Source: an uncultured Clostridia bacterium
Lineage (GTDB): Bacteria; Bacillota; Clostridia; TANB77; CAG-508
Assembly (NCBI GenBank): GCA_947626735.1
Contig: CANQTK010000001.1
Location: 4,405-68,404 of the forward strand
Length of the DNA: 64,000 bases
Direction: 5' to 3'
Under the pieces are notes generated by a model, which did not search any database, was not told the DNA's origin, and worked only from the letters and a program-made list of their open reading frames with translations. The number at the start of each line of letters is the position of its first letter. Position 1 is the first letter of the stretch. Made by a program: the position numbers and the translations under genes. This document shows, one piece after another, positions 1 through 64,000 of the stretch.

Positions 1-789
1 TCATTAGAATTTGAAGATACTGATGCAGCATTAGCTTTTTTATGTATGCTTTTACATGGAGATAGACCTGAAGAAGTATGTGGTACTAAATGGATTGATT
101 TTAATTTTAAAGAAAATGATTATCATATTCAAAATGCTTATAAAAAATTTCCTATTTATAATGAAAATACTATGAAAAGAATTGCTTGGAAAAATGCTGA
201 TGGAACATTAAAAACTCCTGAAAGTGATAGACATTTATCTTTAGATTTATTATTTAAACAATTATTGCTTGAACATAGAATAAGACAAATTTATCAATAT
301 AAAAAAGCAGGAAAAAAGTGGTCTGAAAATGAATATGTTTTCCATAATAGTTCTGGAACTCCTTTTACACCTGATGTTCTTTCTAAAAATTTTGTCAAAT
401 TCATAAAAAGAAATCAACTTCCAAAAATTGTTTTATATGGATTAAGACATAGTTTTGCAACTCATTGTAGAAATTTAGGAGTAAAGCCTGAAGTTTTAGC
501 AAGATTAATGGGACATACAGAATATGAAACTACACAAAAATACTATATTCATATTTCTGCTAAACAGAAAAAAGAAGAATTACAAAGAGTTCAAAATCAA
601 GATATTCAAGGATATCTTAGTGAAAAAAATAAAAATTTAGTACACCTTCAAAGTAATGTTAATTATTATAGTAAAGAAGTTGTAAATTTAGAAGAAGTGC
701 AAAAAGAAGATATGACATATTATTTGCAATTAGATGATGCAACTTTAAGTGTACTAAAAAATGTTATTTCAAAGATTAATAAAAAATAA
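1..789 (+). CDS. tyrosine recombinase/integrase, C-terminal part (5' end lies upstream of the window)
   Basis: The reading frame is open back to nt 1. It contains the catalytic block LYGLRHSFATHCRNLGV...LARLMGHTEYETTQKYYIHIS (R..HxxR...Y). It converges on the 3' end of a tRNA-Lys gene. Confidence 0.8.
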   Translation, partial: SLEFEDTDAALAFLCMLLHGDRPEEVCGTKWIDFNFKENDYHIQNAYKKFPIYNENTMKRIAWKNADGTLKTPESDRHLSLDLLFKQLLLEHRIRQIYQYKKAGKKWSENEYVFHNSSGTPFTPDVLSKNFVKFIKRNQLPKIVLYGLRHSFATHCRNLGVKPEVLARLMGHTEYETTQKYYIHISAKQKKEELQRVQNQDIQGYLSEKNKNLVHLQSNVNYYSKEVVNLEEVQKEDMTYYLQLDDATLSVLKNVISKINKK

Positions 790-836
790 AAATTTATAAA
801 AAAAAGCACTTTTATAAAGTGCTTTTAATCCCTATT

Positions 837-912
837 TGGTGCACCATCTCGGGTTCGAACCGAGGACCTCTTGATTAAGAGTCAATTGCTCTACCAACTG
901 AGCTAATGGTGC
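837..912 (-). tRNA. tRNA-Lys(CUU) with encoded CCA; A27/G43 mismatch in the anticodon stem
   Basis: Reverse complement is GCACCAT TA GCTC AGTTGGTA GAGC A ATTGA CTCTTAA TCAAG AGGTC CTCGG TTCGAAC CCGAG ATGGTGC A CCA. It folds as a cloverleaf with U33, anticodon CUU and A37. Its 3' end abuts the integrase stop codon. Confidence 0.75.
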
Positions 913-921
913 ATTTGCTTT

Positions 922-950
922 GGGGAATATGTGGGGAATTTTTGGGGAAT
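922..950. repeat. three direct GGGGAAT repeats at 11-bp spacing (positions 922, 933, 944)
   Basis: Read directly: GGGGAATatgtGGGGAATttttGGGGAAT. They lie immediately 5' of the mature tRNA-Lys on its coding strand. Confidence 0.6.
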
Positions 951-1047
951 TTTTATATACATATTCCATCTTTTTATTTGCATATGTGAAATTTTATCGA
1001 TTATATCAATAGTTTTATTATTTTTAATTAAATTAAAAACCTTTTCA

Positions 1048-1085
1048 TTAAGAGTCAGCTGCTCTACCAGCTGAGCTAATGGCGC
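1048..1085 (-). pseudogene. orphan 5' half of a tRNA-Lys-like gene (acceptor 5' strand, D arm, anticodon 5' stem and loop CTCTTAA), ending at position 38
   Basis: Reverse complement is GCGCCAT TA GCTC AGCTGGTA GAGC A GCTGA CTCTTAA followed by non-tRNA sequence. It differs at 4 of 38 positions from the intact copy at 837-912. Confidence 0.6.
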
Positions 1086-1100
1086 TTGTAAGCAAGTTTT

Positions 1101-1129
1101 ATTATACGACAAAACTATGCCTTTGTCAA
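1101..1129 (-). promoter_or_regulatory. sigmaA-type promoter (TTGACA, 17 nt, TATAAT) reading into the orphan tRNA half and on toward tRNA-Lys
   Basis: On the minus strand the sequence reads TTGACAaaggcatagttttgtcgTATAAT. The predicted transcription start is about 8 nt before the tRNA-like 5' end. Confidence 0.55.
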
Positions 1130-1178
1130 TATTTTGCCTTATAAATTCTGTTTTTTTGCTTTTCCTCCATTATCTCTT

Positions 1179-2852
1179 TTATAACTCTTTAATCGCTTCT
1201 AATAAATCTGGATTTAATTGATTTAAATTATTTTCTTCTTGTTCTTCTTCTACATTAGCATTAACGCCTTGTACTTTTTTAGTACCTTGCACTATAATTC
1301 TTTCTAGAGGGCTATAGGTATCATTAGAAAGCAACGTCTTAGAAATAACCGCACCATTATATTTTACGATTTTATAGGTAACACTTTTCGCTCCATTGGA
1401 ACCATACTGCTTTATTTCTTCGGTTCCTTGTGGTAGAGAATTATCTTTTACATAGTTAATTGTATAAGGAATTACCTCTGTTATTGTATTTTCAATAGAA
1501 ATTTCATATTCTTTTTCTTCTCTTAAACCGTAAATTTCTGTGGTAACTACCCCATTTTTGACACTAGATTCTATTTTAATTGGATAATTTCTAGTATTTT
1601 TAAAACAAAAGTCGATGGTTCCCCAAGATACCGTAGCATCTCTTCCTGCTGTTACATAAGAGGTTAAAAAACGATGGTTACTTCTTTGGGTTACTTCTAA
1701 ATTAGCATAAATGACTGCATTATATAAAGTAGAAGATAATTGACAAATGCCTCCTCCTATGCCATCTACTACTTTTCCTCCTGAATAAACAGCCGCTTCT
1801 TTGTAACCTTTTGCTATCGTTCTTTCTCCTACTACTTTATTATAAGAAAATATTTCTCCTGGTAAAATAACCGTTCCATTTATTTTTTCAGAAGCAAGTT
1901 CTAAATTTGTTACTCTATTTTGATTACTTATACTATAAGTAGTAGAAAACTTTCCTAATAGATCTGGAAATGCTTCTTTCCCTAATTTTTCTGTGGTGAT
2001 TTCTGGAATCGTAATTGTTAATGGAATTCTATATTCTTCTTTTGTTTCTTGTAATAATGTTTTTGCTTCTTCCATTGAAATAGCAAAGTCAACTCCATTA
2101 ATATGAGGCTGTATTTCTAATGGTTCTTTTGTCATAGAGGCATTTTTTGCTTCTTTATATATTTCTTGATGAATTTCTTCTATATTTATTTCCTTAGGAG
2201 ATACGTTTTTAACGGGAATCACAAATTTTCTATTTTCTTCTTGCCACATTATTTTTTCTAATTGCTTTTGAAATTCTTGCTTTTCTATTTCTACTCCACT
2301 TTGTCCCTTTATGATAATTAATTCATTTTCTTCTATGTAATAATTACTTTGTTTCATGGAATCTGGTAATTTGGCATTTAATTCTTCTATTTTTTGATTC
2401 ATTTTTTCTTGGTTTAATTCTATCTTCATTTCTATTTTTTTTGAAAATAACATAGAAAATAAAAGTTCATAATTATCTTTTATCACATTTCCTGTTTTTC
2501 CAACAAGGCAAGCTTTTTTGATTGCCTGATCTAAGTCCACAGAAACATCAAATTGCTCTATCGTAAAATTTTCTTCTAACTCTTCATAAACCGCTGATAT
2601 ATTACTTAATGCCACTTCTTTATACCAATTTTCTATTTTTATTTTCGCTTCTTCTTGCGTTAAATGAGAAACATCAATATTTCCTATTTTTACCCCTCTT
2701 GCTATGGTATTACTTCCCATATTAAGTAGAGAAAAAATAACAGAAAAAAATAAGAAAAAGAAAGCTAATATTCCAAAGTTTATTAGCATTCTTGTTTGAT
2801 TTGTTTTTTTTCTATTTTGTTTTCTTGTTCTTGTTCTCGTTCTTCTTGGCAT
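1179..2852 (-). CDS. VanW-family protein (arginine-rich N-terminus, one TM helix, C-terminal VanW domain)
   Basis: VanW-like block GKVVDGIGGGICQLSSTLYNAVIYANLEVTQRSNHRF...YVTAGRDATVSW. I chose the start at MPRRTRTR because it has a GGGAG ribosome-binding site. Confidence 0.7.
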   Translation of the reverse strand: MPRRTRTRTRKQNRKKTNQTRMLINFGILAFFFLFFSVIFSLLNMGSNTIARGVKIGNIDVSHLTQEEAKIKIENWYKEVALSNISAVYEELEENFTIEQFDVSVDLDQAIKKACLVGKTGNVIKDNYELLFSMLFSKKIEMKIELNQEKMNQKIEELNAKLPDSMKQSNYYIEENELIIIKGQSGVEIEKQEFQKQLEKIMWQEENRKFVIPVKNVSPKEINIEEIHQEIYKEAKNASMTKEPLEIQPHINGVDFAISMEEAKTLLQETKEEYRIPLTITIPEITTEKLGKEAFPDLLGKFSTTYSISNQNRVTNLELASEKINGTVILPGEIFSYNKVVGERTIAKGYKEAAVYSGGKVVDGIGGGICQLSSTLYNAVIYANLEVTQRSNHRFLTSYVTAGRDATVSWGTIDFCFKNTRNYPIKIESSVKNGVVTTEIYGLREEKEYEISIENTITEVIPYTINYVKDNSLPQGTEEIKQYGSNGAKSVTYKIVKYNGAVISKTLLSNDTYSPLERIIVQGTKKVQGVNANVEEEQEENNLNQLNPDLLEAIKEL

Positions 2853-3007
2853 TTTTTTCTCCCACTCTTTTCTTAATATTATCATATCGCAAATCTATTT
2901 ACAATATTACAAATATTACATTTTTGTAATATTACATTTACTTATAGACAAATTTTGTTTTTTTTTGTATAATAATGCAAAATAAGGAAGAAAGAGGTAA
3001 TTTTACT

Positions 3008-3583
3008 ATGTTAGGCAGTATGCTTTCCAAAATTAGAAAAGAAAAACATATGACAAAAGTAGAACTTGCAAAGCAAACAGGAATTAATATTGGCCATTTA
3101 ACGCATATTGAAAAAAGCGAAAGAAATCCTAGCCATAAAGCTTTAAAAAGCATTACTCATGCCTTAGGCGTTCCTTATCAAATGATCTCTCATTTATATG
3201 ATTTACCCGTTACAGAAGAAGATATAAGATGTAAAATGATTGATCATTTATCTTATCATAAAGTACTAGCCGTTGATTCTTATTCTCAGTTTATAGAATG
3301 TCCTTCTAACGTTCCTTACTCTTCTATTGCCCTAAAAATTCTAGACGATGCAATGGAACCTTATTTTAAGAAAGGTACTTATGGTTTTTTACAATTAAAT
3401 GTTCCTTTAAAAAATAAAGAAATTGGACTATTTGAATATAACGGACAATTATTGATTCGAAGATTTATTATTCGAAAAGATAAATTAGTTTTAAGAGCAG
3501 ATAATAAAACATATGAAGATATTGATTTAACAGAAGATACTTCATTTACGATTATTGGAAAATTACTAAATGGTAATCCATAA
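3008..3583 (+). CDS. XRE-family HTH repressor fused to an S24 (LexA/CI-like) autopeptidase domain
   Basis: N-terminal HTH VELAKQTGINIGHLTHIEKSERNPSHKAL and a C-terminal S24-like fold. The start at MLGSM has an AGAGGT ribosome-binding site. Confidence 0.65.
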   Translation: MLGSMLSKIRKEKHMTKVELAKQTGINIGHLTHIEKSERNPSHKALKSITHALGVPYQMISHLYDLPVTEEDIRCKMIDHLSYHKVLAVDSYSQFIECPSNVPYSSIALKILDDAMEPYFKKGTYGFLQLNVPLKNKEIGLFEYNGQLLIRRFIIRKDKLVLRADNKTYEDIDLTEDTSFTIIGKLLNGNP

Positions 3584-3678
3584 TTGTATTTTTATAAAAT
3601 TTGATGAAAATACTTGTATATTGTCATTTTTCATATTATAATGGCATTGCAAAAGATAAAATAAAAGGAGAAAAAAGG

Positions 3679-4149
3679 ATGGAATTAGTAAAAAATATTT
3701 TCTTTAATACAGATAAAATTATAGAGGGAAGTAAAGTAAAAATATCTTATGTTGGATATTTATTTCAAAATGGCTCAGAAGAAGTATATTTGCATTATGG
3801 CTTTGGAATCAACTGGGATCATGTTTCGGAAGTAAAAATGGAAAAAACAGAACTTGGTTTTCAATGTGAAATCGATATTTTAGAAGGAGATACCTTAAAT
3901 CTTTGCTACCACAACGAACACAATGAATGGGATAACAATTTTGGGAAAAACTTTACTTTTTCTATTGAAAAACCAGAAATAGAAGAAGAAACCTCTTTAG
4001 TAGTAACGCCAGAAACTGGTATGCAAATGCGCAAAGGTTTAAGAAAAACCTATCTTTGGAGTAAAAAAATAAAACTTGCCATTTATAAAATTATTACTTG
4101 CGTACCTAAACTTATTTCTGGAAATTATAAAAGAAAAATAAGCGAATAA
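3679..4149 (+). CDS. hypothetical protein (possible beta-sandwich or carbohydrate-binding-like fold)
   Basis: ORF with an AAGGAG ribosome-binding site. I recognise no confident family. Confidence 0.35.
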   Translation: MELVKNIFFNTDKIIEGSKVKISYVGYLFQNGSEEVYLHYGFGINWDHVSEVKMEKTELGFQCEIDILEGDTLNLCYHNEHNEWDNNFGKNFTFSIEKPEIEEETSLVVTPETGMQMRKGLRKTYLWSKKIKLAIYKIITCVPKLISGNYKRKISE

Positions 4150-4236
4150 TAAATTGAGTGCTAAACTTTTATAGTCTATTCATAGATAAACTCTCTTCAA
4201 AAAAAGAATTACGAAAAATCGTAATTCTTTTTTACT

Positions 4237-4965
4237 TTATATACTCCATCCTCCATTTACACAAATAATTTGTCCTGTTGTATAAGTATCTTCTATTAAC
4301 CATTTTACACATTTTGCAATCGATAAGGTATCTCCTATTTTACCTAATGGGATTTCTTGTTTTATTTCTTCTAATTCTTCTTTGGATAAGTACTTATTCA
4401 TGTCTGTGTCTATTATGCCTGGTGCTATGCTATTTACTCTTATGTTAGAAGGTCCTAGTTCTTTGGCTAAAGATTTTGTCATTGCATCTACTCCTGCTTT
4501 TGCCACACTATAGTGTACTTCGCATGAAGCTCCTACCATTCCCCATATAGAAGAAATATTTATCATACAACCTTCTTTTTCATGAATCATATAGTTTGCT
4601 ACTTCTTGTGATGTATAGAAAACAGAATTTAAATTTGTATTTAACATAGTGTTCCAATCTTCATCTGTTATATCCGTAAATAATTTTGTTTGAGAAATTC
4701 CTGCATTGTTAATTAAAACATCTATTTTTCCAAATTTTTGAATTGTAAATTCTACTAGTTTTTTTACTTCTTCTCTTTTTGAAACATCTGCTTGAAAGAT
4801 TTCTACACATTTCCCTAGTTTTGTGAATTCTTCTTGCATCTTTTTTGCAATTTCTTCTGATTTGTTATAATTCAATACAATTTTATAATTTTCTTTCGCA
4901 AGTAAGTTTACAATTGCTGCTCCAATTCCTCTAGAACCACCTGTTACAATAACTGTTTTTGGCAT
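4237..4965 (-). CDS. SDR-family oxidoreductase, 3-oxoacyl-ACP reductase (FabG)-like
   Basis: TGGSRGIG Rossmann motif and a YxxxK catalytic region. The ribosome-binding site is AGGAGG. Confidence 0.8.
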   Translation of the reverse strand: MPKTVIVTGGSRGIGAAIVNLLAKENYKIVLNYNKSEEIAKKMQEEFTKLGKCVEIFQADVSKREEVKKLVEFTIQKFGKIDVLINNAGISQTKLFTDITDEDWNTMLNTNLNSVFYTSQEVANYMIHEKEGCMINISSIWGMVGASCEVHYSVAKAGVDAMTKSLAKELGPSNIRVNSIAPGIIDTDMNKYLSKEELEEIKQEIPLGKIGDTLSIAKCVKWLIEDTYTTGQIICVNGGWSI

Positions 4966-4975
4966 TTTTTCCTCC

Positions 4976-5365
4976 TTAATTATTATATTTTTTTCTAGTT
5001 TTTCTTCCTTTATTTAGGTTTGCACCCTTGTATGTACTTGTTAACGAGTGACAGTTGGGGCACAATAAAATTAAATTTTCTTCATCGTTGTTTTTGTAAT
5101 TTCCATCAATATGTTCTATTTCTAAAGGTATTTTATTTGTATATACATTCACCTGTTTCCATCCACATCTTGCACATTTATTTTCATACTTTTCAAATAA
5201 ATAAGTTTTTATATAAGAAGATATTTGATATTCTCCTCTCATTCCATTTATCTGTTTATTTTTCCATTTTTCTATATAATTTTTATATTGAAATTCCTTT
5301 TGACATTTATTTGAGCAATATTTTGAACGATTATTTATTTCTTTTTTACAATTTAGACAATACAT
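4976..5365 (-). CDS. HNH endonuclease with an N-terminal Cys-rich zinc finger
   Basis: CLNCKK...CARCGW...EIEHIDGNYKNNDEENLILLCPNCH. The start at MYCLNCK has a GAAGGTG ribosome-binding site. It lies 80 bp from the 3' end of the intron-containing tRNA-Thr. Confidence 0.75.
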   Translation of the reverse strand: MYCLNCKKEINNRSKYCSNKCQKEFQYKNYIEKWKNKQINGMRGEYQISSYIKTYLFEKYENKCARCGWKQVNVYTNKIPLEIEHIDGNYKNNDEENLILLCPNCHSLTSTYKGANLNKGRKTRKKYNN

Positions 5366-5445
5366 AATAATCACCTTCTCATTTTTAGTAAAATTTTTTA
5401 AAAACAAAAAACCAAGCAAGTTTTATAACAAGCCTGGTTTTAAGT

Positions 5446-5759
5446 ATGGAGCCACTTGCCCGAATCGAACGGGCGACCTACTGATTCATACTACTATAAT
5501 TTTCATTACCACAAATGTGTTTGTAGTCTGGACTTTCTCTTTACCATAGCTTTCCGGCCTTAGGTACACCGTATAAAGTCTCTACACTTAGGAATTTCTT
5601 CCCTAGCTCGGGATTAACCTATATTTTAATACTTAGTCTTCCCCGAATTAGCGGTGTCCACTCTATTCGTTTCCAAATAAAGGTGCAAAATAGTTCAAAA
5701 TAGAAATTTTTTCTATCTATTCCACAAGTCAGTTGCTCTACCATCTGAGCTAAAGTGGC
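5446..5759 (-). tRNA. tRNA-Thr(UGU) gene interrupted between positions 36 and 37 by a group I intron (exons 5759-5724 and 5485-5446)
   Basis: 5' exon is GCCACTT TA GCTC AGATGGTA GAGC A ACTGA CTTGT. 3' exon is AA TCAGT AGGTC GCCCG TTCGATT CGGGC AAGTGGC T CCA. Joined, they give a perfect 76-nt cloverleaf whose body closely matches Bacillus tRNA-Thr(UGU). Confidence 0.75.
5486..5723 (-). ncRNA. group I self-splicing intron (238 nt, IC3-like) in the tRNA-Thr anticodon loop
   Basis: The 5' exon ends in U and the intron ends in G (omega-G). The intron carries the core strings AAUUCGGGGAAGACUAAG, GUGUAGAGACU, ACCUAAGGCCGGAAAGCUAUGG, which match the Azoarcus tRNA-Ile and Anabaena tRNA-Leu intron cores. 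There is no internal ORF. Confidence 0.7.
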
Positions 5760-5768
5760 ATATAAGGT

Positions 5769-5843
5769 TGGTGACCCCTACGGGAATCGAACCCATGTCT
5801 CCGCCGTGAAAGGGCGATGTCTTAACCGCTTGACCAAGGGGCC
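5769..5843 (-). tRNA. tRNA-Glu(UUC)
   Basis: Cloverleaf with anticodon loop CTTTCAC and T arm ATGGG TTCGATT CCCGT; CCA is encoded. Confidence 0.85.
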
Positions 5844-5888
5844 TTATATAGAATTTGCCAAGGGTTTAAAAATTTAAACCCTTGGTAT

Positions 5889-5964
5889 TGGTGAGCCATC
5901 GCGGATTCGAACCGCGGACAACTTGATTAAAAGTCAAGTGCTCTACCACCTGAGCTAATGACCC
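5889..5964 (-). tRNA. tRNA-Lys(UUU)
   Basis: GGGTCAT TA GCTC AGGTGGTA GAGC A CTTGA CTTTTAA TCAAG TTGTC CGCGG TTCGAAT CCGCG ATGGCTC A CCA. Confidence 0.85.
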
Positions 5965-6117
5965 AAGTAAAGTCGCATAAAATTGCGACTGCTTATATAG
6001 TTTACTATATATTTAGACATTTGTCAATTGATTTTTAAAAATTTTGTTGTATTTTTGTAAATTTTTTTGTTCAATTTCACTTTTACAAAGTATTTTTTGC
6101 TTATTTTCAATTCCTTT

Positions 6118-6303
6118 TTATTGATTTAGTTTTTCTACCAACTCTTCTACGTCAATTCCATGAACACTGCAAGCTTCTTCTAAAGTTTCTTCTTGTGATG
6201 CAGGACATCCTAAACAATGCATTCCTGCTTGTAGTAATAGTTCTGCTTTTTCTGGAGCGACTTCTAAAATTTCTCCTATTTTTGTATCTTTGCTAAATTT
6301 CAT
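6118..6303 (-). CDS. DUF1858-family small redox-disulfide protein
   Basis: CLGCP motif in a 61-aa protein whose pattern is typical of DUF1858. Confidence 0.55.
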   Translation of the reverse strand: MKFSKDTKIGEILEVAPEKAELLLQAGMHCLGCPASQEETLEEACSVHGIDVEELVEKLNQ

Positions 6304-6653
6304 TTTTTATCCTCCTATTCTTTATTTCTCTTGTATGGTTCGGTTGTAAATCAACCTTTTGTTCCTATATTTTATCTTATAACTTTTCATGTCATATTTT
6401 GTTGTAATATAAGAACCTTTGTCATTTTACCACATTTTTCAAAAAAAGTATAGACATTTTATAAAAAATATTGTATTATGTCACCTATAAAGGAGTGTGA
6501 TGTTTATTTCTTATTTAATTAATACTTTTTTCGTACTATTTATTATTCATTTTTTTATTACTTTTTATTCCATTTATACCTTTTTTGAGGTATTCGCCTT
6601 TCAAAACTTACAAGGGTTTAAATTAAATAGAAAGCAAAAGGATTGGAAACACA

Positions 6654-8363
6654 ATGACTTCTCTTAAGCGCATTTTATTTTCTTTATTTACTAGCGTTCT
6701 TTTCTTTTTTATTTATTGGTCTATTTTTAAACCCGTCTATATGGCAGAAACGATTATTTTTCCTTATGCCATTCATCCATTTGATATTTGCATCGAGCAA
6801 CCAACTTTATGGAACCTCATCAAATTTTTTTCTATTGTTTCCTGTTTTTTTTCTGATTTTGTTTTATCTTTTTGGATTTTTCTAAAAATTCCCTATCAAA
6901 AACCAAAGCAAAAAGAAAGTAAAAATGCTTTTTATTCTGGTTATCATCTCTCTTTACAAATAGGCTTCAATCATAAAAACGAATTTGTTACTATTCCAGA
7001 AAAAAGTTTATATCAAAATATTTTAATTACAGGAACGATTGGAACAGGAAAAACTTCTTCTGCTATGTATCCTTTTACAAAACAGTTAATGGAATATAAA
7101 AGTAACAACGCAAAAGAAAAATTAGGCATGCTTATTTTAGATGTAAAAGGGAATTATTATTTGCAAGTAAAAGAGTATGCTACACTATACGAAAGAGAAC
7201 AAGATTTAATTATTTTAGATTTAAGTGGCTCTATCAAATATAACCCTCTACATAAACCTAATTTGAAAGCTTCTGTTTTAGCCAATCGATTAAAAACTAT
7301 TTTATTATTATTTTCACCAAATAATAGTGAATCTTTTTGGCTTGACAAGGTAGAACAAATTTTGTGTGAATGTATTAAGCTTTGTAGATTATATAACAAG
7401 GGCTATGTTACTTTTGAGGAACTACATAATTTAGTGGTACTTCCTAATTATTACGAAGAAAAAATTCAAGTTTTAAGAAATTTATTTTTAAAAGGCTCTT
7501 TCTCACAAGAAGATACTTATCATTTACTGTCTTCTTTCAATTTTTTTGAAAAAGAATATTCCATTTTAGATGAAAGAACAAAATCAATTTTAAAATCAGA
7601 AGTAACCAGAATTACTAATTTATTTCTTTCTGATTATCAAGTAAAAAACGTATTTTGTCCAACAGAAAAGGAAATTAATTTTTTTGGCTTTCATGATGTA
7701 TTAGAAAAAGGAAAAATTGTTGTTCTTAATTTAAATATAGCAGAATATAAAAATTTAGCAAAAATGATAGCAGCCTATTTAAAATTAGATTTTCAAACAG
7801 AGGTATTAAATCGTTTAGCTAACACTTCTAATTTAGAAGATCAAAGAAGTATTTGTTTTATTAGTGATGAATACCATGAATATGTTACTTTATCGGATGC
7901 TTCCTTTTTTAGTCAAAGTAGAGAAGCAAAATGTATTAATATTGTGGCAACGCAAAGTTATACTTCTTTATTAAACACTTTAAATAATCCATCCTCTGTT
8001 AAAGTAATTGTACAAAATTTAGTGAATAAACTTTGGTTTCGAACAGATGATATCTTTACTATTGAAGATGCACAAAAACAAATTGGAAAAGAAGAAAAAG
8101 AAAAATTTTCTAAAACTATTTCTGAAAATGCAAAAGAAACAAATTTTAATTATTTATATCATCGTTTTCATTCTAAAAATTCAAATCTTTCTGAATCCTT
8201 TAATACTTATTTCCAAACAGATTATATTTTTGATACTAATTTTTTTACACAAAATTTAGAAACCTTTTCTTGTTTATCTTTTTTATCCGATGGAGATAAA
8301 ATTTTATTACCACAAAAAATAAAATTAGTTCCTTATTTTAAAAAAAATAATTTTAATTATTAA
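6654..8363 (+). CDS. type IV secretion coupling-protein-like ATPase (VirD4/TraG/TraD family) with N-terminal TM helices
   Basis: Two N-terminal TM segments, Walker A ITGTIGTGKTSS, Walker B FISDEYHEY, and a downstream NIVATQS motif. Confidence 0.55.
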   Translation: MTSLKRILFSLFTSVLFFFIYWSIFKPVYMAETIIFPYAIHPFDICIEQPTLWNLIKFFSIVSCFFSDFVLSFWIFLKIPYQKPKQKESKNAFYSGYHLSLQIGFNHKNEFVTIPEKSLYQNILITGTIGTGKTSSAMYPFTKQLMEYKSNNAKEKLGMLILDVKGNYYLQVKEYATLYEREQDLIILDLSGSIKYNPLHKPNLKASVLANRLKTILLLFSPNNSESFWLDKVEQILCECIKLCRLYNKGYVTFEELHNLVVLPNYYEEKIQVLRNLFLKGSFSQEDTYHLLSSFNFFEKEYSILDERTKSILKSEVTRITNLFLSDYQVKNVFCPTEKEINFFGFHDVLEKGKIVVLNLNIAEYKNLAKMIAAYLKLDFQTEVLNRLANTSNLEDQRSICFISDEYHEYVTLSDASFFSQSREAKCINIVATQSYTSLLNTLNNPSSVKVIVQNLVNKLWFRTDDIFTIEDAQKQIGKEEKEKFSKTISENAKETNFNYLYHRFHSKNSNLSESFNTYFQTDYIFDTNFFTQNLETFSCLSFLSDGDKILLPQKIKLVPYFKKNNFNY

Positions 8364-8403
8364 ATTTATTATTTATTTTCATTCAATTTACTAGGAGGTT
8401 TTT

Positions 8404-8733
8404 ATGAAAAAATTTTATTTTATTTTTATTTTATTGCTTCTTATTTATTTTATTTTTATCTTTTCTAATTGTTGTTTTGCTGCTTGGGGAGAGCCAGAGC
8501 TTGTAACAAAATTAAATAAAGCATTTGAATCTATTCAAGAATGGCTCATTAAACTTGCTACTCCTGCTGCTGCAGTAGCAGTGGCAACTGGTGCTTTTAT
8601 GAGAAAATTCAGTTTTGGGGATGAAGAAAAAATTAGAACAGGAAAAAAATTAATAAATGGTAGTTTATTTTCTTATGGATTTATTTTAGCTATTAATTTA
8701 ATATTATCTGCTATTAAATCTTTAATTGGGTAA
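8404..8733 (+). CDS. small secreted two-helix membrane protein, VirB2/TrbC-like topology
   Basis: Signal peptide followed by two hydrophobic segments (LATPAAAVAVATGAF and LFSYGFILAINLIL). The ribosome-binding site is GGAGG. Confidence 0.35.
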   Translation: MKKFYFIFILLLLIYFIFIFSNCCFAAWGEPELVTKLNKAFESIQEWLIKLATPAAAVAVATGAFMRKFSFGDEEKIRTGKKLINGSLFSYGFILAINLILSAIKSLIG

Positions 8734-8840
8734 TTTAATGATTTTATTTTTGTTTTTTATGTTTACTTTTTTGTGTTTGCTACTAAATTCTCTAAAGTAC
8801 TTTAACCCGTTAGATGTTAGCCCACTAGAAAGGAGTTTTT

Positions 8841-31709: not shown

Positions 31710-31738
31710 TTGACATAAGAGATAATTTACGATACAAT
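31710..31738 (+). promoter_or_regulatory. sigmaA-type promoter for rpmH (TTGACA, 17 nt, TACAAT)
   Basis: ttgacataagagataatttacgatacaat. Confidence 0.5.
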
Positions 31739-31802
31739 TATAAGGCTTATTAAGAGTAAAAAATCCGTTTACGGTTTAAATAAATACAGGAGGTGCCATA
31801 AA

Positions 31803-31937
31803 ATGAAAAGAACATTCCAACCAAAAAAGAGACAAGAACAAAAAGAACATGGATTCATGAAAAGAATGAAAACAAAAGCAGGAAGAAATGTATTAAAAGC
31901 AAGACGTGCAAAAGGAAGAAAAAAAATAAGTGCTTAA
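31803..31937 (+). CDS. rpmH: 50S ribosomal protein L34
   Basis: [44 protein letters not shown]. It was missed by the ORF track (44 aa). The ribosome-binding site is AGGAGGTG. Confidence 0.9.
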
Positions 31938-31945
31938 ATAGGGAA

Positions 31946-31975
31946 GGCCACGTAAATCTTATGTGGTCTTTTTTA
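31946..31975 (+). terminator. hairpin plus T-run between rpmH and rnpA (attenuator/terminator)
   Basis: GGCCACgtaaatcttatGTGGTCTTTTTT. Confidence 0.5.
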
Positions 31976-31988
31976 TAAGGAAGAAAAT

Positions 31989-32336
31989 ATGAGAAAGATA
32001 GATACATTAAAGAAAAATTATGAATTTAAAAATGTATTAGATAAAGGAAAATTTTATCGTGGCAAATATATTACAGTTTATCTTATAAAAAATAAACAAG
32101 AAAAAAATGTAATAGGCATTGCGATTAGTAAAAAATTAGGAACAGCAGTTAAAAGAAATCGTTTAAAGCGCTTAATTAGAGAAAGTTACCGCTTACAAAA
32201 AGAAAACTTGCAAAAAGGATATAATATTGTATTTTTATGGAATAAAAATAGAGAGCAAAATATAAAATGTGAGCAAATAAAAGAAGATATGAAAATATTA
32301 TGGGAAAGAGCAGGCATCTTCAAATGCGAAAAATAG
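31989..32336 (+). CDS. rnpA: RNase P protein component
   Basis: 115-aa basic protein immediately after rpmH. Confidence 0.9.
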
Positions 32337-32542
32337 GAATTGATTTAATTGAATTTTATCAAAAATATATTTCACCAATTTTTCATTTTTTAGGAGTAGA
32401 ATGCAAATATTATCCTACTTGTTCACAATATGCGCTTGAAGCGATTGAAAAATATGGGTTTTTAAAAGGTAGTTTTTTAGCAGGAAAAAGAATATTAAAG
32501 TGTAATCCTTTTTCAAAAGGTGGCTATGATCCTTTAAAATAA
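32324..32542 (+). CDS. yidD: membrane protein insertion efficiency factor YidD
   Basis: YYPTCSQYA motif. It overlaps the 3' end of rnpA. Confidence 0.8.
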
Positions 32543-32564
32543 CAAAGAAAGAAGAGGAATTGAT

Positions 32565-33494
32565 ATGGGATTTATATCAGATATTTTTGGCTACATATTA
32601 AATTTTTTCTATGAACTATTAAATAATTATGGTATTGCTATTATTATCTTTTCTATTTTATTAAGGTTAATTTTAATACCAATTACCATTAAACAACAAA
32701 AAACAATGAAAAAATCAGCAAAATTACAAGAAAAGATGAAAGAAATTCAAACAAAATATAAAAACAATCCAGAAAAATTAAATCAAGAAACAATTGAATT
32801 ATATAGAACAGAAAAATTAAGTCCTTTTAGTGGTTGTTTTAGTGCTATTTTACAATTATTAATTATTCTTTCTGTTTTTTGGATGGTAAGCCAACCATTA
32901 ACCTATATGAAAAAAGTAGATAAGCAAGTAATAGAAGATTATAAAACAAAAATAACAGAAGAAAATGGTGGACAAAGAGTTACATATCCTGAAATTGGAG
33001 TTATTTCTAAAATAGAAGAAGAATATCAAGAAGTAACACAAAAGTTGCAAGAAGAAAATGTAGAAAATAGGGAAGAACTTGAAAAGAAACAACAAGAATA
33101 TGATGCTATGCGCATTAACATGGAATTTTTAGGATTAGATTTAAGTAAAGTACCAACCGCTAATTTAGGAGATTGGAAAGTATATGTCATTCCTGCATTA
33201 TATGTTCTTACTTCCTTCATTTCTATTAAGATGACAACAAATGCTCAAAAGAAAGCAATGAAAGAAAAGGAAAGCATAAATAGTGAACATCAAGAATCAG
33301 ACGAAATGTTAGAAAGCATGCAACAAATGAACAATTCTATGTTATACATGATGCCAATTATGTCCATTTCTATTGCCTTTATTGCACCACTTGGACTTGC
33401 TTTATATTGGCTTGTAAGTAATATTTTAATGATAATAGAAAGATTGATTATAAACAAATTTATTGGATCTAAGGAGGAAGAAGAAAATGCCTAA
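32565..33494 (+). CDS. yidC: membrane protein insertase YidC/OxaA (SpoIIIJ-like)
   Basis: Multi-TM 60-kDa-type inner-membrane insertase core in the conserved position. Confidence 0.85.
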   Translation: MGFISDIFGYILNFFYELLNNYGIAIIIFSILLRLILIPITIKQQKTMKKSAKLQEKMKEIQTKYKNNPEKLNQETIELYRTEKLSPFSGCFSAILQLLIILSVFWMVSQPLTYMKKVDKQVIEDYKTKITEENGGQRVTYPEIGVISKIEEEYQEVTQKLQEENVENREELEKKQQEYDAMRINMEFLGLDLSKVPTANLGDWKVYVIPALYVLTSFISIKMTTNAQKKAMKEKESINSEHQESDEMLESMQQMNNSMLYMMPIMSISIAFIAPLGLALYWLVSNILMIIERLIINKFIGSKEEEENA

Positions 33495-34206
33495 AACAAT
33501 TATTTCCGAAGGAAAAACAACACAAGAAGCAATTGATAATGGCCTAAAAGAATTAAAAGTATCCAAAGATAAAGTTGATATTAAAGTATTAGAAGAAGAA
33601 AACAAAAAAAGTTTCTTTAGCATTTTAACACCTAGAGTAGTAAAGGTAGAATTAACCTTAAAAGAAAATGGAAAAGAAGAGAAAAGAGGAAGAGAAGAAC
33701 AAAGAAGAGAAGAAAAGCCAAAAAGAGAATATGACCATAATATGGAAGATATTAACGAAGCAAAAGAAAGAGTAGAAAAATTTTTAAAAGACTGGCTAGC
33801 ACAAGTAGATGAAAGTTTAACATATACTATTAAAATAGAAGATTATACAATTTTAGTAGATATTACAGGACAAGCAGCAGGTTTATTAATTGGTTATAGG
33901 GGAGAGTCTTTAAATGCAATGCAAACCATTTTATCTACGATTGCAAATCGTAATTTCAATGAAAAAATAAAGTTAATTTTAGACATTGAAAATTATCGTG
34001 AAAAAAGAGCAAAAATATTAGAAGAATTAGCAGAAAAAGTATCAAAAACAGTTCTAAAAAATGGAAAATCAATTACCTTAGAACCAATGTCAGCTTATGA
34101 AAGAAAGATTATTCACACAAAATTACAAGACAATACAAAAGTAGAAACCTATAGTATAGGAGAGGGCGATAACAGAAGAGTCGTTATTGCAAAAATAAAA
34201 AATTAA
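33486..34206 (+). CDS. jag: RNA-binding protein Jag/KhpB (KH and R3H domains)
   Basis: C-terminal R3H block ERKIIHTKLQDN. The ribosome-binding site is AAGGAGG. Confidence 0.8.
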
Positions 34207-34357
34207 ATAAGAAAAAAATCGGAAGTCAAAGTGAAGATTTTAGTTTAAATAAGGGATTAAACTATGTCTAACTTTGGCTTTTTTTAAGAAACTAAATAGA
34301 TATTTTCTATAACTTAAAATGGTAAAACAGATAACAAATAATAAAAAGGAGTAAAAA

Positions 34358-35740
34358 ATGGAAACAATAGCAGCAATTTCAACAGCAATTGGAAATGGTG
34401 GAATTGGTATTATCCGTATAAGCGGAAAAGAAACTTTTTCTATTATAAAAAAAATCTTTAGAAATAAAGAAGGAAAAGAAATAGATTCAAAAAAAATAAA
34501 AGGGTATACCATGCAATATGGCTATATTATTAATAATAAAACACAAGAAATAATAGATGAAGTATTAGTTTCTTTCTTTCAAAACCCAAAAAGTTATACC
34601 AAAGAAGATATGTGTGAAATCAATTCTCATGGAGGAATAGTAGTAGAAAGAAAAATTTTAGAAGAATGTATAAAAAATGGAGCTATTTTAGCAGAGCCAG
34701 GAGAATTTACAAAAAGAGCATTTTTAAATGGAAGAATTGACTTATCACAAGCAGAATCTATTATTGATTTAATCAATAGTAAGACAGAAAAAGAAGCGCA
34801 AGCTTCTATTCATCAATTAGAAGGAAATCTATCGAAAAAAATCCATGAAATAGAACAAGATTTATTAGATATAATGGCAGATATCGAGGCAAATATTGAC
34901 TATCCAGAGTATGATGTAGAAGAAGTAACAAATCAAAAAATCATGACAGTATTAGAAAAAACAAAAATAAAATTACAAGAATTAGAAAACAGTTTTCAAA
35001 GTGGAAAAATATTAAAAGAAGGCATTAAAACGGCTATTATTGGTCGCCCTAATGCAGGAAAATCCTCCCTTTTAAATTATATAGTAAAAGAGGAAAGAGC
35101 AATCGTAAGTGAAATAGAAGGAACTACGAGAGACACCATTGAAGAATTGATAACGATTCATGGAATTCCTCTTAAAATTATCGATACCGCTGGAATTCGA
35201 AAAACAAAAGATACAATAGAAGAAATAGGAGTAAAAAAAGCATTAAATGTAGCAAAAGAAGCGGAACTTATTTTAGCAATTTTCGATAATACCAAAGAAT
35301 TACAAGAAGAAGATATAGAAATATTAAAATTAATTCAAGACAAAAATACCATTATTCTATTAAATAAAATAGATGAGAAAGAAGAAAATTTAGAAACAAA
35401 GAAAGAATTATTAGAAACACAAAAAACAATCATCAAAATATCAGCAAAAGAGGGAAGAGGAATTGAAGAATTATATCAAGAAATAGAGAAAATGTTTGAA
35501 ATAAAAGATTTATCTAAAGGAGAAGAAGTTTTCATTACAAACATAAGACATAAAAATCAAATAGAACTTGCACTTAATAATATAGAAGAAGCAAAAATGG
35601 CAGTAATCAATAATATGCCAATCGATATGATTGCTATTTCTATTAAACAAACTTTAGAAGAATTAGGAAAAATTACAGGAGAAAATGTAGCAGAAGATAT
35701 TATTAATGAAATTTTTTCTAAATTTTGTTTAGGAAAATAA
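34358..35740 (+). CDS. mnmE: tRNA modification GTPase MnmE
   Basis: G domain GRPNAGKSSL and a C-terminal CxGK motif. Confidence 0.95.
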   Translation: METIAAISTAIGNGGIGIIRISGKETFSIIKKIFRNKEGKEIDSKKIKGYTMQYGYIINNKTQEIIDEVLVSFFQNPKSYTKEDMCEINSHGGIVVERKILEECIKNGAILAEPGEFTKRAFLNGRIDLSQAESIIDLINSKTEKEAQASIHQLEGNLSKKIHEIEQDLLDIMADIEANIDYPEYDVEEVTNQKIMTVLEKTKIKLQELENSFQSGKILKEGIKTAIIGRPNAGKSSLLNYIVKEERAIVSEIEGTTRDTIEELITIHGIPLKIIDTAGIRKTKDTIEEIGVKKALNVAKEAELILAIFDNTKELQEEDIEILKLIQDKNTIILLNKIDEKEENLETKKELLETQKTIIKISAKEGRGIEELYQEIEKMFEIKDLSKGEEVFITNIRHKNQIELALNNIEEAKMAVINNMPIDMIAISIKQTLEELGKITGENVAEDIINEIFSKFCLGK

Positions 35741-36163
35741 AAAATAAGATAAAACGCGTGAAAATAAAAAAATAAATAGAAATAAAATAAAAAACAATTA
35801 ATTTTATTTTAAATAGTAAAAAACGTCTTATTTTTCATTGTGATAAAAATTTTAAAACAGAAATTATAGATAAAAAATAGAATGAAAATAAATAAAATGC
35901 AGAACAAAATTTAAACTTAAAAACACAAAAAATAATTTACAAAAAGACAAAACAATATTTTAAAGTATATTATTTATAACAAATTATTAAAAAATTGTCA
36001 AAAAGATATAACGAACAAAAATTTTTGTTTCATAAAAAACAATAGAAACATTAGAAGAAAATAGAAATAAAACAAAAGGATAATTTATATAGAAATTAAT
36101 GTCTAAATGGATGAAATGTCTCTTTAGGAAACGTCCCCAAAGAGACATTAGAAGGAGTAAAAA

Positions 36164-38038
36164 ATGAAGTATCATGCAGGAAAATATGATATTGCTGTAA
36201 TTGGAGCAGGACATGCAGGTTGTGAAGCAGCTCTTGCTGCAGCAAGAATGGGAATGAAAACATTATTATTTTCGATTAGTTTAGAAGCAGTAGCGAATAT
36301 GCCATGTAATCCACATATTGGCGGAAGTTCAAAAGGACATTTAGTAAGAGAAATTGACTGCTTGGGAGGAGAGATGGGAAAAAACATTGACAAAACTTAT
36401 ACTCAATTAAGAATGTTAAATACTTCTAAAGGACCAGCTGTTTATTCTTTAAGAGCACAAGCGGATCGAAAACAATATCAGGCAGAAATGAAGCATACAT
36501 TAGAAAAACAAGAAAATTTATATATTAAGCAAGCAGAAATTATAGACTTTACAGTAGAAGATGGAAAAGTAAAATCAATTGAAACCAATATTGGAGCAAT
36601 TTATGATGTCGATGCTATTATTGTAGCAACAGGAACTTATTTAAAAGGAAAAATTTATATTGGAGAAACTTCCTTTGAAAGTGGACCAGATGGAGTTTTT
36701 CCAGCAAATAAATTGTCAGATGCATTAAAAAGAGAGGGAGTAGAGTTAGTACGTTTTAAAACAGGAACACCTGCTAGAATCAATAAAAAGAGTATTGACT
36801 TTTCAAAAATGGAAATACAAGAAGGAGATAAAAACCCAGAAGCTTTTTCTTTTGAAGATAAAATTGATCCAAAGGTAGAACAATTACCTTGTTATCTAAC
36901 CTATACAAATGAAAAAACGCATGAAATTATACGTGCTAACTTGCATCGTTCTCCTTTATATGGAGGAGAAATAACCGGAACAGGACCACGTTATTGCCCA
37001 TCTATCGAAGATAAAGTAGTTCGTTTTTCCGATAAAGAAAGACACCAAATATTTGTAGAACCAATTGGAAGAAATACAGATGAGATGTATATTCAAGGAA
37101 TGAGTTCTTCTCTTCCAGAAGATGTGCAAATTGCCATGTATCGTACTATTCCAGGACTTGAAAATGCAGAATTTACAAGACCTGCTTATGCTATTGAATA
37201 TGATTGTATTAATCCAGCAGATTTAAAACTTTCTTTGGAATATAAGAAAATAGAAGGATTATTTTTTGCAGGACAAACCAATGGAACTTCTGGCTATGAA
37301 GAAGCAGCTTGCCAAGGATTAATGGCAGGAATTAATGCAAGCTTAAAATTAAAAGGAAAAGATCCTATCATTTTAGATAGAACACAAGCTTACATTGGTG
37401 TTTTAATAGATGATATTGTCACGAAAGGAACCAATGAACCATACAGAATGATGACTTCTCGTGCAGAATATAGACTTTTACTAAGACAAGATAATGCTGA
37501 TTTAAGATTATTAAAAATTGGCTATCAAGTTGGACTAATTTCAGAAGAAAGATACCAAAAATTCTTAAAAAAGAAACAGCAAATTGAAGAAGAAATAGAA
37601 AGAGTAAGGAAAACAGTTATTAAGCCAACCAAAGAAGTCAATAACTTTTTAAAAGAGCATAATTCTCCAGAAATTACAACAGGAATTAGTTTAGCAGATT
37701 TAGTAAAAAGAAGTGAATTAAATTATGAAAGTTTAAATATAATAGACCCATTAAGACCAAAATTAGAGGAACAAGTAACAAAAGAAGTAGGAATTGAATT
37801 AAAATATGAAGGATATATTAAGCTTCAAGCTCAACAAGTAGAAAAGTTTAAAAAATTAGAGCAAAAATTATTACCAAAAGACATTAATTATGAAGAAATA
37901 AAAGGACTTCGTATTGAGGCAAGACAAAAATTAAATAAAATAAAACCAAATTCAGTAGGACAAGCTTCTCGTATTTCAGGGGTTTCTCCAGCTGATATAT
38001 CTGTTTTATTAATTTATTTAGAAACTTTAAAAAAGTGA
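36164..38038 (+). CDS. mnmG: tRNA uridine 5-carboxymethylaminomethyl modification enzyme MnmG (GidA)
   Basis: 624 aa with an FAD-binding [10 protein letters not shown] motif. Confidence 0.95.
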
Positions 38039-38040
38039 GG

Positions 38041-38766
38041 ATGAATATGGATTTAATAGATTTTTCAAAAGAGTTACAAGAAAAAGCAAATCAAATAAAT
38101 ATTGATATACAAAAAGAACAAATAGAAAAATGTTATCATTATATGAATTTACTATTAGAATGGAATGAAAAAATAAATTTAACAGCAATTACAGATCCAA
38201 AAGAAGTAATTTTAAAGCATTTTATTGATTCCTTCACAATTCATAAATATATCGAAAAAAAGAAAAAAGTAATTGATGTAGGAACTGGTGCAGGTTTTCC
38301 AGGTATTCCAATTTCTATTCTAGAGCAAGATATAGAAATGACATTATTAGATTCTTTACAAAAAAGAATTCAATTTTTAGAAGAAGTTATTCAATCTTTA
38401 ACATTGCAAAATATTCATACTATTCACGCAAGGGTAGAAGAATTTGCAAACAATAAAAAAGAAAGAGAAACCTATGATGTTGCAACTTCTAGAGCAGTAG
38501 CACCACTTAATGTATTACTAGAATATTTACTACCTTTAGTAAAAGTAGGTGGAATTTGTATTTGTATGAAAGGCTCTCGTACAGAAGAGATAAAAGAAGC
38601 AAAAAATGCTTTCAATATTTTAGGAGGAAAAATAGAAAAAATAGAGAAAATTACTCTTCCAAATAGTGATATACAAAGAAATATTATTATCGTTAGAAAA
38701 CTAAAAAATACTCCTCCAAAATATCCAAGAAAGCCTGGAACACCAAGCAAAGAACCAATAAAATAG
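38041..38766 (+). CDS. rsmG: 16S rRNA m7G527 methyltransferase RsmG (GidB)
   Basis: SAM-binding VIDVGTGAGFPG motif and the conserved position after mnmG. Confidence 0.9.
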   Translation: MNMDLIDFSKELQEKANQINIDIQKEQIEKCYHYMNLLLEWNEKINLTAITDPKEVILKHFIDSFTIHKYIEKKKKVIDVGTGAGFPGIPISILEQDIEMTLLDSLQKRIQFLEEVIQSLTLQNIHTIHARVEEFANNKKERETYDVATSRAVAPLNVLLEYLLPLVKVGGICICMKGSRTEEIKEAKNAFNILGGKIEKIEKITLPNSDIQRNIIIVRKLKNTPPKYPRKPGTPSKEPIK

Positions 38767-38869
38767 AAACTTAAAAAAAAGTCAATAAATATGACAATAT
38801 TCATTGACTTTTTTTTGTTATTTTTATATGATATTGATACGAAAAGAAAAATAGATGGAGGTAATTTTT

Positions 38870-39634
38870 GTGGGAAAAGTAATAGCAATAGCAAACCAAA
38901 AAGGTGGCGTAGGAAAAACAACAACAGCAGTTAATTTGAGTACAATTTTAGCAAAAAAAGGGAAAAAAGTATTAATGATAGATACAGACCCACAGGGAAA
39001 TGCAACAAGTGGACTTGGAATTGATAAAAATGTTAATTTTTCAGTATACGATGTTATTATTAATGATGTAGAAATAGAAAATACTTTACAACAAACAATC
39101 GTAAAAAATTTAGAAATATGTCCATCCAATATTAACTTAGCAGGAGCAGAAGTAGAACTTGTATCTATGATGTCAAGAGAGCAAAGACTAAAAGAAAAAA
39201 TAGATAGTCAAAAAGACAAATATGATTACATTATTATAGATTGTCCACCTTCCTTAGGATTAATTACCTTGAATGCATTTACAGCTGCAGATAGTGTTTT
39301 AATTCCTGTACAATGTGAATATTACGCATTAGAGGGATTAGGTCAATTATTAAACACCATCAATTTAGTAAAAAAACATTTAAATAAAGAATTAAAAGTA
39401 GAGGGTGCCTTACTTACTATGTTTGACATTAGGACAAATTTATCAAATCAAGTTGTGCAAGAGGTAAATCAATATTTTGAAAACAAAGTATATAAAACCG
39501 TTATTCCTAGAAATGTAAAATTAAGTGAAGCACCAAGTTATGGAATGCCAATTTCAGTGTATGACCCAAAATCAAAAGGAGCAAAGGCATACGATAAATT
39601 CGTAAAAGAATTTTTAAAGAAGAATGAAGATTAG
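38870..39634 (+). CDS. soj: chromosome partitioning ATPase ParA/Soj (GTG start)
   Basis: Deviant Walker A KGGVGKTT. A GGAGGT ribosome-binding site sits 8 nt before the GTG start. Confidence 0.85.
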   Translation: MGKVIAIANQKGGVGKTTTAVNLSTILAKKGKKVLMIDTDPQGNATSGLGIDKNVNFSVYDVIINDVEIENTLQQTIVKNLEICPSNINLAGAEVELVSMMSREQRLKEKIDSQKDKYDYIIIDCPPSLGLITLNAFTAADSVLIPVQCEYYALEGLGQLLNTINLVKKHLNKELKVEGALLTMFDIRTNLSNQVVQEVNQYFENKVYKTVIPRNVKLSEAPSYGMPISVYDPKSKGAKAYDKFVKEFLKKNED

Positions 39635-39651
39635 AAAGGAGAAATAAGAAA

Positions 39652-40524
39652 ATGGCTAAAAATACAGGTTTAGGAAAAGGATTAAATGCCTTATTTGCAG
39701 ATAGTTCTGTAATTGATGAAATAAAAGAAGAAAAACAAGAAGGAGAAAAAATCGAAAAAATAAAAATTATTGATATTGAACCAAATCGCAACCAACCAAG
39801 AAGAAATTTTAATAGGGAAGCAATTGAAGAATTAGCAGAATCTATTAAAATTTATGGTGTCATTCAACCAATTATTGTAACAAAAAAAGATGGCTATTAT
39901 GAAATTGTAGCAGGAGAAAGAAGATGGAGAGCTGCAAAAAAAGCAGGTTTAACAGAAATTCCATGTATGATTCGAAAGGACGATGAAAGAAAGTCAAAAG
40001 AAATTGCTTTAATTGAAAATATTCAAAGAGAAGATTTAAATCCAATTGAAAAAGCAAAAGGTTTTAAACAATTAATTGATGAATATGGACTAAAGCAACA
40101 AGAATTAGCAGATATTATGGGAATGAATAGAAGTACAGTAACCAATTGTTTACGTATTTTAAATTTAGACCCAAGAGTTATAGAATTAGCATTAGAGGGT
40201 AAACTAACAGAGGGACATTGTCGTTCTTTACTTGGATATGAGGACCCAGAAATACAATATAAAATGGCATTAAAAATCATTGAAACGGGTCAGACAGTAA
40301 GAGATATCGAAAGGAATTTAAAAAATCAAAAAAAAGTAAAGAAAAATACAAAAGAAGATAGAAAAAAATATGAAGCGATCTACAAAGATATTGAAAATCG
40401 TTTTCAAGGTTTTTTTGGTACAAAAGTGAAGTTAGATGCAGGAGTAAAAAGCGGTAAAATTATTATTAAATACTCTTCTAATGAAGACTTAGAAAGAATT
40501 TTAGAATTAATCAATAAAAATTAA
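39652..40524 (+). CDS. spo0J: chromosome partitioning protein ParB/Spo0J
   Basis: ParB box GERRWRAA and an HTH region. Confidence 0.9.
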   Translation: MAKNTGLGKGLNALFADSSVIDEIKEEKQEGEKIEKIKIIDIEPNRNQPRRNFNREAIEELAESIKIYGVIQPIIVTKKDGYYEIVAGERRWRAAKKAGLTEIPCMIRKDDERKSKEIALIENIQREDLNPIEKAKGFKQLIDEYGLKQQELADIMGMNRSTVTNCLRILNLDPRVIELALEGKLTEGHCRSLLGYEDPEIQYKMALKIIETGQTVRDIERNLKNQKKVKKNTKEDRKKYEAIYKDIENRFQGFFGTKVKLDAGVKSGKIIIKYSSNEDLERILELINKN

Positions 40525-40570
40525 TTTTCTATTATTCTGCAAAACTTCCCTCAAGTAAGGCAAGAAAGGA

Positions 40571-41080
40571 ATGAAATTTTATATGGGAGAAATATTCAAT
40601 TTTTTAAGAACAGATGCTTTTTTAATTAGTTCTATTGTAATCATTTTTATACTATTTATCTTATATATAGCAAATACAATTAAGCTATCAAAAATAACCA
40701 AAAATTATAGAGAATTTATGAAAAAAGTTGGAAATGGTACCAATATTGATGAAATGCTACGAGAATATATAAAGAAAGTAGATATCGTGGAACAGGAAAA
40801 CCAGAATTTAATTAATCATTGTAAGCAAATGAATAAAAAGATAGATGGATGTTTTCAAAAAATAGGATTAGTAAGGTATAATGCTTTTCAAGATGTAGGT
40901 AGCGACTTAAGTTTTGCATTAGCTATTTTAAATTATGAAAATGATGGGATTGTATTAAATGGTATATATTCAAGAGAAACATCAAATATTTATGCAAAAC
41001 CTATTAAAAATGGAGAATCTACTTACACATTATCAGAAGAAGAGAAAGAGGCAATAAAAAAAGCAATTAATAAAGAGTAA
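40571..41080 (+). CDS. DUF4446-family protein (commonly follows parB in Clostridia)
   Basis: N-terminal TM segment and the conserved position. Confidence 0.55.
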   Translation: MKFYMGEIFNFLRTDAFLISSIVIIFILFILYIANTIKLSKITKNYREFMKKVGNGTNIDEMLREYIKKVDIVEQENQNLINHCKQMNKKIDGCFQKIGLVRYNAFQDVGSDLSFALAILNYENDGIVLNGIYSRETSNIYAKPIKNGESTYTLSEEEKEAIKKAINKE

Positions 41081-41209
41081 TGAAAGAATAAAATAGAAAA
41101 AGGTGCACAAAATAGGAAGAACATATTAAAAATACAAGAGATTTCTATTGACAGAATGGCTAAAAATATGTTAAGATATATACTGTTACTGACAAAAACA
41201 GTAATACTT

Positions 41210-41301
41210 GCAGAGGTGGTCGAGTTGGTTTATGGCACCAGTCTTGAAAATTGGCGTGCGTTTATAGCGTACCGTGGGTTCGAATCCCACCCTCTGCGCC
41301 A
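41210..41301 (+). tRNA. tRNA-Ser(UGA)
   Basis: Long variable arm, anticodon loop CTTGAAA, CCA encoded. Confidence 0.85.
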
Positions 41302-41310
41302 TATTTTTTT

Positions 41311-41401
41311 GGAGGCTTACCCAAGTGGTTGAAGGGGACAGTTTGCTAAACTGTTAGGGTTCGCAAGGGCCGCGAGGGTTCAAATCCCTCAGCTTCCGCC
41401 A
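41311..41401 (+). tRNA. tRNA-Ser(GCU)
   Basis: Long variable arm, anticodon loop TTGCTAA, CCA encoded. Confidence 0.85.
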
Positions 41402-42206
41402 AAAATGCAGTAAAGTTATTTTTACTGTATTTTTTATATAAGAAAGGAAAAATTAAAAGACGAATTTTAAATATATTTTAGAAAAATAATTTATTTTTAA
41501 TTTATTTTTTATTTTAAACATAGTTTCATAAATATTAATAAAATTATTATAAAGACAATTTGAAAACTGTTTATTATAGTTTTTGATTTGTCTTTTATAG
41601 TTTAAAAAATAACATAGTAAATTTGTCAAAAAGAAAATTATAAATAATATAAAAGTAAGGCTAAATGGAAAAAAAGTAATCGTAAAAACAACATAAAAAT
41701 ATGTCAAGCTCTAACGGATTAAAAGAAAGATGTAAAATTAAGAAAGAAAAGAAAGAAGTAAACATAAATACAATTAAAGCATAAAATAATAGGATACTAA
41801 AATTAAAAATTGACAATTTAACAAATTTAAAACAAGAGCATTTTTATAAATAAATGCAAATATAAATAGCATAAAAGGACAATAAGAAGAATCAATAAAA
41901 ATGATTAATCGTAAAAAAATATAATATAAAATAATAAAATATTTAAAGAAAAAAATTAATTTATAATGTAAAAATATTATATAAAAAAATTAAAAATAAA
42001 TATAAAAAATTAAATTAAAAAATAATTATAAATATAAAAAAATATGAAATTAAAAAATAATGATAAAAAAATTTTTTAAAATAAGTTAAAAAAATATTAT
42101 ATAAATTTAAAAATAATTCTTATATTATAAATAATTAAAATATCATGAAAAAATAAAAAGAAATAAAAAAGAATAAATTGAAAAATAAATAATAAAATCA
42201 ATTAGG

Positions 42207-43080
42207 GTGATTTTATTGAAAATAGGAATTTGTTTTGCAGGTGGAGGAATAAAAGGTGCTTGTCATATAGGAGTACTAAAAGCCTTAGAAGAAGAAAATA
42301 TTAAATTTGATTTTATTTCAGGAACTTCTTCAGGAAGTATTATTGCTATTTTATATTCCCTTGGTTTTACACCAGAAGAAATGTATGAAATATTTAAAAA
42401 ATATAGTAAAAAAATAAATTACTTTGAATTTAAAAATATTTTAAAATTAATTTATGGAATTATTGTAAAAAGGAAAATAATTATTAAAGGATTAAATACT
42501 GGAGAAAAAATTGAAAAATTAGTAAAACAAGAATGTAATAAAAAAGGAATAAATAATATTAATCAAATTAATAAAAAATTATTTATTCCAAGTGTAAATT
42601 TATTAAATGGAAAAATGATTATTTTTTCTTCCTGTGAAAATAGGGCAACGTATTCAGATAAAATAATTTATAATCATGATATGGATATAGGAAAAGCTGT
42701 TAGAGCAAGTTGTAGTTACCCTCGGAATTTTTGAACCAACACAATACAAAAATGAATATTTAATAGATGGCGGAATTCGAGAAAATGTTCCATGGAAAAT
42801 ATTAAAAGAAAACGGAGCAAATAAGGTAATTTCTATTGTGTTTGAAAATGAATTAGAAGAAAAAGAAAAAATTAATATTTTTGACAGTATTTCAGGTTCA
42901 CTAGAATTATTATGTCATGAATTATCAAATTACGAATTAGAAGGTGCAGATTATTTATTAAAAATAAAAACAAAAGATATTTCTTTATTAGATAAATCAA
43001 AAATAAATTATTTATATCAATTAGGATACATTGAAACAAAAGGAAAAATAAAGGAAATAAAAAAATTACTGGATGACTAA
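42207..43080 (+). pseudogene. patatin-like phospholipase broken by a 1-nt frameshift near 42727
   Basis: GGGIKG and GTSSG motifs in frame 1. Frame 1 ends SYPRNF-stop. The next frame continues IFEPTQYKNEYLIDGGIRENVP (the DGG motif). One extra C in CCT-C-GGA restores the frame. Confidence 0.65.
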
Positions 43081-43122
43081 CTTTTGTACAATAATCTTTT
43101 ATTGATATTATAAAAAATAAAA

Positions 43123-43166
43123 GGGGTGTCCCTAGCGTTCCATTTTGGAACGAAAAGGGGCGTCCC
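43123..43166. repeat. GC-rich compound hairpin element GGGGTGTCCC-GTTCCATTTTGGAAC-GGGGCGTCCC between convergent genes
   Basis: Read directly. A second copy, with the flanks inverted, lies at 62323-62366. Confidence 0.55.
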
Positions 43167-43175
43167 TTCTGTTCA

Positions 43176-46100
43176 TTATTTAGCAATTTTTTCTTTTTCT
43201 ACTATATTTTCAATTTCTACGGCCTTTTTTAATTTATTTTGATTATTTAAATTATCTTTGGCAACTGTCATAAGTAACTTAATTCTATTGGTTTGGTTTG
43301 CCTCACTAGCACCTGGATCATAGTCAATAGGAGAAATATTAGCTTCTGGGTATTTATTTCGAATGGTTTTAATTACTCCTTTTCCTACTACATGGTTTGG
43401 AAGGCAAGCAAATGGTTGAACACACACGATATTTGGAATACCATGCTCCATATATTCTATCATTTCGGCAGTTAAGAACCAACCTTCACCCGTTTGGTTA
43501 CCAATCGATAGAACATCTTTTACTTGATCTTCTAAGTGCCAAATATCACAAGGTTGTAAATAACCTTTTTTAGAATTAGCTAGTGCAATACGTACATCTT
43601 TTTCCAAAATATCTATTAATTTAATGGCTGTTTTGAAAATTTTTGCTTTTAATGGGTCTGTTTTAATAAGTTGATTAAATGTAATTTTATGTGTTGCAAT
43701 AAATTTTACAAATCCCATAAAATCAGGAAGAATCACTTCTGCGCCTTCTTCTTCTAATTTATTAGCAACAAAATTATTGCCGAATGGGTGATATTTAATT
43801 AACACTTCTCCTACAATTCCTACTTTTGGTTTTGGAACAGAAGTATCAAGCTCAATTTTTTCAAAATCATTTACAATATCATAAATACTTTGTTTAAATT
43901 CACTCATGGTTGATTTTTCAAGAAGTTTCTTACATTTTTCCATCCAAGTATCAAATAATTTTTGCGTTTCCCCTTTATTTACTTCATAAGCTCTATTTTT
44001 TGTAAGCATTTTTTGAAGTAAATCGGCATATACAACCATTTTTAGTAATCTTTCAACTAATGGAAGTGTAATTTTAAAGCCTGGCATTTTTTCCATACCA
44101 ACTACATTGAAAGAAATGACAGGAACTTTTTCAAATCCAGCATCTTTTAATGCTTTACGAATAAATCCTATATAGTTTGTTGCTCTACATCCTCCACCTG
44201 TTTGTGACATAATTAAAGCAGTTCTATCTAAATCGTATTTTCCAGATTGAAGTGCTTCAATCATTTGCCCAGTGGTTAAAATAGAAGGGTAACAAGCATC
44301 GTTATTAACATATTTTAAACCAGTTTCTACCGTATGGTCTGTGCATTCTCGTAATAATTCTACTTTATAGCCAGAAGATTTAACGGCCGCTTCCAATAAT
44401 TCAAAATGAATTGGTGCCATTTGTGGAATGAGAATGGTATAATCTTTTTTCATATCTTTCGTGAAAATAACTTTATTACATTCATAATTTCCGTCTTCTT
44501 GTTTTAAGTTTAATGTTTCACGTTTTTTCATACTAGCTAAAAGTGAACGAATACGAATACGTACAGCACCTAAGTTGTTAATTTCATCAATTTTAATTAA
44601 AGTGTACATTTTACCATAGCTTGATAAAATTTCTTCTACTTGGTCTGTTGTAACAGCATCCACACCACAACCAAAAGAATTTAACTGTACTAGCTCTAAA
44701 TTATTGTGTTTTCCTACGAAATCTGCTGCTGCATATAATCTTGCATGATAAACCCATTGGTCTACTACTCTTAAAGGTCGTTTCGCTTCGGTTAAATGTG
44801 AAACACTATCCTCGGTTAATACGCAAAGTCCTAGAGAAGTAATTAAAGTATCAATTCCGTGATTAATTTCAGGGTCAGTATGATAAGGTCTACCTGCTAA
44901 TACAATACCATGTAATTTATTATCATTCATGTATTTTAGCGTTTCTTCGCCTTTTTTACGAATGTCATTTTTATAGTTTTGATATTCTTCTTCTGCTTTT
45001 TTAGCTGCTTCTAGTAGTTCTTTTTTCGTAAAATGATATCTTTTAAACTCTAGTAAATCCATCATTGTTTCTGCTAAATGCTTGCTTTCGAAAGGTAAGA
45101 ATGGATTTAAGAAAGTAATTTTTTTATCTTGTAATTCTTCTACATTGTTTTTTAATACTTCTGAATAAGAAATAACAATAGGGCAGTTGTAATGGTTGTC
45201 TGCTTTTTTGTATTCTTTTCGAGAATAAGGAACACAAGGATAAAAAATCGTAGTAATTCCTTGTTTGATTAAAGATACTATATGACCATGCGAAAGCTTA
45301 GCAGGGTAGCAAACAGATTCTGATGGCATAGATTCCATTCCTTTTTCATAGGTTTTTCTATTACTTTTTTCAGAAAGAATAACACGAAAACCTAAATTAG
45401 TAAGGAAGGTAAACCAGAAAGGATAATCTTCATACATATTTAAAACTCTAGGAATTCCAATGGTTCCACGAGGAGCCTTATCTTCTTCTAAAGGAGTGTA
45501 GGAAAATAATCTCTCATATTTATATTTCATTACATTTGGTAAATTCTTTGTTTCAGAAACAATACCAGCACCTTTTTCACAACGATTTCCAGAAATATGT
45601 TTTGCTCCATTGCTAAATTTGTTAATCGTAAGCAAGCAGTGGTTTTCACATCCATTGCAACGAACATGAGAAGTGGTAATTTCTAGTTTATCTAATTCTT
45701 CTAATCCTAAAAGGGTAGAATGATATTCCATATCTAAATTTGCTTCGTATTGTTCTTTAGAAAGTAAAGCGGCACCATAAGCACCCATTAAACCTGCAAT
45801 ATCTGGTCTTACTACGTTTCTTCCTACAATTAACTCGAAAGCGCGAAGAACAGCATCATTATAGAATGTTCCACCTTGTACTACAATATGGGCTCCTAAG
45901 GTTTTCACATCTCTTACTTTCATTACTTTTTGAATGGCATTTTTTATAACTGAGTAAGAAAGTCCTGCTGAAATATCGCCTACGCTATAACCTTCTTTTT
46001 GTGCTTGTTTAATTTTCGAATTCATGAAAACAGTACAACGAGAACCCAAATCCACTGGTTTTCTTGCTTCTAAGGCACTTTCTACAAACTCTTCAATGGA

Positions 46101-47487
46101 AAGATTTAAGCTTTTCGCAAAGGTTTCAATAAAAGAACCACAGCCAGAAGAACAAGCTTCATTTAGCATAATATTATCAATGGCGCCATTTTTCATACGG
46201 ATATATTTCATATCTTGCCCACCAATATCCACAATACTAGTTACTTTTGGCATAAATTCTTTGGCAGCTGTATAGTGAGCAATGGTTTCAATTTCATTTA
46301 AGTCTACATTTAAAGCAGTTTGAATTAGCTTTTCGCCATAACCTGTAACACCACTATAACGAATAATCGCTTCTTTTGGAAGAACGGAATATAGTTGTTT
46401 CAACATTTTAATTACACTTTGCAAAGGATTTCCTTCATTGCTTCCATATAAAGAGTATAAAAGTGTTCCTTCTCTATCGATAACGACTAATTTTGTTGTA
46501 GTAGAACCAGCATCAATTCCAACAAAGACATCTCCTTTAAAGTTGGTAAGCTCTCCTTTTTTAACTTGATCTTTTTCATGTCTTTTTTTAAATTCTTCGT
46601 ATTCGATATCTGTTTTAAATAAAGGAGCTAAAGGGTGAGTGGTATCATCATGGGAATTTCTTAATACTTCGATTTTACTTTTTAATTTTTCATTAGAAAT
46701 AGGATGTGCTTCTAAAGAATCTAAAGCAGCTCCTTTTGCTACTAATAAATGAGCTTCTTCTGGAACGATAATATGTTCTTCATCTAAATGAAGAGTTTCA
46801 ATAAAGCGGTTGCGAAGTTCAGATAAATAATTTAAAGGACCACCTAAAAAGGCAACGGTTCCACGAATCGGTCTTCCGCTGTGCTAAACCACTAATGGTT
46901 TGATTTACTACAGCTTGGAAGATGGAAGCTGCAATATCTTCTTTGGCAGCACCTTCATTTAATAAAGGTTGAATATCGGTTTTGGCAAAAACACCACAAC
47001 GAGAAGCAATTGGGTAAATCATTTTATGGTTTTTAGCAAGTTCATTTAAGCCTTCGGTATCGGTATTTAATAAAGATGCCATTTGATCAATGAAAGCACC
47101 AGTACCACCAGCACAAGTTCCATTCATACGTTGTTCAATCGATTTATCAAAGTAAATAATTTTAGCATCTTCTCCACCAAGTTCAATTACAACATCGGTT
47201 TTTGGAATATATTTTTCTACTGCTCTTTTACAAGAAACCACCTCTTGAATAAAAGGTAAGTCTAGAAATTTGGCTGCTGACATAGCACCAGAGCCAGTTA
47301 AAGCAACAGTAAATTCACAGTTTTGATATTGATTAATTAATTCTTCTAATACATGACAAACCGTATTTTTTGTATCAGAAAAATGGCGTTGATAGTTAGA
47401 ATAAATCACATTTAAATCTTCATCCATTACAACAATTTTAACAGTAGTGGATCCAACATCTAGTCCAACATGTAATAAATTACTCAT
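43176..47487 (-). pseudogene. fused acyl-CoA dehydratase activase / 2-hydroxyacyl-CoA dehydratase-family protein (~1430 aa if intact), broken by a 1-nt frameshift near 46880
   Basis: BadF/BcrA-type ATPase motifs (LDVGSTTVK, GIDAGSTTTK) and C-terminal HgdB/BcrC-like domains. The frames join as ISGLAQ then GRPIRGTVAFLGGPLN once one nucleotide is removed from CAG-C-GGA. Confidence 0.65.
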
Positions 47488-47969
47488 ATCTATCTATTTA
47501 TCTCCTTTCTTTTTCCTTATTTATCGTAAGGTAAAAGTTAGTTAAAATCACCTATAATTGTATACGGAAATAGGCGTTTTGTCAAACCTTTTCCTAATAA
47601 TTTTAATAGGTAAAATGTGGAAAAAAATCGTGTAAACATTAAAATAACCTTTTGCATTCTATTTCAAAACCAAAAGACATCCTATGTTTTTAAGATACTG
47701 TTTACTTAAAAATATTAAATTAATAAAATTAGCTAATAAAAATAAAAGAATAAAGAAAAAAAGATAAAATTAAATTAAATAATAAATATAATACAAAGTA
47801 TTGACTTATAAGTAAAACATTAGTAAAATAGAAATACAAAAAGTATTAACTTATAAACATAATATTATTTTGTAAAAAGAGAAAAAATAGTATAAAAAAC
47901 AGAGAAAGAATAAAACTAAAAAAAGAATATTAAAAAGTAATAGAAAAAGACACAAAGGAGGAAAAAAAG

Positions 47970-48905
47970 ATGAAGAACAACAAAAGGCAAAGCAAAAACT
48001 TAGTAAATAGTAATATAAAAAGAACGAAACATAGCAAAGGAATTACGTTAGTAGCATTAGTGATAACAATTATCGTATTAATTATTTTAGCAGGGGTAAG
48101 TATTAATTTAGTACTAGGAGAAAACGGCGTTTTTAAAAGAGCAATCGAGGCAAGAGAGTTATATGAAAAAAGTAGTAAAGAGGAGCAAGAAGAGATAAAC
48201 CAATTTCTAGATAGTATGGACTTAGCATTATATGTACAAAACGGTTTATTAGTACAATACGATGCTATTAATAATACGGGAAGTGGACATGACAGTAAAG
48301 CAACTACTTGGAAAAACTTAGCGCAAAATGATTCCTATGATGCACAGATTCATGGGGCGAGCGTAGAGTCCAATTGTATTTCCTTAGATGGGATAGACGA
48401 TTGGATAGGAATTGGACAAGTCGATACAAATTCACCTTTAACATTAGAAACTACTATAAAATTTAATGATTTTTTAGCAGGACAAAACAAATTTATTTCC
48501 AATACACAGGTTGGTGGAATTGCAGTTTGGGTAGAAAAAAATAAATTATGCTTGTGCATTGGAAGAAAAACAGAGGAATCTGCTTCTAATAATTATATTA
48601 ACTTAAATATTCCAGTTGATATACTACAAAAAACGGTTCATGTAGCGATAACTTTTGATGGTACTAGTGTAAAAGTTTATATGAATGGTGAGAAAAAAGG
48701 AGAAGTACCTTTTATTGGAATATATGTAGAACCTCAGGAAAATACCATTATGACATTAGGCGCAGAACCATACGGAGAAAAGGCATCAAGTGGTTACTCT
48801 AATATGAATATATACAGCTGTCGAATTTATAAAAATGCATTAACCGAAGAAGAAATAAAAAATAATTATCAACTAGATAAGCAAAGATATATAGATGAGA
48901 AATAA
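47970..48905 (+). CDS. pilin-like N-terminal TM segment fused to a LamG (concanavalin-like lectin) domain, paralog 1
   Basis: N-terminus KGITLVALVITIIVLIILAGVS and C-terminal LamG pattern ...TFDGTSVKVYMNGEKKGE...NIYSCRIYKNALTEEEIKNNYQL. Confidence 0.55.
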   Translation: MKNNKRQSKNLVNSNIKRTKHSKGITLVALVITIIVLIILAGVSINLVLGENGVFKRAIEARELYEKSSKEEQEEINQFLDSMDLALYVQNGLLVQYDAINNTGSGHDSKATTWKNLAQNDSYDAQIHGASVESNCISLDGIDDWIGIGQVDTNSPLTLETTIKFNDFLAGQNKFISNTQVGGIAVWVEKNKLCLCIGRKTEESASNNYINLNIPVDILQKTVHVAITFDGTSVKVYMNGEKKGEVPFIGIYVEPQENTIMTLGAEPYGEKASSGYSNMNIYSCRIYKNALTEEEIKNNYQLDKQRYIDEK

Positions 48906-49001
48906 ATTTTGAAAGAAAAACAGGATGTGAAATTTGATAAGTCTTGTTCTAAAAGTAACTTGTCTAACATAGGAATGTAAAAAGAAAAAGGAGGCAAAAC
49001 T

Positions 49002-49556
49002 ATGTTAGATAAAAAAAGAATCTTAGTAGTGACAATAGCAATTTTTTTCATTAGTATAGTTGTTTTAGGAGTTTATTTCTTTAGAGGAAAAAAGGGAGAA
49101 GAGGAAATGACAGAATATACACCACAAGAAGAAATAACCGATGCGCAAATGAGGCAGACTATTGTTTCTTTATACTTTAAAAAAGAAAATGCATTAATAC
49201 CAGAAGCAAGGCTAATCGATGTGAAAGAATTAATCGATAATCCTTATGAAAAAATAGTAAATATGTTAATAGAAGGACCAAAAAATGAAAATTTGCAAAA
49301 AACAATTCCAGAAGGCACAAAAATAAATAAAATAGAAAAAGAAGGAGAAATTTTAATTTTAGATTTTAGTCAAGAATTTATTTTAAATCATATTGGTGGT
49401 GAACAAGAAGAAAAAATAACGTTGCAATCAATTGTAAAAACAGTAACGGAATTAACCGAAATAAATGGAATTAAAATAAAAATTAATGGAGAAGAAAATA
49501 AAGAATTTAAAGATGGAAAAATAAAATTTGATCAAGTTTTTAATCGAGAATTTTAA
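49002..49556 (+). CDS. GerMN-domain (sporulation/germination) lipoprotein-like protein
   Basis: N-terminal TM anchor and the GerMN pattern ...LYFKKENALIPEAR...ILILDFSQEF. Confidence 0.55.
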   Translation: MLDKKRILVVTIAIFFISIVVLGVYFFRGKKGEEEMTEYTPQEEITDAQMRQTIVSLYFKKENALIPEARLIDVKELIDNPYEKIVNMLIEGPKNENLQKTIPEGTKINKIEKEGEILILDFSQEFILNHIGGEQEEKITLQSIVKTVTELTEINGIKIKINGEENKEFKDGKIKFDQVFNREF

Positions 49557-49567
49557 AAATAAAAAAG

Positions 49568-49602
49568 GAATTAAGTAAAATAAAAAGCTTAATTCTATTT
49601 TT
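49568..49602 (+). terminator. hairpin GAATTAAG...CTTAATTC plus T-run
   Basis: It is repeated, almost identically, after paralog 2 at 51066-51102. Confidence 0.5.
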
Positions 49603-50076
49603 TATTTATGATAATTAAATTATTTTAAAAATTTATATAAATTAATACATTTTGTTACTTTTTTTAAATTGCATAAAAAGTTTTCTACTTCAAATAAAGA
49701 ATTTAAAGGAGAGCAAAAATCATGATTATTTTTTTTATTGGAAGAATAAATATTATTACAATGAGATTGATTTTTTTGATATCCACTTATTTTCATAAAA
49801 ACACCTACTAAAATTTATTATTATATTATATGTAAAAAAGTAAAATAAGTGCAAAATGCAAAAAAGAAAAGACTTGACTAAGAAGTAAGGAAATAGTAAA
49901 ATAAAAACGTAAGTTGTAATAACTGTTAAACATAATATTATTTTGTAAAAAGAAAAAAATTAGTATAAAAAACAGAGAAAAAATAATACTAAAAAATAAC
50001 ATTAATAGGCACAAAAGATGAAGTTTAGGGTTAACTTTAAACCCTGAATATAGGATACAGGGAGGAAAGGAAAAAA

Positions 50077-51003
50077 GTGAAGAAAGACAAAAACAGAAAC
50101 TTAGTAAAAAATAATATAAAAAAAACAAAATATAACAAAGGAATTACGTTAGTGGCATTAGTGATTACCATTATCGTATTAATTATTTTAGCAGGGGTAA
50201 GTATTAATTTAGTACTAGGAGAAAACGGCGTTTTTAAAAGAGCAATCGAGGCAAGAGAGTTATATGAAAAAAGTAGTAAGGAGGAACAAGAAGAGATTAA
50301 TCAATTTTTAGATAGTATGGACTTAGCATTATATGTACAAAATGGTTTATTAGTACAATACGATGCTCTTAATAATACGGGAAGTGGACATGACAGTAAA
50401 GCAACTACTTGGAAAAACTTAGCACAAAATGATTCCTATGATGCACAGATCCATGGGGCAAGTATAGAGTCCAATTGTATTTCCTTAGATGGGATAGATG
50501 ATTGGATAGGAATTGGACAAATCGATACAAATTCACCTTTAACTTTAGAAGCCACAATAAAATTTAATGATTTTTCAAAAGGACAAAATAGAATTTTTTC
50601 TAATACTTTATATGGTGGAATAGCAATATGGGTAAATAATAAGAATAACTTGGAATTATACATTGGAAGTAAAACAACTGAATCTGCCTCTAATAACTAT
50701 TTTGATTTTATTGCTCCATTTGAAATAACACAAGAAATAGTTCATGTGGCGGTAACTTTTGATGGTACTAGTGTGAAAGTTTATATCAATGGCGAGAAAA
50801 AAGGAGAAAAATTATTTACTGGAATATATGTAAAGCCGGAAAAAAATACGATTATGGTATTAGGTGTAGAACCAGATGAAGAAAAACCAGTAGGATATTT
50901 CTCTAATATGAATATATATAGTTGTCGAATCTATAAAAAGGGATTAACAGAAGAAGAAATAAAAAATAATTATCAACTAGACAAACAAAGATATATAGAT
51001 TAA
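50077..51003 (+). CDS. pilin-like N-terminal TM segment fused to a LamG domain, paralog 2 (GTG start)
   Basis: Near-identical to paralog 1 over the first ~170 aa and diverged in the middle of the LamG domain. The ribosome-binding site is GGGAGGAAAGG. Confidence 0.55.
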   Translation: MKKDKNRNLVKNNIKKTKYNKGITLVALVITIIVLIILAGVSINLVLGENGVFKRAIEARELYEKSSKEEQEEINQFLDSMDLALYVQNGLLVQYDALNNTGSGHDSKATTWKNLAQNDSYDAQIHGASIESNCISLDGIDDWIGIGQIDTNSPLTLEATIKFNDFSKGQNRIFSNTLYGGIAIWVNNKNNLELYIGSKTTESASNNYFDFIAPFEITQEIVHVAVTFDGTSVKVYINGEKKGEKLFTGIYVKPEKNTIMVLGVEPDEEKPVGYFSNMNIYSCRIYKKGLTEEEIKNNYQLDKQRYID

Positions 51004-51065
51004 AAATAAATTTTAAAGGTCTTTTGAAAAGTAATTTACTAACATAGGAAGGAAGAGAAAAAAAT

Positions 51066-51102
51066 AGAATTAAGTAAAAAATAAAAAACTTAATTCTATT
51101 TT
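51066..51102 (+). terminator. hairpin GAATTAAG...CTTAATTC plus T-run
   Basis: Copy of the 49568 terminator. Confidence 0.5.
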
Positions 51103-51310
51103 TTTCGATAATGCAATAAGGAATTAAAATATAACATAAAAAAATTATAATAAAGTATTATTAGAAAAACGGTGATAATACAAATTAAAATTTAAAAAAA
51201 ATAATTTCAAAACTAAGTACAAGAAAATCGAAAAAATACAAAAACAAGAAAGATGAAAAAAGAAAAAAGATATGATATAATAGGCAAAAAAGAAAAAAGG
51301 AAAAGAAAAA

Positions 51311-52048
51311 ATGCAATTAAAAGAAAATGAAAGAATCGATGATTTAGAATATAAAGGGTTAAAAATAATTCAAAATAAAAATGGATTTTGCTTTGGTATC
51401 GATAGTGTTTTACTTTCTGACTTTGCAAAAGATATTCGCAATAATAGCATCGTACTAGATTTAGGAACGGGAACCGGTATTCTTAGTATTTTATTAACAG
51501 CGAAAACAAACTTAAAAAAAATTTATGGCATTGATATTCAAGAAGATGTCATAGAAATGGCAAAAAGAAGTGTAGTTTTAAATAGGTTAGAAGATAAAAT
51601 AGAAATGCTTCATAACAATGTAAAAGAGTTAGAAACCGTTTTTGAAAAAAATTCAATCGATAGTATTGTAACCAATCCACCCTATAAAAAAAGAAATACA
51701 GGAAAAACAAATGAAGCAGAAAATAAGTTCATTGCAAGACATGAAGTAAGCGCTACTTTAGAAGATTTTATAAGCATAAGCTTTTCTTTATTAAAAGATA
51801 AAGGAAATTTTTATATGGTACATAGGCCAGAAAGATTAGCAGAAATAATAGTTACCTTAAAGAAATATAAATTAGAACCAAAAAAAATTCGTTTTGTTCA
51901 TTCTACTTATGAAGAGGAGCCAAAATTAGTATTAATCAAAGCAGTAAAAAATGCAAAAGAATTTTTAAAGGTAGAAAAACCATTAATTGTATATGATAAT
52001 AAAGGACAATATACAGAAGAAATATTAAAAATATATAATAAAAATTGA
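51311..52048 (+). CDS. SAM-dependent N6-adenine methyltransferase, YabB/TrmN6-like
   Basis: NPPY motif (VTNPPYKK) and a Rossmann fold GTGTG. Same position as Bacillus yabB upstream of rsmI. Confidence 0.7.
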   Translation: MQLKENERIDDLEYKGLKIIQNKNGFCFGIDSVLLSDFAKDIRNNSIVLDLGTGTGILSILLTAKTNLKKIYGIDIQEDVIEMAKRSVVLNRLEDKIEMLHNNVKELETVFEKNSIDSIVTNPPYKKRNTGKTNEAENKFIARHEVSATLEDFISISFSLLKDKGNFYMVHRPERLAEIIVTLKKYKLEPKKIRFVHSTYEEEPKLVLIKAVKNAKEFLKVEKPLIVYDNKGQYTEEILKIYNKN

Positions 52049-52099
52049 AAAATACCAAAAGGGACAGATATACCAAAAGGAAACGTCCCTAAAAGGTAC

Positions 52100-52942
52100 A
52101 TGGAGGAAAAAATGAGTGGAAATTTATATTTAGTAGCAACACCAATTGGAAATTTAGAAGATATTACATTTCGAGCCATTCGCCTATTAAAAGAAGTTGA
52201 TTTAATTGCAGCAGAAGATACAAGACAAACTTTAAAATTATTAAATCATTATGATATTAAAACACCTTTCATTAGTTACCATAGGCACAATGAAGATGTA
52301 AGACAAGAAGAATTAATACAGAAATTAAAAGAAGGCAAAAATATTGCTTTGGTTTCGGATGCAGGAACGCCTGTTATTTCAGACCCTGGAGAAGTAATTG
52401 TAAAAGAAGCAATTAAAGAAAAGATAAAAGTCATTCCTATTCCTGGAGCATGTGCCTTAATTAATGCCCTTATTGCCTCGGGTTTAGATACGAAAGAGTT
52501 TGTTTTTTATGGATTTTTATCGTTAAATAAAAAATTAAGAAAAGAACAATTAGGAAGAATACAAAAAGAAAATAAAACGGCTATTTTATACGAAGCACCA
52601 CATAAATTAAAACAAACGTTAAAGGATTTAGAAGAAATATTAGAAAATAGACAAATAGTAATAGCAAGGGAGTTAACTAAAATTCATGAGGAATTTTTAA
52701 GAGGGACAACTAGTGAACTGATAGAAAAATACCAAGAACCAAAAGGAGAACATATTATTTTAATAGAAGCGAATCAGGAAAAAGAACAAACCAAAGAAGA
52801 AAAAATGAAAAAAGAAATGACTTTGGAAGAACATTATACCTATTATGAAAAACAAGGATTTACCAAAAATGAAATTATTAAGAAAATAGCAAAAGATAAA
52901 GGCGTAAGTAAAAATGAAATTTACCAAAAATTTATCAACTAA
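52100..52942 (+). CDS. rsmI: 16S rRNA 2'-O-ribose C1402 methyltransferase RsmI
   Basis: Tetrapyrrole-methylase fold with LYLVATPIGNLEDIT. Confidence 0.9.
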   Translation: MEEKMSGNLYLVATPIGNLEDITFRAIRLLKEVDLIAAEDTRQTLKLLNHYDIKTPFISYHRHNEDVRQEELIQKLKEGKNIALVSDAGTPVISDPGEVIVKEAIKEKIKVIPIPGACALINALIASGLDTKEFVFYGFLSLNKKLRKEQLGRIQKENKTAILYEAPHKLKQTLKDLEEILENRQIVIARELTKIHEEFLRGTTSELIEKYQEPKGEHIILIEANQEKEQTKEEKMKKEMTLEEHYTYYEKQGFTKNEIIKKIAKDKGVSKNEIYQKFIN

Positions 52943-53012
52943 AAAATACAATCCGAAATAAAAAACTTCAATCATGAAGTTTTTTATTTTGAATTGTATT
53001 TTATTCTTTTTC

Positions 53013-53291
53013 TTAATCTTCGTCAGCAATGGACTTAAGTTGTTTAATACATTTATTGCAAACAAGTTTATCTTTATAATTTGTTAATTTTTTTGTGTTT
53101 CCGCAAAAAAGACAAGATCTTTCATATTTTTTTAATACAATAGAAGAACCATCGACAAAAATTTCAATTGGGTCTTTTTCTACAATTTGAAATTGATTTC
53201 TAAGTTCAATAGGAATTACAACTCTACCTAATTCATCTACTCTTCTTATAATACCTGTTGATTTCATTTTATTTCCTCCTTTATTCGCCAT
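53013..53291 (-). CDS. abrB: AbrB-family transition-state regulator
   Basis: SpoVT/AbrB swapped-hairpin N-domain TGIIRRVDELGRVVIPIELR. Confidence 0.8.
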   Translation of the reverse strand: MANKGGNKMKSTGIIRRVDELGRVVIPIELRNQFQIVEKDPIEIFVDGSSIVLKKYERSCLFCGNTKKLTNYKDKLVCNKCIKQLKSIADED

Positions 53292-53538
53292 TTTTCGACA
53301 AAAAGTTCTATATTCATAATACCATAAAAGAAAATAAAACGCAATAAAAAATGGAAATCTTTTTAAAAAAGATGAAAAAAGTAGTAGAATTATGTTTTAC
53401 TTCCTATAGTAATAAAATAACACTATTAAGAATAAGCTTTAAAAGAAAAAAGGCAATATTTGTAATTTAAATACATTGTATCATAATAATATAAATAAGT
53501 AAATATTATTTTATAAGTTAATTTAGAAAAGAGGAAAT

Positions 53539-54156
53539 ATGTTAAATATTCTTTGGCCAATATTTATTTTAATTTCTTTTATTTATGCAATTTTAAAAGG
53601 AAATGTAGAGGCAATCAATCAATCCATTTTTGAATCAGCAGCAAACGCAGTACAATTGTGCATTACTTTTTTTGGAAGCCTTTGTTTATGGAATGGCATC
53701 ATGAAAATAGCACAAGAAACTAGTTTCACAGAAAAATTAACAAAATTATTAAAACCACTTATTAACTTTTTATTTCCAGAAAATAAAGATAATGAGAAGG
53801 CAAAAGAAGAAATTTCTATGAATATGATTGCTAATATTTTGGGCTTAGGCAATGCGGCTACCCCTTTAGGACTAAAAGCAATGAAAACGTTGCAAAAGGA
53901 AAATCCCCAAAAAGATACAGTATCCCATTCTATGGCTATGTTTATTGTCATTAATACAGCATCTTTGCAGTTAATTCCCACTACTGTCATTGCTATTCGC
54001 TCTTCTTTCAATTCAACAAATCCTACCCAAATAATTTTTCCCGTATGGGGAGCTACTATGGCTGCTTTTTTAACGGTCATTTTTACAACTAAATGGTGTA
54101 TTGCAATGGATAAAAGAAAAAATAGAAATCTTTTTAAAAAGAAGGAAGAAAAATGA
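53539..54156 (+). CDS. spmA: spore maturation protein A (nucleoside-recognition-domain membrane protein)
   Basis: Paired with spmB, which overlaps it by 4 nt. Confidence 0.75.
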   Translation: MLNILWPIFILISFIYAILKGNVEAINQSIFESAANAVQLCITFFGSLCLWNGIMKIAQETSFTEKLTKLLKPLINFLFPENKDNEKAKEEISMNMIANILGLGNAATPLGLKAMKTLQKENPQKDTVSHSMAMFIVINTASLQLIPTTVIAIRSSFNSTNPTQIIFPVWGATMAAFLTVIFTTKWCIAMDKRKNRNLFKKKEEK

Positions 54157-54680
54157 AAATTATCAATTTTATCTCATCTAGTGCTATTCCAATGATAATT
54201 GCTATTATTATTATTTATGGTTTATTAGAAAAAAATAAAGTATATGATACTTTTGTAGAAGGGGCAAAAGAAGGAATGGAAATTGTGGTGAAACTATTTC
54301 CTACTTTACTTGGTATTTTTATTGCAATAGGAGCTTTAAGAAGTTCGGGGGTGTTAGATTTTATCATTCAATTTATTTCTCCTCTTACGAATGTATTTCA
54401 TATTCCTAGTGAAATTATGCCACTTGCTATACTTCGCCCTATTTCAGGAAGTGCATCTACAGCCATTGCAACGGATATTCTAACCAATTTCGGTGTAGAT
54501 TCTAAAATTGGATTAATTGCTTCTACGATTATGGGTTCTACAGAAACTACTCTTTATACCATTGCTATCTATACAAGCTGTGTAGGCATAAAAAAAACAA
54601 GGTTTGTCCTTGCTTGTGCTCTTTTAGGAGATTTCGTAGGAATGCTGACTTCTGTAGTAATTTGGGGATTTTTGTCGTAA
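54153..54680 (+). CDS. spmB: spore maturation protein B
   Basis: Membrane protein directly after spmA. Confidence 0.75.
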   Translation: MKIINFISSSAIPMIIAIIIIYGLLEKNKVYDTFVEGAKEGMEIVVKLFPTLLGIFIAIGALRSSGVLDFIIQFISPLTNVFHIPSEIMPLAILRPISGSASTAIATDILTNFGVDSKIGLIASTIMGSTETTLYTIAIYTSCVGIKKTRFVLACALLGDFVGMLTSVVIWGFLS

Positions 54681-55020
54681 AGTTTTTCTTGACAAACAAG
54701 AAAATTTAAGATATTATGTATACATAATTTATTCAAGGAATAACGAAACATGTTCATTCAAATTTTATCATTCTTCTTACTGTATTTTTTTGTTCGAAGA
54801 ATTCAAATTATTTTTTGGTCTAAAAAAATCCAAAAAAAATTAAAAAATTAAATTGTTATTAATTTTGTAGAGGGATAAAAAAGTATTTCCTAGTAAATAA
54901 CTGATGATTTTGCCCCCTAAAAATTTCATCAACCTTTTTTTTAAAATATAATAGAATAAGCCCCTATTTATTTTATCTATCCTAACTTTTGATTTCCATC
55001 CCTCTACAAAACAAACTATA

Positions 55021-55500
55021 TTAATGATGATAAGTTTCACCGCTAGCAATTTTAAAAGCACGAAATAATTGTTCTAATAAAAACAAGCGAATTAATGGAT
55101 GAGGAAAAGTCATTTTAGAAAAACAAATGGATTCTTTCGCAGTCTTTAATAATTCTTCTGTCATTCCTAAAGTACCACCAATTAAAAAAGTAATATGGCT
55201 ATTACAATGAGAAAGTTGTTGTAATTTATTAGAAAATGCAATAGAATCGTAACTTTTTCCTTGTAAATCTAAAGCGATAACATAACTATCTTTTTTAATA
55301 CGAGCTAACATAGCTTTACTTTCTTTTTCCTTAATTTCTGCTTGAGTACTATCATTTAATTTGCTTGGTAATTTTTCATCGGGAAGCTCTATAATATGAA
55401 AAACACAATATTTCGAAAGACGTTTTTCATATTCTGCAATTGCTTCTTTTAAATAATTTTCTCGTATTTTACCAACACAAATAACATCAATATGTATCAT
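55021..55500 (-). CDS. rlmH: 23S rRNA (pseudouridine1915-N3)-methyltransferase RlmH
   Basis: 159-aa SPOUT methyltransferase. Confidence 0.9.
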   Translation of the reverse strand: MIHIDVICVGKIRENYLKEAIAEYEKRLSKYCVFHIIELPDEKLPSKLNDSTQAEIKEKESKAMLARIKKDSYVIALDLQGKSYDSIAFSNKLQQLSHCNSHITFLIGGTLGMTEELLKTAKESICFSKMTFPHPLIRLFLLEQLFRAFKIASGETYHH

Positions 55501-55511
55501 AAAAACCCTTT

Positions 55512-64000: not shown

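Follow-up and report, generated by a model that had tools for sequence, protein, structure and literature searches.

An integrative element in the anticodon loop of a tRNA-Lys(CUU) gene of a low-GC gut bacterium probably brings its own complete tRNA

Introduction

Integrases that target the anticodon loop of tRNA genes were reportedly catalogued by Williams in 2002. Lambda-type integrases are heterobivalent and have tandem arm-type sites, P'1-P'3, in addition to the core. Genomic islands that restore the tRNA into which they integrate are collected in the Islander database, as set out in its description (PMC4383910). A different outcome is known from the tRNA-dependent lysogeny of the actinobacteriophages Fionnbharth, LeBron, Gaia and others (Guerrero-Bustamante & Hatfull, mBio 2024, PMC10865867), in which the common core is 8-17 bp, neither junction holds a functional tRNA, and putative arm-type sites flank the core. 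The Fionnbharth tRNA lies elsewhere in its genome, overlapping gene 37, and has its own demonstrated promoter (PMC10865867). Left open in that work were the frequency of the strategy beyond actinobacteriophages, and whether the tRNA was gained before or after the long attP core was lost.

Here we analysed a stretch of 64,000 nucleotides (the window) from a gut Clostridia-like host with a GC content of 26.9%. The features at its start are collected in Table 1. The original prediction had seen there the end of an element whose integrase targets the anticodon loop and whose body lies to the left of position 1, and this agrees with the junction architecture that we found in other hosts.

Table 1. 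Features of the junction region at the start of the window
Feature	Position	Strand	Basis or remark
Tyrosine integrase, C-terminal 262 aa (catalytic domain)	1..789	+	Pfam PF00589 and PHROG
Intrinsic-terminator-like hairpin	826-802	-	Between tRNA' 3' end and integrase stop codon
Complete tRNA-Lys(CUU), tRNA'	912-837	-	ARAGORN call, Rfam 70.1 bits
P' arm, element DNA between core and tRNA'	1046-913	-	No recognisable tRNA 3' half
Three direct GGGGAAT repeats (ATTCCCC in tRNA orientation)	922..950	+	Candidate arm-type integrase sites
Internal promoter-like site TTAAAA-16-TATAAT, TG before it	1027-1000	-	Consensus match only
Common core ACTCTTAAT, 9 bp: A31, 7-nt anticodon loop, U39	1047..1055	-	Identity limits at both junctions
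Orphaned 5' half of host tRNA-Lys(CUU), positions 1-38	1085-1048	-	Identity to intact host gene
Host tRNA promoter TTGACA-17-TATAAT	1129-1101	-	12/12 consensus match

Results

The host gene is cut just past its anticodon loop. As had been predicted, a full-consensus promoter is followed by a 38-nt tRNA-Lys 5' half, GCGCCATTAGCTCAGCTGGTAGAGCAGCTGACTCTTAA, which together with T39 at 1047 (also common to the tRNA) is identical to positions 1-39 of the intact gene of integrase-free strains (L002:11798-11873), where the same promoter precedes it. The match to the host gene stops after T39, with divergence right after CTCTTAAT, and from there the window reads GAAAAGGTTTTTAATTTAATT..., without T arm, acceptor strand or CCA. 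No tRNA 3' half lies behind the orphan 5' half, and the host 3' half is absent from the window even with three mismatches allowed; nor did ARAGORN or Rfam find a tRNA at this junction. The window thus lacks the classical island layout, in which attP supplies everything of the tRNA that lies 3' of the crossover and attL is a functional tRNA. The orphan half was also considered as the first exon of an intron-split tRNA and rejected, since nothing behind it matches as a 3' exon and the complete tRNA further on comes with a 5' half of its own. The host promoter now points into the orphan half, the arm and the complete tRNA (tRNA'). As a separate observation, a tRNA-Thr gene 4.6 kb away is intron-split.

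Eight integrase-free contigs (L002-L004, L007-L010 and L109) represent the empty site, in the order VanW-family gene, promoter, one intact tRNA-Lys(CUU) and terminator. The VanW-family neighbour is 98% identical to that of the window in L002-L004 and 78% in L007-L010. Against these stand the occupied sites of the window, L001, L025 and L058, and occupancy is thus polymorphic between 98%-related strains. Comparison with integrase-free strains had been proposed as a check on the element end; in them the tRNA is intact and the arrangement of half-tRNA and repeats is missing, in keeping with the claim. One occupied site, L001, is an independent assembly (Logan run DRR848817) in which 314/314 shared bases are identical to the window, from the end of the VanW-family gene to within the complete tRNA, with promoter, junction and arm included, and a mis-join is therefore ruled out.

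The same architecture was found in L020 and L025, whose integrases are 76% and 75% identical to that of the window: promoter, host 5' half, junction after CTCTTAAT, three-repeat arm, complete tRNA-Lys(CUU), terminator and integrase, with a different host 5' half in each case. In addition, at least five different 5' halves (L031, L034, L035, L036 and L058) border on a single element whose arm and tRNA' do not vary. What is joined at the breakpoint stays the same for a given element and differs from host to host.

The opposite junction was approached through the host neighbour gene, for which Pfam gives a weak PTPS_related match. Of the contigs reached in this way, L023 and L109 gave no junction, being empty sites or uninformative, and L024 was informative. 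In L024, which comes from a related strain, the junction reads ...GGATAGCAAATAC, ACTCTTAAT and CAGAAGGTCCGCGGTTCGATCCCGCGATGGCGCACCA without interruption, followed by the host terminator and this neighbour gene, so that the orphaned host 3' half stands behind the same core. The contig ends 21 nt past the core on the element side, and this sequence is absent from all other loci compared. Identity with the host gene starts here at A31 and ends in the window at T39; strand exchange must therefore lie within the 9-bp core. Among 17 other loci, variation in the host part reaches as far as position 30 and that in the element part sets in at position 40, and the breakpoint falls at the same nucleotide in 18 loci. 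Comparison of empty, occupied and opposite junctions thus establishes the insertion and its exact breakpoint. A short core accordingly leaves no functional tRNA at attL or attR, with no tRNA at the window junction and an orphan 3' half in L024, the related strain. Since neither junction rebuilds the tRNA, the copy carried by the element is its likely substitute.

The complete tRNA is part of the element, and its structure is conserved under constraint. It is identical at 76/76 positions in L025, a different host species, and a complete tRNA-Lys(CUU) with 7/7 acceptor pairs and an encoded CCA was found in 18/18 Lys-targeting loci. Rfam scores of the element tRNAs ranged from 67.5 to 72.1 bits (13 scored), and nine pairs show compensatory double changes, a number reached in 0/500 shuffles. 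The 5' half of tRNA' reads GCACCAT...AATTGA, versus GCGCCAT...GCTGA in the host. The tRNA-Lys(CUU) and its A27/G43 mismatch are present as predicted, and the pair is flagged as non-standard; however, 27:43 is unpaired in 7/7 distinct element tRNAs and in intact host genes, and is a constant feature rather than the mark of a chimera. The proposal that the two halves came from different tRNA-Lys copies fails on this point, and equally on the non-host 5' half, the complete acceptor stem and the identity with L025.

Judged by sequence context, transcription of tRNA' may start at the captured host promoter and read through, at the internal site at 1027-1000, or at both. The internal site is possibly the tRNA's own promoter, and a comparable one (TTGAAA-16-TATTTT) lies at the equivalent position in L020. 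A scan of the window showed nothing resembling a terminator from the host promoter to tRNA'. The same interval of L025 does contain a terminator-like hairpin, which counts against simple read-through there. Beyond the 3' end of tRNA', the hairpin at 826-802 has homologues in the same place in L013, L020 and L025, and could terminate both converging transcripts, that of tRNA' and that of the integrase.

The integrase frame matches Pfam Phage_integrase (E 1e-15) as well as PHROG integrase families, and K71, R149, H150, H172 and Y181/Y182 are invariant in an alignment with full-length relatives of ~454 aa. It had been described as 5'-truncated: the frame, which ends in a stop codon, does start open at position 1, but this is the edge of the window and not a biological truncation, with ~190 N-terminal residues outside. 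Pfam matched no N-terminal arm-binding domain in the full-length relatives. Among phage genomes, queries with the integrase protein and with the DNA returned only distant integrases (<=31% identity) and generic tRNA matches, and searches of IMG/VR with the integrase and with core and P' arm, the half of the predicted attP on the junction side, returned nothing close. Plasmid and PDB searches gave distant integrases only, with Tn1549 Int and a XerC-like recombinase at E ~1e-5. A scan of GTDB genomes yielded one relative, L019.

The spacer between orphan half and complete tRNA was found where predicted, at a length of 134 nt rather than 133. Its three GGGGAAT repeats, at 922, 933 and 944(+), are spaced at exactly 11 bp, as had been noted. 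There are six copies of the motif on both strands of the 64-kb window, versus 4.6 expected by chance, and three of the six fall within 29 bp; such phasing is not a chance pattern. A triplet or pair with 11-12 bp spacing recurs in the window, L020, L021, L019, L013, L022 and L011, and the repeats begin 89-100 nt from the junction in the window, L020, L021 and L019. Repeat number, phasing and distance from the junction (~90-100 bp wherever a junction can be defined) are conserved across tRNA-Lys- and tRNA-Arg-targeting relatives, and elements adjoining tRNA-Thr have the same triplet. This conservation, which fits the arm-type layout first proposed, is what arm-type integrase sites would look like, and the integrase may bind them through an N-terminal arm-binding domain. 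A short arm hairpin, TATTGAT-ATA-ATCGATA, is also common to the window, L025 and L019.

In the 5-10 kb beside int in L019, L025, L020 and L011 we found HTH, sigma-70 r4, HTH_17 (Xis), DUF927 and PrgI matches and no phage structural genes. The gene content of these relatives suggests that the element is probably Tn916-like and non-phage, an ICE/IME-like rather than a phage-like entity.

Relatives whose integrases are 48-53% identical retain a degraded junction 3' half without CCA, scoring 43-59 bits versus 67-72 for real tRNAs. A recognisable junction 3' half is absent in the window, L020, L025 and L042. One element in four hosts gives hybrids of 58.9, 51.2, 49.6 and 43.1 bits, depending on the host 5' half, and ARAGORN labels such decayed hybrids tRNA-Lys.

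Discussion

We consider it probable that the host tRNA-Lys(CUU) gene was broken by an element that integrated at its anticodon loop and brought a complete tRNA of its own. Positions 1-1046 would then be the right end of an integrative element with its body left of the window, and its tyrosine integrase would recombine the element attP with the host anticodon loop across the 9-bp core; the predicted circular attP junction reads ...ATAC-ACTCTTAAT-GAAAAGGTTTTT.... The host promoter and 5' half (1129-1048) would remain at the window junction, and the host 3' half should lie at the far one, outside the window. As the element would bring no matching 3' half, neither junction would form a tRNA. The intact tRNA' would sit between the phased ATTCCCC repeats and the integrase terminator, co-oriented with the host promoter.

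Could the locus instead be a classical tRNA-restoring island? Positions 837-912 would then be an attL hybrid of a host 5' half and an element 3' half, with the orphan half and spacer left by an older, mostly deleted insertion. The Islander description presents this as the commonest arrangement for tRNA-targeting islands (PMC4383910), the integrase family does have nested or tandem insertions, as in L035, and the A27/G43 mismatch exists. However, this account expects an empty-site strain whose native tRNA-Lys(CUU) has the 5' half GCACCATTAGCTCAGTTGGTAGAGCAATTGA, and the host 5' half known from the empty sites differs from that of the complete tRNA, a gene that L025 carries without change in a different host species; all of these tRNAs have the 27:43 mismatch. 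Moreover, the repeats lie in the stretch that separates the orphan half from the complete tRNA, and Arg-targeting relatives, which have no internal tRNA, carry them at the same ~90-100 nt from the junction, which puts the element boundary at the orphan half. We regard a classical island as very unlikely. Still further from probable, to the point of being almost negligible, is a scenario in which the integrase has no part and tRNA-Lys genes underwent gene conversion or a partial duplication in place. It is true that tRNA genes are often recombination substrates and that a second lysine tRNA lies 5 kb away, but such an event does not account for a breakpoint shared to the nucleotide by 18 loci, for one integrase family always adjoining, or for a partner that follows the element and varies with the host; in addition, the spacer does not come from the host, and 98%-related strains differ in the state of the site.

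The role of tRNA' can be read in another way within the same insertion, namely as cargo for codon supply or against tRNA-cleaving defences, with the host tolerating the loss because tRNA-Lys(UUU) reads AAG. A tRNA-Lys(UUU) is indeed present in the window (5889-5964), the anti-defence idea has been raised for the phages (PMC10865867), and Arg- and Thr-targeting relatives have no tRNA within the arm. The last observation cuts both ways, as the tRNA is missing precisely from relatives that target other tRNAs, whereas in 18/18 Lys-targeting loci the anticodon of the carried tRNA is that of the disrupted target. This one-to-one match is what complementation predicts, and we think the cargo reading unlikely; tRNA' likely replaces the broken host tRNA functionally. 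As tRNA-Lys(UUU) may read AAG, tRNA-Lys(CUU) may be dispensable to the host, and 'dependence' on tRNA' is putative.

The decaying 3' half in distant relatives that carry a complete tRNA suggests that the tRNA was acquired before the core eroded, and the graded decay of the junctions favours this order. We put forward, as a tentative idea with somewhat less than an even chance, that the integrase family preserves a stepwise route from tRNA-restoring to tRNA-destroying integration. If so, a portable complete tRNA was gained first and the core decayed later; the advantage of the portable tRNA would be that an anticodon-loop integrase no longer has to fit the acceptor stem of every new host, the position of this tRNA downstream of the captured host promoter would tie expression to integration, and the elements, which may spread by conjugation or mobilisation and not as viruses, would extend the phenomenon beyond lysogeny. 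The locus and its ~17 relatives point to such a strategy in gut Firmicutes-type bacteria, probably on non-phage elements. Island finders based on a restored tRNA and a displaced fragment would probably mis-map or miss such elements, and tRNA annotators will list decayed hybrids as genes, as ARAGORN does.

Comparison with known systems

Like lambda-type integrases, this family has three direct, helically phased repeats, here putative sites, in the arm beside int whatever the target tRNA; unlike them, the N-terminal region of full-length relatives gave no Pfam arm-binding match. With classical anticodon-loop islands the locus shares a crossover in the 7-nt anticodon loop, int beside the junction, and polymorphism between occupied and empty sites. 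It differs from them in that the attP of the window clade has no usable 3' half.

The closest resemblance is to tRNA-dependent lysogeny. Hosts here are low-GC Clostridia-like bacteria and not Actinobacteria, the relatives carry a module of Tn916-like regulator, sigma-r4, Xis and Int with no phage genes in 5-10 kb, and tRNA' lies inside the attP arm, between repeats and int and co-oriented with the host promoter. On the other hand, both systems have a tyrosine integrase with its attB inside a host tRNA gene (here by comparison), and a short core, 8-17 bp there and 9 bp here, which in both leaves no functional tRNA at either junction. In both, the element tRNA shares its anticodon with the destroyed tRNA, putative arm-type sites flank the core, and close relatives in the same integrase family rebuild the tRNA instead. 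In these respects the locus matches a new member of tRNA-dependent integration, in low-GC gut bacteria, by a mechanism known since 2024 from mycobacterial phages.

Results

Related genomes fetched through the VanW-family gene to the right of the junction revealed the site without an insertion. In three contigs (L002-L004, VanW-family ortholog 98% identical) the promoter of the window stands before one intact tRNA-Lys(CUU); a terminator and a gene with a weak Pfam PTPS_related match come next. A single intact tRNA-Lys(CUU) also lies downstream of the VanW-family gene in L007-L010 (four contigs, 78% ortholog) and L109. The integrase is absent from this site in all eight contigs. In L002 the intact host gene reads GCGCCATTAGCTCAGCTGGTAGAGCAGCTGACTCTTAAT followed by CAGAAGGTCCGCGGTTCGATCCCGCGATGGCGCACCA; the orphan half in the window is identical to it through GCGCCATTAGCTCAGCTGGTAGAGCAGCTGACTCTTAAT and then diverges to GAAAAGGTTTTTAATT. 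The orphan half is therefore the host's own gene, cut directly past the anticodon loop, and by this alignment all of the DNA to its left is inserted. The empty sites thereby support the original prediction of an anticodon-loop-targeting integrase at an element end.

The other junction was seen in L024, a contig of a related strain located through the gene with the weak PTPS_related match that flanks the empty site (its protein shares a 90% cluster). It reads AAATTATGGATAGCAAATAC, ACTCTTAAT and CAGAAGG...CGCACCA, then the host terminator and the gene with the weak PTPS_related match. The contig reaches only 21 nt past the core, and the element behind the junction is not identifiable from that stretch. 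In this related strain the host 3' half is therefore orphaned as well; the far junction of the window itself lies outside it. Both junctions and the host recombination site (attB) share the 9-bp ACTCTTAAT, which consists of A31, the 7-nt anticodon loop and U39.

Features of the element's right end and the neighbouring DNA (window positions)
Feature	Position	Strand	Remarks
Integrase ORF	1-789	+	262 residues; open at window start, stop codon at 789
Terminator hairpin	826-802	-	Strand converging on the integrase
Complete (internal) tRNA-Lys(CUU)	912-837	-	ARAGORN; Rfam 70.1 bits; A27/G43 flagged unpaired
Spacer (arm)	1046-913	-	134 nt; GGGGAAT (plus strand) at 922, 933 and 944
tRNA 5' half (orphan half)	1085-1048	-	38 nt; last part is the anticodon loop
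Promoter	1129-1101	-	Perfect TTGACA-17-TATAAT
VanW-family protein gene	1179-2885		Right of the junction; G5 and peptidoglycan-binding domains
tRNA-Thr(UGU) exon 1	5759-5724	-	
tRNA-Thr(UGU) group I intron	5723-5487	-	
tRNA-Thr(UGU) exon 2	5486-5447	-	

The tRNA-Lys(CUU) with A27/G43, the consensus promoter, the 38-nt 5' half and the three GGGGAAT repeats described earlier were all located in the window, and an independent assembly (L001) matches it over 314/314 shared bases, a stretch that spans the junction and reaches the complete tRNA. The tyrosine integrase was likewise recognised, matching the recombinase catalytic domain (Pfam PF00589, E 1e-15) and PHROG integrase families. However, its supposed 5' truncation is only the window edge, since K71, R149, H150, H172 and Y181/Y182 are invariant in the alignment with relatives of about 454 aa.

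The integrase family is small (49 matches among 5.8 billion proteins), and the same layout was found in other hosts, in L020 (integrase 76% identical) and L025 (75%). Both have, in order, a consensus-like promoter and a host 5' half of different sequence that breaks off after CTCTTAAT, then an arm in which three repeats are spaced 11 bp, a complete tRNA-Lys(CUU), a terminator and the integrase. Their host halves begin GCATCTC (L020) and GCACCAC (L025, as in the L007-type species), both unlike that of the window. Within a distant clade (L028-L042 and L058, integrase 48-53% identical), one element with identical arm and internal tRNA abuts at least five different 5' halves (L031, L034, L035, L036 and L058). 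An element side that stays constant and a host side that varies, joined at a single nucleotide, are the signature of site-specific recombination and, with the empty sites, bear out an element end here with inserted DNA extending left.

In 18/18 Lys-targeting loci the internal tRNA pairs 7/7 in the acceptor stem and encodes its CCA, and it scores 67.5-72.1 bits (Rfam, 13 loci scored). Its seven distinct variants pair in 95% of the cloverleaf cells, compensatory double changes occur at nine pairs (nine being reached in 0/500 shuffles), and shifting the 3' partners by 1-3 columns lowers pairing to 30-42%. Judged from these comparisons, the complete tRNA-Lys(CUU) belongs to the element. The A27/G43 mismatch had instead suggested a gene assembled from two tRNA-Lys copies. 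Yet 27:43 is the sole pair never formed, in 7/7 variants, so the mismatch is a conserved trait and no scar of chimerism, and the internal tRNA of L025, in another host, is identical to that of the window (76/76); the chimeric origin was accordingly rejected. The intact host tRNA-Lys(CUU) has a G27/A43 mismatch too. Separately, in L032 (3322-3942) high-GC DNA with a tRNA-His begins directly upstream of the element tRNA, probably a chimeric metagenome assembly broken at the tRNA.

In the 48-53%-identity clade, the DNA on the element side still looks like a tRNA 3' half, T arm and acceptor strand included, and ARAGORN calls the junction hybrids tRNA-Lys. These score 43.1-58.9 bits versus 67.5-70.6 for the internal tRNAs of the same loci (Rfam), none encodes CCA, and most are mismatched in the acceptor or anticodon stem, depending on the host half; one element in four hosts gives 58.9, 51.2, 49.6 and 43.1 bits. 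No recognisable 3' half was found at the junction in the window, L020, L025 or L042. In L035 (6780-7400) the junction 5' half is that of an element-type tRNA-Lys and not of a host gene, which identifies, at the sequence level, a nested insertion whose incoming element took the resident's internal tRNA as attB. Further upstream, L035 has the host promoter and then an AT-decayed pseudo-tRNA.

Both strands of the 64 kb together hold just six copies of GGGGAAT, and chance therefore does not account for three of them lying in phase inside 29 bp. Relatives carry two or three direct copies of this same motif (TCCCCA-type) at 11-bp spacing (12 bp in L022). The distance from the junction to the first repeat is 89-100 nt in the window, L020, L019 and L021, the last two being relatives that abut a tRNA-Arg(UCU) half, and the same triplet is found in L011, L013 and L022, which adjoin tRNA-Thr(UGU). 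Repeat number, phasing and position are kept whichever tRNA is the target, with or without an internal tRNA. Arm-type integrase sites would show this pattern, and the repeats, as previously suggested, are putative sites of this type. No Pfam match to an arm-binding domain was found in full-length integrase relatives.

Among the closest relatives of the integrase, L019 and L021 (73-74% identical) lie against a tRNA-Arg(UCU) 3' half in antisense orientation (L019:10995-11040, L021:1062-1107). Their target tRNA lies in the opposite orientation relative to int from that of Lys-targeting elements, and their arm has no tRNA; this is a switch of target and orientation inside a close clade. The elements at L013:2829-3223 and L022:2890-3176 (integrase 63% identical) lie just downstream of a complete tRNA-Thr(UGU) ending a Lys(UUU)-Glu-Thr operon, which the window also has, 5 kb away from its junction. 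The L013 sequence past tRNA-Thr includes GCTCTTAAT, which resembles the Lys core.

In the window, the tRNA-Thr(UGU) gene (5447-5759, minus strand) is interrupted in its anticodon loop, past nucleotide 36, by a group I intron of 237 nt. The joined exons are identical to the intron-less gene L002:7699-7774 (76/76), and the intron matches Rfam Intron_gpI at 48.1 bits, against a gathering score of 50 (E 2e-11 in a narrow search). The split gene was missed by ARAGORN and whole-window Rfam scans. An HNH endonuclease ORF (4976-5419, minus strand), missing from L002, lies just downstream of exon 2 and outside the intron; it may be a free-standing homing endonuclease that partners this intron. Beside the operon, 6654-12172 holds a TrwB/TraG-like coupling-protein gene, small ORFs, and DnaB_2 and IstB/DnaC-like genes. 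These are conserved in integrase-free L002 and L007 and may represent a conjugative or replicative module that became fixed long ago. A LexA/CI-like repressor (HTH_3 and Peptidase_S24; 2975-3583, plus strand) lies divergent from the VanW-family gene; since every related strain has it, it does not belong to the inserted element.

Discussion

We propose that the integrase would exchange strands within the anticodon loop, destroying the host tRNA-Lys(CUU) gene, which the element's own tRNA-Lys(CUU) most likely replaces. After such a crossover the host 5' acceptor strand would have to pair with the element 3' strand, and a portable complete tRNA gene would lift this compatibility requirement, as suggested by the dependence of hybrid scores on the host. 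The captured host promoter stands upstream of the internal tRNA, and a scan of the window showed no terminator-like site between them. A promoter-like site is present in the arm at 1027-1000, with a counterpart in L020. The L025 arm, however, has a terminator-like hairpin. The captured host promoter and the internal promoter-like site are candidate routes for its transcription.

As to element type, relatives carry next to int an HTH_17 (Xis-like) gene, a small sigma-70 region-4 protein and a divergent HTH regulator, an order that we take to be that of Tn916-like modules. DUF927 and PrgI genes are also present. No phage structural genes were found in the 5-10 kb next to int of relatives, and phage and IMG/VR collections held no close relatives. 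Judged from these relatives, an ICE/IME-like element seems likelier than a prophage.

Classical tRNA-targeting islands restore the target gene (Islander paper, PMC4383910), whereas the window element leaves it unrestored. Guerrero-Bustamante and Hatfull (2024, PMC10865867) defined "tRNA-dependent lysogeny" in actinobacteriophages, in which the common core is short (8-17 bp), the tRNA is rebuilt at neither junction, and the cognate tRNA is phage-encoded and needed for lysogeny. They name one Lactobacillus prophage, Lj965, and raise the questions of its prevalence and of the order of its evolutionary steps. Most of the later papers found to use the term are reviews or studies of phages. Going by titles and abstracts, two of them concern Sinorhizobium prophages, and in none is such an arrangement reported from gut Clostridia. 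The window element resembles tRNA-dependent lysogeny in all three features legible in sequence, but its being a phage is doubtful. It varies from that system in host lineage, in probable element type and in the tRNA embedded in the arm of its recombination site (attP).
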